Notes: generated by a model not told the origin, from the letters alone. Shown: positions 1 to 64,000, counted from the stretch's first letter. The stretch is DNA of 64,000 bases from Methanomassiliicoccales archaeon (GCA_046540255.1 JBKHFJ010000010.1:2928-66927), one strand, 5' to 3'. Program-made: numbers and translations.

Positions 1-1719
1 CTCGTCCTCCAGTCCCACGATCCTCTCACGGGACCCCTCCATCTGATCCTCCAGTTCCCCTACCTCCTCCCTCAGCCGGGGAAGTCTCTTCAGCTCCACC
101 CGGATCTCGTTGAACCTCTCCACCTTCCGGCGCACCCGATCGATGTCCTCCTTCAGGCGATCGTACTCTCCCCGGTCGAAATGCACCGGGTCCAGCTCCG
201 ACAGCCTAGAATCGATCCTCTCCCTCTCCCGCCCCAACTCCTCCAGCCGCTGCCCGTTCTCGGCGATCGATCCCCCTAGGGACTCGACCCTGGACATGTT
301 CCTCTGGAGCTCTTGGTACCGCCCCTGGAGGAACCCCCTCCGCTCCCGCATGACCTTCAGCTCGGATTCCAATCCGTCCTTCTCCTCACCCATAACGGAG
401 AGCCTCCCCTCCAGCTCATCCAGCTCCTCGGACATCCTCTCCAGCAGGTTCTCGTATTGGTCCTCCAGGGGCCTCTCGCAGGTAGGGCAGGGTGATTCCG
501 GTCCCATCTCGGAGATGTGCTCCCTCCTGGACCGGGTTTCCTCCGCCTTCCCCTCCAGGTTACTCATCTCCGACTTCAAATGGGCCAATCGGTCTCTTGT
601 CCGCTCGATTCTATCATCCATGTCCTCCAGCTCGTCCTTCACCGCCAGGTCCTCCTCGAGCCCCTTCTCCAGCCCTTCTCTCTCCTCTCTTCTTTCCCCT
701 AGCCTCTCCTCCAGCTGCCGCTCTTCCTGCATTATCCTCTCCATGTTATCCTTCAGATTGTTCCTTTCCAGCTGTTGGGCCCTCCGCTCCTCCATCTGGT
801 TCTTCTCCTCCTCCAGCTGACCAAGATGTTCCCTCTGATCCCCGATATCCTTGGCCTCCCCCCGCAGGGCGAGAAGACGCTCCATCTCCTCCGCAACACG
901 CTCCCTTCTCTCCCCCAGGTGGCCCAATCCCTCCCTCTCATTCTCCACACGGTTTTTCAGTTCCCTGAACTGCCTCTCCCTGGCGGAGACCTCGTCCCTG
1001 TGCTGCCGGGCCACTTCCAGTTCCCTATCGACACCTTCCAGCCTCTCCCTCTCCTGTGATAGGTTATCCAGGAGATCCTCCAGATCGCCGTCGATCCCCT
1101 TCATCTCCTTCCTCACGGTCTCGATCCGCTCTTTTCCCTCCCCGTCCAACAGCGATTCCCGCAGCTCGCTCACCCTCCATCCGGTGTCCCTCCCGTCGGC
1201 GTCCACGTCCTTGATCACCTGATCCAGGACATCGACGTCCAGCATGCGGAGGACCAGCTTCCGGCGTTCGTGGGGAGGGAAGGAGGCCAACGCGTTCAGT
1301 TCCCTCTGCCTGGCGAAGACGGAGATGAAGAAGGCGCGGTAGTCCATCGAGAGATGGTCCTTGACCGCCCTGGACACCGCGACATCGCCCGAGGCCTCCA
1401 GCCCTCCGTTCACCTCCAGAGTGGCCTCGACGCTGAGGCTCTTACCCTTCATCCATCTCCGCAACCGGTACTGGTCTCCCCCTATCTCGAACTCCAGGAG
1501 GACCGAGCATTCCTCCTTGGGTGAGGCTTGGGCCCGCCTCACCTCCTCCTTGGTGGTCCTATTGACCGGATTCCCGTACAGGGCCCAGGAGACGGCCTCG
1601 ATCAGGGTGGACTTCCCCGCACCGTTGGGGCCGATCACCCCCATGACGCCATCTGGGAACTCCAGGGCCGCCTCCCGAAATCGCCGGTAGTTGTGCAGCT
1701 GGATGTACCTCAGTCTCAT
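1..1719 (-). CDS. rad50: DNA double-strand break repair ATPase Rad50 (N-terminal part; runs off window start)
   Basis: Manual translation from ATG at 1719: MRLRYIQLHNYRRFREAALEFPDGVMGVIGPNGAGKSTLIEA (Walker A), followed by a long E/R-rich coiled coil; ATGA overlap with the mre11 stop. Confidence 0.93.
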   Translation of the reverse strand, partial: MRLRYIQLHNYRRFREAALEFPDGVMGVIGPNGAGKSTLIEAVSWALYGNPVNRTTKEEVRRAQASPKEECSVLLEFEIGGDQYRLRRWMKGKSLSVEATLEVNGGLEASGDVAVSRAVKDHLSMDYRAFFISVFARQRELNALASFPPHERRKLVLRMLDVDVLDQVIKDVDADGRDTGWRVSELRESLLDGEGKERIETVRKEMKGIDGDLEDLLDNLSQERERLEGVDRELEVARQHRDEVSARERQFRELKNRVENEREGLGHLGERRERVAEEMERLLALRGEAKDIGDQREHLGQLEEEKNQMEERRAQQLERNNLKDNMERIMQEERQLEERLGERREEREGLEKGLEEDLAVKDELEDMDDRIERTRDRLAHLKSEMSNLEGKAEETRSRREHISEMGPESPCPTCERPLEDQYENLLERMSEELDELEGRLSVMGEEKDGLESELKVMRERRGFLQGRYQELQRNMSRVESLGGSIAENGQRLEELGRERERIDSRLSELDPVHFDRGEYDRLKEDIDRVRRKVERFNEIRVELKRLPRLREEVGELEDQMEGSRERIVGLEDE

Positions 1720-2831
1720 GCATCCAGCCTCCTCTTCAGGTATTCAAGGCCCTTGGATTGCAGGCTCTCCCTGTGCCCTCCCACCTTGGACTGGCCCTCC
1801 AGGAACTGGACGAACTCCTTCTCCAGCGAGTCCAGGACGGCATCTCCGCCGTGGCCGGAGGAGTTCTGTTGCCTCACCTCGAACTTCCTCTCGAAGTGCA
1901 GGGCGGAGGAAGCCATCCGGTCGATGCGGTGAAAATCGATGGTACGGTATGCGCTGGGAGAGATGTTAATCACCCTAATGAGGGCGATGGCACCGGCAAG
2001 CTCATTCCCTTCTATGCACGCCTCGACCATTTCCTGGATGGTCTTCCCATCCATTCCCGAGGCGTCCTCCCTTCCCAAGTAGACCATGGGTCTGATGGGG
2101 AGTTCATGAAATTTCCTGGTCCCGGTGTCCAGGTCCACTTCCAGGAACCCCTTTCGTCGGCCCGCGTCGTTGAGATGGAACCGCTCGGTGGATCCGGAGA
2201 AGCAGGCGTTCTCGGCCACCTTGGCCCGTTGATGAAAGTGTCCCAGGCCTATGTAGTCGAAATCCTCGTCCAACAGGAAGTCCTCGACCTCGCGCTCATT
2301 GAACTCCTCCATGATCAGGATTCTGTCATTCTTTCTCACCCCGGCGTGCATCATGCCCACGTTGTAGTCGGATTTGTCAGGGTGGAACCGTCCCAGTTCC
2401 TCCTGGAACCGCTTCCCTTCGCAATGGGGTAGGGCGTGTACCGTCATCTGCCCTATCTCCACCCTCTCCATCCGCTCCCGGTAGACCGGGTGGACGTTAT
2501 CCAGGTGATCGAACAGCTGGTGTGCGCATCCCGTCCCCCTCAGCCGAGGGGCGGAGTGGTTCCCGGCGATGATGACCGTGGGTACGTCGGCCTCGGAGAG
2601 TCTCAACAGCTGCCGTTGGGCGAAGTAGAGGGCCCTATTGGAGGGGCGCACGCTGTCGAAGAGGTCCCCGCTGTGGATCACCGCCTCCGGGGCCAGGTCT
2701 ATGGCCCGGTCGACAAAACGCTCGAACGCCCTGTAGACGTCCACCTCTCTCTGGTTCAGCCCGTTATCTGGGTCGACCTTGTGGTAGGCGGAGTATCCCA
2801 GGTGGGTGTCCGAGACGTGTAGGATCCTCAA
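1716..2831 (-). CDS. mre11: Mre11/SbcD-family DNA repair nuclease
   Basis: Metallophosphoesterase motifs SDTHLG, GDLFD, GNH, LGHFH; coupled to rad50. Confidence 0.92.
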   Translation of the reverse strand: MRILHVSDTHLGYSAYHKVDPDNGLNQREVDVYRAFERFVDRAIDLAPEAVIHSGDLFDSVRPSNRALYFAQRQLLRLSEADVPTVIIAGNHSAPRLRGTGCAHQLFDHLDNVHPVYRERMERVEIGQMTVHALPHCEGKRFQEELGRFHPDKSDYNVGMMHAGVRKNDRILIMEEFNEREVEDFLLDEDFDYIGLGHFHQRAKVAENACFSGSTERFHLNDAGRRKGFLEVDLDTGTRKFHELPIRPMVYLGREDASGMDGKTIQEMVEACIEGNELAGAIALIRVINISPSAYRTIDFHRIDRMASSALHFERKFEVRQQNSSGHGGDAVLDSLEKEFVQFLEGQSKVGGHRESLQSKGLEYLKRRLDA

Positions 2832-3022
2832 TCCCGTCTCCCCCCATAGCGGACCGGATCATCATCTGGCCGGAACGGCATCCCCAAATGGAAGGGATCG
2901 CATCGCTGGAAGAGGGCGTTAAGAGCCCCGCTCTCACCGTCGTTCCTCTCCCACAGGCCTTCCTTACCATGCCAGAGACCGCACTCCATCGATCGAATGC
3001 CGGAGACTCGAAAGAGGCGCAT
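2828..3022 (-). CDS. small hypothetical protein (64 aa) upstream of mre11
   Basis: SD-like AGGTGG before the ATG, TATA-like TTTTTATC upstream, stop overlaps the mre11 TTG start (TTGA). Confidence 0.4.
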   Translation of the reverse strand: MRLFRVSGIRSMECGLWHGKEGLWERNDGESGALNALFQRCDPFHLGMPFRPDDDPVRYGGRRD

Positions 3023-3088
3023 CGATCCACCTTGGCAATGTAATGATCGATCCGATAAAAACGGTTCTCATGGGGAGACTGAATCTAC

Positions 3089-3295
3089 TCAGCACCTGGA
3101 CACTACTCGGATGCCCTTTCCCTTCCTCAGCCCCTCGGAGAGGTTCTCCAGGTTGGCGTAACCCTTGAACTCGCAGTTCATGCCGGTGAGGGGGCAGCTC
3201 TCGCAGGTGAGATTCTCCAGGAACTCCTTGTCCCTGTGACCGTAGGCGTCGAACGGGCATCCATCAGGACGCTGGGGCTTGTCATTTCCCGTCAT
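3089..3295 (-). CDS. small Cys-rich hypothetical protein (68 aa)
   Basis: CPFD...CESCP...C pattern; TATA-like CTTAAAT about 20 nt upstream of the ATG. Confidence 0.55.
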   Translation of the reverse strand: MTGNDKPQRPDGCPFDAYGHRDKEFLENLTCESCPLTGMNCEFKGYANLENLSEGLRKGKGIRVVSRC

Positions 3296-3426
3296 GTGAA
3301 TCGGGACCGATTTAAGAGATTTCGGTACTTATAGGTGCCCCACCAACCATTTTTCCGGGCGCCTCACCCCCGCCGGTGAAAAAGGAATCCATACTCTTAA
3401 TAAAGGGGGAGTAGGATTGACCAAGA

Positions 3427-4407
3427 GTGTCCCGGAGATCCTTCCCAGACCCGTTCTTCAAGAGGGCCGTCTGCGCCGGCCCAGGCACCCTCAGGATGTC
3501 CGATCCGGACTGCCATGCGCTGGGGAGGGGGGAGCCCAAGAGGAAACCCACGATCAAGGTGGTGGGGGTGGGCGGCGCCGGCTGCAACGCGCTGGGCGAG
3601 TCCCCCTTCGAGACCCTGGCCATCTGCACCCCGGAGGAGGACACCCGCCAGCTCAGGGTGGACGGCAGGGTGCTACTGAAGGATGAGCACCTGGAGTTCC
3701 TGAGGGAGACACCCCCTCGAACGGTCCGCTCCATAAGGTACGAGCTGAAGGACCAGATATCGGGGGCGCTGGGCGAGCCGGACCTGGTCTTCCTGTTCGC
3801 CGGTCTGGGAGGGGACACCGGGAGCTACGCCGCGCCGATGGTGGCCAATCTGTGTAAGAAGCAGGCCTCCCTGAGCATCAGCTCGGTGGCCCTCCCCTTC
3901 TCGGTGGAGGGGAGGGACCGCCAGGAGGTGGCCCTCTGCTCGGTCACCCACATCACCGAGTCGTCGGACATCACCATCACCTACCCGAACGATCATCTCC
4001 TGAAGATGGTGCCCAACCTCCCCCTGAGGAAGGCGTTCGGGGTGATGAACAGCATCATGATGGCCCCGGTGATGGAGCTGGAGAAGGTCCTGACCGTTAG
4101 CGACCTGGAGCAGGTGAGGAAAAGTTTCATCTATTCCCAGTACGCCAGGTTGGGGATGGGAACCGGGAAGGGCCCCCTCAAGGCGGTGGATGACGCCTTC
4201 ACCTCCCCCTGGTTCGATTTCGAGGGGGAAAGGGTGATGTCCGCCTTGGTCACCGTGTCCATGTCCGAGGTGGAGGAGGACCTGGTCAAAGAGGTCCTGG
4301 AGGACCTCTCCCACCGCATCCCCTACGCCAGGATCTCCCACTCCTCCATCGAGGACCCTTCCCTGGAGGGCAAGATCAAGGTGATGCTCCTCCTCGGTGT
4401 GGCCTGA
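3427..4407 (+). CDS. divergent FtsZ/tubulin-family protein (start may be 3496)
   Basis: IKVVGVGGAGCNA, AGLGGDTGSY, ALPFSVEG, PNDHLL motifs of the FtsZ GTPase domain. Confidence 0.85.
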   Translation: MSRRSFPDPFFKRAVCAGPGTLRMSDPDCHALGRGEPKRKPTIKVVGVGGAGCNALGESPFETLAICTPEEDTRQLRVDGRVLLKDEHLEFLRETPPRTVRSIRYELKDQISGALGEPDLVFLFAGLGGDTGSYAAPMVANLCKKQASLSISSVALPFSVEGRDRQEVALCSVTHITESSDITITYPNDHLLKMVPNLPLRKAFGVMNSIMMAPVMELEKVLTVSDLEQVRKSFIYSQYARLGMGTGKGPLKAVDDAFTSPWFDFEGERVMSALVTVSMSEVEEDLVKEVLEDLSHRIPYARISHSSIEDPSLEGKIKVMLLLGVA

Positions 4408-4408
4408 C

Positions 4409-6166
4409 CTACTCCTCCTCCCTGAACCCGCGGACTATGGCCTCGGCGAATCTCCTGTGAGCCGCCCTCACCACCCGCCAGGCCAGGAGGGCCACCATAC
4501 CGGCGATGATCAGCGACGCCAGGAGGAGCGGGGCGCTCAGATGGCTGGACGCCGGGATCAGGGGCAGGAGTAAGAAGAGGAGCACGGTGCCGATGAACAC
4601 CGAGTTCAGTTCGATTATGATGTTCAGCACGCTCCCCCTCTCCCGGAAGCGGCAGACGCCTGATTCCTCCGTGCACAGGGTGAGCAGGAACATGAGCCCG
4701 TTCAGGTGCCTGATGATGGAGATCAGGGGCGGGAGGGAGAGGGCAAGCACGGCCACCACCACCCCTGCCGAGACCCATACGGACCCGATCCACTCGAGCT
4801 CCAGGCCTTCCCCCACGATGAGGAAGATGCGGGCCCCCACGATCACCACCAGGATGATCATCACGTCCACGAAGATGCCCTTCATCTCCTGCTTCATCTG
4901 CTTGGCCCGCAGGGAGGAGGCGGTCATCCGTTTCCTCGCCCCTTCCCGTATCTCCTCTATGGCCATGAGGCTCTCCTTGATGCTCATGGGGAGTATTCCC
5001 TTGAACAGGTCCACGACCCCCTGCATCCTGCTCACCAGAAGAGGGTAGATCAGCATGGTAATCAGGACTGCGGTGAGGACCACCGAGTAGAACCTGGTAT
5101 CCAGCAGTCCGTTGTCCAGCCCGATCTTGCTGATGATTATGGAGAACTCCCCCATGGTAATCATGCTCAGCCCGGCCTTCAGGGAGGTCCCGGCGGGCTT
5201 GTTGGCCACGTAGGTGGCGAAGCTGACCGCCACCAGGGTCCCCACCATGAACACCAGGGCTATGATGACCCCCTGCAGGGCCCCCTCCACCACCATGGTA
5301 GGATCGATCAGCATGCCCATGGAGACGAAGAAGATGGCTATGAACAGGGTGCTGACCGGCCTGATCTGGGCGCTGACCATCCCCACCGACTTGGACTGGG
5401 AGATGATGATCCCCATGATGAACGCCCCCACCGCCACCGAGAGCTCCATGGCCAGGGAGATCAGGACCATGAAGAAGCACAGTCCCAGGGAGGCCAGGAG
5501 GACCGCCTCCCGGGGGAAGGAGTGGCTGATGCGGTCCACCGCCCGGGGTATGATCATCAGCCCGAGGGAGAGGCTGATGGACACTAACAGCAGGATGCGC
5601 ACGACGATCTCCACCAGGGCGAGGGGGTCCATGGCCATGTCGGTGGTGAGGGGGGAGATCATCGTCAGCACCAGGACCACGAAGAAGTCCTCGATGATCA
5701 GTATGCCCACCACCGCCTCCCCGTGCTCCGTCGTGATCTTCCCGGTATCGATCAACATCTTGGCGATCAGGGCGGTGCTGCTCACCGCCATAACCGCCCC
5801 CAGCAGGATGGACTCCATATGACCCCAGCCGAGCAGCAGGCCCAGGTAGTAGCCGATGGCGATCATGATGATGATCTCGATCGTCCCGGCCACCAGGGAG
5901 AACAGGCCGATCCTCCTGAGCCTCCTGAGGTTGAATTCCAGCCCCAGGTAGAACATAAGCATGATGATGCCCAGGTCGGCGAAGAATCTCACCGAGTCCT
6001 GGTTGTGGACCAGGGAGAAGGTCCCGATGACCACCCCGCCGAGCAGGTAGCCGATGACCGGGGGATACCTCAAACGGGGGAGCAGCAACGCGGATATCCC
6101 GACCACGATCATGACGGCGGTGATATCCACGATGAATTGCGTCCCTTCCAAGGATAACCCTGCCAT
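4409..6166 (-). CDS. cation:proton antiporter (CPA2/KefB family) with extra C-terminal membrane region
   Basis: GYLLGG, LGLEF, SSTALIAK, GILIIEDF, GEFSIII motifs; many TM helices. Confidence 0.88.
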   Translation of the reverse strand: MAGLSLEGTQFIVDITAVMIVVGISALLLPRLRYPPVIGYLLGGVVIGTFSLVHNQDSVRFFADLGIIMLMFYLGLEFNLRRLRRIGLFSLVAGTIEIIIMIAIGYYLGLLLGWGHMESILLGAVMAVSSTALIAKMLIDTGKITTEHGEAVVGILIIEDFFVVLVLTMISPLTTDMAMDPLALVEIVVRILLLVSISLSLGLMIIPRAVDRISHSFPREAVLLASLGLCFFMVLISLAMELSVAVGAFIMGIIISQSKSVGMVSAQIRPVSTLFIAIFFVSMGMLIDPTMVVEGALQGVIIALVFMVGTLVAVSFATYVANKPAGTSLKAGLSMITMGEFSIIISKIGLDNGLLDTRFYSVVLTAVLITMLIYPLLVSRMQGVVDLFKGILPMSIKESLMAIEEIREGARKRMTASSLRAKQMKQEMKGIFVDVMIILVVIVGARIFLIVGEGLELEWIGSVWVSAGVVVAVLALSLPPLISIIRHLNGLMFLLTLCTEESGVCRFRERGSVLNIIIELNSVFIGTVLLFLLLPLIPASSHLSAPLLLASLIIAGMVALLAWRVVRAAHRRFAEAIVRGFREEE

Positions 6167-6205
6167 CCAACGATAGGATACGGATATCTAGGTTTCGGTG
6201 TCGGT

Positions 6206-6991
6206 TCAATCCTGGATTACGGAGGGGGCGTCGGCGAAGAGGACCAGGGACCTGGCCTCCATGAAGTGGAGCTCTCCCGGCATGACCAGGCAGTGGAGGG
6301 GAGGTCCCAAGTCCTCCTCCACGATGCGGGAGGGGGGCCCGCCGATCAGCCTCTCCCTCGAAGACCCGACCCGGGCGCAGGCGCAGAGCAGCGTGTCCTC
6401 GCCGATCAGCCCCCTCCCCACCCTCTCCTCCGCGGCCAGGAGCCACTCGGCCCCCTCCTGGCAGGTCATGAACCTACCCTCTTCCTCCCTTATGTCCAGG
6501 AGGATCAGGGTGTGCAGCCCCCTCTCCCGGTTCTCTGCGATCCTCTGGTAGGGGCTGGTGGGCAGGTATTCCCCCTCCCGGAAGGGGAGGGTGACCGTCC
6601 TCCCGAACTTGTAGGGTTGCAGCCCCAGGGCGGAGGCGGCCGCGGTGAAGATGGAGATCCCGTGGATCAGGGAGGTCCCTATCCCCCGCTCCTCCGCCCT
6701 GATCCGCAGGTCCACGTGGGTGGTGGCGGCCATGGTGTCCCCGGCGGTCACGAAGGCCACCCTGCCCTCCCCGGCGGCCTCCAGGATCCGCTCCCCCTCC
6801 TCCACCTCCTCACGGTCGAGAAGCGTCACCTTTCTCCCCAGCCTCTCCTCCATGTCCTCGATGGAGGAGTCCGCGAGCGAGGAGGTGTAGAACTCCCCGA
6901 ACACCCTGTCCGCCTCCCTGAGGGCCCGCAGGGCCCGGGCACCCAGGTCCTCCCCGGTCAGTCCTAAACCCACAAATATCAATTCGCCCAT
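6206..6991 (-). CDS. dph5: diphthine synthase
   Basis: FVGLGL, EFYTS, GDTMAATTHVDL, GLQPYKFGRTVT, HTLILLD, PPLHCLV. Confidence 0.95.
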   Translation of the reverse strand: MGELIFVGLGLTGEDLGARALRALREADRVFGEFYTSSLADSSIEDMEERLGRKVTLLDREEVEEGERILEAAGEGRVAFVTAGDTMAATTHVDLRIRAEERGIGTSLIHGISIFTAAASALGLQPYKFGRTVTLPFREGEYLPTSPYQRIAENRERGLHTLILLDIREEEGRFMTCQEGAEWLLAAEERVGRGLIGEDTLLCACARVGSSRERLIGGPPSRIVEEDLGPPLHCLVMPGELHFMEARSLVLFADAPSVIQD

Positions 6992-7000
6992 GGCACCACC

Positions 7001-8002
7001 GTGCGCTCCCGATGCGTGAGGGTTCCCAGGCGGGAAGGGGAATCCGCCCGTAAAAAGCTTTCAACCGAGGGTCTGCTGGACCGCTCCCTGAGGATCAGGC
7101 GGGAGGGGGACCACCTCCTCCTGCCGGTGACGGCCGATCCCCCAGGGAACTGGGAGGTGGAGGAGGCCGATTTCGAGGAGAGGCCCCTCAGGGACGCGGA
7201 CTACCGCGGCCGGGTGGAGGTACCGGAGTACCTGAAGTCACTGCTCCCCACCTCCTTCGACGTGGTGGGCGACATCGCCGTGGTCAAGCTCCCTGACCAG
7301 CTGACGCCATACGCCGTCGAGGTAGGTAGGGCCCTGAGGGAGGCCTTCCCCAGGCTCAGGGCGGTGGCGGTGGACGAGGGAGTGGAGGGAGCGTTCCGGG
7401 TCCGCTCGGTCAGGACGGTGGCCGGGGAAGGCACCGAGACCGTGCACACCGAGTTCGGGCTGAGGATCAAGGTGGACCTGGCCAAGGCGTACTTCAATCC
7501 GAGGCTGAGCAACGAGAGGCGGAGGGTGGCCTCCCTGGTCCGGCCGGGGGAAGTGGTGGTGGACATGTTCGCCGGGGTGGGTCCCTTCTCCCTGATGATC
7601 GCCAGGTACTCCTCTCCCCAGGCGGTCTACGCGGTGGACATCAATCCAGTGGCCATCGAACTGCTGGAGGAGAATATAAGGCTCAATCGGGCGGAGGGCG
7701 TGGTGCCGATCGTGGGCGATGCCAGGGAGGTGGTCCGTGACCTCCCACGGGCGGACAGGGTGATAATGAACCTCCCCCACTCCGCCCACCTCTTCCTTAC
7801 GGACGCGCTCCACCTCCTGAAGGGGGGAGGGACCATCCACTTCTACACCGTCTGCGACAAGGGGGAGGCCCGGGAGACGATCCAGGGGATGATGGACTCC
7901 CCGGAAAAGATCCGCCTGGAGAGGGTGGAGGAGCTGAAGACCTACTCCCCCGCCCAGAGCGTCTACTCGGCGGACCTCACTCTCTCAGGGGATCGAGGGT
8001 GA
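7001..8002 (+). CDS. trm5: Trm5/Tyw2 (Met-10+) family tRNA SAM-dependent transferase
   Basis: SFDVVGDIA, YFNPRLSNER, DMFAGVGPF, DRVIMNLP. Confidence 0.85.
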   Translation: MRSRCVRVPRREGESARKKLSTEGLLDRSLRIRREGDHLLLPVTADPPGNWEVEEADFEERPLRDADYRGRVEVPEYLKSLLPTSFDVVGDIAVVKLPDQLTPYAVEVGRALREAFPRLRAVAVDEGVEGAFRVRSVRTVAGEGTETVHTEFGLRIKVDLAKAYFNPRLSNERRRVASLVRPGEVVVDMFAGVGPFSLMIARYSSPQAVYAVDINPVAIELLEENIRLNRAEGVVPIVGDAREVVRDLPRADRVIMNLPHSAHLFLTDALHLLKGGGTIHFYTVCDKGEARETIQGMMDSPEKIRLERVEELKTYSPAQSVYSADLTLSGDRG

Positions 8003-8462
8003 CTCCCCTCTGCCCCTGGTAGTTACCGCTCCTCCTCTCGTAGGGAAGGGAGGGTGGGGAACACAATCTCTCAAAAACGATCTGCACGAACCTCTCCCCC
8101 ACTGGGACCTCCACCTCCTCCTGGGAAAGGTTAAAGGCGGAGAAGGTCAGCGTCCCCTGGAAGCCGGCGTCCACCTTGCCCAGGCCCGCCATGAGGCCCC
8201 TGCGGATCCAGGTGGTGCGCAGCCACAGCTGGGCGCACAGGTCCTCCGGGAGGACCAGATACTCCACGGTTGAAACGAACACCTGGGTGCCCGGGGGGAC
8301 GACGGCGGTCCCCTCGCGGACCGTCTCCCCCGAGGGGAGGGAGACCTCGGCGATCCTCAGGTCGTAGCCGTTGGGGGTGAGCGATCCCTCGGAGAAGGAC
8401 TGGATCTCCAGCTCCCCATCATTCATCATCTCGAGTATCTGGTGATCGGGCAGGACGCACAT
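7977..8462 (-). CDS. dcd: dCTP deaminase / dUTPase family
   Basis: TPNGYDLR, VDAGFQGTLT, ERFVQIVF, GNYQGQRGV; start adjusted to ATG at 8462. Confidence 0.88.
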   Translation of the reverse strand: MCVLPDHQILEMMNDGELEIQSFSEGSLTPNGYDLRIAEVSLPSGETVREGTAVVPPGTQVFVSTVEYLVLPEDLCAQLWLRTTWIRRGLMAGLGKVDAGFQGTLTFSAFNLSQEEVEVPVGERFVQIVFERLCSPPSLPYERRSGNYQGQRGVTLDPLRE

Positions 8463-8501
8463 CGTTCGGTGATGGTCCTCCTCGTACAACTCTCTTTTCG
8501 A

Positions 8502-9323
8502 TCAGTCCACGACCAGCCAAGGAACCTCCCTCAGGATGGGGTTCTCCTGGTAGGGCTCGTGTCCGTACTCCCCGTTCTCCCCCAGCCTCTCCCCGTGGTC
8601 CGAGGTGATCACCGTCCTTCCAGGGAGCTCCCTCAACAGCTTAACCACCTCCTCGATCGCCCGCCGGAGGTTGTTCTCGTACAGATTATGCAGGAAGTCC
8701 TCCCCGTATTTCCTGGCTATCCCCTTCATCCACAGGGGATCGCCCATGACCTCCACCTGATCGGCGAAGTCAGACAGTATCGGGAATCCCTCCAGCTTGC
8801 GCAGGGTCTCCTTCCCCAGTATCCACACGGCCATGTCCGCCAGGAGTATGCGCAGCATGGTGAACGGGTTCTTCCCCTCGGCAGAGGAGATCAGGTCCAG
8901 GTAGGGTCCGTGGGGTTGCATGAAGTGGACGATCATCCGCTTGTCCGGGCTATCCTCCCGGTGCTCCAGGGCGCTCTTCCGGACCGTGGAGGGCAGCACG
9001 GTGCCCACCTTACCGTTCCAGCCGTGATCCCACACGTCCACCACCTTGGAGAAGTGATCCCTCCCGTGGAAGCCGTCCACTTTGACCAAGGAGTTGATGT
9101 GCGGGTTGGCCGAGACGTAGTCGATGTCCGGGTACCACCCATCACCGAACGACTTGTTCGCCCACTCCGGGGTGGAGGATCCGGCCGATAGGCTGATCAT
9201 CAGCTCGCCCGAGAAGTACTCCGGGTGCAACTCCTCGAACAGGTCGTACCGGCATGCGTCCAGCACTATCAGGTTATCCCACTCTTCCCTGAGGAACAGA
9301 TCCATCTGAGCTCGCTTGGTCAC
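8502..9323 (-). CDS. alkaline phosphatase/sulfatase-superfamily protein
   Basis: LIVLDACRYD, HFMQPHGPY, TSDHGE, EVPWL motifs. Confidence 0.8.
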   Translation of the reverse strand: MTKRAQMDLFLREEWDNLIVLDACRYDLFEELHPEYFSGELMISLSAGSSTPEWANKSFGDGWYPDIDYVSANPHINSLVKVDGFHGRDHFSKVVDVWDHGWNGKVGTVLPSTVRKSALEHREDSPDKRMIVHFMQPHGPYLDLISSAEGKNPFTMLRILLADMAVWILGKETLRKLEGFPILSDFADQVEVMGDPLWMKGIARKYGEDFLHNLYENNLRRAIEEVVKLLRELPGRTVITSDHGERLGENGEYGHEPYQENPILREVPWLVVD

Positions 9324-9470
9324 GGAACTCCCCTCGCGGACACCGAATATCCCTAACCCTTCTAATTAGCATTCATATTATAACTATTTGATTTAACAGA
9401 CCCTTGGGACAGAATCGCTCCACTGTCTCCACTTTCCCTCGAGCGGGCCGGTCCCTCCCGTCACATTCGG

Positions 9471-9486
9471 AAAACCCATTTATAGT
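9471..9486 (+). promoter_or_regulatory. BRE/TATA promoter of the btuFCD-cob operon
   Basis: AAAACCCATTTATAG about 60 nt upstream of the btuF ATG. Confidence 0.6.
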
Positions 9487-9503
9487 CGTACTACTATCTG
9501 GAG

Positions 9504-9524
9504 AGTTGGATTATACATCCAACT
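9504..9524. promoter_or_regulatory. palindromic operator, copy 1 (AGTTGGAT-TATAC-ATCCAACT)
   Basis: Perfect 8-bp inverted repeat with a 5-bp spacer just downstream of the TATA box; near-identical copy at 18084. Confidence 0.8.
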
Positions 9525-9542
9525 GAGGGAGGAAGAATACAG

Positions 9543-10568
9543 ATGGATTCCGGAAAGAAGAGCATGGTTCTGGTTGTAATACTGGTCGCCTTCCTGCTCA
9601 TCGGCGGTCTGGCGGTGATCCTTCAGGGGGGTGAGGATGAGGTCGATTATCCCCTTCCGGTGACCGACTCCGCCGGCAGGGAGGTGGTCATCGAATCGGT
9701 GCCCGAGAAGATCGTTTCGGCCGCACCGGCCACCACCGAACTGCTCTACTCCTTGGGAGTAGGCGATAGGGTGGTAGGGGTGACGGACTACTGCGACTAC
9801 CCGACCCGTATGGTGGAGAACAAGACCGCCGGGAACATCACCTCCATCGGCGGGTATGAGGAGCCCAGCATGGAGACCATCATCGATCTGGACCCTGATC
9901 TCGTGGTGCTCAGCGGTGACGTCGACTTTCACCAGGACATAGCGGATACCCTGGATGACATGAACATCAAGTCCCTGATCAGCTATCGCGGGGACAACAT
10001 CACCCAGATCTATCAGAACCTGAGGATGATCGGGGAGGTGTGTGACCATGTGGAGGTGGCCGACGACCTGATCTCCGACATGCAGGATCGGATCTCCTCC
10101 GTGACCGAGCGGATATCCGGGACGGGCGAAGTCTCCGTCATGCACACCATATGGATGGATCCGGTGTACACCCCGGGGAACGATACCTTCGCCGCCAGGA
10201 TCATCGGGATGGCCGGCGGTGAGATACTGTTCGATGACCTGAGCGGATGGCCCACGGTCAGCAAGGAGGAGGTCGTGGACAGGCAGCCCGAGGTAATGAC
10301 CGTAACGGCCACCCATTTCCACATGTCCCCGGAGGAGGTCATAGATTTCCTCAAGGAGGACCCCATGTGGAGCCAGCTGCCGGCGGTAAAGAACGACAGG
10401 GTGTACATCCTGGTCGATCAGGCGGAGAATATCTTCAACAGGCAGACGGTGAGGATCGTGGACGCCATAGAGCTGACCGCGGAGATACTGCACCCTGATG
10501 CTTTCGAGGTGACGCCACCCAACATCATCGGGAACGACTACCAAGAATACCTGGAGTCCCAGGTCTGA
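9543..10568 (+). CDS. btuF: corrinoid ABC transporter substrate-binding protein
   Basis: N-terminal TM anchor; KIVSAAPATTELLYSLG, VGVTDYCDYP, LPAVKNDRVY; lies in the cob cluster. Confidence 0.88.
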   Translation: MDSGKKSMVLVVILVAFLLIGGLAVILQGGEDEVDYPLPVTDSAGREVVIESVPEKIVSAAPATTELLYSLGVGDRVVGVTDYCDYPTRMVENKTAGNITSIGGYEEPSMETIIDLDPDLVVLSGDVDFHQDIADTLDDMNIKSLISYRGDNITQIYQNLRMIGEVCDHVEVADDLISDMQDRISSVTERISGTGEVSVMHTIWMDPVYTPGNDTFAARIIGMAGGEILFDDLSGWPTVSKEEVVDRQPEVMTVTATHFHMSPEEVIDFLKEDPMWSQLPAVKNDRVYILVDQAENIFNRQTVRIVDAIELTAEILHPDAFEVTPPNIIGNDYQEYLESQV

Positions 10569-10586
10569 TCGTCAGACGGTGAACCG

Positions 10587-11630
10587 ATGGAGGGCTCGGT
10601 GATAGGGAGGCGGAGAGTCCGGCTGGCACTGATACTGATGGGAGGTTCGGCCTCCCTCTTCGCCTTCTTCATAGCCTACCTTTCCGTTGGGGCGGTGGAG
10701 ATGGGTTTCATCGAGTCGATGGACGCCCTCTTCTCCTCCCTGGCGAAGGGAGGGGAGGACCTTAGCGTGAACGAGACCATCATCTACCACGCCCGTTTGC
10801 CCAGGGCCCTGGGGGTCGTGGGGGTGGGTATAGGTCTCTCCGTGGCCGGGGTGGTCCTCCAGGCGATCATCCGTAATCCGCTGGTGGACCCCTACATCAC
10901 CGGGGTCTCCTCGGGAGCCTCCCTGGGTGCGGCGTTGGCGCTGGCCGGTGGGGTGACCCTCTTCGGTTCCATGACCCTCTCCCTGCCCATCGCCGCCTTC
11001 GTTGGGGCCTCCTCCGCCTTCCTGTTCACCATACTGCTGGCCGAATCATCGGGTGGGAGACCGATCGCCTACGTCCTGGCCGGAGTGGTGGTGGGCATCG
11101 GCCTCTCCTCGTTCACCACCATACTGATGGTGTTCGCCGGCGACAGAGTTCATGGGCTGCTGTTCTGGCTCTTCGGCAGCTTCACCCCCGTGGACTGGGG
11201 GAACGTCTGCTACATCTTCCTGCCCGCCCTGGCCCTGTCCCTGGGCGTGGCGCTCTACGCCAGGGAACTCAACCTGGTGTTGCTGGGGGACGAGCAGGCC
11301 CGTCAGCTAGGTCTGCAGGTGAAGAAGTTCAAGAGGGCCATGATGGTCCTCACTTCCCTCCTCACGAGCTTCTGCGTTGCCTTCACCGGCATCATAGCTT
11401 TCCTGGGTCTGATCGTCCCCCATATCTCAAGGATACTCATCGGCGGGGACCACCGGCTCCTGCTCCCGGTCTCCTTCATTCTGGGGGCGAACATCCTGCT
11501 GGTGGGGGATATCGTGGCCAGGGTGACCATGAAGCCGATGGAGCTGCCGATCGGGGCCATCATCTCCATGATCGGCGCCCCGTTCTTCGCATACCTGATG
11601 ATAAGAAGGGGGAGAACCTATGTCGGATAA
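10587..11630 (+). CDS. btuC: corrinoid ABC transporter permease (FecCD/BtuC)
   Basis: RLPRAL, RNPLVDPYITGVSSGA, GDEQARQLG, GLIVPH, GAPFF. Confidence 0.9.
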   Translation: MEGSVIGRRRVRLALILMGGSASLFAFFIAYLSVGAVEMGFIESMDALFSSLAKGGEDLSVNETIIYHARLPRALGVVGVGIGLSVAGVVLQAIIRNPLVDPYITGVSSGASLGAALALAGGVTLFGSMTLSLPIAAFVGASSAFLFTILLAESSGGRPIAYVLAGVVVGIGLSSFTTILMVFAGDRVHGLLFWLFGSFTPVDWGNVCYIFLPALALSLGVALYARELNLVLLGDEQARQLGLQVKKFKRAMMVLTSLLTSFCVAFTGIIAFLGLIVPHISRILIGGDHRLLLPVSFILGANILLVGDIVARVTMKPMELPIGAIISMIGAPFFAYLMIRRGRTYVG

Positions 11631-12411
11631 CTCGGTCATGATCAGCATCCAGGGGGTGAGGTTCTCCTACGGGAGCGTGGAGGCCCTGAGAGGTCTGACC
11701 ATAGAGGGCAAGGAAGGGGAACTGATCGGTCTCATCGGGCCCAATGGTTCTGGGAAGTCCACCCTTCTCAGGTGCATCAACGGGATACTCCGCCCCAAGG
11801 CCGGGAGGATCGAGGTCGGCGGGAAGGAGGTCGGGGAGATGACCTCCTCCGAGATGGCGAGATTATGCGCCAATGTTCCCACCGAGTTTCCGGAGGAATT
11901 CAACCTGTCCGTCCTGGACCTGGTGTTCATGGGCCGATACCCATATGTCCAAGGCCTATGGTGGGAGAAGAGGGAGGACGAAGAGGTGGTGATGGATGCC
12001 CTGGGCAGCTTTCAGGTAAGGCATCTGATGAAACGCAAGATCAATGAGATCTCCAGCGGTGAGAAGCAGCGGGCGCTGCTGGCCAAGGCGGTGGTGCAGA
12101 GCCCCAGGGTGATGCTGGTGGACGAGCCCAGCGCCCATCTGGACCTACGATACAAACTGGAGGCCATGGAGTACCTTCGCTCTCTTCTCGACTCCGGTCT
12201 CACTATCATCGTGGCCTCCCACGACATCAACCTGCTGGCCAGGTACTGTGACCGGGTGATCATCCTGAGCAACGGGAGTATAGTATCCTTCGGCCCACCC
12301 GGAGAGGTGGTGAACGAGGGGATCATCCAGAGGGTCTACGGGGTGCAGGCCAGGGTGATCAGGGACGACGGAACCGTGTTCGTGATCCCGGACAGGAGCA
12401 TGGGGGTGTGA
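11620..12411 (+). CDS. btuD: corrinoid ABC transporter ATPase
   Basis: GPNGSGKST, ISSGEKQR, LVDEP, SHD. Confidence 0.9.
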   Translation: MSDNSVMISIQGVRFSYGSVEALRGLTIEGKEGELIGLIGPNGSGKSTLLRCINGILRPKAGRIEVGGKEVGEMTSSEMARLCANVPTEFPEEFNLSVLDLVFMGRYPYVQGLWWEKREDEEVVMDALGSFQVRHLMKRKINEISSGEKQRALLAKAVVQSPRVMLVDEPSAHLDLRYKLEAMEYLRSLLDSGLTIIVASHDINLLARYCDRVIILSNGSIVSFGPPGEVVNEGIIQRVYGVQARVIRDDGTVFVIPDRSMGV

Positions 12412-13499
12412 GCTTGGGCTGGGCAAGGGAACCGATCAGGGAACTGGAGAGGCCGAGGCACGGCGGAACGGCCTGGAAGCACGGGGCCGAGGACTTCTCC
12501 TCCAACCTGAATCCTCTCGGGCCCCCACCCGAGATCGACAGCTTGGTGAAGGAGGGCGTTAATGAACTGGACCACTACCCGGATGACCGGGCCGACTCCT
12601 TTCGGGAAGCGGTCTCGATGAGGTACGACCTGGGGACCGAAAGCGTGATCGCCGGTGCGGGCTCCTCGGAGCTCATCCGCCTCTTTGCCGAGACCTTCAT
12701 GTCCCCGGGGGAGGAGGCCATAATGCCCCATCCCTGCTTCTCCGAGTATCCCTTTTCCTGCCGGCTGATGGGGGCCAGACCGGTCTGGGTAACCCTCCGC
12801 AGAGAGCGAGGTTTCCGGCCAGATCCCCTGGAGATGCTGGAGGAGGTGGGACCCAGGACCAAGGCGGTCTTCCTCTGCAATCCGCATAACCCCACCGGGC
12901 ATCTGACTCCGAGGAAGCGCATCGAGGAGCTCCTACAGGAGCTGGAGGGGAAGTGCATGGTGTTCCTTGACGAGGCTCTGCTGGAGCTGGTCAAGGGGTT
13001 CTCCCATTACACCTGCTCCGATCTGGTGGAGGGACACGACAACCTGTTCATCATCAACTCCCTGACCAAGTCCTTCGGTTGCCCCGGGATCAGGGTGGGA
13101 TACGGGATGGGGAACCCGGGCGTGGTGGAGAGGATGGACCGGGCCAGGCTCTCCTGGAACCTGGGATGCCTGGAGCAGTGGGTGGGCAGGGGATGTCTGA
13201 TCCAGCTGTACGATCACGTGCTCAAGGCCAGAGAGATGATGCATTCGGAAAGGTCCCGGATGGCCTCCCAGCTGAAGGGTCTGGGTCTACGGATCCCCCT
13301 CCCAGACGCTTTCTTTTTCTTCGTGAACCTGGCCGAGAGCGGGGTAGAGCCAAGGGGTTTCCTTGACGAGCTGCTCTCCAAGGGCATCATGATCAGGGAC
13401 TGCTCCTCCTTCGGAATGGAGGGGCACGTGAGGTTCGCGGTGAAGACCCCGGAGAAGAACGACATGCTCATCTCCCATATGGGTGAGGTCCTGGGGTGA
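12408..13499 (+). CDS. cobD: threonine-phosphate decarboxylase
   Basis: HGG, DFSSNLNPLGPP, CNPHNPTG, SLTK, IRDCSSF; PLP class I/II enzyme in a cob operon. Confidence 0.88.
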   Translation: MSLGWAREPIRELERPRHGGTAWKHGAEDFSSNLNPLGPPPEIDSLVKEGVNELDHYPDDRADSFREAVSMRYDLGTESVIAGAGSSELIRLFAETFMSPGEEAIMPHPCFSEYPFSCRLMGARPVWVTLRRERGFRPDPLEMLEEVGPRTKAVFLCNPHNPTGHLTPRKRIEELLQELEGKCMVFLDEALLELVKGFSHYTCSDLVEGHDNLFIINSLTKSFGCPGIRVGYGMGNPGVVERMDRARLSWNLGCLEQWVGRGCLIQLYDHVLKAREMMHSERSRMASQLKGLGLRIPLPDAFFFFVNLAESGVEPRGFLDELLSKGIMIRDCSSFGMEGHVRFAVKTPEKNDMLISHMGEVLG

Positions 13500-14475
13500 T
13501 CCTCTGGATCCGTGGGTACCCCTGGCGATAGGCTTGGGTGCTCTGGCGATCGACCTGGTTCTCGGGGAGCCACCCTCCCGTCTCCACCCGGTGGTGTGGA
13601 TGGGAAGGCTGACCGGCTTCCTGGACAGTAGGATCGCCCGGGGGAAGGGGGACCTGCTCGCCGGGGCCCTCATGGCCATGGCGGTGGTCCTCAGCTTCGC
13701 TCTCCTGAGCTCCCTGATCGGACTCTTCAGACCGCTTCACCTCTCCATATGGGGGTTGGTCTGTGCGGCGGGCTTGAAGACCACCTTCGCCTTGAGGGCG
13801 TTGGGGGGATCCGTCGTCCCCATGGGAAGGGCCCTGGAGGAGGGGGACCTGGACGCGGCCAGGGAACGGGCGGCCATGCTGGTGAGCAGGGACGTCCGGG
13901 AGCTGGACCAGGGTCACCTGACCTCCTGTGCCGTGGAGACGGTGAGTGAGAACATGGTGGACAGCCTGATCTCCCCCTGGCTGTTCATGGGTGTGGGGGG
14001 CCTCCCCGCGGCCATGGCCTACCGGGCGGTGAACACCCTGGACGCCATGGTGGGCTACCGGAGTGAGCGCCATTCCCGGGTGGGATGGTTCTCCGCCCGG
14101 GCGGACGACCTGCTGAACCTGATCCCCGCAAGGCTCTCCCTGCCCTTCATCCTGATGGCCCTCCGGATCCGGGGGGGTGACTGGAGGGCTGGATGGAGGG
14201 CCGCCAGGGGCCAGCATGCGCGAACCGCCAGCCCCAACAAGGGCTGGCCGATGGCCGCCCTGGCCGGGGGCATGGGGATCCGGATGGAGAAGGAGGGACA
14301 TTACTCCCTGGGAGAGGGGGACCTTCCCCTGCCCGGCGATATCGTAGAGTGCTTTAAGGTGGTGAGAACCACCGCCCTCCTCTTCTTCTTCCTGTTCGCA
14401 CTCCCCCTCTTCGTGGTGGTGGGGATGGGAACGCAGTTGCTGATAGAGGATCTTTTGCTGGAGATGATCTCATGA
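13483..14475 (+). CDS. cbiB: adenosylcobinamide-phosphate synthase
   Basis: GEPP..HPVVWMG, LVSRD, ETVSENMVD, YRAVNTLDAMVGY, SPNKGWPMAA. Confidence 0.93.
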   Translation: MRSWGDPLDPWVPLAIGLGALAIDLVLGEPPSRLHPVVWMGRLTGFLDSRIARGKGDLLAGALMAMAVVLSFALLSSLIGLFRPLHLSIWGLVCAAGLKTTFALRALGGSVVPMGRALEEGDLDAARERAAMLVSRDVRELDQGHLTSCAVETVSENMVDSLISPWLFMGVGGLPAAMAYRAVNTLDAMVGYRSERHSRVGWFSARADDLLNLIPARLSLPFILMALRIRGGDWRAGWRAARGQHARTASPNKGWPMAALAGGMGIRMEKEGHYSLGEGDLPLPGDIVECFKVVRTTALLFFFLFALPLFVVVGMGTQLLIEDLLLEMIS

Positions 14476-15590
14476 ATGGAGACGGGTTCGGTGTGGAGTA
14501 CCATGAGGTCGAAGGATTCGAGGTGGCGGTGATCGATCTGCCCAGGGACTTCCGATTCCTGAGCTCGGCGGTCATGAACGGAGGCCTCCACTCGACCGAC
14601 AGACTGGTGATCATGCAGGTGCCGAAGAACTACGATGAGGGGGATCCCGCGGGTGTGCTGACCCGGGTCGGACGACGTCTGGGGGTGCCAAACGCCCTGG
14701 GCTTCATGACGGCGGCCAAGATCGGGAAGGTGCTCACCGTGGAACGGGCGGCGATCGATGACGTCTCAGCGACCACCGTGGTGACCGCCGGCCTGAGCAA
14801 CGCGGTGGTGGCCGGGGAGCGGTTTCCGATGTACACTCTTGCCCACACCTTCGAGGCGGGCACTATCAACACCATCTCGGTGATCGAGGCCGGCATGAGC
14901 GACACGGGGAGGGCGAATGCCATGATCACCGTGACCGAGGCCAAGACGGCCGCCCTGCGGGACCTAGGGGTGGAGGCCACCGGCACCACCACTGACTCGG
15001 TGGCCGTGGGATCCCTTCCGGGGGAGATCGATTACGCCGGGCCGGCCACCGACGTGGGGCTGGCGGTCTCCCAATCGGTGAGGAGGGCGGTATCCAAGGC
15101 CCTTCAGAAGAACGGGGACGGGCCCAGGCCGACCGATTTCGTGATGCGGTTGGAGGAGAAGGGGGTACACATGGACGATATATGGTTGGCCGCGAAGGAG
15201 CTCTACAGCCCTCACCCGGACTGGGATGAGGAAGAGGTCAGGGAGCGCTTCGAATCCCTGATGAACGGGATGAGGGAGGACGTCAACGTCAACGCAATGG
15301 TGGAGGCGGCCGTACTGCTGGACGAGAGGGGACACGCCGGCAGACTGTTCGGCCTCACCGGCAAGCAGTTCGAGGAGGACCCGGTGCACCTCCTGGCGGA
15401 CGAGATGATCGCCATGTCCCTCTCCCAGTACATCGCCGGCACGAGGGGATTGTTCGAGTACACGCGCTATGACCGCAAGAAGCCGGGGATCCTGGGGGAG
15501 TTGGACCCCTTCCTCGACGATGCCGTCGCCTGCCTCATAGGGAGTCTGATGTCCAGGATATACACCGAGCTCCTGGGGGGAAGCGTATAG
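14472..15590 (+). CDS. cbiS: bifunctional adenosylcobinamide amidohydrolase (CbiZ) / alpha-ribazole phosphatase (CobZ) fusion
   Basis: N-terminal LSSA..NGG, GFMTAA, VTAGLSN, GTIN, TEAK, ATGTTTD (CbiZ); C-terminal DPVHLLADE..YIAG..F.Y.RYDRKKPGIL..FLDD (CobZ/PgpA-like). Confidence 0.88.
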   Translation: MNGDGFGVEYHEVEGFEVAVIDLPRDFRFLSSAVMNGGLHSTDRLVIMQVPKNYDEGDPAGVLTRVGRRLGVPNALGFMTAAKIGKVLTVERAAIDDVSATTVVTAGLSNAVVAGERFPMYTLAHTFEAGTINTISVIEAGMSDTGRANAMITVTEAKTAALRDLGVEATGTTTDSVAVGSLPGEIDYAGPATDVGLAVSQSVRRAVSKALQKNGDGPRPTDFVMRLEEKGVHMDDIWLAAKELYSPHPDWDEEEVRERFESLMNGMREDVNVNAMVEAAVLLDERGHAGRLFGLTGKQFEEDPVHLLADEMIAMSLSQYIAGTRGLFEYTRYDRKKPGILGELDPFLDDAVACLIGSLMSRIYTELLGGSV

Positions 15591-16378
15591 GCGCTCTCAG
15601 GGCCCTGTTCTCCCTCTTCACCCTGCTACCGGTGCGGTCGGGGGAGAGGGATCTTGAGGCTCTGTGGGAGCGACCTTATCTCCTGCCGCTTATCGGGGCG
15701 GTCTTCGGTCTCACCATGATGGGGGTCCTCTATCCACTGTCCCTGATCCTCCCGCTCCTTGTGGCCGCCCCCTGCGCCCTCTTCGCAGTGCACCTGTTGA
15801 ACCGGTTCCTTCACTTCGACGCACTATTGGATCTGGGGGATGGCCTGGTCGCCCATGGGGACCGGGGGATGAAGGTGCGGGCGATGAGGGACAGTGGGGT
15901 GGGCGCCGGGGCCATGGCCTTCGCGCTCTTCTTCACCCTGATGACCGTGACCTCCCTCTCCACCCTACCCGATCATGCCCTGATCCTCCTCCCATTCGGG
16001 ATGGAGATACTCTCCCGGGTCTCGATGGTCGCATGCGTCGGCCTGGGTGATCCAAGGGAGGGGCTTGGGAAGATGATTGTTTCCCGCACCCGCTTCCGGG
16101 CCGTCATTCCATCGGTGGCGCTCTCCCTCGCTCTCCTCTCGCCCCTTCTCTTGATGACACAGGCCTGGAGCGCCTCTTATATCCCCCAGACGATCGCCGC
16201 CTTCTCCGTCCTGGGCATGATCAGCGTGATCGTCGGGGGCACTATGGCTTCCCTCTCCCAGAGGAGTTTCGGCGCGGTTTCGGGTGACGTCATAGGGGCC
16301 ACAAATGAGATATCCCGCTTAGTTCTCCTGGTGATGGGCACGGTGGTGATGGATTGGATGGTTTCGATGCCCTGGTGA
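15587..16378 (+). CDS. cobS: cobalamin synthase (adenosylcobinamide-GDP ribazoletransferase); probable ATA start at 15587 (first canonical start 15632)
   Basis: LHFDALLDLGDG, MRDSGVGAGA, GAVSGDVIGATNE; the typical N-terminus ALRALFSLFTLLP lies in frame upstream of 15632. Confidence 0.88.
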   Translation: MGALRALFSLFTLLPVRSGERDLEALWERPYLLPLIGAVFGLTMMGVLYPLSLILPLLVAAPCALFAVHLLNRFLHFDALLDLGDGLVAHGDRGMKVRAMRDSGVGAGAMAFALFFTLMTVTSLSTLPDHALILLPFGMEILSRVSMVACVGLGDPREGLGKMIVSRTRFRAVIPSVALSLALLSPLLLMTQAWSASYIPQTIAAFSVLGMISVIVGGTMASLSQRSFGAVSGDVIGATNEISRLVLLVMGTVVMDWMVSMPW

Positions 16379-16962
16379 CCGCGGGAGGAAGGGGCTCCAG
16401 ACTCCAGTGCATGGGCAGGGAGAAGCCCATGATCCCGGTCGGGGGAAGGCCGATGATCCGTTGGGTGATCGATGCCCTGGCCGGTTGCGAGAAGGTGGAA
16501 CGCACGGCCATATCCGTCAGCAGGCACACTCCACTCACCCAGGCCGTGCTCGAGGGGGAAGGGTTCGAGGTCGTCCAGACCAGCGGGGATGGATACGTTT
16601 CTGACCTGCGGGAGGCCATGTCCCGCCTGGGAGGTAGGATGGTGTTGGTCATCCCGGCAGACCTTCCCCTGATTAGGACGGAATTGCTGGATATGCTTTT
16701 GGAGGAGCACATCGCCAGAGGAAGGGACTCCCTGGCGGTGGTGGTCCCGGCGGATCTCCTCCAGGCGCTGGGATTCCACTACCAGTACGATTTCTCACTC
16801 GGTGGGAGGCGGGTGGTGAACTGCGGGGTGAGCGTGGTGAACCGGGAGGCGCTGGTATCGGGGGCCCTCCTGGATGAGGGCCACCTGGAGAGCTCGGATA
16901 TCGCTTTCGCCCTGAACGTCAACGGGCCCAGCGAACTGGTCATGGTGGAGCGCCTGCTCTAG
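16354..16962 (+). CDS. cobY: GTP:adenosylcobinamide-phosphate guanylyltransferase
   Basis: AGGRGSRL, EKPM, GDGYVSDL, PADLP, NVN. Confidence 0.88.
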   Translation: MDGFDALVTAGGRGSRLQCMGREKPMIPVGGRPMIRWVIDALAGCEKVERTAISVSRHTPLTQAVLEGEGFEVVQTSGDGYVSDLREAMSRLGGRMVLVIPADLPLIRTELLDMLLEEHIARGRDSLAVVVPADLLQALGFHYQYDFSLGGRRVVNCGVSVVNREALVSGALLDEGHLESSDIAFALNVNGPSELVMVERLL

Positions 16963-18053
16963 CGCCCATGGCAGAGGTCCTGGTAGTTCTCCTCGATCCT
17001 GGACAGCATCACCTCCATGTCCAGGTCCCCTTTGGAACTGGCAACGGCGGCGATGGTGGTACCCCCGGCCCCCACTCCCTCCTTGACCACTCCCTCCTCG
17101 TAGACCCTAAGCCCATGGTATCTGGAACCGGAGAAGCTCAGGCCGGAGGCGAGGACGGGCACCCGGGCGCACTGGGCCACCAGGTCCAGGATGTCGGACT
17201 CTCGGTCATCAATTATCCATTTAGTGGTGCCCAGCGCCAGGTTGCCGAGCACAGAGGGATCGATCCCCTTTACCACCGCCAGGACGGCGCACATCTGGGT
17301 CCCCCCGGAGAGCAGAACCGGTATCCTGGAGGCCGCCCCGACGGCCAGGCCGGCGGCGGCGGGTATCATGGGGTCGCCCACCGCCTCGATCGCCTCAAGC
17401 GGGTGGGGGTCCTCCTCCAGACCGGAGTCCGAAATGGCCCTCTGGACCACCTCGGCCTTGAGCGGGTGAGGGTTCTTCGGGAGGCTGCTGCTCACCTTGC
17501 CATCCGCATCGTAGCCGAGTGCTGCCAGGACGGCCAAGGCGGTGGTGGTACCCCCGGCGACGCTCTCCCCCAGGACCAGGTAATCGGACATTCCTGCCAG
17601 GGAGCGGCCAAGCTGGACGGCCCTTCCGAACACTTCCTCCGTTCCCTGGACGGCGGGTCCGGTGGTCCGGATGTCTGAGCCTCCCTGACCTCCCAGGTCC
17701 ACGTAGGGCGTCTGGGGTCGGACGAAGGTGCCACCGTTCACCACCATGGTGGGCATGTCCGTCAACTGCAGGGCGGACATGGTGATGATGGCCGGTGTGG
17801 GTATGCCATCGGGGGTGACCGGTACCCCCTCTATGCTGCGGCATCGGCCGTACAGTAGAAGCTCCATGTCCGCCGCTGGGGTCCTGTCGGTGATCTCCGG
17901 CACGGCCCCTGCGGCGGAGAGCCCCGGGATCTTGGCCGTCTCGGTGTTCCCGATGGTGCAGGTGAATACCGGTCTCCTCCCCCATATATTGCTCAGGAAT
18001 TCTTCGCCCCTCTCCTCATCGGCAAAGACCCTTATCGAATCTGGAATGTTCAT
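16959..18053 (-). CDS. cobT: archaeal-type nicotinate-nucleotide:lower-ligand base phosphoribosyltransferase
   Basis: TETAKIPGLSAAG, TPAADME, GIPTPA, GESVAGGTTTA, GDPM, GGTQM, VKEGVGAGG; start adjusted to ATG at 18053. Confidence 0.9.
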   Translation of the reverse strand: MNIPDSIRVFADEERGEEFLSNIWGRRPVFTCTIGNTETAKIPGLSAAGAVPEITDRTPAADMELLLYGRCRSIEGVPVTPDGIPTPAIITMSALQLTDMPTMVVNGGTFVRPQTPYVDLGGQGGSDIRTTGPAVQGTEEVFGRAVQLGRSLAGMSDYLVLGESVAGGTTTALAVLAALGYDADGKVSSSLPKNPHPLKAEVVQRAISDSGLEEDPHPLEAIEAVGDPMIPAAAGLAVGAASRIPVLLSGGTQMCAVLAVVKGIDPSVLGNLALGTTKWIIDDRESDILDLVAQCARVPVLASGLSFSGSRYHGLRVYEEGVVKEGVGAGGTTIAAVASSKGDLDMEVMLSRIEENYQDLCHGR

Positions 18054-18083
18054 TCTAAGCGCTCCACGGCATACTTCGTTTCG

Positions 18084-18104
18084 AGTAGGATTATACATCC
18101 AACT
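18084..18104. promoter_or_regulatory. palindromic operator, copy 2 (AGTAGGAT-TATAC-ATCCAACT) in the cobT promoter
   Basis: One mismatch to the copy at 9504; 30 nt upstream of the cobT ATG and downstream of a minus-strand GAAACCATTATTG BRE/TATA-like element. Confidence 0.8.
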
Positions 18105-18229
18105 GATACCCTGAGAGGCAATAATGGTTTCGGCGGAGCTCCGAGCGAGGGGGATCATCGTTGCGCATACGAGGTGGGCGGCGGGTCCATCCACCTCCAG
18201 CACCACCCCCTTCCGCTCGATGAAAGGGC

Positions 18230-18412
18230 ATGGTCTGGATAGACGGGGAGATCGGAGCCAGTATCGAGGAGCTGGCGTTCTACTACAAGCTATTCAGGGA
18301 GATGGGTCCGGAGGTGGTGCCCTCCGATGATCCCGAGGATACCTGCGAGGTATGTGCCCCTCGGACTGATGGGAAGTTCTGCAGGACCCGCGACTCCGAG
18401 ACTCAACGGTAG
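18230..18412 (+). CDS. small hypothetical protein with CxxC motif
   Basis: 60-aa ORF with protein-like composition and CEVC...C; fills the gap between cobT and the AlkP gene. Confidence 0.45.
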   Translation: MVWIDGEIGASIEELAFYYKLFREMGPEVVPSDDPEDTCEVCAPRTDGKFCRTRDSETQR

Positions 18413-19446
18413 AGGAGGTCGAGCAGCTGGAAGAGGGGGACATGGCCGGAGGAGGTCTCCTTGAAGCTGATCTCCGCCGTGTCCCCGATCCCCTCGGCGA
18501 CGGCGAACGGCACCGGCTCGGTAAGATGCTGGCCGGTCAGTGAGGAGGCGCCGTGGTCAACGGTGAGGGAGATGCGCACCCCCTCTATCCCGTCCAGGTA
18601 CCTCTCCATCACCTTGTCCACCTCCTCCAGGAACTCCAGCTTCTTGTCCGGCTCCCTCTTGTGGCTGACGTCGTCTATCTCCTCCATGTGGAGGAGCACG
18701 TCCCTGGTCTCCAGGGCCTCCACGGTACCGCGCAGCCTCTGATCCAGATCGTCCACCCACACCTTCTCCATTCCCAGGAGGGCGCCGATGCCCAGGGCGG
18801 AAGGGCTGTTGGAGTAGACGGTCATGTTGCCGAACTTCTCCCTCAGGTCCCGGTACTCCTGCACGAGCTCGCCCCTTCCCCCCTGCCAGGGCAGCTCCGC
18901 GATGCCGCAGGTCTCCTTCGATACACCCTCCACGAAATCCCTGAACTCCCCCAGGCGGTTCATGTCCAGGTACGTGTTCACCGGGGGAGAGGGAAGGTCC
19001 AGGGGCGCCTCGGACCTCAGGGTGATCACCCCCTTCCCCTCCTTGTAGTAGCGCATCTCCGGATCGTGGGGCAGGAGCAGGTCCCAGTTGTCCGCCACCG
19101 CCCGCTTCAACTCCTCCACCTCCTGCGGGGTGATGTTGTAGCCCCACTCCATCCAACCGTCCCTGATCATGGCGGGGGAGAGGCGGTAGGCCACCTTGCC
19201 CGGGGGCACCTCGAGGTCGAAGCCCAGGGTCTCGATCAGCCCCCTGGGCAACTCCCCTTCCCGCTGGCTGAGAAGCCCCAGCAGGTAGAGGTGTGTGTAG
19301 CTGGAGGCGTCCGTGCAGCCGAACCGTCCGGAGGAGGTGATCCGGTCGATGAACGGCTTCTCGGCTGCCTCCAGGGGGGTCCGGCCCCCCAGCTGCGGTA
19401 TCCTCTCGTCGGTGGCCCCGTCAAGGAGAACGATCAGGTTCCTCAT
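18403..19446 (-). CDS. cofactor-independent phosphoglycerate mutase-like metalloenzyme (AlkP superfamily), divergent
   Basis: LLDGATD..LGGRTPLEAA, EEIDDVSH, TVDH, H..EPVPF; canonical PGSD motif not conserved. Confidence 0.8.
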   Translation of the reverse strand: MRNLIVLLDGATDERIPQLGGRTPLEAAEKPFIDRITSSGRFGCTDASSYTHLYLLGLLSQREGELPRGLIETLGFDLEVPPGKVAYRLSPAMIRDGWMEWGYNITPQEVEELKRAVADNWDLLLPHDPEMRYYKEGKGVITLRSEAPLDLPSPPVNTYLDMNRLGEFRDFVEGVSKETCGIAELPWQGGRGELVQEYRDLREKFGNMTVYSNSPSALGIGALLGMEKVWVDDLDQRLRGTVEALETRDVLLHMEEIDDVSHKREPDKKLEFLEEVDKVMERYLDGIEGVRISLTVDHGASSLTGQHLTEPVPFAVAEGIGDTAEISFKETSSGHVPLFQLLDLLYR

Positions 19447-19531
19447 GCTAATCCAGGGCTCTCATGCATTAATCAATATTCAATACTTATCCCTACCCAG
19501 TGGGTCCGGTACGGATCCGTTTCCCGGGGCG

Positions 19532-21703
19532 TCATCCATTTCTCGCAAGGGCGATGGCGCACTGTCCAGTGGAGATGCCCCCGTCCCCGTTGGGCACACG
19601 GTCGTGGACCAGCAGCCTCAGCCCCCTCGCCTCCGCGGCCTGGCTGGCCATGTCGGAGATGGCCTGGTTGTAGGCCACGCCGCCGGTTAGACCGACACCA
19701 TCCAGCCCCCGGGAGAGGGCCAGATCGGCCGCCCTGTCCACCAAAGAGGTGACCAAATCGCTGACGAAGCTGTGGGCCAGGTCCTCCCTCCTCCCCCGGC
19801 TCTCGAAGAGCTGCTCGAACATGTCCAGGGTGAGCAGGGTGCCCCCCTCCCACTCCACCTGGAACGAGTGCTCCTTCCTACCCCTGCGGAGCAGGGGCTC
19901 CAGCTTCATGGCCGGCTCTCCGTCGTAGGAGCGCAGGCAGCAGACGTCGAAGTGGCAGGACAGGGCATCCAGTACCCTCCCGAAGGAGGAGGTGAGGGGG
20001 CTGGAGGGCATCATCTTCCTAAACACCCCCTGGTCGCAGGGGGCGAACAGGTCGCTCTCCCTGCCCAGGGACTCCTGGATGGCGTACAGCACCCGGTCCA
20101 CCTCCCTGACGGCCTTCTCCCCACCCAGCAGCGGTATCTCCTGAAGATGGCCCGTGCGATCGAAGTCCAGGAAGGTGGAGTGAAGTATCTCCCCTCCCCA
20201 TGCCTTTCCATCCAGCCCGTACCCGGTGCCGTCCAGGGTGAGGGCGACGATCTCCTCCTCCCCCCGATCGACCATCAGGGAGGCGGAGTGGGCCCAGTGG
20301 TGCTGGACCTCCAGCAGGTCGGCGTCCAGCTTCTCAGAGAGGGATTTGGCCAGCCGGCGGTTGGAGTAGCTCGGATGCATGTCCATGGCCACAGCGCCAA
20401 CCTCCTCTACACCGAGCAGCCTGATGAGGTGACTGACGGCCCCCTCCTCGAATTCCAGGACCCCTGGGGAGGAGCCGTCCCCCAGGTACTGGGTGGGGTG
20501 CATACTGCCCTCCATGGCCAGCGTCGCGGTCAGGTTCTCCTGGGCGCCCATACCGATGGCGGTGCCCTCGAAGGGGGAGTCCAGGGTGCAGGGGACGTGC
20601 CCCCGGGACCTCCTGATGAAGAAGGTGTTGCCCCTCCAGGCCCTGACCACCGAATCGTCGCAGCGGTTCACGATCCTCCGGTCGTGCAGGAGGTAGCAGT
20701 CCGCCCCCAGGGAGAGGGCGCCCCGGTCCTCCATGATCATTGGCTCCCCGGGGACGTTGGCCGAGGTCATGATCAGGGCGTCCGATTCCAGGTGGTGGAA
20801 GAGGATCTCGTGCATGGCGGTGTAGGGCAGGAAGATGCCCAGGTTGTCCAGCCCGGGGGAGACGCCCTCGATCCCCTCCGCCTTGTCCACCAGGGTGACA
20901 GGCCGGTGAGGGGAGCGGAGCAGCTCCCTCTCCTCCCCGTCCAGGTGGCAGTACCTCTCCGCCGTGTCCATGTCCCGCACCATGACGGCGAAGGGCTTCT
21001 CCCTCCTCCCGTACCATCTGCGCAGGCGGGGCAAGCTCTCCAGGGAAGAGCAGATGTGCATCCCGCCCCAGCTCTTGGCGATGCCGATCTGCCCCCGGTC
21101 TATACGGCTGGCAAATCCTCGGACGGGGTCTCCCTCCACCCCATCGCCGTCCGACCCCAGGAGGCGATAGGTGGGACCGCATCGGGGGCAGGAGATGGTC
21201 TGGTGATGGAACCTGCGGTCCCCCGGATCCTCGTACTCCTCCCGGCAGGAGGGGCACATGGGGAAGTCTCGCATCGAGGTACTATCCCGATCGTAGGGAA
21301 GGTCCTCGATCACGGTGAATCGGGCCCCGCAGTCGGTGCAGTTGGTGAAGGGATACAGGTACCTGCGGTCCTCGGGATCGAAGAGCTCCCTCCGGCAGGA
21401 GTCGCAGATGGCCACATCGTTCGGTATGCCCACCCCCCTCTCCCCCGACTCGGAGGGAACTATGCGGAAGTCATCGTAGCCCCGGTCCCCCGAGACCAGG
21501 ACCTCCACGGAGTCCACCCGGGCCAGCGGGGGGAGGTTGGACCGCAAGGCCTCCATGAACTCGTCCCCCTCCCGGTCCACCTCCACCACCACGTTGGACC
21601 CGTTGTTCTGGACGAACCCCCTCAGGCCCATGGACCTGGCGATGCGGTGCACCGTGGGCCGGAACCCCACCCCCTGGACGATGCCGTGGATGACGTACCT
21701 CAT
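19532..21703 (-). CDS. hypF: hydrogenase maturation carbamoyltransferase HypF
   Basis: GIVQGVGFRP, two CxxC-x18-CxxC zinc fingers, RR.KPFAVM, TSAN, QHHWAH, DGTGYG, DGGISTGQ; start adjusted to ATG at 21703. Confidence 0.96.
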   Translation of the reverse strand: MRYVIHGIVQGVGFRPTVHRIARSMGLRGFVQNNGSNVVVEVDREGDEFMEALRSNLPPLARVDSVEVLVSGDRGYDDFRIVPSESGERGVGIPNDVAICDSCRRELFDPEDRRYLYPFTNCTDCGARFTVIEDLPYDRDSTSMRDFPMCPSCREEYEDPGDRRFHHQTISCPRCGPTYRLLGSDGDGVEGDPVRGFASRIDRGQIGIAKSWGGMHICSSLESLPRLRRWYGRREKPFAVMVRDMDTAERYCHLDGEERELLRSPHRPVTLVDKAEGIEGVSPGLDNLGIFLPYTAMHEILFHHLESDALIMTSANVPGEPMIMEDRGALSLGADCYLLHDRRIVNRCDDSVVRAWRGNTFFIRRSRGHVPCTLDSPFEGTAIGMGAQENLTATLAMEGSMHPTQYLGDGSSPGVLEFEEGAVSHLIRLLGVEEVGAVAMDMHPSYSNRRLAKSLSEKLDADLLEVQHHWAHSASLMVDRGEEEIVALTLDGTGYGLDGKAWGGEILHSTFLDFDRTGHLQEIPLLGGEKAVREVDRVLYAIQESLGRESDLFAPCDQGVFRKMMPSSPLTSSFGRVLDALSCHFDVCCLRSYDGEPAMKLEPLLRRGRKEHSFQVEWEGGTLLTLDMFEQLFESRGRREDLAHSFVSDLVTSLVDRAADLALSRGLDGVGLTGGVAYNQAISDMASQAAEARGLRLLVHDRVPNGDGGISTGQCAIALARNG

Positions 21704-21803
21704 CGGGCCTTCCAGACCTGGATGCGTATAAAGACCTTTCGAAGCTATCAAGTGGCATAAACTATAAACGAGCTCTCCCTGATACCATGGCCGAGGGGCT
21801 TTC

Positions 21804-22190
21804 ATGAGCGAGATCAGGGAAGGACTGCTGTACACAGAGGACCACGAGTGGGTGAAGGTCGAGGATGGCAAGGCCAGGCTGGGGATCACCGATCACGCCC
21901 AGAACGAGATGACCGAGATCGTGTACGCCGAGGTGGCCGAGGCGGGGAGTAAGGTGAATAAGGGGGACACCATCGGCGCTGTGGAGAGCGTGAAGACGGT
22001 GGCGGACATCTACTCCCCGGTGAGCGGGGAGGTGGTGGAGGCCAACCAGGATCTGGAGGACGCCCCCCAGAAGGTCAACGAGAGCCCCTACGATCAGGGC
22101 TGGTTCGCGGTCATCCAGATCGAGGACGAGTCGGAGCTCGACGGCCTGATGGACCCCGAGGAGTACGAGGAGTTCCTGGAAGAGGACTAG
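21804..22190 (+). CDS. gcvH: glycine cleavage system H protein (lipoyl carrier)
   Basis: HEWV, GITDHAQ, VESVK, SPVSGEV, NESPY. Confidence 0.95.
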   Translation: MSEIREGLLYTEDHEWVKVEDGKARLGITDHAQNEMTEIVYAEVAEAGSKVNKGDTIGAVESVKTVADIYSPVSGEVVEANQDLEDAPQKVNESPYDQGWFAVIQIEDESELDGLMDPEEYEEFLEED

Positions 22191-22969
22191 GCGCCGGCCT
22201 GTTCCAGCGTGTGGGGACAGTCACACCTCTCCCTCTCCAGGGGGATCTCCGGCAGGGCGGAGGAGAGCAGGTCCCTGATCCTCTGGATGTTCTCCGCCAT
22301 GGTCCTCTTGACCGTGGCCGCGTCCACCGGTTCCTCCGCCCAGACGTCGTAGTCGGTGATCATTCCCAGGGAGAGGTAGCACATCTCCATCTCCCTGGCC
22401 AGCTGGCACTCCGGCACCAGGGTCATGCCTATGACGTCGGCGAAGCTCCTGAACATCCTGCTCTCCGCCCGGGTGGAGAACCTGGGCCCCTCGATGCACA
22501 CGTAGGTACCGCTCTCGTGATGGGGTATGTCCAGCTCCCCCGCCTTCCGGGCGAATATGTTCGAGAGCTCCGGACAGAAGGGGTCCGCCGTGCCTATGTG
22601 CACCGTCTTCCTTCCATCGTAGAAGGTGTACTCCCGCTTCTTGGTGAGGTCGATGAACTGGTCCACCAGGACGATCTCCCCCGGCCGGTACTCCTCCTGC
22701 AGTGAGCCCACCGCGCAGGGCGAGACCACCCTGGTGACGCCCAGCACTTTGAGGGCCCACAGGTTCGCCCGGTAGTTGACCATGTGGGGGGGATGGACGT
22801 GCCCCTTCCCGTGCCTGGGCAGGAAGGCCACCTCCCGCCCCTCCCAGGTGCCCAGGACGATGTCGTCCGAGGGCGGTCCGTAGGGGGTGGAGAGTCGCAC
22901 CTCGTCCTGGACCTCGAATAGGTCCGGGTCGTAGATGCCCGTTCCCCCGATGATGCCTGTTCTTGTCAT
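22187..22969 (-). CDS. mtnP: S-methyl-5'-thioadenosine/inosine phosphorylase
   Basis: GIIGGTG, TPYG, RHG..H..PPH..NYRAN, EGPRFSTRAES, TDYD; start adjusted to 22969. Confidence 0.93.
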   Translation of the reverse strand: MTRTGIIGGTGIYDPDLFEVQDEVRLSTPYGPPSDDIVLGTWEGREVAFLPRHGKGHVHPPHMVNYRANLWALKVLGVTRVVSPCAVGSLQEEYRPGEIVLVDQFIDLTKKREYTFYDGRKTVHIGTADPFCPELSNIFARKAGELDIPHHESGTYVCIEGPRFSTRAESRMFRSFADVIGMTLVPECQLAREMEMCYLSLGMITDYDVWAEEPVDAATVKRTMAENIQRIRDLLSSALPEIPLERERCDCPHTLEQAGA

Positions 22970-23061
22970 AGCGATCCGCCAACGTCCTGATTCGATAAAT
23001 CGATGTCGCCCTTGGTGCATGTTTTTTCTACCCCACGCTGCCATATGTTCACGGGATCTCC

Positions 23062-23598
23062 ATGGAAGACGAGTACGAGAAGGTGGATTGCGGGTGGTCC
23101 GACGCCCTGATGATGCTCCCTCCCGCCCCGGTGTTCCTGCTGGGAGTGGGCGGCGATGAGGAGATGGACGTCACGACCATAGGCATGTTCAACGTGTTCT
23201 CCCTGTTCCCCATCATACTGGGGGTGGGGGTGACCACCTCCAGGTACACCTACAGGCTGCTCAGGCAGAACGAGGGCTTCACCCTGAACGTGCCGGGCCA
23301 TGAGCTGCTGGAAGCGGTGAAGACCTGCGGGGAGAGGTCCGGCAAGGACACCGCCAAGTTCGAGGAGTGCGGGCTGACCCCGGCCCCCGGGAAGCGGGTG
23401 AGGGCCCCCAAGGTCAGGGAGTGCCTGTTGAACCTCGAGGTGAAGAGGACCGACCAGAAGAGGATCGGGGACCACGAGTGGTTCCTGGGGGAGATAGCCC
23501 ACGCCGATCACGTGATCGGGTACGATCCGGCGGACGCCCTGGTCTACTGGGGAGGGGAGTTCCGGGCGGTGGGGGCCGTCCTGGACAGCCTGGTGTAG
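23062..23598 (+). CDS. flavin reductase family protein (flavoredoxin-like)
   Basis: FTLNVP, CG..SG.D..KF, AP...EC, GDH.WFLGEI. Confidence 0.88.
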   Translation: MEDEYEKVDCGWSDALMMLPPAPVFLLGVGGDEEMDVTTIGMFNVFSLFPIILGVGVTTSRYTYRLLRQNEGFTLNVPGHELLEAVKTCGERSGKDTAKFEECGLTPAPGKRVRAPKVRECLLNLEVKRTDQKRIGDHEWFLGEIAHADHVIGYDPADALVYWGGEFRAVGAVLDSLV

Positions 23599-23645
23599 CC
23601 CCGCGGACACGCGAACGGCCTATCCCGAGACGAATATCGAAGGCC

Positions 23646-23670
23646 CGCCCGAACAGAACCCATTCGGGCG
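23646..23670. terminator. GC hairpin between the flavin reductase paralogs (possible terminator or processing site)
   Basis: CGCCCGAA-N9-TTCGGGCG inverted repeat. Confidence 0.35.
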
Positions 23671-23723
23671 AAGCATTCAGGGAAGCCTTTTTCAACCCAA
23701 CGTCTAATCCCCCCGCGAGGAGC

Positions 23724-24245
23724 ATGGGCAGCAAGGCCGAACTCAATCCGGTGGCGGCGATCCGCCTCTTCCCCTCCTTCCCGGTGGTGCTCACCGTGAT
23801 GGGGGACGAGGACAGCAACATCATCACGGTGGGGCTGGTGCACGTCTTCTCCTTCCGCCCCACCGTCCTCGGGGTGGGGATCGCTCCCTCCCGCTACAGC
23901 CACGAGCTCCTGCACAGGTACCCCGACTTCACCGTCAACGTCCCCGGGAAGGATCTGGTGGAGGAGACCAACTACTGCGGTGCCGCCTCGGGACGGAAGG
24001 TGGACAAGTTCCACGAGACCGGCCTGACCAGGCGGGAGAGCCAGGAGATCTCGTCCCCGGGCATAGAGGAGTGCAGGATCATCTTCGAGTGCAGGAAGAC
24101 GGAGGCCATCGACGTGGGGGACCACACCTGGTTCCTGGGCGAGGTGGCGCGTGCCGAGCAGGACGAGGACTACGTCCGCGAGAGGACCCTGATGTATTGG
24201 AGCGGCGACTTCAGGACCATCGGGGATATCATCCGGAAGAAGTGA
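23724..24245 (+). CDS. flavin reductase family protein, tandem paralog
   Basis: FTVNVP, CG..SGR.VDKF, GDHTWFLGEV; start adjusted to ATG at 23724. Confidence 0.88.
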   Translation: MGSKAELNPVAAIRLFPSFPVVLTVMGDEDSNIITVGLVHVFSFRPTVLGVGIAPSRYSHELLHRYPDFTVNVPGKDLVEETNYCGAASGRKVDKFHETGLTRRESQEISSPGIEECRIIFECRKTEAIDVGDHTWFLGEVARAEQDEDYVRERTLMYWSGDFRTIGDIIRKK

Positions 24246-24254
24246 TCCCGGGGA

Positions 24255-25085
24255 TCACCTGGGGAGCTCCGCCCTTGTGTAGGAGCCCAGCACCTTGACG
24301 AAGGAGGCCCTCCTCACCAGGTTCGCCAGCGCGCTGGAGATGCGCTCCTCGTCGGCATGACCGTCGATGTCCACGAAGAAGATGTACTCCCAGGGCCTGT
24401 CCCGCCGGGGCTTGGACTCCAGCTTGGTCATGTTCACCTGCCGCTCGGCGAAAGCCCCCAGGCAGTAATAGAGGGATCCCGGCGCGTCCTTGGTGGCGAA
24501 GATGAGCGAGGTCTTGTCCCCTTCCCTCAGGTAGGAGGCCCTCTTCTCCAGGACGAAGAACCTGGTGTAGTTCCGGTCGCTGTCCTGTATGCCCTCCGCC
24601 AGTACCTCCATGTCGTACTCCACGGCCGCGCGACGGCTGGCGATCGCCGCCTCCTCCATGTTGCCCCGCTCCCTCACCTGCCTCACGCTGCCGGCGGTGT
24701 CGTAGGCCGGTATGCGCTCCCATCCAGGATGCTCCTCCAGGTATCCCCTGCACTGGGCGAGGGCCTGGGGGTGGCTGTAGACCCTCCTCACCGTATCGGT
24801 GGTGACCCCCGGATGCACGATAAGACAGTGCACCACCTGGATCACCGTCTCCCCCACCACGGTCAGGTCGTAATCCATCATCAGCCCGTTCACCTGGTTC
24901 ACGCTGCCCTCCAGCGTGTTCTCCACCGGCACCATGCCGTAGTCCACCTCCCCCCGGTCCATCCTGGAGAACACCTCCGAGAACTCACCGCAGGGGACCA
25001 CCTCCACCTCCCCCTGGAAGAACTGATGCACCGCGTCCTCGCTGAAGGCGCCCAGCACCCCCTGGAAAGCGACCCTAGTCATCAT
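24255..25085 (-). CDS. pheA: prephenate dehydratase
   Basis: VAFQG..GAFSE, PVENTLEGSV, SHPQALAQC, NYTRF, ACT domain with KLESKP, LGSY. Confidence 0.95.
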   Translation of the reverse strand: MMTRVAFQGVLGAFSEDAVHQFFQGEVEVVPCGEFSEVFSRMDRGEVDYGMVPVENTLEGSVNQVNGLMMDYDLTVVGETVIQVVHCLIVHPGVTTDTVRRVYSHPQALAQCRGYLEEHPGWERIPAYDTAGSVRQVRERGNMEEAAIASRRAAVEYDMEVLAEGIQDSDRNYTRFFVLEKRASYLREGDKTSLIFATKDAPGSLYYCLGAFAERQVNMTKLESKPRRDRPWEYIFFVDIDGHADEERISSALANLVRRASFVKVLGSYTRAELPR

Positions 25086-26451
25086 CACCACCGAAGAACT
25101 CCCCGTGTATGGACCTTATGGTCCTTTCCAGTTCCTTCTCGGCCACCGTGAAGCAGTAGGCCACCATGGAGGCCCCGGCCGAGATCATCCCGATGTTCAC
25201 CCTCTCCCTGGCCACCGCGTTGAACACCTTGGCGGCCAGCCCGTCCGTGTAGCCCAGCCCCTCCCCGACCACGCAGACCAGGGAGACGTCCCCTACCACC
25301 TCGAAACGGTCCACCAGGTCGGAGGCGTGGGTTACCAGGTGCCTCTTCACCCTGGGCACCTGGGACCTGTCCACCAAAAGGGAGATACAGGTCTGGGAGG
25401 TGGCGGCCGAGTAGATATTCACCTCCAGCTCCATCAGCAGGTTGGCGAGCTTGGAGATCACCCCGTACCGGTAGCCGATGGAGGCGCCGTAGGCCTTGAC
25501 GATGGCCATCCCCCTCATGCAGGAGACGCTCTTGATGGAGCCCCGGCCGCCGACGGGCTCCCCGTGTATGAGGGTGCCCTCGGCCTCCGGCTTGAAGACG
25601 TTCATCAGGCGGATGGCGATCCCCCCCTTCCGGGCCGGTTCGACGGTCCTGGGGTGCAGCACCTGGGCGCCGAAGTAGGAGAGCTCCGCCGCCTCCTCGT
25701 AGGAGAGCTCGTCGATGGGCACGGCGGAGGGGACCACCCTGGGGTCCACGCTCATGAACCCATCCACGTCCTTCCAGATCTCCACCAGGTCGGCGTCGAC
25801 GGCGTGGCCTATGACGGATGCGGAATAATCGGTCCCGTTCCTGCCGAACAGGGTGATGTGTCCCTCATCGGTGCGGCCGAAGAATCCGGTGATCACCGGG
25901 ACCTCTCCCCGTTCCACCCGCTCCCTGATCGGCTCCCTGATGTTGGCCCGGGTGGCCTCCAGGTCGGCGGTGGCCGAGCCGTAGACGCCGTCGGTGATGA
26001 TGCCCAGGTCATCGGCGCACAGGGGGACGGCGTTCACCCCCATGTCTTGCAGCATGCCCGATACCAGTATGACCGCCATCTTCTCCCCGAACGACTGGAC
26101 CATGTCCCTGGTCCTCGGGGTCAGCTCCTCCAGGTAGCAGATGCCGTACAGCACGCGCTCCAGCTTGACCAGCCTCTCCATCAGCTGGGAGACGGCCTGC
26201 TGCTTGGTCTCCATTCCCTTGGTGATCTCCTTGAGGAGGCTCACGTGGGTCTCCTGAACGCCCCGGACGAACTCCTGCACCTCCTTCTCGGAGCGCAGCT
26301 TGGACATGAATTCCAGCAGTTGATCGGTCACCGACTGGACGGCCGAGACCACCACCACCTTGGGCTCCCCCTCGGACAGCACGATGTCCCCCACCATGCG
26401 CATCGATTCCCCGTCCCGGAGAGAGCTGCCCCCGAACTTCAGCACCTTCAT
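25075..26451 (-). CDS. lysC: aspartate kinase
   Basis: VLKFGGSS, VVSA, TGF, GRNGTDYSA, WKDVDG, GAQVLHP; two ACT domains. Confidence 0.94.
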   Translation of the reverse strand: MKVLKFGGSSLRDGESMRMVGDIVLSEGEPKVVVVSAVQSVTDQLLEFMSKLRSEKEVQEFVRGVQETHVSLLKEITKGMETKQQAVSQLMERLVKLERVLYGICYLEELTPRTRDMVQSFGEKMAVILVSGMLQDMGVNAVPLCADDLGIITDGVYGSATADLEATRANIREPIRERVERGEVPVITGFFGRTDEGHITLFGRNGTDYSASVIGHAVDADLVEIWKDVDGFMSVDPRVVPSAVPIDELSYEEAAELSYFGAQVLHPRTVEPARKGGIAIRLMNVFKPEAEGTLIHGEPVGGRGSIKSVSCMRGMAIVKAYGASIGYRYGVISKLANLLMELEVNIYSAATSQTCISLLVDRSQVPRVKRHLVTHASDLVDRFEVVGDVSLVCVVGEGLGYTDGLAAKVFNAVARERVNIGMISAGASMVAYCFTVAEKELERTIRSIHGEFFGGDDD

Positions 26452-27107
26452 CTGCCCTTGATCCTCCTGATCACCTCGGACGGCACCTGCTGCACCGCCC
26501 TCTCCGCCTGGCTCATGGACATGCCCGACCCGAGGGCCACCCGCATGGACTGGTGCTCGTCGATCAGGTCGGTGTGGACGTGCGCGTCGGTGTTGATCAC
26601 CAGCTCAGCTCCCGCCTCCAGGGCCATCCTGGCCACCAGGCCGTTGGAGAGCGAGTGCCCCTTCCTGGCGGTCAGCTCCAGGAGGACCCCGTTGTCCCTG
26701 GCCAGATCGGCCTCCTCCGGGTCCAGGAGCCCCGGGTGGGCCAGTATGTCCACCTCGGGGTTCTCCACCGCCTTCAGGTTGGTCCCCCTCTGTACCGGCT
26801 CTACCAGCGTCTCCCCGTGAACCACGATGAGCTCCGCGCCCAGCTTCCTGGCCCGGGCGACCATGTGGTCGATCCTGTCCACGGGCACGTGGGTGATCTC
26901 CACGCCGGCCACCGTCTCGATCCCCCACTCCTCGGACAGCTCGCAATCCCGGCGGATCTCCTCCACCACCCTATCGATGTTGGAGGCGGACACGTGGTCG
27001 GTGAAGGCGATCCCCCCCATCCCCATCACCTCCGCCCTCCTGGCCATCTCGATGGGCAGCAGCTCCCCGTCGCTCAGCAGGGTGTGGGTGTGAAGGTCGA
27101 TCCTCAT
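26448..27107 (-). CDS. PHP-domain protein, putative histidinol-phosphate phosphatase
   Basis: DLHTHT..SDG, TDH, HGET, LAHPG, NTDAH; lies in the his operon. Confidence 0.85.
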   Translation of the reverse strand: MRIDLHTHTLLSDGELLPIEMARRAEVMGMGGIAFTDHVSASNIDRVVEEIRRDCELSEEWGIETVAGVEITHVPVDRIDHMVARARKLGAELIVVHGETLVEPVQRGTNLKAVENPEVDILAHPGLLDPEEADLARDNGVLLELTARKGHSLSNGLVARMALEAGAELVINTDAHVHTDLIDEHQSMRVALGSGMSMSQAERAVQQVPSEVIRRIKGR

Positions 27108-27706
27108 CGTCTCCTCTCCGAAAGTATCTCGAAGACCCTCTCCAGGGGGATCCCCTTACCTTCAAGGACGACCAGGAGATGGTAGAGGAGGTCCGCGGTC
27201 TCCCAGGCCATCTCCTCCGGGTCCTCGTCCTTCGAGGCCAGGGCCAGCTCGGCGGCCTCCTCCACCAGCTTCTTGAGCATCTTGTCCTCGTCATCCAGGA
27301 GCTTGCAGGTGTAGCTCCCCTCCTGGGGATTCTCCTTCCGGTCCCGGATCACCCTGCGCAGCTCGGGGATGATCGCCCCGGTCTTCCTGATGTCCCCGTA
27401 CAGGATGTCCGAGAAGCAGGAGGGACGGTCCAGGTGGCAGGGGTATCCGGTCTGCCTGACCCGGACCAGAAGGGTGTCGCTGTCGCAGTCGGTCTGTATG
27501 GACACCACCTCCTGCACGTTCCCGGAGGTCTCCCCCTTCATCCAGATCTTCTCCCTGGACCGGCTCCAGAAGTGGGTCCTGCCGGTCTCCTTCATACGCT
27601 CGTAGGCCTCCTCGCTGGTGAAGGCGTGCATGAGCACCTCGTTCGTCTCGGCGTCCTGCACGATGACCGGCAGGAGCCCCCTGTCGTCGAATCTCAACAC
27701 GCTCAT
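27104..27706 (-). CDS. hisIE: phosphoribosyl-AMP cyclohydrolase / phosphoribosyl-ATP diphosphatase
   Basis: [40 protein letters not shown]; start adjusted to 27706. Confidence 0.95.
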
Positions 27707-28455
27707 CTTACCCTGACCCCCCTCTCCTTGAGGTACTCCTTCACCTCTCCCACCGTGTGCTTGTGGTAGTGGAATATGGAGGCGGCCAGGGCGGCATCCG
27801 CATCCGCCTCCTGGAACACCTGGTGGATGTGTTCTATGCTCCCGCAGCCGCCGGAGGCGATCACCGGTATGTTCACCGCCTGGACCACCGCCGAGGTCAG
27901 CTCCAGGTCGTAGCCGTCCTGGGTGCCGTCCGCGTCCATGCTGGTGAGCAGTATCTCTCCAGCACCCAGGGACTCCACCCGGGAGGCCCACTCGACGGCC
28001 TCCAGCTCGGTCCTCCTGGTGCCCCCGTGGGTGTAGACCCTCCAGGAGTCGCCCTCCCTCTTGGCGTCGATGGCCACCACCACGCACTGGCTGCCGAAGT
28101 CCTCCGCGCAATCCGGGATGACCTCGGGGTTCTCCACGGCGAAGGAATTGATGGACACCTTGTCCGCCCCGGCGTTGAGGGCCTCCCTCATGTCCTCCTT
28201 GCTGCGCACCCCCCCACCAACGGCCAGGGGGACGAAGAGGCGCTCGGCGGTGCGCTCCACCGCCTCCAGAAGGGTCCTCCTGCCCTCCAGGGAGGCGGAG
28301 ATGTCCAGGAAGACGATCTCGTCCGCCCCCTGGGCCTCGTACTCCGAGGCCAGCTCCGGTGGGTCCCCCACCCCCTGCAGGTCCTTGAACCTGATCCCCT
28401 TCACCACTCCCCCGTCCTTCACATCCAGACACGGTATGATCCTCTTGGTGAGCAT
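27703..28455 (-). CDS. hisF: imidazole glycerol phosphate synthase cyclase subunit
   Basis: [45 protein letters not shown]. Confidence 0.97.
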
Positions 28456-28456
28456 T

Positions 28457-29008
28457 CTATCCCCTCTTTATCTTGGGCTTCGCCTTGGTGGACAGGGTCC
28501 CCTCCCTGGTGGTCAGGGCCGCCCTCAGCGCCAGGCCCAGGGCCTTGAACGAGGCCTCCACGATGTGGTGGGCGTCGAACCCCCTCTGCACCAGGATGTG
28601 CAGGGTCAGCCTTGAGGACATGGCCAGGGAGCGGAAGAAGTGGTGGTACATGGGATCGGGGCAGTCGACCTCCACGTACGGCCGGTCGATGACGTCCACG
28701 GCCGCCGTGACCAGGGCGTCGTCCATGGGAACGGTCGCGGACCCGATCCGGTCCACCGGGGTGTCCCCCCTCGCCTGGTCCATCGCCATACCCAGGGCGA
28801 TGGCCACGTCCTCGATCAGGTGGTGATCGTCGTCCCCCGTCCCCCTCGCGGTCAGATCGAAGGACGCGTACTTGGCCAGGCTGTTGAGCATGTGGTTCAG
28901 GAAGTGGTCCTGGAATCCGATCTCCGTCCTTCCCTCACCGTCGATCTCCAGCTCGATCTCGATGTCCGTCTCCTTGGTGGTCCTGGCCACCTTCGCCTCT
29001 CTCATCAT
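28457..29008 (-). CDS. hisB: imidazoleglycerol-phosphate dehydratase
   Basis: [36 protein letters not shown]. Confidence 0.95.
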
Positions 29009-29711
29009 AGCGCCCCCAAACATCAACGGCATTGAGCTTACCGGTATAAAGTGATACCCCTAGAACGACCGCCTCCACCCCGAGTCCCTCCAGCGCGTCC
29101 AAATCCTCCAGGCTGGAGATGCCCCCGGAGGCTATGACCGGATGGGGGCACTTGGAGACGAAATCGTCCACGCTCCCGGTGTCGATCCCCTGGGATCGAC
29201 CTTCCACGTCCACGTTGGTGTGCAGGACGGCGGCCAGGGGCAGGGGGGCGATGCGGTCGAACATCTCCTCGAGGGTGATCTCGGAGGACTCCTGCCATCC
29301 CCTGACCTGGATCCTGCCTTCCTTGACGTCCAGGGCCACGATCACCCGTCCAGGGTGGCGGGTGGCCACCCCCTCCAGCCATAGGTGGTCGGAGACGGCC
29401 CTGCTGCCCACGATGACCGAGGCCGCCCCCTCTCCCAGGAGGCGGGAGACGGTCTCCTCGCTGCGGATCCCTCCCCCCACCTGCACCGGGACCTCCACCC
29501 GGTGGATGATGTCCTCCACCGCCTCGGAGTTGCTGCCCCTTCCCATGGCCGCGTCCAGATCGACCACATGGATGCCCGGGGCCCCCTTCTCCTGCCACTC
29601 GAGGGCCATCCTCCCCGGGTCGGGCAGTGACACCCGCTCCGTGCCGGGAACTCCGCCGACCAGCTGGACCACCCGTCCGTCCATGATGTCCACCGCCGGA
29701 AGGACCTTCAC
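28935..29711 (-). CDS. hisA: ProFAR isomerase
   Basis: PAVDIMDGRVVQL, HVVDLDAA, QVGGGIR, IASGGI. Confidence 0.94.
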   Translation of the reverse strand: MKVLPAVDIMDGRVVQLVGGVPGTERVSLPDPGRMALEWQEKGAPGIHVVDLDAAMGRGSNSEAVEDIIHRVEVPVQVGGGIRSEETVSRLLGEGAASVIVGSRAVSDHLWLEGVATRHPGRVIVALDVKEGRIQVRGWQESSEITLEEMFDRIAPLPLAAVLHTNVDVEGRSQGIDTGSVDDFVSKCPHPVIASGGISSLEDLDALEGLGVEAVVLGVSLYTGKLNAVDVWGRYDERGEGGQDHQGDGHRDRAGDRR

Positions 29712-30307
29712 GCCCTCCCCTCCGCGAATTCAACGAAGTTCTTCAGGAACCTCAGGCCGGATTCGCTGCTCTTCTCCGGGTGGAACTGGGTGCCGATGAC
29801 GTTCCCCTTCCTGAAGATGGAGGGGAACCTCACCTGGTACTCGGTCTCACCGATCACCACCTCCTCCTCCGGGAGGCCGTGAAAGGAGTGGGCGAAGTAG
29901 AAGTACCTGGAGTCGATGCCCTGGAAGATGGGGTCCTGACTCTCCACCATGTTCCAGCCCATGTGGGGTACCTTCTCGGTGGCCAGCCTGACCACCCTCC
30001 CCTTGAGGAAGGAGAGCCCGGGGCTGGTGCCCTCCTCGCTACCCTCGAACAGGATGTGGGCCCCGATGCAGATGCCCAGGCAGGGCACGCCCTCCTCCAG
30101 ACGCCGCACTATCCCCTCCCGGTGGGGGAGAAGCCTCTCCATGGTCCTGGAGAAGGCCCCCACCCCCGGCAGGACGATGCACTCCGCCTCCAGTAGGGAG
30201 GACATGTCGGTGGTCACCCGCGGTCGGGCGCCGCACAGTTCCAGCGCCTTCCGGATGGAGTGGAGGTTGCCCACCCCGTAGTCGGCCAGGGCGATGTTCA
30301 GTGCCAC
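29708..30307 (-). CDS. hisH: imidazole glycerol phosphate synthase glutaminase subunit
   Basis: DYGVGNLHS, LPGVGAF, GICIG, PHMGWN, YFAHS, QFHPEKS; GTG start at 30307. Confidence 0.95.
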   Translation of the reverse strand: MALNIALADYGVGNLHSIRKALELCGARPRVTTDMSSLLEAECIVLPGVGAFSRTMERLLPHREGIVRRLEEGVPCLGICIGAHILFEGSEEGTSPGLSFLKGRVVRLATEKVPHMGWNMVESQDPIFQGIDSRYFYFAHSFHGLPEEEVVIGETEYQVRFPSIFRKGNVIGTQFHPEKSSESGLRFLKNFVEFAEGRA

Positions 30308-31347
30308 CGCTCCAGCACCTCCTTCAGGTTCTCCACGAGGGTGCCGTTCAGCTCCTCGGTGCCGATGGTGGTGCGGACGCAGTTCTCCAGCATCCTCCGG
30401 TCCCCGAAGTCCCTGATCAGCACTCCCCGCCTGTCCATGGCCGCGGTCAGCTGGCCCGAGTCGACCGGGCAACGGGCCAGCATGAAGTTTGCCTTCGTGG
30501 GGAACGGGTCGAAGCCCAGCCTCTGCAGGGAGTCGGCCAGTCTGGGCCTCTCCCGGTCGGTGAGGGAGACCACCCTCTCCACGAAGTCCTGGCGCCTCAG
30601 GGCCGCGAGGGCCATCAGCTCGCTGATGCGGTTCAGGGAGTAGGGGATCTTGCTCCGGATCATGATCTCCACCATCTCCGGGGAGGAGGCCAGGTAGCCC
30701 ACCCTCATCCCGGCCATGCCGTAGGCCTTGGAGAAGGTCCTGGTCACGATGAGGTTGGGGTAGTCCTCCACCAGGGGTATGAAGCTCTCCCCGGCGAACT
30801 CCCCGTAGGCCTCGTCCACCACCACTGGGCCGCCCCACTGGTCGATCAGCTCCTCCACGTCCTCACGGCGGAAGGTGTTCCCGGTGGGGTTGTTGGGGGT
30901 GCACAGGATCAGTATCTTGCCCTGGACGGAGAGCAGGGCGTCCGGGTCCAGTTGGAACTCCGGGGTCAGATCCACGTGGGTGAAGTCCCCTCCGTTGATC
31001 CGTACGAAGTAGGGGTGCAGCGAGTAGGTGGGGTAAGGCATCACCGCCGTCTCCCCCCAGTTCAGGAAGGACTTGAAGATGATGTCCAGGATCTCGTCCG
31101 AGCCGTTCCCGGCGATGATGTTCTCCGCCGAGAGGCCGTAGAATTCACCCAGGGCCTCCCGCAGCTCGTCCGAGTACGGTCGGGGGTACTGGTTCACGTC
31201 CAGATCCAGGCACTCCTCCATCACCTCCCTGGCCGCGGGGTTCGGTCCCAGGACGTTGGTGGAGGTGTCCATCCTCACCTTTCCCCTGATCTCGGGGTTG
31301 TAGTACCTCTCTATGCCTTCCAGGGTGCTCCTCATCCATTCCTCCAT
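30298..31347 (-). CDS. hisC: histidinol-phosphate aminotransferase
   Basis: GNGSDE, PNNPTG, DEAY.EF, RTFSKAYGMAGMRVGY. Confidence 0.95.
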   Translation of the reverse strand: MEEWMRSTLEGIERYYNPEIRGKVRMDTSTNVLGPNPAAREVMEECLDLDVNQYPRPYSDELREALGEFYGLSAENIIAGNGSDEILDIIFKSFLNWGETAVMPYPTYSLHPYFVRINGGDFTHVDLTPEFQLDPDALLSVQGKILILCTPNNPTGNTFRREDVEELIDQWGGPVVVDEAYGEFAGESFIPLVEDYPNLIVTRTFSKAYGMAGMRVGYLASSPEMVEIMIRSKIPYSLNRISELMALAALRRQDFVERVVSLTDRERPRLADSLQRLGFDPFPTKANFMLARCPVDSGQLTAAMDRRGVLIRDFGDRRMLENCVRTTIGTEELNGTLVENLKEVLERWH

Positions 31348-31357
31348 TCCATTCCCC

Positions 31358-32248
31358 CTACGGTACCATGCGGTCGATGGGCATGATCAGTATTCCCGAG
31401 GCGCCCAGCCGCTTCAGCCGGGTGACCGACTCGTACACCTTGTCCTTGTCCACCACCACGTGGACGGCGACGCAGTCCTCCCGACCCATGATGTTCATTA
31501 CGGTGGGGCCGGCTATCCCGGGAAGGAAGGAGCGCACCTCGTCCAGCGCGGCCGTGGGCACGTCGGCCATGAGGTACTTCTTCCCCTCGGCATCGGTCAC
31601 GCTCTGGATGGCCTCGGTGAGCTCGTGGATCTCCTCGGCCTTATCCCTCATGCTCTCCCTGTTCGCCACCACCACTGCCCAGGACTCGAATATGGTGGCG
31701 ATCTCCCTCAACCGGTTTGTCTTCAGGGTGGAGCCGCTGCTCACCAGGTCCACGATCACATCGGCCACCCCGATCCTAGGGGTCACCTCGGCCGCCCCGG
31801 AGACCTCGGCGATTTCCACCTCCTTCCCCCTGGAACGGAAGAACTCCTTGGTGGCCGATGGGAAGGAGGTGGCCACCACCATCCCCTCGGTGACGTCCTC
31901 CGGGGACTCGATGCCCGATCCCTCGGGGGCGGCCACCGCCAGACGGCAGTAACCGTAGTTCATGGTCAGGGGTACCTCCAGATCCAAACCGGACTCGATG
32001 ACCAGGTCCTTCCCGGTGATGCCCACGTCCACCGCGCCGCTGTGCACGAACTTGACGATGTCCTGCGCCCGGAGGAACATCACCTCGAAGTCCATGTTCT
32101 TGACCTGGGCGTAGAGCTTCCGCCCGTCGGCGTTCTCGATGTCAAGGCCCGCCCTTTGCAGGATCTCCACGGACCTGTCGCTCAGCCTTCCCTTATTCGG
32201 CACGGCCAGTCTCAGAGTCATGGGCTCACCGGTCTCGACCTCTGCCAC
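31358..32248 (-). CDS. hisG: ATP phosphoribosyltransferase, long form (start may be 32221)
   Basis: AVPNKGRL, RAQDI, GITGKD, SGAAE, DLVSSGSTL; C-terminal regulatory domain. Confidence 0.96.
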   Translation of the reverse strand: MAEVETGEPMTLRLAVPNKGRLSDRSVEILQRAGLDIENADGRKLYAQVKNMDFEVMFLRAQDIVKFVHSGAVDVGITGKDLVIESGLDLEVPLTMNYGYCRLAVAAPEGSGIESPEDVTEGMVVATSFPSATKEFFRSRGKEVEIAEVSGAAEVTPRIGVADVIVDLVSSGSTLKTNRLREIATIFESWAVVVANRESMRDKAEEIHELTEAIQSVTDAEGKKYLMADVPTAALDEVRSFLPGIAGPTVMNIMGREDCVAVHVVVDKDKVYESVTRLKRLGASGILIMPIDRMVP

Positions 32249-32611
32249 TAACTGCGAATCCGTACTTATAAATATCTAGAGAGGCCAGCTCTCCCGTAGG
32301 AAGCTCTCGGCCAGACGATGCCGAACGGTTAACGGTCCTGCGGAAGACCCGTGGTCTATTCAGTCGAGGGGAGATCGGGAAAGGGGGCTTGACATCCCCC
32401 GTCCGATGAGCAGGAACCAGGCCGATGTCGTGATCGCCGGGACGGCCACGGTAGTCATTCTCGGAGATCAGTCCTGGGGTCCGGATGGAGGTACGCGCCC
32501 CTGCCCACCGGATCGATCCCTGAGATCGTGTTCACGGCCAACAGGCAATGAACCACCGAGTAGGGCGGAAGGAAACCTTTTTTATCGATATGGTCATGGA
32601 ATCCCGATCGG

Positions 32612-33676
32612 ATGAGGTACTGTCCCAGGTGCGGAACCCCCAACCAGGATCGGAACGTCTACTGCTTCCACTGCGGGGCCGATCTCCAGCGGCCGCAGGG
32701 ACAGATTTCTCCAAGAATCGGACTGAAGGGGTCCACCAAGGCGGTCTTGGCGGGGATCGTGGCCGCCATGTTGATCGTCCCGGTCCTCATCTTCCTGTTC
32801 ATCGGTCTGCCGGCACAGGTGAACCCTCCCACTCTCATCTTCCCTTCCACGGGAGAGACCGTGGAGATCGGAACCGTCGATTTCAACTGGACCGATGTGA
32901 GCGACTCCGATCTGTACGAGGTCACCGTTCAGAGCACCCGGGGGGAGCGCACCCCGGTCCTGGGCGAGACGGTGGAGGAGAGTTGGCTGGACGCTTCCTT
33001 GCAGGAAGGGATATACGAGTGGATGGTAAGGGTCCGGGTGGACGGGGAGTGGAGCGATTGGAGCGACCCCTGGGTCTTCTTCGTGGGGAACGAGACGATC
33101 AACCGACAATTCGAGTGGGATTACCAAGGCGTGACTTGGCACTGGGACATGATGATCCCCAGCGATCAGTACGCCGAGTACTACAGCCGGGATCGCACCT
33201 CCGACTTCACCGCCTACATGACCGAGGACAACGACTACGTCGAATCGCTGGCCCGGGAGCTGGTGAACACAGCGGAGGAGAAGGAATGGAGTGACCGTGA
33301 GCTGGTCAGCTTCACCCTGAGCTTCGTGCAGGGTCTGAAGTACACCTCGGACAGCGTGACCACCGGCTATGATGAGTACCCCAGGTACCCCATAGAGACG
33401 CTGGTGGACGAGGGAGGGGACTGTGAGGACACCTCCATCCTGTTCGCCACTTTGCTCCAGGCCGAGCCCATCGGGGTGGATGCACTTCTCCTCCTCCTTC
33501 CCTCGGACAGGCCGGAGCACATGGCGGTAGGGGTGGCCTGCGATCAGCCCTTCTCGGCCAACTACGAGTTCGATGGCACCGCTTACTGCTACTGCGAGAC
33601 CACCCAGCCGGGCTGGGAGGTGGGGGAGATACCTCATATCTACGAGGGCGAGGAGGCACGGATACTGGATATCTGA
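32612..33676 (+). CDS. membrane-anchored zinc-ribbon / transglutaminase-like protein
   Basis: N-terminal CPRCG..CFHCG, TM helix, beta-rich domain, YPIETL..GGDCED..IL, HMAVGV, YCETT. Confidence 0.78.
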   Translation: MRYCPRCGTPNQDRNVYCFHCGADLQRPQGQISPRIGLKGSTKAVLAGIVAAMLIVPVLIFLFIGLPAQVNPPTLIFPSTGETVEIGTVDFNWTDVSDSDLYEVTVQSTRGERTPVLGETVEESWLDASLQEGIYEWMVRVRVDGEWSDWSDPWVFFVGNETINRQFEWDYQGVTWHWDMMIPSDQYAEYYSRDRTSDFTAYMTEDNDYVESLARELVNTAEEKEWSDRELVSFTLSFVQGLKYTSDSVTTGYDEYPRYPIETLVDEGGDCEDTSILFATLLQAEPIGVDALLLLLPSDRPEHMAVGVACDQPFSANYEFDGTAYCYCETTQPGWEVGEIPHIYEGEEARILDI

Positions 33677-33712
33677 ACAAAGCACTTATCCTTCCTCGGG
33701 CCTCTACCCACC

Positions 33713-34201
33713 ATGCCCGACCTGATCTACAGGGAGAGGATATTCGCCAGGTGGCTGGGGGCCCTCACCGGCGGCCTTTCCCTCCTCTTCCTGTCCCTGT
33801 TCGCCTACCAGGCCCTGATCGGACCGCTGGGGGAACCGGCACCGCCCAACCTCATCTTCCTGGGCATGTTCCTGATCTTCCTTTTCCTCACCCTGAACTT
33901 CTCGGCGCTGGTGGTCAGCATGACCACCGACTTCCTGCGGGTGCGGTTTGGACTCGTCCGGAGGAAGTACCGGTGGGCGGAGATCGAGGGTGCCTACAAG
34001 GAGGGTGCCACCGCCGTGGTGTACGGGGGCTACGGCATAAGGTTCGGATGGACCAAGGGACGATCGAGGGTGGCGTACATCCTCTCATTGGTCCCCAGGG
34101 TGTTCGTTCCGATCCGGGACGGGAGATTCGACGAGCTGGTGTTTTCTACGCGTGACCCGGGCAGGGTGATCGAGCTGGTCCATCACCAGATCGGTGGATG
34201 A
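33713..34201 (+). CDS. hypothetical membrane protein (2 TM plus PH-like domain)
   Basis: Two hydrophobic segments, GGYGIR, VFST.DP. Confidence 0.7.
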   Translation: MPDLIYRERIFARWLGALTGGLSLLFLSLFAYQALIGPLGEPAPPNLIFLGMFLIFLFLTLNFSALVVSMTTDFLRVRFGLVRRKYRWAEIEGAYKEGATAVVYGGYGIRFGWTKGRSRVAYILSLVPRVFVPIRDGRFDELVFSTRDPGRVIELVHHQIGG

Positions 34202-34342
34202 TCTGGCACACCGATCAGACCCAGGGTGGAGGAGACCGGAATATCAGGGGACCGTTGAGATCCTGGTCGCCGACCGCCCATTACATTCGCTAGAAAATTT
34301 TAATAACTATGAAGGACAATCGTATCATTATCGGAGGAGATA

Positions 34343-34714
34343 ATGGAACTGTTCTTGCTTACCGTCCTCGCCCTCGGGCTGCTCCTGGCCCTGATGTCCC
34401 TGTTATGCCGGGTGCTGTTCGGCACGGGCTTCATCAAGGCCTACCGTCGGGATTACATGGAGGCGAACCGGGACGTCAGGTTCGAGCTCGCCGCGGTCCT
34501 GGCCCTGATGGTGGTGGCCTCCCTCCTCTTCATCAGTGTCTTCAACGTGGGCTTCTACGCCGCCTCCTCCCTGGCCCTGATGGTGGCGACCCTGATCGTA
34601 CACATCACGGTGATCGTGGGTGCCATCAACATGGCCATCAAGGGGCTCTGGACAGAGGGATCCAGGGAAGCGGAGAAGGTGTCCTACTCGGAGTCCAGTG
34701 TCAACGGCAGATAG
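34343..34714 (+). CDS. hypothetical membrane protein (3 TM)
   Basis: GGAG SD before the ATG, TTTAATAA upstream, three hydrophobic segments. Confidence 0.7.
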   Translation: MELFLLTVLALGLLLALMSLLCRVLFGTGFIKAYRRDYMEANRDVRFELAAVLALMVVASLLFISVFNVGFYAASSLALMVATLIVHITVIVGAINMAIKGLWTEGSREAEKVSYSESSVNGR

Positions 34715-34774
34715 GCCTGTCAAGATCTGCCGCCATCTATTTGTGCGGCGGGCCCATGTCCCCCTGGGATTAGG

Positions 34775-35323
34775 ATGAGTTTTGAGGAGCCCACCCTGAT
34801 CGAGAGGTCCTTGGAACCCCTGGGCTATCACCTGCTTCACTTCCACCATCGGAACTTCGTGGACCGTCTCGGCCTCGTGGGTGACGAGAGGGTACTGGAC
34901 TTCGGTTGCGGGGGCGGGGCCAGTGCAAGGCATATCGTGAAGAGGTTGACCGACGGACACCTCACCTGCCTGGACATCTCGGAGTTCTGGTTGGACAGGG
35001 CGAGGAGAAGGGTGGGGGATGACCGTGTGGACTACCATCTCGGGAGGGTCGATGACCTGGATTCCTCCTTCGACGCCGTGTTGATCCACTACGTCATCCA
35101 CGACATCCCCGATGGCGAGCGGGAGGGAACTGTCAGCTCCCTGGTGGAGAGGATGGACGTTGGCGCCCGTCTTCTCGTACAGGAGCCGACAAAGGAGGGC
35201 CACGGCATGCCCCCGGAGGAGCTGGACGGGCTCATGGGATCGGCCGGCCTGAGGAAGACGGAGTCCTCCCGGCGGCGATCCACCTACACGGCCGTCTACC
35301 ACAAGGTCGACACCGCACCCTGA
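34775..35323 (+). CDS. class I SAM-dependent methyltransferase
   Basis: VLDFGCGGG, CLDIS, FDAV..HYVIH. Confidence 0.87.
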   Translation: MSFEEPTLIERSLEPLGYHLLHFHHRNFVDRLGLVGDERVLDFGCGGGASARHIVKRLTDGHLTCLDISEFWLDRARRRVGDDRVDYHLGRVDDLDSSFDAVLIHYVIHDIPDGEREGTVSSLVERMDVGARLLVQEPTKEGHGMPPEELDGLMGSAGLRKTESSRRRSTYTAVYHKVDTAP

Positions 35324-35377
35324 CCATTCCGGTGGTCCTCCCCATCCGCGGCCACGGCGTTCTGCGCGCCTTTACCA

Positions 35378-35451
35378 TCGAACGGGGATCCAAGGGATCC
35401 TGTAGAGGACGGAACAGTTCCTGGAGGGAGGGATGCCCGCTCCCCGTTCGA
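35378..35451. repeat. structured intergenic element closed by an 11-bp inverted repeat
   Basis: TCGAACGGGGA...TCCCCGTTCGA with internal pairings, between convergent genes. Confidence 0.5.
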
Positions 35452-35461
35452 GGGGCATGCT

Positions 35462-36199
35462 CTACTCCAGATCGGGGAAGAGCCGGGTGGTGATCCGGTC
35501 CTCCACCTCGCTCATCCGGATAAGTTTGGGCAGTTCACCCTTCATCCCCATGTGCTCCCCAGCCACCGCCAGGGCGCCCTCCACCCCCTCGATGTCCATC
35601 ACCAGGCCCAGGGCCCTCTCCATCCCCGCCTCGTCCTCCAAGGTGATCTCGTTCCCCAGGCGGGTGGCGCACGCATCCGCCAGGAGGACGTCACGGCTGA
35701 TCACGGTGGCCGAGTCCGCCCTCCCGAAGGAGAGGGAGGGCCCCACCGTCCCGGAGGAGGTGCACATCCCGAACGCCCCCTCCCTGGGCTCCAGGCGCAT
35801 CCCCAGGTCCTTGAACCGGGGATTGCCGGTGTACAGCCCCACGTGGATGCGGTCGGAGAGCAGGAGGGCCAGGTCCCCCCCGTTGTCCACCACCGCCTGG
35901 GTGGCGCCCTCCTCCATCATGGCCACCACCGCCGCCTCCGCGATGGTCCCGGCCACGGTGGCCATGGGGCCCAGTCCGGCCCTGGAGGCGGTGGAGCACA
36001 TCCTCCTGATCAGGTGAGGCGCCCTCGCCCCGGGCTCGTAGGGCTCAAGAGCGGTCTGGAACATGGGGTGTTGGTGGACGTACTCCTCGATGATCTCCCT
36101 GGTCTCGAAGATGGCCTCCTGGGCCGCCCGGTGGTACCTCTCCTCGGCCAGGATGGTCACCGCGGTCTGGGCCACCTCGAAGTGTATTCTGTTCACCAT
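35462..36199 (-). CDS. UPF0280 / COG2122 ApbE-like protein (sulfide assimilation)
   Basis: GPMATVAG, DNGGD, CTSSGTVGPSLSFG.AD, ADA.AT..GN; start adjusted to 36199. Confidence 0.9.
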   Translation of the reverse strand: MVNRIHFEVAQTAVTILAEERYHRAAQEAIFETREIIEEYVHQHPMFQTALEPYEPGARAPHLIRRMCSTASRAGLGPMATVAGTIAEAAVVAMMEEGATQAVVDNGGDLALLLSDRIHVGLYTGNPRFKDLGMRLEPREGAFGMCTSSGTVGPSLSFGRADSATVISRDVLLADACATRLGNEITLEDEAGMERALGLVMDIEGVEGALAVAGEHMGMKGELPKLIRMSEVEDRITTRLFPDLE

Positions 36200-36597
36200 A
36201 TCTTCAGCTTCATGGCCTGGGGCGGGCAGACGTCGATGCACAGCCCGCAGGCGATGCACCTTTCCGTCTTGAACTCCACCCGGTGGTCCTCCCCCACCTG
36301 GAACGCTTCCGCCGGGCAGATGGAGACGCAGGCCCCGCAGTGGGTGCAACGCTCCTCGTCCTTGGAGACGTACTCGTTCAGCTCCTTGACCTCGACGCCG
36401 CTCTCCTCCAGGTACTTGACGCCCTTCTTGATCATGGAGGGTTGCCCCTCGATCTCTATGACCAGCCTGCCGCCGCGCTCCCCCACCTCGGCCCGGAGGA
36501 TGTTCAGTAGGAGGTCGTAGTTCTTCACCATGCGGAAGGTGATGGGCTCGTTGGCGATCCCGGGGGAGAAGCTGAGCAGGAACTTCCCCTTGGTCAT
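36193..36597 (-). CDS. NIL domain plus 2x[4Fe-4S] ferredoxin (iron-sulfur partner of aspartate semialdehyde sulfurtransferase)
   Basis: NILRA motif, CTHCGACVSICP, CIACGLCIDVCP; start adjusted to 36597. Confidence 0.9.
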   Translation of the reverse strand: MTKGKFLLSFSPGIANEPITFRMVKNYDLLLNILRAEVGERGGRLVIEIEGQPSMIKKGVKYLEESGVEVKELNEYVSKDEERCTHCGACVSICPAEAFQVGEDHRVEFKTERCIACGLCIDVCPPQAMKLKIW

Positions 36598-37760
36598 ATC
36601 CCCACCTCCTCCTTGGAATGGATGTCCAGCGCGTTGTTGGATCTCTCCTGGGACAAAGACTCGACCGGCTGGGTGACCTGGAAGTCCCCCTCCTCGATCC
36701 AGCCCTTCAGGGTATCGGCGATCTGCCTGGCCTTGAAGTAGCTGGACAGCGAGGAGGTCTTCACCTCCTTGCCGAACAGCTCGAAGCTCCCGCTCCTCAG
36801 TTCGGAGTAGGGAACCTCCTTGAGCACCTTCCGGTTCCTGGATCCCACCGAGTAGTCCAGCACCGGGGCGAGGATCTGGTCGTCGGTGATGCTCACCCTC
36901 CTGACCATGTCCTCGTCCAGGACGGGGATGGGCACTCCCACCCCGATGGCCATGGAGATGCCGTACCCGGTGAACCTGAGGGCCCGCAGGAACTCCTTGG
37001 ACATGCCCCTCAGGTCCCCGGTCACGGCGAGGGACCTGGAGGGTCGGGTGGGGACGCCGTTGTGCAGGGGTGCATCGGTGGAGTACTGGGTGCCCTCCCA
37101 GGAGACGTAGCCCTCCCCCCCGCAGAGGAAGATCCTGGTGCCGATCCCGATGGTCCGGCAGTCGGGGTCGTTCATCAGGGGGGAGAGGGTGCCGGCGGAG
37201 GAGAAGGTGGCGTTCCCGTAGTTGGGCAGCAGCTTCCCCATGTAGGTGAACAGGCTGTTCTCGGTGGAATTGGTGGCCACCGCGTAGTTCTGGTAGGCGT
37301 TCCGCGGATTGTACATGTAGGCCTGGTTGATGCTGTCCAGGGTGATGGAGGTCTCGATCTCCTTCCGGGGATAGCAGTCGGTGCCCTGGGACTCCGCCCG
37401 CAGCTCCACCGCCTCCCCGGAGACGAGCTCCTCGATGACGTTGGCCCCTCCGTAATCGAGGTCGTCCTCCTCCCGGACCTGGGTGACGCCCAGGTAGGCG
37501 TCGACGGAGGCGAGGCCCGTGTACGCAGGCACGCCGTTCATCCACACCCTCTGCATCTTGATGGGGGGTTCCGAGTGGCCGAAGTTGAAGAAGGCCCCGG
37601 AGGAGCACATGGCCCCGAAGGTACCGGTGGTCACCACGTCCACCTCCCTCGCGGCCTTCTCCGTGCCCTCGCTCTCGACGACGTCGACCACCTCCTCCGC
37701 GGTCAGCACCACCGCGTCGCCGTTCCTTATCCTCTCGTTGATCTCCTGGTAGCTCTTCAT
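36594..37760 (-). CDS. DUF39 homocysteine biosynthesis enzyme (L-aspartate semialdehyde sulfurtransferase), lacking CBS domains
   Basis: EINERI..G.AVVLTAEE, DVVTTGTFG.MCSSGA, YGG, TDCYPR, NPRNAYQNY, TIGIGTRIFL. Confidence 0.92.
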   Translation of the reverse strand: MKSYQEINERIRNGDAVVLTAEEVVDVVESEGTEKAAREVDVVTTGTFGAMCSSGAFFNFGHSEPPIKMQRVWMNGVPAYTGLASVDAYLGVTQVREEDDLDYGGANVIEELVSGEAVELRAESQGTDCYPRKEIETSITLDSINQAYMYNPRNAYQNYAVATNSTENSLFTYMGKLLPNYGNATFSSAGTLSPLMNDPDCRTIGIGTRIFLCGGEGYVSWEGTQYSTDAPLHNGVPTRPSRSLAVTGDLRGMSKEFLRALRFTGYGISMAIGVGVPIPVLDEDMVRRVSITDDQILAPVLDYSVGSRNRKVLKEVPYSELRSGSFELFGKEVKTSSLSSYFKARQIADTLKGWIEEGDFQVTQPVESLSQERSNNALDIHSKEEVGI

Positions 37761-37764
37761 CGAC

Positions 37765-38829
37765 TCACCTTAGATGCCCCTTGGAGACGGCGAGCTCCGC
37801 GTTCAGGACGGAGCCCCCGGCGCCCCCTCGCAGGGTGTTGTGTGAGAGAGCGAAGAGTTTGTAGTATGTATCTTTTTTCCGCAGGCGGCCGACGCAGACG
37901 GCCATGCCCTTGGCCCTCGCCGGCTCCCCCGCATACGAGTCCAGCAGGGGCTGGGGCCTGTCCTCCTCGTCCATCACCATGATCGGCTCCCTCGGGGCGG
38001 TGGGCAGCTCCAGCTCCTGGGGGTCCGCCCTGAACCCGGAGAGGGCGGAGCGGATGCCATCCAGGTCCGGCTCCCCCTCCAGGGTCAGGGTCATCGACTC
38101 CAGGTGGCCGTCGTGCACCGGTACCCGGGCGCAGTTGGCCAGGAAATCGAATCCCGCGGGGCGGACGCGCCCATCCTCCAGGGTACCCAGCATCTTCAGG
38201 ATCTCCTCTTCCATCTTCTCCTCCTCCCCCCTGATGTGGGGGAGGATGTTCCCCAGGATGTCCAGGGATGACACCCCGGGATAGCCGGCCCCCGAGACGG
38301 CCTGGTAGGTGGACACGCTGACCATGCCCAGCCCGAAGGCCCGGTGGAGGGCGGCCAGGGGGAGGGCGATCCCGGTGGTGGAGCAGTTGGCGTTGGTGAC
38401 GATGAACCCTCCCCCCTCCCAGGTCTCCTGGGTCTCTATCATATCCAGGTGGTCGGGGTTCACCTCGGGTATGAGCAGGGGGACGTCCTCCCGCATTCGG
38501 TGGGAGGAGGCGTTGGAGAAGACCGCCACCCCCCTCTCGGCCAGCTCGGTCTCCACTCCCCTGGCGATGTCCGAGGGCAGTCCGCTGAACGCGATCCTGC
38601 ACTCTCGGGCGATGCGGTCCACGTCGATCTGCTGGATCACGCCCTCCAGGGTCTCCTCCTTGAAATCGTGGTCCTTGACCTTGAGCACCTCTTTTATGGT
38701 CTTCCCCTCGGACCTCTCCGAGGCGTTCAGGGAGGATATGTCGAAGTAGGGGTGATCCTCCAGCAGCTGAACGAATCTCTGGCCGATCATCCCGGTGGCT
38801 CCCAGCACTGCCGCGTCCATCCGTTTCAT
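37765..38829 (-). CDS. asd: aspartate-semialdehyde dehydrogenase
   Basis: LGATGMIGQ, PEVN, NANCST, QAVSGAG, RVPV.DGH, HNTLRGGAG. Confidence 0.96.
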   Translation of the reverse strand: MKRMDAAVLGATGMIGQRFVQLLEDHPYFDISSLNASERSEGKTIKEVLKVKDHDFKEETLEGVIQQIDVDRIARECRIAFSGLPSDIARGVETELAERGVAVFSNASSHRMREDVPLLIPEVNPDHLDMIETQETWEGGGFIVTNANCSTTGIALPLAALHRAFGLGMVSVSTYQAVSGAGYPGVSSLDILGNILPHIRGEEEKMEEEILKMLGTLEDGRVRPAGFDFLANCARVPVHDGHLESMTLTLEGEPDLDGIRSALSGFRADPQELELPTAPREPIMVMDEEDRPQPLLDSYAGEPARAKGMAVCVGRLRKKDTYYKLFALSHNTLRGGAGGSVLNAELAVSKGHLR

Positions 38830-39896
38830 TCAGATCCTCCGAAGTATTCCTTTCCTCTCCGCATGATATCTAGGAAGGTGTCCTTATCTCCTTTCACCGC
38901 CGACCTGCGGATCTCCTCGAGGGAGTGCGAGAGCAGGGAGAGGGCCCCCTCGGCGAAGGGGTTCTTGCTCTGGATGTCGAAGTACATCTCCGGGTTCTCG
39001 AAGGCCACGTCCCTGGAGGCGTCCATCTGCTTCCGGAAGGTGGTGGAGGCGGCGCCCGCCAGGTCCCGGTAGCTGAAGTCGGAGCGGGCCAGGGCGGAAA
39101 AGAACCCCAGGGAGACGGCGTGGGAGAGGCCCAGGACCAGGGACATGAGGCGGTCGTGCTCCTCCAGGCCGATGACGCGGAGGTGTCCGCCGGCCCCCTC
39201 GAAGAGCTCCATGGCCTCCTCCACCGCCCTCCGGGAGCCACAGTCGCAGATCAGCACGTTGCGGTCGAAGAGCGAGGGGGCGTCCGGGCCGAACATGGGG
39301 TGCACGCTGCACACCTTCCGCCCCTCCTGGACCATGCGCCTCAGCGTGAAGGCCAGGGGATTCTTGATGGAGGCGATGTCGAAGACCAGCGCCTCCTTGG
39401 ACAGGGTCCCGAGTTCCTCCAGGGTCTCGCTGACGGTCCCTATGGGGGTGGCGACGACCACCACCTCCGCCCCCGACTCCCCGGGCGTCGCCCGGGGAAA
39501 TCCGGTCCGGCCCCCCGGGTCGTGAACCATGACCTCATGCCCCCTCCTGTGGAAGTACTGGGAGAGCCAGGATCCCATCTTCCCGGCGCCACCCACCACC
39601 AGGATGCGCCTGCTCTCCGAGGGGAGGTACAGCCGGCTCTGCACCTCCACCGCCTCCCCGATGGCGATCCTGGCCATCTCGGAGGAGGTGGTCTCGCCGA
39701 TCCCGTTCTCCTCCCCCAGCTCCCGGAAGCGACGGTAGACACCCTCCTCCACCTCCAGGTCCCTGATGGGTCGGCCGAGGGAGAGCTTCCTCTCCCCCAC
39801 TTCCCCGGCCAGGCGGTTCCTCTCCGCCAGCAGCTCCACCATCTCCCGGTCCTTTTCCGCTATCCTCTCCCTCAGGCTCTCCAGGGGCTCATCCAA
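38826..39896 (-). CDS. tyrA: chorismate mutase / prephenate dehydrogenase fusion
   Basis: N-terminal AroQ-like LRERI..D..L..R; GGAGKMG, DIASIK, HPMFGP, HD..M. Confidence 0.9.
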   Translation of the reverse strand: MDEPLESLRERIAEKDREMVELLAERNRLAGEVGERKLSLGRPIRDLEVEEGVYRRFRELGEENGIGETTSSEMARIAIGEAVEVQSRLYLPSESRRILVVGGAGKMGSWLSQYFHRRGHEVMVHDPGGRTGFPRATPGESGAEVVVVATPIGTVSETLEELGTLSKEALVFDIASIKNPLAFTLRRMVQEGRKVCSVHPMFGPDAPSLFDRNVLICDCGSRRAVEEAMELFEGAGGHLRVIGLEEHDRLMSLVLGLSHAVSLGFFSALARSDFSYRDLAGAASTTFRKQMDASRDVAFENPEMYFDIQSKNPFAEGALSLLSHSLEEIRRSAVKGDKDTFLDIMRRGKEYFGGSE

Positions 39897-40959
39897 TCAG
39901 ACCACCACGCACGCACAGGTCGGCCACCACCAGGGCGGCGGCCGCCTCCACCACCGCCACCGCCCGGGGGACTATGCAGGGGTCGTGCCTCCCCTCGATC
40001 CTGAGCGGGACCCCTCTCATGGTGGTCAGGTCCACGCTGGCCTGCTCCCGGGCGATGGATGCGGTGGGCTTGAAGGCCACCCTGAAGTCCAGGGGCATGC
40101 CGCTGCTCAGGCCTCCCAGCACCCCCCCGGCATGGTTGGAGGTGGTTATGACGGTTCCGTCCCTCACCGCGTAGGGGTCATTGTGCTCCGATCCCCTCAT
40201 GGAGGCGGCCCGGAACCCGGACCCGAACTCCACCCCCTTCACCCCTGGGAGGGAGAGCATCATCTTTCCCATCTCCCCGTCAAGGGTGTCGAAGAAGGGC
40301 TCCCCGATGCCCGGTGGGAGACCCTCCACGAGGCAGCGGACCACGCCCCCCACTGAGTCACCCTCCTCCCTGGCCCGGAGGATCTCCTCCCTCATCCCCT
40401 CGGCCACCTCCGGGGCGGCCCTCAGGGGATCCCCCCTGGCCCGCCGGGCGTCGGCCATGTCCCTCTCCTCCCGATCCTGGACCTTGCCGATCGCCACGGT
40501 GTAGGCGCCGATCTCCACCTCGATCTCCTCCAGCAGGTCCCTGGTGAGTGCGCCGGCCGCCACCAGGGCGGCTGTCATCCTGCCGGAGAACTGCCCCCCG
40601 CCCCGGATGTCATGGGCCCGACCGTACCTCATCAGGGCGGGGTAGTCGGCGTGCCCCGGGCGTGGCACCCGGGAGAACAGCTCGTACTTGCTGCTGTCCA
40701 CGTCCCTGTTGGGGATGGTCATCACCACCGGCGTGCCGGTGGTCACCCCGTCCTTCACGCCGGCGATGACCTCCACCCGGTCCTCCTCCCTCCTGGGGGT
40801 ACCGATGAGGTCCTTCGGCCTCCTCAGTGCCATCTCCTCCTCGATCCTGGACATGTCCATTCGCAGGTTGGGCGGGCATCCGTCGATCAGGCAGCCGACG
40901 CATGGTCCGTGGCTGGCCCCGAAGATGGTGGTCCTGTACTCCCTTCCGATGGTGTTCAT
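39889..40959 (-). CDS. aroC: chorismate synthase
   Basis: FGASHG, RPGHAD, GG.FSGRMTA, N.AGG.LGG.S.G, KPTASI, GRHDPCI; start adjusted to 40959. Confidence 0.96.
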   Translation of the reverse strand: MNTIGREYRTTIFGASHGPCVGCLIDGCPPNLRMDMSRIEEEMALRRPKDLIGTPRREEDRVEVIAGVKDGVTTGTPVVMTIPNRDVDSSKYELFSRVPRPGHADYPALMRYGRAHDIRGGGQFSGRMTAALVAAGALTRDLLEEIEVEIGAYTVAIGKVQDREERDMADARRARGDPLRAAPEVAEGMREEILRAREEGDSVGGVVRCLVEGLPPGIGEPFFDTLDGEMGKMMLSLPGVKGVEFGSGFRAASMRGSEHNDPYAVRDGTVITTSNHAGGVLGGLSSGMPLDFRVAFKPTASIAREQASVDLTTMRGVPLRIEGRHDPCIVPRAVAVVEAAAALVVADLCVRGGLIG

Positions 40960-42224
40960 CCTATCAGCTCCATTTCCGCCCCCAGGCTCCTGAGGTCCTG
41001 GAGGAAGGTGGGGTAGGATACCGAGTAGCACTTACCCTCGTCGATGATGGTGTCCCCCTGGGCCACCATGCCGGCCACGGCGGCGGCCATCAGGATCCGG
41101 TGGTCCCCGTGGGAGACGACCTCCGCCCCCCTCAGCCCGCACGGCCCGGAGACCACGCATCCGTCCCGGGTCTCCCTCACCAGGGCGCCCATCTCCCGAA
41201 GGAAGGAGACGGTGGCGGCTATGCGGTCGCTCTCCTTGTGGCGCAGGTGGGCGGCGTTGAACAGCCTGGACTCCCCTCGGGCCTGGGTGGCCAGGACGGC
41301 CACTATGGGGAACAGGTCCGGGGAGTTCCCCAGGTCCACCTCGCCCCCCCTCAGCTCCCCTCCCTCCACCTCCACCGAGTCCCCTTGGACCATCACCCGG
41401 GCCTGGAACTGCCTCAGGATGTCCAGGATGACCCGGTCCGCCTGGCAGGTGTCCTCGGTGAGCCCGGTGACCCTCACCCGGCCGGTCAGGGCCCCGGCCA
41501 CCAGGGGGAAGGCGGCGGAGGAGAAGTCCCCCGGGACGCGATAATCGACGGGGACGTACCGCTGGCATCCCGGGACGTGGTATCCGGATCCCCTGGGCTC
41601 GCACACCGCCCCGAAGCTCTCCATCATCTCCAGGGTGATGTCCACGTACGGCCTGGACTTCAGGGGGGTGGTGAGGATCAGGTCGGTGTCCACGTTCTTG
41701 GGTGGGGAGGAGAGGAGGAGGGAGGAGATGAACTGGGAGCTGACGTCCCCCCGGATGTGTGCCTTCCTCCCCCGGTTCGGTCCCCTGATCATCAGGGGGG
41801 CACGGTCCTTGGCCTGGGTGGCCATGCACTTCACCTCCAGCTCGTTCAGGGCGTGGACGAGCGGCCCCATGGGCCTCCGCCTGAGGGAGCTGTCCCCGGT
41901 GAGCACGGTGGTGCAGGGCAGGAGGGAGGCCGCGCCCGCCAGCAGGCGGATGGTGGTACCGGAGTTCCCGGCGTCCACCGTCTCCTCCGGGCAGTCCAGC
42001 TCGCCCCCTTCAACCGAGCAGGTGTCCCCCTCCACCGAGACCCCCGCCCCGAACTGGCGGATCGCGTTGAGGGTGGACAGGGTGTCATCGCTGAACAGCA
42101 CCCTGGTCAGCCTGGACAGGCCGGGGCTTAGCATGGCCAGCACCATGGCCCGGTGGGTGTAGCTCTTGGAGGGGGAGGCGGGGATCTGCCCCGATATGGT
42201 GGACTTCGACACCCTCAGCCTCAT
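40956..42224 (-). CDS. aroA: 3-phosphoshikimate 1-carboxyvinyltransferase
   Basis: SKSYTHRA, GNSGTT.R, SSQFIS, GDFSSA, KESDRI, DHRILM. Confidence 0.96.
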   Translation of the reverse strand: MRLRVSKSTISGQIPASPSKSYTHRAMVLAMLSPGLSRLTRVLFSDDTLSTLNAIRQFGAGVSVEGDTCSVEGGELDCPEETVDAGNSGTTIRLLAGAASLLPCTTVLTGDSSLRRRPMGPLVHALNELEVKCMATQAKDRAPLMIRGPNRGRKAHIRGDVSSQFISSLLLSSPPKNVDTDLILTTPLKSRPYVDITLEMMESFGAVCEPRGSGYHVPGCQRYVPVDYRVPGDFSSAAFPLVAGALTGRVRVTGLTEDTCQADRVILDILRQFQARVMVQGDSVEVEGGELRGGEVDLGNSPDLFPIVAVLATQARGESRLFNAAHLRHKESDRIAATVSFLREMGALVRETRDGCVVSGPCGLRGAEVVSHGDHRILMAAAVAGMVAQGDTIIDEGKCYSVSYPTFLQDLRSLGAEMELIG

Positions 42225-43057
42225 GTTCCCTCCCCCCGGTACAGGTCCACCCGGGTGAGCGGATACCTTTCCAGCTCATTCATGATGATCCCGGCCCGCT
42301 CGTTGGGGACCAGTATGGCCGTGGCCGGTCCGGTGCCGGAGAGGCCGGCGGCCAGCGCCCCGCACTTCAGGGCGTCCATGACCAGGTCCATGTTCAGTCC
42401 CTGGGCGACGGAGTAGCACAGCCCGTTCAGGGTCATGGCACGGAGGTAGTCCCCCTGCAGGCACATGCCGAAGGCGGCCTCCACCAGACTGGAGAGGGAA
42501 CGGATCCTGTCCAGGGGCAGGCCCCCCTTCCGGATGCGGAACTCCGGGACGTGCAGCAAAACCTCCACCCCCTCCGGCAGCTGATCGCGCTTGATGATCC
42601 TCTCCTCCCGGTTGTCGGTGACCACCACGCCGCCGAGCATGGAGGCGGCGGCGTCGTCGAAGGCCCCGGTGACCGAGACGCCGGCCTCCACCGCCTTCCT
42701 GGTGCCCATGCGGACCGCCTCCACCGGGTCCATCTCCACCGAAAGGGCGTCAAGGGAGGCCATTATGGCGGCGTTGGCCGCCGCGCTGCTGCTCTTCAGG
42801 CCCCTGGAGACCGGTATGTTCGACTCGGTGGACACCCTGGCCCCGCGGCCGGGGGCGAAGCGCTCGATCACCCCCTCCACGCAGGAGCACACCATGGAGG
42901 GGTCCTCCCCCTGGGCGTCGCAACTCACCCCCGGCTCATCGGTGATCTCCACCACGGCCCGAGTGAACAGGTCCAGGCCGAAGGCCGCCCCCCTGCCCGT
43001 GGCTATGGCGTTGACTATGGTGGCGGCACCGTGACAGGTCGCCTCTCCCCTCATCAC
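42221..43057 (-). CDS. aroK: archaeal (GHMP) shikimate kinase
   Basis: VNAIATG.G, GLKSSSA, TGAFDD, SGTGP. Confidence 0.94.
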   Translation of the reverse strand: MMRGEATCHGAATIVNAIATGRGAAFGLDLFTRAVVEITDEPGVSCDAQGEDPSMVCSCVEGVIERFAPGRGARVSTESNIPVSRGLKSSSAAANAAIMASLDALSVEMDPVEAVRMGTRKAVEAGVSVTGAFDDAAASMLGGVVVTDNREERIIKRDQLPEGVEVLLHVPEFRIRKGGLPLDRIRSLSSLVEAAFGMCLQGDYLRAMTLNGLCYSVAQGLNMDLVMDALKCGALAAGLSGTGPATAILVPNERAGIIMNELERYPLTRVDLYRGEGT

Positions 43058-44481
43058 AACCCTTCCCGGATGGGCCCGGACATGGCCTCGTAGGGCGGGC
43101 TCAGGCCAGTCCAGACCTCAAAGGCAGCGATGGCCTGGTAGATTAACATTTCGATGCCAGAGCAGGTGTTCGCCCCCCTCTCCTCGGCCTCCCTCAGGAA
43201 CCTGGTCATCGGGGGGTTGTAGATGGTGTCCATGACCATCTGGCCGGGGTGGAACATCTCCGGGGAGAGGGGGCTCCGGTCGGGGAATCCCTCCATGCCC
43301 AGCGGGGTGCAGTTGATGATTATATCGTAGTCCCCCGACTCCCGGTCGAGCACCCTCACCCCAGGGAAGTCCTCCGCTACCCTCTCCGCCCGCTCCCTGG
43401 TGCGGTTGAGCAGGTGGATCCTCGCCCCCTCCTGGGAGAGGTAGTAGCAGCAGGCCCTGGCCGCCCCCCCGGCCCCCAGGACCAGGACCTCCCTGTCGGC
43501 GGGGTCCACCCCCATGGTCTGGAAGGTCTTCTCCACCCCGTCCACGTCGGTGTTAGTGCCTGTGAGGTAACCGTAGCGGTTGACCACCGTGTTGACCGCG
43601 CCCACCAGCCTGGCCTTCTCGTCCACCTCGTCCAGGTGGTCCATGACGGACCTCTTGTGGGGGATGGTGACGTTCACCCCCCGGATGTCCAGCTCCCTGA
43701 GCAGACCCGCCAGGTCCCCCAGCGAGCCCTCCGGGGTGGGCAGGGGCAGGTAGATGCCCGGTATGTCCATGTAGTCGAAGGCGGAGTTGTGGATCAGGGG
43801 GGAGGCCGAGTGGGCCACCGGGTAGCCCACTATCCCGGTGACGGTGGCCCCGGAGAGGCGGTGAAGGGTGGCAACGTCCAGCTGACCCTCCGCGGTCTCC
43901 TTTCCCCGGGAGGGGGAGGCGTAGGCGAAGGCGGACCCGATCTCCTCCGATCGGACCCTGGTGAGCTTTCCCAGCTCCCCCATGCCCATCAGGAGGAACT
44001 CCCCCTGGGAAGAGAACTCCCTGCCAGCGGAGAGCAGCGCCCTCAGGTCCCTCACATCGTTCAGGAGAAAGGCGGCCTTGGGCATGCCCCTGGTCGAGCA
44101 CTCCTCCAGGAGGCGGACGATCCCCTCCTTGGACGGGGTGCCCTCCAGGTCGTGGTGGGAGCATATCAGCCCTTCCATCCCCTGGAAGTCGTCCCAGAGC
44201 ACCGAGTCGTCCTCCAGGTCCAGATGATCGAACACCCTGGCCGCCTTCTGGAAGAATTCCTTCCTGTCCCGGTCACCCTGGAAGGACCCTCCCTGGGCCG
44301 CCGTGCGGAGGGTGGCGATGATGGGGACCTCCAGCCCCTGAAAGGGGCTCAGGTCCTCCGGCAGGTGGGCCATCCGGTCGAACCGGATCTCCACCAGCTC
44401 GGCCTCCTCCTGGGCGGCCAGTGCGGAGGAGATCGCCTCTTCCACGGAGTCCTCCATCACCGAGACGCAGACCCTCATCAT
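43054..44481 (-). CDS. aroE: 3-dehydroquinate dehydratase / shikimate dehydrogenase fusion (AroD-AroE)
   Basis: EIRFD, TLR..QGG (type I DHQase); HSASP..HN, NVTIPHK, GAVNT, NTD, GAGGAA, NCTP.GM. Confidence 0.93.
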   Translation of the reverse strand: MMRVCVSVMEDSVEEAISSALAAQEEAELVEIRFDRMAHLPEDLSPFQGLEVPIIATLRTAAQGGSFQGDRDRKEFFQKAARVFDHLDLEDDSVLWDDFQGMEGLICSHHDLEGTPSKEGIVRLLEECSTRGMPKAAFLLNDVRDLRALLSAGREFSSQGEFLLMGMGELGKLTRVRSEEIGSAFAYASPSRGKETAEGQLDVATLHRLSGATVTGIVGYPVAHSASPLIHNSAFDYMDIPGIYLPLPTPEGSLGDLAGLLRELDIRGVNVTIPHKRSVMDHLDEVDEKARLVGAVNTVVNRYGYLTGTNTDVDGVEKTFQTMGVDPADREVLVLGAGGAARACCYYLSQEGARIHLLNRTRERAERVAEDFPGVRVLDRESGDYDIIINCTPLGMEGFPDRSPLSPEMFHPGQMVMDTIYNPPMTRFLREAEERGANTCSGIEMLIYQAIAAFEVWTGLSPPYEAMSGPIREGL

Positions 44482-45503
44482 ATCTCCTTGATGCTCTCCT
44501 TGATGGCGGTCCCGAAGTGCCTCCCGCCCTCCTCCAGGCGGACCAGCACCTCGTCACCCTCCTTCAGGTCGGAGACCGAGACGGGCCCGTCGGGGGTGCC
44601 CATCCGGATGGTCTCGGCGTTCTGCACGATGGTGGCGAAGCTGTCCTCCCCCACCTGCGCCTCGATCATCAGCAGGGGCCGCCTCTCCACCTTGGCCCTG
44701 CCCACCACCACGCTCCTGGAGTTACCCTCCGGGTCCACCGCCAGCAGCTGGTCCCCTCCCCTGATCTCGGAGAGGTACCTGGTCTTCCCCTGATGGTTCA
44801 GCACGTAGGCGTGCACCGCCCCGGCGTTCACCCGGAAGGGGCGGGAGGCCACGTACTCGCTCTCCTGGCTCTCCGAGGCCACCAGGAACAGGCAGGAGGA
44901 CTGGGAGCCCACCAACATCCCCTCGCCCACGCGCATCAGGGAACAGGTGTCCACGCAGACCCGGTCCCCGGAGGGCAGAGGGGTGATCCCGGATACCCGG
45001 GCGGGGGAGAGCTGGATGTCGGGCAGGGCGGCGGCGGCCAGCGAGGAGAACTCCCTCACCTCTGCCGGAGAGGACTCGACCGCCAGACCATCGACACCGA
45101 CCTCCAGGGTCTCCAGGAACAGCTCGGCCTCCTCCATGGAGGAGGCGGAGGCCAGCAGTTTGGTGCTGGAACCCTGGAAGTCGGCTATCAGGTTCTCCAG
45201 GGGGATGACCTTCCAGTCCCCGGAACGGATGATCAGGTGGTCCACCTTCCCTTTCCTCTCGGCGGCCCTGTCCACGTCCTCCGAGGACTGGATCTCCACG
45301 ATCTCCCCGATCCTCTCCCCCTCACGGTACACCCCCCCCTCCTTGACCACCAGGGGATCGAAGCGGCCCAACCGGCGGAGGTCCTGGTCCTCCTCCCGGA
45401 TCATGATGTTCACCAGCCCGGACTCCAGGGCGGAGGACACCATCCTCTTCCTCTCCCCGTACTCGCTGGGAAGGTCGGCTCGGACCCACACTGTGATGGA
45501 CAT
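44478..45503 (-). CDS. aroB': 3-dehydroquinate synthase II (archaeal AroB')
   Basis: WKVIPLENLIA, GDRVCVDTCS, RPFRVNAGAVH, QNAETI, RHFG. Confidence 0.95.
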   Translation of the reverse strand: MSITVWVRADLPSEYGERKRMVSSALESGLVNIMIREEDQDLRRLGRFDPLVVKEGGVYREGERIGEIVEIQSSEDVDRAAERKGKVDHLIIRSGDWKVIPLENLIADFQGSSTKLLASASSMEEAELFLETLEVGVDGLAVESSPAEVREFSSLAAAALPDIQLSPARVSGITPLPSGDRVCVDTCSLMRVGEGMLVGSQSSCLFLVASESQESEYVASRPFRVNAGAVHAYVLNHQGKTRYLSEIRGGDQLLAVDPEGNSRSVVVGRAKVERRPLLMIEAQVGEDSFATIVQNAETIRMGTPDGPVSVSDLKEGDEVLVRLEEGGRHFGTAIKESIKEI

Positions 45504-45507
45504 GGGA

Positions 45508-46299
45508 TCACTTGATCAGCTTGAGGGCCTCGTCCACCTCCATGTCGTGCAGCAGCACGCCGGAGACGGCCTTGGTCATGCCCATGATATCGTCGTGCTG
45601 GAATATGTTCCTGCCGATGGAGGCCCCCCTGCCACCGACGGACTTGGCGTCCTTCACCATCTGCAGCAGGTCCCTGGTGGAGTCTATCTTGGGACCGCCG
45701 GCGATCACCACCGGCGCCAGTGCCCCCTGCACCACCTCCTTGAACGAGTCCGGGTCCCCGGTGTAGTTGGTCTTGACGATGTCGGCACCCAGCTCCGCGC
45801 CCACCCGGGCGCAGTGCTTCACGTGGTCCACGTCGAACGGGTCCTTGATGTTCTTGCCCCGGGGGTAGATCATGACCAGGAGGGGCATGCCCCACTCGGT
45901 GCATGTCCTGGAGACGGCGCCGAAGTCCTTGATCATCTCCGAGTCGGTCTCCGATCCGATGTTCACGTGTATGGAGACGGCGTCGGCCCCCATCTTGATG
46001 GCCTCCTCCACCGTTGTCACCAGCACCTTGGCGTTGGGATCGTGACCAAGGGAGGTGCTCGCGGACAGATGGATGATCAGGCCGATGTCCTTCCCGAACG
46101 AGCGGTGGCCGTAGGGGACGATGCCCTTGTGTTCCACCACGGCCGTCGCGCCCCCTTCGGAGATGGCGTCGACCGTGCCCTTCATGTCTATCAGTCCCTT
46201 TACTGGGCCAAGTGAGATCCCGTGGTCCATGGGGACGATCACTGCCTGACCGGTGTTCCGGTCCGTTATCCGTTCCATGCGCACCTTCTTTCCGAGCAC
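45508..46299 (-). CDS. aroA': 2-amino-3,7-dideoxy-D-threo-hept-6-ulosonate synthase (DhnA aldolase family, AroA')
   Basis: [44 protein letters not shown]; next to aroB'; GTG start at 46299 with AGGTGG SD. Confidence 0.92.
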
Positions 46300-46460
46300 A
46301 TTACCACCTTCGGCGTGCGAGCTAATATCTAGCACGGTTATAAGTCTTTTCATCCCCACTTCGCCCCTTTACTCCCGATTTCGTAGTTCAACCATGGTCT
46401 TTAACGTTCGCCAATGCCCCTTTGAGGATAACACTTAAAGCACTTCCCCGATTAAGGGGC

Positions 46461-46961
46461 ATGAACTACCCCATCTCCGATTACTTCGACAGGTTCCCCT
46501 CCCAGGAGAAGGTGGCCCGCCTGCTCCTCCGCTACGGTCTCCGGGTGCATGACGGCCGGGCCTGGTGCGGCGACATAGAGATGGGGGACACCGCTCTGGG
46601 CAGGGCGGCCGGGGTGGACCGGAGGGTGGTGAAGGCCGCCATTCAGACCATCGAGGCGGAGGAACCCCTGAGGTCGCTGTTCTCCAGGCTGCATCCCACC
46701 CCCCTGTTCTCCACCGCCGCGCCGGTGATGGGGTGGAGCTCGATCGAGATCATCCCCGAGGACGCCCATTCCCCCGGTATACTGGCCGAGGTGGCAGGCG
46801 TGATCTCCAGGGCTGGGATAAGCATCCGTCAGGCCCTGGTGGAGGACCCCGAGATGGCCGAGGAGCCCTCCCTGTACGTGATCACGGAGAGCCCGGTCCC
46901 CTCCGAGCTCATCCCCAGGATCAAGGAGTGCAAGGGAGTGAAGAGCATACTGATACACTGA
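46461..46961 (+). CDS. COG2150-type regulator of amino acid metabolism (HTH-like plus ACT domain)
   Basis: FPSQEKVA.LLLRYGL, A.GVDRRVV, PGILAEV...I...GISIRQ. Confidence 0.82.
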   Translation: MNYPISDYFDRFPSQEKVARLLLRYGLRVHDGRAWCGDIEMGDTALGRAAGVDRRVVKAAIQTIEAEEPLRSLFSRLHPTPLFSTAAPVMGWSSIEIIPEDAHSPGILAEVAGVISRAGISIRQALVEDPEMAEEPSLYVITESPVPSELIPRIKECKGVKSILIH

Positions 46962-46970
46962 GGGTTCCCC

Positions 46971-47867
46971 TTGTCCGAGGAGACGGAGTCGATGGCCCCC
47001 TACATCGGCGTAGGGGTGGCCATACTGGGCGTGTCGTTCGCCGCCATACTGGTAAGATGGAGCGATTCCCCTCCTCTGACCATCGCGGTCTACAGGTTCG
47101 TTTTCTTCTCCCTCATCCTGCTGCCCCTGGTCATGGCCACCTCCCGGGAGGAGATCCGCCGGCTGGACAGGAGGGACATGGGGATCATGGCACTCATCGG
47201 GCTGATGCTGGCCATGCACTTCTTCCTGTTCATCTCCTCCATAAAGATGACCTCGGTGTCCAACGCCGTGCTGCTGGCCACCTCCCACCCGGTCATCGTG
47301 GGCGTACTGGCCTTCCTCCTCCTGCGGGAGAGCAACCGGGCCGTCGCCCTGGGCATAGTCGCCGGCATGCTGGGCATGGTGATCATCGCCTTCGGGGACA
47401 TGGGCGGGGGCAACTTCCCGGGGGACATGGTGGCCCTGGCCAGTTCGATCCCCTTTGCCGGCTACATCCTGCTGGGGAAGGTGTCCAGGCGGAAGATCTC
47501 CCTGCTACCCTACGTGTTCCTGATCTTCACCACCTGCGCCCTCTTCCTGCTGGCGGGCGCCCTGGTGTTCCAGCAGCCCCTGCTCCCCGTTCCGATGGAG
47601 GAGGTGCTGATCTTCCTGGGCCTGGCGGTCATCTCCACCATGTTCGGGCACACCCTTTTCTCCTGGTCCCTGCGCTACTTCACCGCCTCCTTCGTCTCCC
47701 TGGCCTACCTGGGGGAACCCATCGGGGCCGCCATACTGGCCGCTCTCCTTCTGGCCGAGCCCCCCACGGTGAACTGGATGATAGGGGGCGTCCTGGTCCT
47801 CGTCGGCATAGTCCTCACCGCCCGGACCGAGATCGCGGCTCGCAGTGAAAGGAGGCAAGGTCGCTGA
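46971..47867 (+). CDS. DMT/EamA family transporter
   Basis: About 10 TM helices, duplicated EamA pattern, GHTL, GEP. Confidence 0.88.
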   Translation: MSEETESMAPYIGVGVAILGVSFAAILVRWSDSPPLTIAVYRFVFFSLILLPLVMATSREEIRRLDRRDMGIMALIGLMLAMHFFLFISSIKMTSVSNAVLLATSHPVIVGVLAFLLLRESNRAVALGIVAGMLGMVIIAFGDMGGGNFPGDMVALASSIPFAGYILLGKVSRRKISLLPYVFLIFTTCALFLLAGALVFQQPLLPVPMEEVLIFLGLAVISTMFGHTLFSWSLRYFTASFVSLAYLGEPIGAAILAALLLAEPPTVNWMIGGVLVLVGIVLTARTEIAARSERRQGR

Positions 47868-50800
47868 CCCCTATGTGGTCCCCCCTGGACCTCCTGATGG
47901 CCCCCACGGTGGCATTGGCCCCCTGTATGGTGGTGATGAAGGGGATCTCCAGCTCCACGGCCAGGCGGCGCATCATGTAGCCGTCCCTGCGGGAACCGGA
48001 GCTCTCGGTGGGGGTGTTGATGATCAGGTCCACCTGACCGTCCCGCATCAGTCCCAGCGCGTCCGGGGCCATGTTCTCCGATATGCGGTACACGGTGGTC
48101 GTTTCCAGTCCGTTCTCCCTGAGGAAGGTGGAGGTGCCCTTGGTGGCGTATATCTTGAACCCCATGTCCCTCAGTTGCCCGGCGATGGGAAGTATCTTCT
48201 CCTTGGTCGCGTCGCTCACGGTGATGTACACGCTCCCCTCTGCGGGAAGCTTGTGCCCGGCGGAGACCAGGGCCTTGTAGCAGGCGGCCTCGTAGTCATG
48301 GTCGATGCCCATGACCTCCCCGGTGCTCTTCATCTCCGGACCCAGAATGCTGTCCACTCCGGGGAGCTTCAGGAAGGGGAAGACCGAGGACTTGACCGTG
48401 ACGTGGTCGCACTCCATCCTGCCCACGTACCCCATCTCCCTCAGGGTCCGACCGAGCATCACCTTGGTGGCCAGCTTGGCCAACGGGACGCCGATGGCCT
48501 TGGAGATCAGCGGTACGGTCCTGGAGGCCCTGGGGTTGGCCTCCAGCATGTACACCTCGTTGTCCTTCACGGCCAGCTGCAAATTCATCAGGCCCCGGAT
48601 GTTCAGCTCCCTGGCCACCCGGTCGGTGATCTCCTCTATGCGCTCCACGATCTCGGGGGAAACGGTCTGCGGGGGCAGCACCATGGTCGCATCCCCCGAG
48701 TGTACGCCGGCCTCCTCGATGTGCTCCAGTATGCCCCCGATGAACACGTCCTGGCCGTCGGCCACCACGTCCACGTCGATCTCCACCGCGTGGGACAGGT
48801 ACTTGTCGATCAGGATGGGATGGTCCCTGGAGACCTTGACCGCCGAGGCCACGTAGGTCTCCAGCTCCTCCTCGTTGTAAACGATCTCCATGGCTCTTCC
48901 GCCCAAGACGTAGGAGGGGCGGACCAGCACCGGGTAGCCTATCCCGGAGGCGATGTCTTTCACCTCCTCGAAGGAGTGGCCGGTGCCGAAGTCCGCTTGC
49001 CTGACACCGATATCGTCCATCATGGAGGAGAAGAGGCGCCGGTCCTCCGCCACGTCCATCTTGTGCGGCAGGGTGCCCAGCACCTCGGCCTTCTTCCCTT
49101 CCAGCGCCCGCTCCAGGTCCACCGCCAGGTTCACCGCGGTCTGACCGCCGAACTGGAGTATCACCCCGTCCGCGTCCTCCTTCTCTATGACGTTAAGGAC
49201 GTCATCCAGGGTCAAGGGCTCGAAGTAGAGGCGGTCGGAGATGTCGTAGTCCGTGGACACGGTCTCCGGGTTGTTGTTCACGATGATGGCGTCCACGCCC
49301 TCCTCCTGCAGGGCCATCACCCCGTGCACGCAGCAGTAGTCGAACTCGATCCCCTGGCCGATCCTGATCGGACCGCCGCCGACGATCACCACCTTCCTGT
49401 TGTCCGAGGGCCGGGACTCGCAGCTGCTCTCGTAGGTGGAGTAGAAGTAGGGGGTCTCGGCCTCGAACTCTGCCGCGCAGGTGTCCACCATCTTGTAGGT
49501 GGGGAGGATGCCAGCCTCCTTCCTGGCCGCCCGCACCTCCTCCTGGTCCCTGCCGGTAAAGGAGGCGATGATCTGATCGGAGTACCCCAGCCTCTTCGCC
49601 CTTCTCAGGGTGGAAGGCTCCAGACCCCGATCCATCAGCTCCCCCTCCATGTCCAGCAGGTTCCGTATCTTCATCAGGTAGAAGGGGTCCCAGCCGGTCA
49701 TCCCCGCCACTTGATGGATACCCATTCCCCGCCTCAGGGCCTCGGCGATGGCGAACAGCCTCATGTCGGTGGGATTGCACAGCTCCTCCTCGATCTCCTC
49801 CAGGGGCCAGTCCAGGGGGTCCAGCCCCATCTGGTCGATCTCCAGGGAGCGGATGGCCTTCATGATGGCCTCCTCCAGGGACCGGCCGATGGACATCACC
49901 TCCCCGGTGCTCTTCATCTGGGTGGTGATCACCCGGTCCACCGTGCGGAACTTGTCGAACGGCCACCTGGGGATCTTCAGCACCACGTAGTCCAGGGAGG
50001 GCTCGAAGGCCGCGTAGGTCTTCCCGGTGATGCGGTTGGGGATCTCGTCCAGCGTCTTTCCCACCGCGATCTTGGCGGCCACCCTGGCTATGGGGTAGCC
50101 GGTGGCCTTGGAGGCCAGGGCGGAGGACCTGGACACGCGGGGGTTGACCTCGATCACCCGGTACTCTCTGGTATCCGGATCGAAGGCGAACTGGATGTTG
50201 CATCCCCCCTCGATGCCCAGGGCCCGGATGATCTTTATGGCGGCCGTCCTCAGGCGCTGGTGGTCCTTGTCGTTCAGCGTTTGAGCGGGAGCAACCACGA
50301 TGCTCTCCCCGGTGTGGATGCCCATGGCGTCCAGGTTCTCCATCGAGCAGATGGTGATGCAGTTGTCCTTCCCGTCCCGCATCACCTCGTACTCGTACTC
50401 CTTCCATCCCAGGACGGACTCCTCGATGAGCACCTGGTGGATGCGGGAGTAGATCAGCCCCCGGCCGGCGATGGCGAACAGCTCCTCCCGGTCGTGGGCC
50501 ACCCCGCCCCCGGTGCCTCCCAGCGTGTAGGCCGGTCTCACCAGGACGGGGTAGCCGCCCACCTCCTCCACCGCCTTGATGGCCTCGTCGACCGACGAGC
50601 AGGTGACGCTCATGGGGATGGGCTCGTCGATCTCCAGCATCTTCCCCCGGAACAGCTCCCGGTCCTCGGAGAGGGCGATGGCCTCCGGCTGGGTCCCCAG
50701 CAGTCTCACACCCAGCCTGTCCAGGGTGCCGTCCTCGGCCAGCTCGGAGCAGATGTTCAGCGCCGTCTGGCCGCCCATGCCGGACAGTATGCCGTCCACC

Positions 50801-51033
50801 CGCTCCTTCTTCAGTATCTCGGCCACCGTCTCGGCGGACAGCGGCTCGATGTAGACGGTGTCGGCCATCTCATGATCTGTCTGGATGGTGGCCGGGTTGG
50901 AGTTGACCAGCACGGTGTGGTACCCCTCCTCCCTGAGCGACTGGCAGGCCTGGGAACCGGAGAAGTCGAACTCGGCCGCCTGCCCGATCACGATGGGGCC
51001 GGAACCGATCACCATGAGCTTCCCCAGTTTCAT
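47815..51033 (-). CDS. carB: carbamoyl-phosphate synthase large subunit
   Basis: GSGPIVIGQAAEFD, NSNPATIQTD, GIHTGES, EVNPRVSRSSALASKATG, duplicated ATP-grasp, MGS domain; start adjusted to 51033. Confidence 0.98.
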   Translation of the reverse strand: MKLGKLMVIGSGPIVIGQAAEFDFSGSQACQSLREEGYHTVLVNSNPATIQTDHEMADTVYIEPLSAETVAEILKKERVDGILSGMGGQTALNICSELAEDGTLDRLGVRLLGTQPEAIALSEDRELFRGKMLEIDEPIPMSVTCSSVDEAIKAVEEVGGYPVLVRPAYTLGGTGGGVAHDREELFAIAGRGLIYSRIHQVLIEESVLGWKEYEYEVMRDGKDNCITICSMENLDAMGIHTGESIVVAPAQTLNDKDHQRLRTAAIKIIRALGIEGGCNIQFAFDPDTREYRVIEVNPRVSRSSALASKATGYPIARVAAKIAVGKTLDEIPNRITGKTYAAFEPSLDYVVLKIPRWPFDKFRTVDRVITTQMKSTGEVMSIGRSLEEAIMKAIRSLEIDQMGLDPLDWPLEEIEEELCNPTDMRLFAIAEALRRGMGIHQVAGMTGWDPFYLMKIRNLLDMEGELMDRGLEPSTLRRAKRLGYSDQIIASFTGRDQEEVRAARKEAGILPTYKMVDTCAAEFEAETPYFYSTYESSCESRPSDNRKVVIVGGGPIRIGQGIEFDYCCVHGVMALQEEGVDAIIVNNNPETVSTDYDISDRLYFEPLTLDDVLNVIEKEDADGVILQFGGQTAVNLAVDLERALEGKKAEVLGTLPHKMDVAEDRRLFSSMMDDIGVRQADFGTGHSFEEVKDIASGIGYPVLVRPSYVLGGRAMEIVYNEEELETYVASAVKVSRDHPILIDKYLSHAVEIDVDVVADGQDVFIGGILEHIEEAGVHSGDATMVLPPQTVSPEIVERIEEITDRVARELNIRGLMNLQLAVKDNEVYMLEANPRASRTVPLISKAIGVPLAKLATKVMLGRTLREMGYVGRMECDHVTVKSSVFPFLKLPGVDSILGPEMKSTGEVMGIDHDYEAACYKALVSAGHKLPAEGSVYITVSDATKEKILPIAGQLRDMGFKIYATKGTSTFLRENGLETTTVYRISENMAPDALGLMRDGQVDLIINTPTESSGSRRDGYMMRRLAVELEIPFITTIQGANATVGAIRRSRGDHIGVSDLASFHCEPRSRSGR

Positions 51034-52109
51034 TGGTCCCCCTCCAACATCTCCGCGAAGTCGTCGAACAGGAAGGCGGTGTCCCCCGGTCCGGGGGACA
51101 CCTCCGGATGGTACTGGGCGGTGAAGATGGGCAGCTCCCGGTGCCTCACCCCCTCCACCGTCCCGTCGTTCACGTTGAACTGGTTGGCCACCAGTTCCGA
51201 CCCCTCCAGAGACTCCTCCTTCACCGCGTACCCGTGGTTCTGGGAGGTGATGAACACCTTGCCGTCGAAGCGGACCGGCTGGTTGGCCCCCCGGTGCCCG
51301 AACTTGAGCTTGTAGGTCTCCCCCCCGAATGCCAGGGAGATCAGCTGGTTGCCCATGCACACCCCCATGATGGGGTAGTCCTCCTTGATCGCCCTCAAGG
51401 TCTGGACCGTCGAATCCAGCAACCCTGGATGGGACGGGTCCCCCGGTCCGTTGGAGACCACCACGCCGTCCACCCCCTCCTCCCGAAGGAGGCCGGGGGT
51501 GGCGTCGAACGGCACCTGGACCACGGAGAACCTCCTGCGAAGCTCGCGCACGATGTTGGCCTTGGTGCCGCAGTCGATCAGGGCCACCTTGCTTGCGCCC
51601 TCCCGCGGATAGCGGATCACCCGATCGGTGGAGACCTCGGCCACCAGGTTCCTCTCGGCCGGGTAGGGCATGGACCTCACCTCCTCCAGGACAGAGTCGA
51701 TGTCCCGGTCGAAGGTGATCGCGCCCCTCAGGGTACCGTGCTCCCTGATCCCGATGATCAGGGCCCGGGTGTCCACCTCGGAGATGCCAGGTACCGCGTT
51801 CTGGTGGAGGAAGGTGTGTATCGACTCCTCGGTGTACATCCTGGAAGGGAAGGTACAGTTCTCCCGGACCACGTAGCCGTTCACCTGGACCCGGGGGGAT
51901 TCGAGGTCGATGGAGTTAACGCCGTAGTTGCCTATGAGCGGGTAGGACATGATCAGTATCTGTCCTCTGTAGGAGGGATCGGTGAGGCTCTCCTGGTAGC
52001 CGGTCATCCCGGTGGTGAAGACGACCTCTCCGAAGGTGGTTCTCTCAAAACCAAAGCCAGTGCCCTCCATTACGGTCCCGTCTTCGAGGATCAGGAAGCA
52101 CTGCGCCAT
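51030..52109 (-). CDS. carA: carbamoyl-phosphate synthase small subunit
   Basis: GEVVFTTGMTGYQE.LTDPSY, SNGPGDP, GVCMG, GHRGANQP, QNHGY, QYHPE; start adjusted to 52109. Confidence 0.97.
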   Translation of the reverse strand: MAQCFLILEDGTVMEGTGFGFERTTFGEVVFTTGMTGYQESLTDPSYRGQILIMSYPLIGNYGVNSIDLESPRVQVNGYVVRENCTFPSRMYTEESIHTFLHQNAVPGISEVDTRALIIGIREHGTLRGAITFDRDIDSVLEEVRSMPYPAERNLVAEVSTDRVIRYPREGASKVALIDCGTKANIVRELRRRFSVVQVPFDATPGLLREEGVDGVVVSNGPGDPSHPGLLDSTVQTLRAIKEDYPIMGVCMGNQLISLAFGGETYKLKFGHRGANQPVRFDGKVFITSQNHGYAVKEESLEGSELVANQFNVNDGTVEGVRHRELPIFTAQYHPEVSPGPGDTAFLFDDFAEMLEGDQ

Positions 52110-52250
52110 CAGAGATTCGAGGTAAAGGTACAGGGTACTTAATTCTTTTTGACGGACCGGGACAATGGGCCCCGGCGGTTGTTTGAGAGAGGACAATCCA
52201 GCGGTCCAGGGCCAAAGGTAGAAGTAACCTCAGGTGGATTGGCGCCCTCC

Positions 52251-53288
52251 ATGAAGATACTCCACCAGGACACCAGGACGGGGGAGATCAAGGTGCAGCT
52301 GGATACCCTGGACGACCTGTGGCACCTGTACAATATCGTCTCCCCGGGCGATCTGGTGGTGGCGGTGACCCAGCGGAGGGAGGAGGGGAAGAGCGACAAG
52401 CTCCGGTCCGAGAGGGGGGAGAAGAAGCGGATGAGGCTGGGCCTCCGGGCGGAGAAGGTGGAGTTCCACGAGTTCGACGACAGGCTGCGCATCCTCGGTG
52501 TCATAGAGACCGGGCCGCAGGACCTGGGGTCCTACCACACCTTCAACCTGACCGGGGGGGACACCGTCACCGTGGTCAAGGAGGCCTGGCCCGAGTCCCA
52601 GCTGAAGAGGCTGAGGCGGGCGGTGGAGGAGTCCAAGCGCCCCAGGATGCTGTTCGTCTCCCTGGAGTACGACGAGGCGGTCCTGGTCTCCATGCGACAG
52701 TTCGGGCTGCAGGAGGTGGCCCGCATCCACGCCTCCACCTCGGGAAAGATGTACGAGGAGAGGGAGGAGGACGGGTACTACGACGAGATCGTGAACAAGG
52801 TGCTGCAGACCATGGAGGAAGGTGTTCCTTTGGTACTCCTCGGACCCGGGTTCGCCAAGGAGCACCTGCTCGCCCGGGGAAAGGAGATGGCCCCCGAGAT
52901 GTTTGCCCGGGCCCACGTATTCCACACCGGCCAGGCGGGGATGGCCGGGGTGAAGGAGCTGATGAAGAGGGGGATCGGCTCCGAGGTGCTGGAGGACTAC
53001 CGGGTGGCCCAGGAGATGAGGCTGATGGAGCGCGTCCTGGAGGAGATCAGCAAGGACGGTCTGGTGGCCTACGGTCCCAGGGAGGTGGAGCTGGCCGTCC
53101 AGATGGGTGCGGTGGAGACCCTGCTGGTCCTGGACTCCCTGGTCAGGAGGAAGGACCTGGACCAGCTGATGAGGCTGGTGGAGGAGGCCCAGGGCACCGT
53201 GGTGGTGATGAGCGAGCGGCACGACGCCGGACAGGAGCTGGAGTCCCTGGGCGGTATGGCCGCCCTGCTGCGGTACGCGATCGGATGA
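52251..53288 (+). CDS. pelA: mRNA surveillance protein pelota (Dom34)
   Basis: DDLWHLYNI, LRILG.I, YHT, GPGFAK, GAVETLL, LGG.AALLRY; start adjusted to 52251. Confidence 0.95.
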   Translation: MKILHQDTRTGEIKVQLDTLDDLWHLYNIVSPGDLVVAVTQRREEGKSDKLRSERGEKKRMRLGLRAEKVEFHEFDDRLRILGVIETGPQDLGSYHTFNLTGGDTVTVVKEAWPESQLKRLRRAVEESKRPRMLFVSLEYDEAVLVSMRQFGLQEVARIHASTSGKMYEEREEDGYYDEIVNKVLQTMEEGVPLVLLGPGFAKEHLLARGKEMAPEMFARAHVFHTGQAGMAGVKELMKRGIGSEVLEDYRVAQEMRLMERVLEEISKDGLVAYGPREVELAVQMGAVETLLVLDSLVRRKDLDQLMRLVEEAQGTVVVMSERHDAGQELESLGGMAALLRYAIG

Positions 53289-53456
53289 CCCTGGACTCCG
53301 AAACCATTTAGTACCGATGTCCATATTTCATAGCAGGGTTCGTCATCTTATTATGTGGATCGATGAGGGACCGGTCTGTGGATTGGGAATTGGATGGAAC
53401 AGGTCGACCTAGGGTCAACGGGCTCTTTATCGGAGGATGAATAGGAAGGGATCAGG

Positions 53457-54635
53457 ATGGTAAGTTACGATGAACTGATGGCCAAGCTGGAGAAGCATCC
53501 CCTGAACATCTGTGACACCACCCTCAGGGACGGGGAGCAGGCGGCCGGGATAGTCTTCGCCAACCTGGAGAAGATCCGGATAGCCAAGCTACTGGATGAG
53601 GTGAACGTGCAGCAGCTGGAGGTGGGCATACCGGCCATGGGAGGGGACGAGGCGGACACCATAAAGAAGATCGTCTCCCTGGACCTTGACGCCTCCATCC
53701 TGGGGTGGAACCGGGCCTCGGTGGAGGACATCGATCACAGCCTGGACTGCGGGGTGGACTCGGTGGCCATATCCATGTCCTCCTCGGAGGTGCACATCGA
53801 GCACAAGCTGAGGAAGAGCAAGGAGTGGGTCCTGGAGAGGCTGGTGGAGTCCATAGAGTACGCGAAGGACCACGGCCTGTACGTCTCGGCGAACGCCGAG
53901 GACGCCTCCCGGGCGGACAAGGAGTACCTGATCAAGTTCGCCCAGAACGCCAAGCAGGCCGGCGCCGACAGGCTCAGGTACTGCGACACGCTGGGCATAC
54001 TGGAGCCCAGGCGGACCTTCGAGACCATCAAGGTGCTGGTGGACTACGTCCGCATCCCGGTGGAGATGCACACCCACAACGACTTCGGCATGGCCACCGC
54101 CAACGCCATCGCCGGCGTGCGGGGCGGGGCCAACTTCATCTCCACCACCGTGCTGGGTATCGGAGAGCGCACCGGGAACAGCCCCCTGGAGGAGGTGATC
54201 ATGGCCGCCAAGCACCTGCTGAACGTGGACACCGGCATAGACACCACCCGCTTCCGGGAGCTGGCCGAGTACGTGGCCCGCGCCTCCAACAGAAGCATCC
54301 CGGACTGGAAGCCGATCGTGGGCTCCAACTGCTTCGCCCACGAGGCGGGCATCCACACCGACGGGGTGATGAAGTTCCTGAGCACCTACGAGCCCTACTC
54401 GCCCGAGGAAGTGGGGATGGAGAGGAAGATCATCATCGGGAAGCATTCGGGCAGGTCGACGATCAAGCAGGTGCTCAAGTCCAAGGGCGTCGAGGTCTCC
54501 GACGAGGACGCCGAGGCCATCATGGAGATCGTTAGGAAGACCTCGGTCTCCCTGAAGAGGTCCCTATCCGAGAACGAGCTGCTCTACATTTACCAGGACT
54601 ACAAGGAGGGCCTGTTCGAGGCCCTGGAGGAGTGA
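53457..54635 (+). CDS. nifV: homocitrate synthase (NifV/AksA-like DRE-TIM acyltransferase)
   Basis: DTTLRDGEQ, EDASRAD, HTHNDFGMATAN, GERTGN, HEAGIH, GKHSG; no LeuA regulatory domain. Confidence 0.8.
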   Translation: MVSYDELMAKLEKHPLNICDTTLRDGEQAAGIVFANLEKIRIAKLLDEVNVQQLEVGIPAMGGDEADTIKKIVSLDLDASILGWNRASVEDIDHSLDCGVDSVAISMSSSEVHIEHKLRKSKEWVLERLVESIEYAKDHGLYVSANAEDASRADKEYLIKFAQNAKQAGADRLRYCDTLGILEPRRTFETIKVLVDYVRIPVEMHTHNDFGMATANAIAGVRGGANFISTTVLGIGERTGNSPLEEVIMAAKHLLNVDTGIDTTRFRELAEYVARASNRSIPDWKPIVGSNCFAHEAGIHTDGVMKFLSTYEPYSPEEVGMERKIIIGKHSGRSTIKQVLKSKGVEVSDEDAEAIMEIVRKTSVSLKRSLSENELLYIYQDYKEGLFEALEE

Positions 54636-55891
54636 CCATGGGGACCATTTCGGAAGAGATACTCACCGATCACGTGGGTGAGCGGGTGGAGGCCGGGCAG
54701 ATCGTGATCTCCCCGGTGGACTTCACCATGTCCCAGGACGGGACCACCCCCCTCACCATAATGTCCTTCAACAACATGCAGGGCAAGGAGTTCAAGGATC
54801 CGGACCGTTACGCGGTGGTCATCGATCACAACGCGCCCAGCCCGCTGGAGGGCGTCTCCAACCTGCACGCGCAGATGAGGGACTTCGCCAACCGATACGG
54901 GGGCATCCTCTACGACATCGGCGCCGGGGTCTGCCACCAGCTGCTGCCGGAGCAGGGACACGTCCTCCCTGGAGAGGTGGTGATCGGGGCGGACTCCCAC
55001 ACCTGCACCTACGGCGCCCTGAACTGTTTCGCCACCGGGGTGGGATCGACCGACCTGGCCGCCGCGGTGGTCTCCGGCCAGACCTGGTTCAAGGTCCCGC
55101 AGACCATCAAGCTGGTCTACCACGGTTCGCTGCAGGCCGGGGTCTACTCCAAGGACGTGGCCCTCCACATGGTCCGCTCCCTGACCGCCAGGGGTGCGAC
55201 CTACAAGGCCCTGGAGCTGTACGGGGAGGTTCTCGACTCCCTCTCGGTGGAGGCCAGGATGACCATCTCCAACATGGCGGTGGAGACCGGGGCCAAGGTG
55301 GGACTGATGCGCTGCGACGGGAAGGTGGACGACTACCTGGCGAACAGGGCGACCAGGGATTACAAGGGGGTGGCGGCCACCCAGGACGCCGAGTACGAGA
55401 GGGTGATGGAGGAGGACCTCTCCGACCTTCCCCCTCTGGTGGCGAAGCCCCACCAGGTGGACAACGTGGCCGAGGTGGACGAGCTGGTGGGCCTGGACAT
55501 CGACCAGGTGTTCATAGGCACCTGCACCAACGGCCGACTGGAGGACCTGACCGTGGCGGCCGACATCCTCTCCGGGGAGAGGGTTGACCCCGAGACCAGG
55601 GTCATAGTGGCCCCGGCATCCAGGGAGATCCTCCTCCGGGCTTCGGAGAGCGGCGTGCTGGACATCCTGGTCAAGTCCGGGGCATGCGTCATTCCCCCCG
55701 GTTGCGGGCCCTGCGTGGGCACCTGCAACGGCATTCCCTCGGACGACGAGGTCGTCCTGTCCACGGCCAACCGCAACTTCAAGGGGAGGATGGGCAACCG
55801 GACGGCCGAGATCTACCTGGCCAGCCCGGCCACGGCCGCGGCCTCCGCCATCGAGGGCAAGCTGATGGATCCCAGGGAGGTGATGGCGTGA
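54632..55891 (+). CDS. leuC: homoaconitase / isopropylmalate dehydratase large subunit
   Basis: DHN, GVCHQ, GADSHTCTYG, IGTCTNGR, GCGPC.G, NRNFKGRMG. Confidence 0.88.
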   Translation: MTMGTISEEILTDHVGERVEAGQIVISPVDFTMSQDGTTPLTIMSFNNMQGKEFKDPDRYAVVIDHNAPSPLEGVSNLHAQMRDFANRYGGILYDIGAGVCHQLLPEQGHVLPGEVVIGADSHTCTYGALNCFATGVGSTDLAAAVVSGQTWFKVPQTIKLVYHGSLQAGVYSKDVALHMVRSLTARGATYKALELYGEVLDSLSVEARMTISNMAVETGAKVGLMRCDGKVDDYLANRATRDYKGVAATQDAEYERVMEEDLSDLPPLVAKPHQVDNVAEVDELVGLDIDQVFIGTCTNGRLEDLTVAADILSGERVDPETRVIVAPASREILLRASESGVLDILVKSGACVIPPGCGPCVGTCNGIPSDDEVVLSTANRNFKGRMGNRTAEIYLASPATAAASAIEGKLMDPREVMA

Positions 55892-56385
55892 AGAAGCTGT
55901 ACGGAAGGACCCACAAGTTCGGGGACGATGTGAACACCGACTACATCATCTCCGGCAAGTACAAGTTCAAGACCCTGGACATGGGGGAGCTCTCCCAGCA
56001 TCTGATGGAGGATCTCCGGCCGAACTTCGCCGAGGAGATCGAGTCGGGGGACTTCATCGTGGCAGGGGAGAACTTCGGCAGCGGATCCAGCCGGGAGCAG
56101 GCCCCACTGGTGATCCAGGCGGCCGGCATCGGTGCGGTGCTGGCCAAATCCTTTGCGCGCATCTTCTTCCGGAACGCCATCAACGTCGGCCTGCCTGTGG
56201 TGGAGTGCGACACCACCATGATGGAGGAGGGGGACGAGCTGCAGATCGACCTGGAGAGGGGCTGGGTGAGGAACATCACCAAGGACATCCAGGTGTCGAC
56301 CACGCCGCTCCCCCCGGTGATGGTGGACATACTGAGCTCCGGGGGGCTGTGCGCGTACCTGCGCGAGAAGGGCAGATTGGAGTGA
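55888..56385 (+). CDS. leuD: homoaconitase / isopropylmalate dehydratase small subunit
   Basis: FGDDVNTD.II, NFGSGSSREQA, SFARIF.RN; GTG start at 55888. Confidence 0.88.
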   Translation: MKKLYGRTHKFGDDVNTDYIISGKYKFKTLDMGELSQHLMEDLRPNFAEEIESGDFIVAGENFGSGSSREQAPLVIQAAGIGAVLAKSFARIFFRNAINVGLPVVECDTTMMEEGDELQIDLERGWVRNITKDIQVSTTPLPPVMVDILSSGGLCAYLREKGRLE

Positions 56386-56391
56386 ATTCTC

Positions 56392-57594
56392 ATGGATCAA
56401 GAGGTCATTGACAAGGCGAAGGAGCATTTCGGCAAGCTGGTGGCCAAGCAGCTGGAGCGTGTGGAGGCCATGAAGGCCGACCCCGGCTGGGTGGATTACC
56501 ACAGCAAGGACAGGATCGTCATCGGCATCGTGGGCGGGGACGGCATCGGCCCCTACATCTGCGAGCACGCCCAGCGCATCCTGGAGTTCCTGCTCCGGGA
56601 GGAGATCGAGCGCGACCGGATAGAGATCCGGGTGATCGAGGGCATGACCATCGAGGACCGCGTAAAGGTCATGCAGGCCATCCCGGACGATGTGGTGGAG
56701 GAGCTGAAGAAGTGCGACGTGATCCTCAAGGGACCGACCACCACCCCCAAGAAGGGGGACGAGTGGCCCAACATCGAGAGTGCGAACGTGGCCATGCGTA
56801 AGATACTGGACCTGTTCGCCAATGTGCGGCCGGTCCGCGTGTCTGAGGAGGGCATCGACTGGATGTTCTTCCGGGAGAACACTGAGGGGGCGTACATGCT
56901 GGGATCCGAGGGCATCCAGGTGACCGACGACCTGTGCGTGGACTTCAAGGTCACCACCCTGCAGGGGTCGGAGCGCATCATACGGCTGGCGTTCGACTAT
57001 GCGAAGGAGAATGGCTACAGCAAGGTCACGGTGGTGACCAAGGCCAACGTGGTCAAGGCCACCGACGGCATGTTCCTGGAGGTGGCGGAGAGGGTGGCGA
57101 AGGACTACCCGGGGATCGAGTGGGACGACTGGTTCATCGACATCATGACCGCCAAGCTGATCGATCCCAACCGCAGACAGCAGTTCCAGGTGATGGTCCT
57201 GCCCAACCTGTACGGGGACATCCTGACCGACGAGGCGGCCCAGATGCAGGGAGGCGTGGGCACCGCCGGCGCTGCGAACATCGGCACGAGGCACGCCATG
57301 TTCGAGGCCATCCACGGCTCCGCCCCCAGGATGGTGGACGAGGGCAGGGCGCAGTACGCCGACCCGTCCTCGATGATCAAGGCGGCCGCAATGCTGCTGG
57401 AGCACATCGGGTACAAGGAGGAGTCCAGGAGGCTGGGGTACGCCCTGGACGTCTGCGGTCAGTACGAGAGGAGGGTGAAGCTCACCGGCCGTTCCGACGG
57501 CGGCACCGGCGCGGAGTACGCCGAGTACATCATGGAGACCGTGCAGGACCCGGATCTGGAGGAGAAGTGGAGATCCTACCAGAAGGCCGGGTAG
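56392..57594 (+). CDS. isocitrate/homoisocitrate dehydrogenase family
   Basis: GDGIGP, LKGP..TP, S.NV.MR, RENTEG.Y, KANV, NLYGDI, FEAIHGSAP. Confidence 0.9.
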   Translation: MDQEVIDKAKEHFGKLVAKQLERVEAMKADPGWVDYHSKDRIVIGIVGGDGIGPYICEHAQRILEFLLREEIERDRIEIRVIEGMTIEDRVKVMQAIPDDVVEELKKCDVILKGPTTTPKKGDEWPNIESANVAMRKILDLFANVRPVRVSEEGIDWMFFRENTEGAYMLGSEGIQVTDDLCVDFKVTTLQGSERIIRLAFDYAKENGYSKVTVVTKANVVKATDGMFLEVAERVAKDYPGIEWDDWFIDIMTAKLIDPNRRQQFQVMVLPNLYGDILTDEAAQMQGGVGTAGAANIGTRHAMFEAIHGSAPRMVDEGRAQYADPSSMIKAAAMLLEHIGYKEESRRLGYALDVCGQYERRVKLTGRSDGGTGAEYAEYIMETVQDPDLEEKWRSYQKAG

Positions 57595-57668
57595 GCCCTC
57601 AGGAACCCATTAAAAAACCCTCTCACCCTTTATCATCTGTCTATAGAGAGTGAACGGGATCGGCACGA

Positions 57669-58673
57669 TCACCCCTTCTCGCGGATGGCCACGTTGATGG
57701 TGGTCTCCCCTATGTCCATCGAGTACATCACCGTCCTCAGGATGCTGTCCAAGATGCTGTTCTGGAGCACCCCGGAGTACCCCTCGGTACTCTGGCCGGG
57801 CCGCTTCTCCTCGCACTCCTCCACCAGTTTGCTCCCCTGGTCGATGACCGAGTTGGCCTCCTCGATGTCCCTCTTGAACAGCGAGTCCACCGCCTCGTCC
57901 AGGATGTGAAGGGCCTTCCTGCTTAGATCGTTCAGCTCCTTGATGGTCTCCGGGTCCAGCTGGTCCTCCCTGGCCTCGGCGGCCAGGTGGGCGATCTTCT
58001 CCGCGTGGTCCCCGATCCTCTCGATCAGCCGGGCGGCCAGCATCAGGTTCACCCCCTCGAAGACATCCACCCCGATGCGCTCGGAGACCTTCCGGTCCTT
58101 GAGGATCATGTTGTACTGCTTGGCCACCATCAGGTAGAGTCGGTCCACGTCCAGGTCCCGGTCGATGACGTCCCTGGAGAGGGAGTCGCCGTCCACCTGG
58201 AGGGAGTCCATGGCATCGGTGTGCATGGACTTCACCAGCAAGTGCATCCGTCGCACGCACTTCTTCTGGGGCAGCTCCCCCGGATCGGAGAGGTCATGCA
58301 GCATCAGGGAGTTCCCGGTCTCCTCGATCACCTCCGGGCCGATGGCCAGGCGGGAGAAGTCCTTCACCACTTTCTTCAGCTCGTAGTCGAACCTTTCCTT
58401 GGACCTTACCTCGATGATCCCGTAGCCGGCCAGGTAGGCGGCGATGAGCTTCCTCATCAGGTGCTCCCCCTGCCTCACATCGTCCACGTGGATGACCTTC
58501 TTGATCGGCTCGTCCTTCTCCGCCGAGGCGCTCTTCAGGGAGAGGCTTCCGTCGGTGAGCACCTCCAGCTCTATCGGATCGCCCTGCTTGAGGCCCTGCT
58601 CCTGCACCCAGCCCTTGGGCAAGGACACGGTCATGGTGGACACACCGGTCTTCTGGATCTTTCTGATCTCCAT
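57669..58673 (-). CDS. phoU: AbrB-type DNA-binding plus PhoU domain phosphate uptake regulator
   Basis: RKIQKTG.ST..VSLPK.W (AbrB), YLAG, D..VDR, ERIGDHA; divergent from the pst operon. Confidence 0.9.
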   Translation of the reverse strand: MEIRKIQKTGVSTMTVSLPKGWVQEQGLKQGDPIELEVLTDGSLSLKSASAEKDEPIKKVIHVDDVRQGEHLMRKLIAAYLAGYGIIEVRSKERFDYELKKVVKDFSRLAIGPEVIEETGNSLMLHDLSDPGELPQKKCVRRMHLLVKSMHTDAMDSLQVDGDSLSRDVIDRDLDVDRLYLMVAKQYNMILKDRKVSERIGVDVFEGVNLMLAARLIERIGDHAEKIAHLAAEAREDQLDPETIKELNDLSRKALHILDEAVDSLFKRDIEEANSVIDQGSKLVEECEEKRPGQSTEGYSGVLQNSILDSILRTVMYSMDIGETTINVAIREKG

Positions 58674-58718
58674 ACTTATTCTCCCTTAGATACGTCTCTT
58701 CTATTTACAGCATCTTTA

Positions 58719-58765
58719 ATATTTATAATAAATATATGAAAGTACCGGAATATGCTTCTGCATAT
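58719..58765. promoter_or_regulatory. AT-rich divergent promoter region with two palindromes
   Basis: ATATTTAT-A-ATAAATAT (58719-58735) and ATATGC-TTCT-GCATAT (58750-58765). Confidence 0.55.
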
Positions 58766-58916
58766 ACAATTTAGACAACATAAATAAGGAGGCAGATTTT
58801 TGTCCGGATTGGTGACCTGAATTGAGGCGTCAAGGAATAACTGGACCATCCAGGTTCCATGCCCAGTTCGGGCCAGCCCTAAGAGTCCTTACCAGGGCTT
58901 CGGGGGGAACAAAAGG

Positions 58917-60659
58917 ATGAATGCGAAATCATTGATAGCGATTGCAGTGGTGGTCGTGGTCGTCATCGCCGCCATCGGTGCCGTCTTCCTGATGGGGGGA
59001 GGCAACGATGACGGGGAGGAGACCATCGCCCAGAAGGGATCGGACACCCTGCTGGAGCTGATGCAGAACGGTGCCGAGCAATTTCACCAGGACCAGACAG
59101 GCATCTCCGTCCAGGTGACCGGTGGAGGATCGGGCACCGGCATAGCCGCCCTGATCAACGGTCAGGTGGACGTGGCCCAGGCCTCCAGGGAGATGAAGGA
59201 CTCGGAGATGGCCGACGCGCAGAGCGCCGGGGTAGACCCGGTCAGGTTCAGGGTGGCAATCGACGGCATCGCCATCGTTGTCAACTCGGACAATACCGTG
59301 GACCAACTGACCATGGAGCAGCTGAAGGGCATCTACGACGGGTCCATCGACAACTGGGAGGAGATCGGCGGGCCGGACGAGGACATCGTGGCCTACGGCA
59401 GGCAGTCCACCTCCGGCACCTACGGCTTCTTCCAGGAGGTCGTGCTGGAGGGCGAGGACTACGCCCAGGACATGCAGTCCATGCAGGGGAACTCCGAGAT
59501 CGTCTCCAGCGTCAAGGATGATGAGCGTGGCATCGGCTACGTGGGCGTCGGCTACGCCGACGGCGCCAGCGGGATCTCCATCGCGAACCTGTCCCAGGAT
59601 GGGGACGATTACTACTCGCCCCTGGACTCGGATGCGGTGTACTCCGAGGACTATCCCCTGTGGCGGTATCTGAACCTGTACGTTGATTCCGACACGGTGG
59701 ATAGCGACAGGATGTTGAGAGTGTGGATCTCCTGGATCCTCGAGCCCTCCGGAGGCCAGGAGGTGGTAGAGAACGTGGGCTTCTACCCCCTATCCCTCGG
59801 GATAATCGACGAGGAGATGGTCAAGCTCGCCAAATCCCAAACCATCGTCCAGAAGGGATCGGACACCCTGCTGGAGCTGATGCAGAACGGAGCGGAGGCC
59901 TTTGATGAAGAGTACGACACCATCTCCGTCCAGGTGACCGGTGGAGGATCGGGCACCGGCATAGCCGCCCTGATCAACGGTCAGGTGGACGTGGCCCAGG
60001 CCTCCAGGGAGATGAAGGACTCGGAGATGGCCGACGCGCAGAGCGCCGGGGTAGACCCGGTCAGGTTCAGGGTGGCAATCGACGGCATCGCCATCGTTGT
60101 CAACTCGGACAATACCGTGGACCAACTGACCATGGAGCAGCTGAAGGGCATCTACGACGGGTCCATCGACAACTGGGAGGAGATCGGCGGGCCGGACGAG
60201 GACATCGTGGCCTACGGCAGGCAGTCCACCTCCGGCACCTACGGCTTCTTCCAGGAGGTCGTGCTGGAGGGCGAGGACTACGCCCAGGACATGCAGTCCA
60301 TGCAGGGGAACTCCGAGATCGTCTCCAGCGTCAAGGATGATGAGCGTGGCATCGGCTACGTGGGCGTCGGCTACGCCGACGGCGCCAGCGGGATCTCCAT
60401 CGCGAACCTGTCCCAGGATGGGGACGATTACTACTCGCCCCTGGACTCGGATGCGGTGTACTCCGAGGACTATCCCCTGTGGCGGTATCTGAACCTGTAC
60501 GTTGATTCCGACACGGTGGATAGCGACAGGATGTTGAGAGTGTGGATCTCCTGGATCCTCGAGCCCTCCGGAGGCCAGGAGGTGGTAGAGAACGTGGGCT
60601 TCTACCCCCTGGACTCCGCCACGATCTCCGAGGAGTTAGCCAAGCTTGGTTACGAATAA
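58917..60659 (+). CDS. pstS: phosphate ABC transporter substrate-binding protein with two tandem PstS domains
   Basis: N-terminal TM anchor; two copies each of KGSDT, GGGSGTGI, ASR, R.STSGT, YPLWRYL. Confidence 0.93.
   Translation: MNAKSLIAIAVVVVVVIAAIGAVFLMGGGNDDGEETIAQKGSDTLLELMQNGAEQFHQDQTGISVQVTGGGSGTGIAALINGQVDVAQASREMKDSEMADAQSAGVDPVRFRVAIDGIAIVVNSDNTVDQLTMEQLKGIYDGSIDNWEEIGGPDEDIVAYGRQSTSGTYGFFQEVVLEGEDYAQDMQSMQGNSEIVSSVKDDERGIGYVGVGYADGASGISIANLSQDGDDYYSPLDSDAVYSEDYPLWRYLNLYVDSDTVDSDRMLRVWISWILEPSGGQEVVENVGFYPLSLGIIDEEMVKLAKSQTIVQKGSDTLLELMQNGAEAFDEEYDTISVQVTGGGSGTGIAALINGQVDVAQASREMKDSEMADAQSAGVDPVRFRVAIDGIAIVVNSDNTVDQLTMEQLKGIYDGSIDNWEEIGGPDEDIVAYGRQSTSGTYGFFQEVVLEGEDYAQDMQSMQGNSEIVSSVKDDERGIGYVGVGYADGASGISIANLSQDGDDYYSPLDSDAVYSEDYPLWRYLNLYVDSDTVDSDRMLRVWISWILEPSGGQEVVENVGFYPLDSATISEELAKLGYE
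59022..60610 (+). repeat. tandem direct repeat, period 819 bp, with apparently identical 690-bp cores (59102-59791 and 59921-60610)
   Basis: Side-by-side reading showed no differences in the core; identical translations in the ORF track. Confidence 0.95.
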
Positions 60660-60759
60660 AGGGGTTTCCGCGAGGGTCTTCCCAATGGCTTTCCTCCTCT
60701 TGACGCGGAATCCCACCAAACCTTTTTCCACTTTATTCAATATTCGGGAGGGGTAAGGA

Positions 60760-61722
60760 ATGGAACTGAGACCCAAACTGGAAGCGATCATAGGTTCGAT
60801 CCGTTCCCGACTTACCGCGGAGAGCATCCGGGATTACATCTTCTCACTCGCCGATAGGGACAACCAGGTCAGGCTCGTCCTGTTCATCGTCTCGCTCGCG
60901 GCACTCTTCACCCTGGGCATGGTCTTCTACTTCCTGTTCAGCGAGGCCCTGCCCGCCTTCATCGAGATCGGCCCTATAGAGATGCTCACCGCTATCAGGT
61001 GGAACCCGACCTCGACGCAGAATCCGATCTACGGCATGGTGCCCCTGATGGCGGGCACCTTCATGGTGAGCATGGTGGCCACCCTGATCGCCATCCCCAT
61101 CGGCATGGGCTGCACCATATACATATTCGAGATAGCTCACCCCAGGATCAGGGGATTCCTGAAGCCGATGATCGAGATACTCGCCGGGGTCCCCTCGGTC
61201 ATCTACGGCTTCTTCGCCCTGGTCATCCTGGCCAGCTGGATCGATCAGGTCTTCGACTCCACCACCAGGCTGAATGCCCTGAACGGGGCGGTGATGCTGG
61301 CGGTGATGATGATCCCGATCATGGTCTCCCTGGCCGAGGACGCCCTGAACTCCGTCCCCCGTGAGCTCAGGGAGGCGTCGTACGCCATGGGGGCCACCAG
61401 GTGGGAGACGCTGAAGGGCGTTCTGATACCGGCCGCCCTGCCGGGGATAACGGCGGCCATAGTGCTCTCCATCGGGAGGGCGATCGGGGAGACCATGACC
61501 GTCCTGATGGCCACCGGCAACTCCCCCGTTATCACGGCGGACATACTGCACTCGATGCAGACCATGACGGCGGCCATCGCCATAGAGATGGGGGAGGTGG
61601 CCCAAGGGAGCTTACACTACCACGCGCTGTTCGCCGTGGGCGTGGTCCTGTTCATCTTCACCTTCATCCTCAACTCGATAGCCGACTGGCTGATGAACAA
61701 GTTCACGGAGGCTTACCAGTGA
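60760..61722 (+). CDS. pstC: phosphate ABC transporter permease PstC
   Basis: EILAGVPSVIYGFF, EASYAMGATRWE, RAIGETM. Confidence 0.95.
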   Translation: MELRPKLEAIIGSIRSRLTAESIRDYIFSLADRDNQVRLVLFIVSLAALFTLGMVFYFLFSEALPAFIEIGPIEMLTAIRWNPTSTQNPIYGMVPLMAGTFMVSMVATLIAIPIGMGCTIYIFEIAHPRIRGFLKPMIEILAGVPSVIYGFFALVILASWIDQVFDSTTRLNALNGAVMLAVMMIPIMVSLAEDALNSVPRELREASYAMGATRWETLKGVLIPAALPGITAAIVLSIGRAIGETMTVLMATGNSPVITADILHSMQTMTAAIAIEMGEVAQGSLHYHALFAVGVVLFIFTFILNSIADWLMNKFTEAYQ

Positions 61723-62576
61723 GGTTGAACCGCAAGTTGAAGGAAAGTATCTACTTCATGCTCTTTCGGGCCTGCGGCGGGATGGTAATACTGGCCCTGG
61801 CCGTGCTGCTCTACTACATAGTATCCGGGGGCATAGATCGACTCTCCTGGGACTTCCTCACCCAGTTCCCCAGGGGAGGGATGATGGAGGGAGGCATATT
61901 CCCCGCCATCATGGGCACCTTCTACCTCATGATAGTGGTCCTTGCCTTCTCCGTTCCCATCGGGGTGTTCTCCGCCGTCTACATGGTGGAGTACCAGCCC
62001 TCCAGGACCTTCTCCAGGATCTGGAGGATCGCCGTGCACAACCTGGCCGGCGTTCCCTCCATCGTGTACGGCCTGCTGGGTCTGGGCCTGTTCGTCCTGT
62101 TCCTGGACTTCGACTTCTCAGTCCTGGCGGGCGGACTGACCCTGGGCCTTCTGGTACTGCCCCTGGTCATCTCGGCCTCCAGGGAGGCGGTCGAGGCCGT
62201 CCCGGACTCCCTCAGGGAGGCGTCGCTGGCCCTGGGGGCGACCAAGTGGCAGACCATCAAGCATCACGTTCTGCCATACTCCATCTCGGGGATCATGACC
62301 GGGATCATACTCTCACTTTCCAGGGCTGCCGGGGAGACGGCACCCATACTGCTGACGGGGGCCACCTACTACATGACCTCCCTGCCGGACTCCCCGTTCT
62401 CGTCCTTCATGGCCCTCCCCTATCACATATTCGCCATGTCCACCCAGGTCGCCGACCTGGAGGTGGGGAGGCAGATCGCCTACGGCACCGCGGTGGTGCT
62501 GCTGGGCCTGGTGATCGGAATGAACCTCATAGCCATCGTGATCAGGAAGAAGTACCGCGAGAAGTACAGGTGGTAG
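61719..62576 (+). CDS. pstA: phosphate ABC transporter permease PstA
   Basis: [40 protein letters not shown]; GTG start at 61719. Confidence 0.95.
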
Positions 62577-62577
62577 A

Positions 62578-63330
62578 ATGTCGAAGATACAGATCAGGGA
62601 CCTAAACGTGTGGTTCGAGGACAACCACGCCCTCAAGGATGTCAGCATGGATATCCAGGAGAAGGAGATCACCGCCATCATCGGGCCCTCCGGGTGCGGG
62701 AAGTCCACCTTCATCCGGAGCCTGAACAGGATGAACGACACCATACCCATCGCCAGGACCTCCGGTCAGGTGATGGTGGACGGGAAGGACATCTTCTCCA
62801 AGGAGGTGGACGTGGTCGATGTGCGGAAACGCATCGGCATGGTGTTCCAGAAGCCCAACCCCTTTCCCAAGTCCATAAGGGAGAACATCACCTTCGGGCC
62901 CAGGATACACGGGGTAAAGGACAAGAAGGAACTGGACGAGATAGTGGAATGGAGCCTGAAGCGCGCCGCCCTGTGGGAGGAGGTGGGCGATCGAATGGAC
63001 AAGTCCGCCTACGGGCTGTCCGGGGGGCAGCAGCAGAGGCTGTGCATAGCCAGGGCGCTGGCGGTCAGACCCGAGGTCATCCTCTTCGACGAGCCCTGCT
63101 CGGCCCTGGATCCCATAGCCACGTCCAAGATCGAGGACCTGCTGGACGATCTGAAGAGGGATTACACCGTGGTCATAGTGACCCACAACATGCAGCAGGC
63201 CGCCCGGGTGGCCGACCGGACCGCGTTCTTCTACCTGGGGGAGCTGATCGAGTTCGGGGACACCAAGAAGATCTTCGAGAACCCGGACAAGGAGCGCACC
63301 GAACAGTACATCACTGGGAGGATGGGATAG
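62578..63330 (+). CDS. pstB: phosphate ABC transporter ATPase PstB
   Basis: [41 protein letters not shown]. Confidence 0.97.
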
Positions 63331-64000
63331 TGACGACCAGAAAGGTATTCACCGAGGAGCTGGAGGAGCTTAACAGGGAGGTCACCGAGATGGCCGATAA
63401 GGCCAGGAGGGCCATCGAACTGGGCGTGGAGGCCTTCATTGACTGCGACGAGGACATCAAGAGGAAGGTGGAGGATCTGGACGAGGACCTCTACAACCTG
63501 GAGATGAAGATCGAGAAGCACTCCCTGGACGTCATCGCCCTTCACGCCCCCGTGGCCAAGGACCTGAGGATGGTCTCCACCTACCTGAAGATCATCACCG
63601 ACCTCAATCGCATTGGACGGTACGCATTGAACATCGCCGAGTTCACGGACGTTATGGATAAGAAGCCACACTTCAAGAAGCTGGTCTCCATACCCCACAT
63701 GTCAGATGTGGTCACCAGCATGGTGGACATGGCGGTGGAGAGCTTCACCCAGCGGGACGTGGATGAGGCCATCGAGCTGTTCAAGAAGGACGATGAGGCC
63801 GACCACCTGTGGGACAGCATCTTCCGGGAGTCCCTGACCTACATGATCGAGGATCCCAAGAAGATCACCCGGGGCACCTACTACATACTGGTGGCAAGGT
63901 ATCTGGAGAGGATCGCCGACCACGCCTGCAACATCGGGGAGCGCGTCGTCTATATGGTCACCGGGGAGAGGGTCAAGCAGAGGGACCTGAAGGGGAAGGG
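63330..64000 (+). CDS. phoU: phosphate signalling protein PhoU (runs to window end)
   Basis: Manual translation from GTG at 63330: MTTRKVFTEELEEL...PVAKDLR...DLNRIGRYA...RYLERIADHACNI. Confidence 0.93.
   Translation, partial: MTTRKVFTEELEELNREVTEMADKARRAIELGVEAFIDCDEDIKRKVEDLDEDLYNLEMKIEKHSLDVIALHAPVAKDLRMVSTYLKIITDLNRIGRYALNIAEFTDVMDKKPHFKKLVSIPHMSDVVTSMVDMAVESFTQRDVDEAIELFKKDDEADHLWDSIFRESLTYMIEDPKKITRGTYYILVARYLERIADHACNIGERVVYMVTGERVKQRDLKGK

Follow-up and report, generated by a model that had tools for sequence, protein, structure and literature searches.

The window, that is, the whole 64,000-nucleotide stretch of Methanomassiliicoccales DNA analysed here, carries two palindromes which we interpret, with a probability of roughly 0.7, as operators of a protein-controlled B12 (corrinoid) regulon, whose reader is most likely a 194-aa winged-helix/DUF4443 protein predicted to act as a repressor. 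If this is true, a winged-helix/DUF4443 repressor does in this archaeon what B12 riboswitches do in bacteria.

The two 24-mers, GAGTTGGATTATACATCCAACTGA at 9503-9526 and GAGTAGGATTATACATCCAACTGA at 18083-18106, are identical at 23 of 24 positions and are built around the core AGTTGGAT-TATAC-ATCCAACT, an 8-5-8 inverted repeat, exactly as the original prediction had described them. Operator 1 (core at 9504..9524, not assigned to a strand) is a perfect 8-5-8 palindrome located over the expected transcription start, and operator 2 (18084..18104, likewise unstranded), which reads AGTAGGAT-TATAC-ATCCAACT, has a mismatch in one arm (TAGGAT) and lies 30 nt upstream of the cobT ATG. A search of the 64-kb window with the 21-mer at up to 3 mismatches retrieved these two places only, which bears out the claim that it holds no further copy, and 0 of 100 dinucleotide shuffles of the window contained any 21-mer match, placing the resemblance beyond chance.

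Both copies occupy the promoter positions initially assigned to them. Operator 1 stands between a TATA box (TTTATAG, 9479..9485, plus strand, preceded by a purine-rich BRE-like GAAAA) and the btuF ATG at 9543, and is followed by a Shine-Dalgarno-like GGGAGG (9527..9532, plus strand), both elements being read from the sequence. The genes behind this promoter, all on the plus strand, encode a btuF-type substrate-binding protein (9543..10568; Pfam Peripla_BP_2, 4.6e-40; NCBIfam matches under curated cut-offs, BtuF NF002894 reaching 92 bits for a cut-off of 234), a btuC-type permease (10587..11630; FecCD, 1.5e-83), a btuD-type ATPase (11620..12411; ABC_tran, 2.5e-26), a cobD-like threonine-phosphate decarboxylase of class I/II aminotransferase fold (12408..13499; Aminotran_1_2; top NCBIfam match CobD TIGR01140 at 219 bits, below the cut-off of 290), the adenosylcobinamide-phosphate synthase cbiB (13483..14475; CobD_Cbib, 5.1e-84), a cbiZ fused to a cobZ-like phosphatase in the manner of the bifunctional enzyme CbiS (14472..15590; CbiZ + PgpA; NCBIfam bifunc_CbiS 232 bits for a cut-off of 250, CobZ TIGR03161 140 bits for a cut-off of 152.5), the cobalamin-5'-phosphate synthase cobS (15632..16378; CobS, 5.6e-32) and a cobY-like nucleotidyltransferase (16354..16962; NTP_transf_3, with the NCBIfam CobY model under its cut-off). 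The archaeal-type cobT, a lower-ligand phosphoribosyltransferase (16959..18053, minus strand; NCBIfam TIGR00303 CobT 383 bits, above the cut-off of 240; Pfam DBI_PRT), converges on this operon. Operator 2 lies between its start, read from the sequence as the ATG at 18053, and a weak TATA-like element, CATTATTG (18119..18126, minus strand), located 16 nt upstream of TTGGAT in the cobT orientation; also read from the sequence, it is the least certain of all the elements assigned here. Among the 17 ORFs scanned with Pfam between 7001 and 21889 no DNA-binding protein was found, in keeping with the earlier remark that the cluster contains no transcription factor.

A genome scan with a symmetrised matrix, as the original prediction had proposed, returned four sites at 27.1-38.6 bits (32.5 for operator 1 and 27.1 for operator 2), the next best match reaching 20.0 bits and the reversed genome at most 16.8; the matrix and the site consensus, tAGTTGGATG-WWW-CATCCAACTa (a 9-3-9 palindrome), derive from sites that were themselves retrieved through a fixed core and carry that ascertainment. 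Only B12 promoters thus stand out (27-39 bits against 20). The four sites belong to four promoters, all within 100 nt upstream of B12 genes: btuFCD-cobD-cbiB-cbiZ/cobZ-cobS-cobY (site 1), cobT (site 2), cbiA-cobQ (site 3) and an uptake operon encoding a secreted beta-propeller, a DUF4430 protein (transcobalamin-like domain) and an ECF transporter (site 4), the last two being on contigs other than that of the window. The site is absent from the second Peripla_BP_2 gene of the genome. No CbiC gene was found in this 99.8% complete genome, and the organism therefore probably depends on corrinoids taken up from outside.

The motif is conserved in relatives, the result on which the original prediction had made its regulon depend. 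Of the 61 genomes examined in the order, 54 contain exact TTGGAT-N5-ATCCAA, with 1-18 copies each, and 1 contains the reversed control; in a phylum sample, the motif occurred in 24/24 genomes of the same order versus 1/14 from other orders of the class. Its copies mostly accompany B12, cobalt and tetrapyrrole genes. When one locus per genome was sampled, 16 of 29 flanked B12-type genes (Peripla_BP_2 in 8, PQQ-type propeller in 2, then CobQ, CbiX/SirC, CbiM, CbiMN, CobN and a corrinoid protein), and 13 of 29 adjoined no recognisable B12 gene. A census of all 16 exact sites of five genomes gave 9 clear B12/cobalt/tetrapyrrole contexts, 2 ambiguous ones and 5 unknown or unrelated ones, and in the clusters of two genomes (G050 and G008) the sites flank FecCD/ABC, CobN, ChlI/ChlD, CbiC, HemA and CbiG. 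That the window holds two copies only, with their non-palindromic spacer and flanks identical too, could evoke a chance similarity or a functionless local duplication; this reading, of negligible probability, is refuted by the shuffles, by the two further copies at B12 promoters elsewhere in the genome and by the conservation in the order.

The sites look like those of a promoter-proximal repressor operator: the dyad is at the corresponding position, it is specific in this genome to B12 promoters and it is conserved at orthologous genes. In 20 promoters measured by eye, the distance between the end of the TATA box and TTGGAT is 6-29 nt, and 14 of these 20 fall within 20-26 nt, a range that includes the 20 nt of the btuF promoter. 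An alignment of 8 promoters (mean column identity 42%) has the palindrome arms as its sole invariant block. These features support, from sequence comparison, a palindromic, promoter-proximal and protein-type operator common to genes of B12 uptake, salvage and lower-ligand activation. An RNA hairpin at the mRNA 5' ends, controlling stability or translation or forming a small riboswitch-like element, would be compatible with the usual TATA-to-start distance, which puts the transcript start at or just before the palindrome, and with the btuF leader, which could fold an 8-bp hairpin (-9.2 kcal/mol, z -2.35, predicted fold against shuffles). It is nevertheless very improbable: the Shine-Dalgarno sequence is unpaired in the predicted btuF fold and stays free of the hairpin, shuffled versions of the cobT leader give folds just as good (z 0.27), the arms keep the same sequence from one class to another, and the deviating sites observed (n = 4; operator 2 of the window, one in G015 and two in L207) have one arm changed with no compensation. 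Moreover, sites are present at divergent promoters and as tandem pairs 29-35 nt apart, no Rfam family matched at gathering score in the whole 64-kb window, and the cobalamin riboswitch (RF00174) gave no match at E<=1 between 9000 and 19000, so that the earlier statement that neither leader contains such a riboswitch holds. In the cbiA promoter the palindrome begins just 6 nt past the TATA box, a position at which the greater part of it is expected to precede the transcription start.

The candidate reader is encoded on another contig than the window (G000:C9:24312-24896), by a gene ending 109 nt before site 4. The 194-aa protein combines an N-terminal winged helix-turn-helix (wHTH; PF22167/PF21715) and a C-terminal DUF4443 domain (PF14544), which makes it PH0730-like; the matches reach 99.3 bits for DUF4443 (cut-off 27) and 38 bits for CggR_N (cut-off 30), and no B12-binding domain (PF02310/PF02607) was detected at E<=0.01. 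Taken as a whole, the protein, whose structure model has a pLDDT of 90.9, resembles PH0730 of Pyrococcus horikoshii (PDB 2P8T) in sequence (E 8.5e-12) as in fold (Foldseek E 4.6e-12, TM 0.67-0.70), and its N-domain can be superposed, with an rmsd of 1.3 A over 65 columns, on the DNA-binding domain of CggR as solved in complex with the CggR operator (7oyk). The predicted structure gives the DUF4443 domain a fold like the AspRS insertion (GAD-like); we know of no ligand for this domain. CggR differs by its sugar-phosphate-binding SorC domain, which the candidate lacks.

The genomic position of this gene and its phyletic distribution designate the 194-aa protein as the most likely reader of the site. 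The original prediction had suggested looking for a transcription factor co-occurring with the motif, and the DUF4443 gene behaves in this way: across 72 genomes from the rest of the class, the motif is present in 21/24 with DUF4443 versus 5/48 without, these being counts over related genomes and not over independent lineages. In the former 21, it usually exists in exactly one copy, whereas the five copies in genomes without DUF4443 are all inside ORFs (5/5), 3 of them with G+C-rich spacers. In 10 genomes outside the order, the single copy is found 46-321 nt after the DUF4443 gene, and the gene order, where the context was read, is SAM synthetase - DUF4443 - site - propeller/DUF4430/DUF6580; the same module is also present in another class of the phylum (G090). 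The co-occurrence outside the order could partly reflect one gene cluster being present or absent as a block. A DUF4443 gene is directly upstream of the site in G000, G002, G003, G007, G019, G031, G035, G015, G042 and G055; within the order, it adjoins the site in 10 of the 78 loci having enough downstream DNA and, in a separate sample, in 6 of 30 loci, and in most families of the order the link is in trans only. The 7 genomes of the order that lack the exact site likewise have DUF4443. In at least 12 genomes, the promoter of a longer paralogue (wHTH+DUF4443+DUF2111) contains a sister palindrome, ATGGAT-N5-ATCCAT, which separates the TATA box of that gene from its start codon, and this second motif occurs in 53/61 genomes of the order versus 1/61 for the control; the DUF4443 family therefore goes with [A/T]TGGAT-N5-ATCCA[T/A] dyads. 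The literature searched yielded no description of such a system.

According to the mechanism that we propose, the DUF4443 protein would bind the site, probably as a dimer because the site has dyad symmetry. The palindrome stands at roughly one TATA-to-start distance past the TATA box; a protein bound there would block the recruitment of RNA polymerase or initiation, and would therefore be a repressor. Corrinoid may act as co-repressor, giving an end-product feedback like that of the bacterial cobalamin riboswitches. It is possible, with a probability clearly on the low side, that the same protein reads the same sites in response to another signal, either cobalt or SAM/methionine status, the latter being proposed because the DUF4443 gene would be co-transcribed with that of SAM synthetase. 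The conservation of the SAM synthetase - DUF4443 pair within the order as well as in other orders and a second class, the cobalt uptake and chelatase genes in the regulon and the lack of a recognisable B12-binding domain in the candidate all fit such a signal. The content of the regulon argues against it, since corrinoid uptake, salvage, amidation and lower-ligand attachment are likewise the functions placed under B12 riboswitches in bacteria; so does the probable dependence on imported corrinoids of a genome without CbiC.

The operator could also be genuine and read by another protein, a DtxR-family metalloregulator or other factor, the DUF4443 gene being a mere syntenic neighbour of one target operon. 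The most constant neighbour of DUF4443 is indeed SAM synthetase and not a B12 gene, so the adjacency to the site may be inherited synteny; within the order the DUF4443 gene is mostly not beside the site, and the presence of cobalt transporters (CbiMNQ) among the targets would suit a metal sensor. The genome has four DtxR-family genes (contigs C12, C14, C22 and C8), and DtxR/IdeR boxes are similarly palindromic operators over promoters of uptake genes. We consider such a reader unlikely: none of the four DtxR-family genes is near any of the four sites, the co-occurrence outside the order links the motif to DUF4443, the single-copy site beside a DUF4443 gene recurs in several orders and a second class, the paralogue promoter carries the sister palindrome, and the regulon spans the whole pathway of uptake, salvage and biosynthesis, beyond metal transport. 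The half-site TTGGAT appears dissimilar to the DtxR box. The original prediction is thus upheld for a protein-type operator shared by both B12 promoters and finds no support for the DtxR-family reader that it named as one candidate, position and co-occurrence favouring the DUF4443 protein.

The proposed DUF4443-controlled regulon can be compared to several known systems. In 2003, Rodionov et al. reportedly described in J Biol Chem a "CBL-box", predicted to be the site bound in some archaea by a postulated B12 regulator, and are said to have named no regulator protein for it; to our knowledge, the order studied here had no genomes at that time. By this description, the CBL-box is similarly a DNA element that precedes genes for making and transporting cobalamin in archaea, proposed to stand in for the bacterial B12 riboswitch; the term was not found in the literature searched. 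CarH is a MerR-type light sensor with a PF02310 B12-binding domain. Like CarH/CarA, the candidate would be a repressor protein that binds DNA in a corrinoid-dependent manner; unlike CarH, it has neither a MerR-type nor a PF02310 domain and its targets are genes for B12 acquisition. For PH0730, the closest parallel in sequence and fold, we know of no assigned function. In the portion consulted of a list of P. furiosus transcription factors, it appears as a family label only (PMC6316755). TrmB (VNG1451C), an archaeal transcription factor of Halobacterium salinarum, reportedly has cobalamin biosynthesis genes among its numerous targets (PMC2710871). It differs from the candidate by its protein family and its response to sugars, and its broad metabolic regulon contrasts with a dedicated B12 regulon. 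The bacterial cobalamin riboswitch (RF00174) is an RNA sensor in the mRNA leader, in contrast with the short DNA dyad at the promoter found here; its regulons have the same targets, namely corrinoid uptake, cobalt uptake, corrin biosynthesis and salvage, and presumably follow the same logic of end-product feedback.

The two 24-mers that the original prediction had placed in the btuF and cobT promoters, site 1 (9503-9526) and site 2 (18083-18106), were found there with 23 of 24 positions identical, and they do form an 8-5-8 inverted repeat, with a core reading AGTTGGAT-TATAC-ATCCAACT and a single arm mismatch (TAGGAT) in the second copy. No third copy exists in the window, where the 21-mer with up to three mismatches matches these two places only, and none of 100 dinucleotide-preserving shuffles was matched. 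A shorter degenerate pattern with two mismatches occurs twice in the window for 1.8 occurrences expected, which is not unusual alone, and the weight is therefore placed on the full-length identity and on the genomic follow-up. Site 1 lies, as described, between a TTTATAG element (9479-9485) and the btuF ATG (9543), and site 2 stands between a weak TATA-like element and the cobT ATG, which follows it after 30 nt.

The gene names proposed for this region were backed by Pfam and NCBIfam: btuF (9543-10568, plus strand) is followed on the same strand by btuC, btuD, a cobD-like decarboxylase, cbiB, a cbiZ-cobZ fusion (CbiS-like), cobS and a cobY-like transferase, and the archaeal cobT (16959-18053, minus strand) scores 383 bits with TIGR00303 against a cut-off of 240. 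The fusion (14472-15590) joins CbiZ to a PgpA/CobZ-like phosphatase and reaches 232 bits, the NCBIfam cut-off for bifunctional CbiS being 250. A scan of 17 ORFs between 7001 and 21889 recognised no DNA-binding protein, in agreement with the proposed absence of a transcription factor from the cluster. Beyond cobT, a gap of about 350 nt (18107-18402) precedes the next minus-strand gene, a member of the Metalloenzyme superfamily (18403-19446); it contains a plus-strand ORF of 60 aa (18230-18412) showing a CxxC...C pattern; this may be a small protein missed by annotation, or it may be nothing.

In the source genome (1.84 Mb, 62% G+C, 44 contigs), in which the window is C10:2928-66927, there are four occurrences of the core TTGGAT-N5-ATCCAA when one mismatch is allowed and the spacer has to be A+T-rich: the two window sites and one each on contigs C9 (25005-25021) and C13 (19745-19761). 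With a symmetrised matrix, which is ascertained since its source sites were found with the fixed core, these four sites score 27.1-38.6 bits, the next best match 20.0 and the best of the reversed genome 16.8. On C13 the site precedes cbiA, itself followed by a zf-like-cobQ gene, by 39 nt, and on C9 it stands 24 nt before the gene of a secreted PQQ-type beta-propeller/PKD protein, after which come a DUF4430 protein, an ECF T component (CbiQ), a double ECF ATPase and an S-component-like membrane protein. All four recognisable operons for corrinoid acquisition and finishing thus appear to be placed under one signal; a second Peripla_BP_2 gene of this genome has no site. CbiC had no match in the source genome (99.8% complete), and the organism is apparently dependent on imported corrinoids.

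The propeller, DUF4430 and DUF6580-ECF S-like genes constitute a conserved module under the B12 operator, found at C9:25046-30540 in the source genome and at 13 loci of relatives. This module has the appearance of a new archaeal system for capturing and importing corrinoids, and its co-regulation gives the transporter a probable role in corrinoid uptake. The propeller recalls BtuG, the surface B12 binder of Bacteroides, by function only. DUF4430 is described as the C-terminal domain of transcobalamin-type B12 binders (PMC4350170).

The exact core was retrieved in 54 of the 61 Methanomassiliicoccales genomes, including the source genome, with 1-18 copies each, and its reversed control in a single one. 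The anticipated enrichment at B12 genes was borne out in a sample restricted to the first locus returned per genome (29 genomes; 46 of the 58 flanking ORFs scanned, short overlapping ones being dropped): 16 loci flank B12, cobalt or tetrapyrrole genes, namely Peripla_BP_2 (8), propeller (2), CobQ, CbiX/SirC, CbiM, CbiM-CbiN, CobN and a corrinoid protein, and the others are tRNA anticodon arms (2) or adjoin other or unknown genes (11). A census of all 16 exact sites of five genomes gave nine clear B12, cobalt or tetrapyrrole promoters (CbiMNQ, a FecCD operon, two of ABC transporter plus precorrin methylase, divergent CobN genes, SirC-HemA, CbiMN, CbiK and the btuD/cobD-cbiB junction), two ambiguous ones (ribonucleotide reductase and an ABC ATPase) and five that are unknown or unrelated. 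The sites of two larger genomes adjoin FecCD/ABC, CobN, ChlI/ChlD, CbiC, HemA, CbiG and propeller plus BtuF operons, and none of the 59 ORFs scanned in their B12 clusters encodes a transcription factor. The extended consensus of 31 sites is tAGTTGGATG-WWW-CATCCAACTa, the central base being always A or T, and a minority of sites adjoin genes with no visible link to B12. One exact site (L277; relative G017, contig C7, position 59526) lies 50 nt upstream of the barrel-domain gene of a ribonucleotide reductase; by analogy with the bacterial B12 riboswitches at nrd genes, it possibly ties the regulon to an enzyme that may be B12-dependent or B12-replaceable.

The riboswitch absence claimed for both leaders held in Rfam searches: no family reached the gathering score over the whole window, and between 9000 and 19000 at E<=1 no cobalamin riboswitch was matched, the hits being two chance-level eukaryotic families. 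In the 20 promoters with an identified downstream gene, the end of the TATA-like octamer is 6-29 nt from TTGGAT, and 20-26 nt in 14 of them; these TATA boxes were judged by eye, and an automated A+T profile was too noisy to place them, as spurious ORFs gave both orientations. Archaeal transcription usually begins some 23-27 nt past the TATA box, so the dyad would span the transcription start, and overlap with the start site is the classical position of archaeal repressors. When eight promoters are aligned (mean column identity 42%), the two arms are the sole invariant block. A role of the palindrome in RNA is unlikely, because its arms are fixed in sequence beyond mere complementarity and because the four deviating sites that were encountered alter one arm with no compensation. 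It is also disfavoured by the cobT leader, which folds no better than its shuffles (z 0.27), by the btuF hairpin (-9.2 kcal/mol), which leaves the ribosome-binding site unpaired, by the cbiA dyad, which begins 6 nt past the TATA box, and by the occurrence of sites at divergent promoters and in tandem, with 29-35 nt between the members of a pair. With its four genomic sites at B12 promoters and its core in 54 of 61 genomes of the order, the palindrome is, with a probability of roughly 0.9, the protein operator of a B12 regulon, as the original prediction had proposed. Other identities of the element were rejected: a terminator of the upstream gene, since no T-run follows the site and divergent promoters also carry it; a TATA box at the palindrome centre, since separate TATA boxes stand at canonical distance; and a dif/Xer site or mobile-element end, since the multi-copy site is confined to promoters.

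The gene directly upstream of the C9 site (C9:24312-24896) encodes a protein of 194 aa in which a CggR/PH0730-like winged helix precedes a C-terminal DUF4443 domain, and directly follows the SAM synthetase gene in the source genome. Its predicted structure (pLDDT 90.9) matches PH0730 (2P8T), the N-terminal domain matching operator-bound CggR and the C-terminal domain resembling the insertion (GAD-like) domain of AspRS. A DUF4443 gene is likewise found just upstream of a site in six relatives, and in three more, one of them with a one-mismatch site; this adjacency is family-restricted (6/30 loci, and 10/78 loci with enough downstream DNA in another sample). A profile search for the family gave 1264 representative clusters at E<=0.001, and a single scan of genome contigs returned close relatives only (80 of 80 loci). 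The literature searched gave no function for the DUF4443 family and no description of the TTGGAT site or of an archaeal B12 regulator of this kind. At five loci of one genus, a short stretch resembling, by eye, the last SAM synthetase codons only lies upstream of the short DUF4443 gene, in the place that the 3' end of SAM synthetase takes in other genomes, which suggests a relic of a rearranged SAM synthetase-regulator operon.

The phyletic test is uninformative within the order, DUF4443 being near-universal there (60/61 genomes, including seven without an exact site). Among 72 genomes of the same class outside the order, the expected co-occurrence of regulator and site was observed, the exact core being present in 21 of the 24 genomes with DUF4443 versus 5 of the 48 without, nearly always as one copy in the former. 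The five matches in DUF4443-less genomes all lie inside ORFs, three with G+C-rich spacers; of the 21, five again fall inside ORFs and are apparently due to chance, and among the remaining 16, with A+T-rich spacers, 11 read as promoter sites, four are next to the gene by coordinates alone and the other belongs to G271. The sole genomic copy lies 46-321 nt after the DUF4443 gene in ten outside-order genomes, and the contexts read show the order SAM synthetase, DUF4443, site, propeller/DUF4430/DUF6580. In one family (three loci), the sole site is away from the regulator gene and still upstream of DUF4430-DUF6580. A genome of another class of the phylum (G090) displays SAM synthetase - DUF4443 - TTGGATTATTCATCCAA - DUF4430 - DUF6580. 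More widely, at least one exact match was present in 43 of 162 genomes of a phylum sample outside the class (control 4/162), many of these matches being tRNA arms or having G+C-rich spacers, and an adjacent DUF4443-like gene was present at only one (L098) of the 30 loci fetched there. As a cis-element the site extends over the class, its ancestral target being the DUF4430/ECF corrinoid-uptake module, and in Methanomassiliicoccales it has come to cover the B12 pathway.

The DUF4443 protein probably reads this site, and would do so as a dimer judging from the symmetry of the dyad. Since SAM synthetase is the most constant neighbour of the regulator gene, the adjacency of DUF4443 and site may be inherited rather than independently selected, and the gain or loss of a single cluster as a whole may account for part of the co-occurrence outside the order. 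The DtxR-family regulator put forward as a candidate received no positional support. The chances that a corrinoid is the effector of the putative DUF4443 regulator are about even; the signal may also be SAM or methionine status, in view of the same constant neighbour, or cobalt, in view of the presence of CbiMNQ and chelatases among the targets. A CarH-type system is ruled out for the candidate regulator, as the protein has no B12-binding domain.

To our knowledge, archaea are without cobalamin riboswitches, and the only lead on the way they sense and control their B12 supply is the CBL-box. This box was reportedly defined computationally by Rodionov et al. in 2003 for a hypothetical archaeal B12 regulator, none being named, and is the nearest published idea to ours. 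In function the regulon parallels that of the bacterial cobalamin riboswitches, a DNA dyad and a putative protein taking the place of the RNA. The present analysis supplies a defined operator, a map of the regulon in the source genome covering uptake, salvage, amidation and lower-ligand activation, and a named candidate whose solved homologue (2P8T) makes the question testable by gel shift and ligand titration. The Methanomassiliicoccales, methanogens of gut and rumen, need corrinoid methyltransferases for their energy metabolism, and their B12 economy therefore bears on methane mitigation.

A second paralogue of about 320-350 aa, combining a winged helix-turn-helix, DUF4443 and DUF2111, is present in most genomes of the order (C5:17339-18289, minus strand, in the source genome). 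A sister dyad, ATGGAT-N5-ATCCAT, was found in 53 of 61 genomes of the order (control 1/61), and in at least 12 genomes it lies between the TATA box and the start codon of this long paralogue. The copy at C5:18297-18313 occupies the long paralogue's own promoter, divergent from the gene of a double-ABC (A2-like) ATPase; the presence of an almost identical dyad at the promoter of a family member itself speaks for such dyads being read by the DUF4443 family. The long paralogue may be a regulator of methanogenesis genes, and with its own dyad at mcr promoters it would, if true, offer a first handle on the transcriptional control of methanogenesis in the order. Taken jointly, and as a tentative reading that we consider less likely than not, DUF4443/PH0730-like proteins would be unrecognised archaeal cofactor regulators reading dyads of the form [A/T]TGGAT-N5-ATCCA[T/A]. 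The short form would be a B12 sensor-repressor, the counterpart of the riboswitch, extended from a one-operon switch of the DUF4430/ECF importer in non-methanogenic relatives to the whole B12 pathway in Methanomassiliicoccales, and the long DUF2111-fused form would be dedicated to methanogenesis genes (mcrBDGA, the A2-like double-ABC ATPase, corrinoid methyltransferase systems and F430 synthesis).

Sister-dyad loci comprise a further one in the source genome (C5:11313-11329) and 15 in relatives. A copy or variant of the dyad also shortly precedes the TATA box of mcrB, in the source genome and at three of the loci in relatives (L150, L160 and L161), and likewise that of genes for corrinoid proteins, for a URO-D/MtaA-like protein and for a NifH-like (CfbC-type) protein. 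Elsewhere in the family, two genomes (G029, C1:304820-414808; G060, C1:1820546-1848592) carry 7-8 DUF4443 matches each, several clustered and some truncated, which represent a local family expansion.
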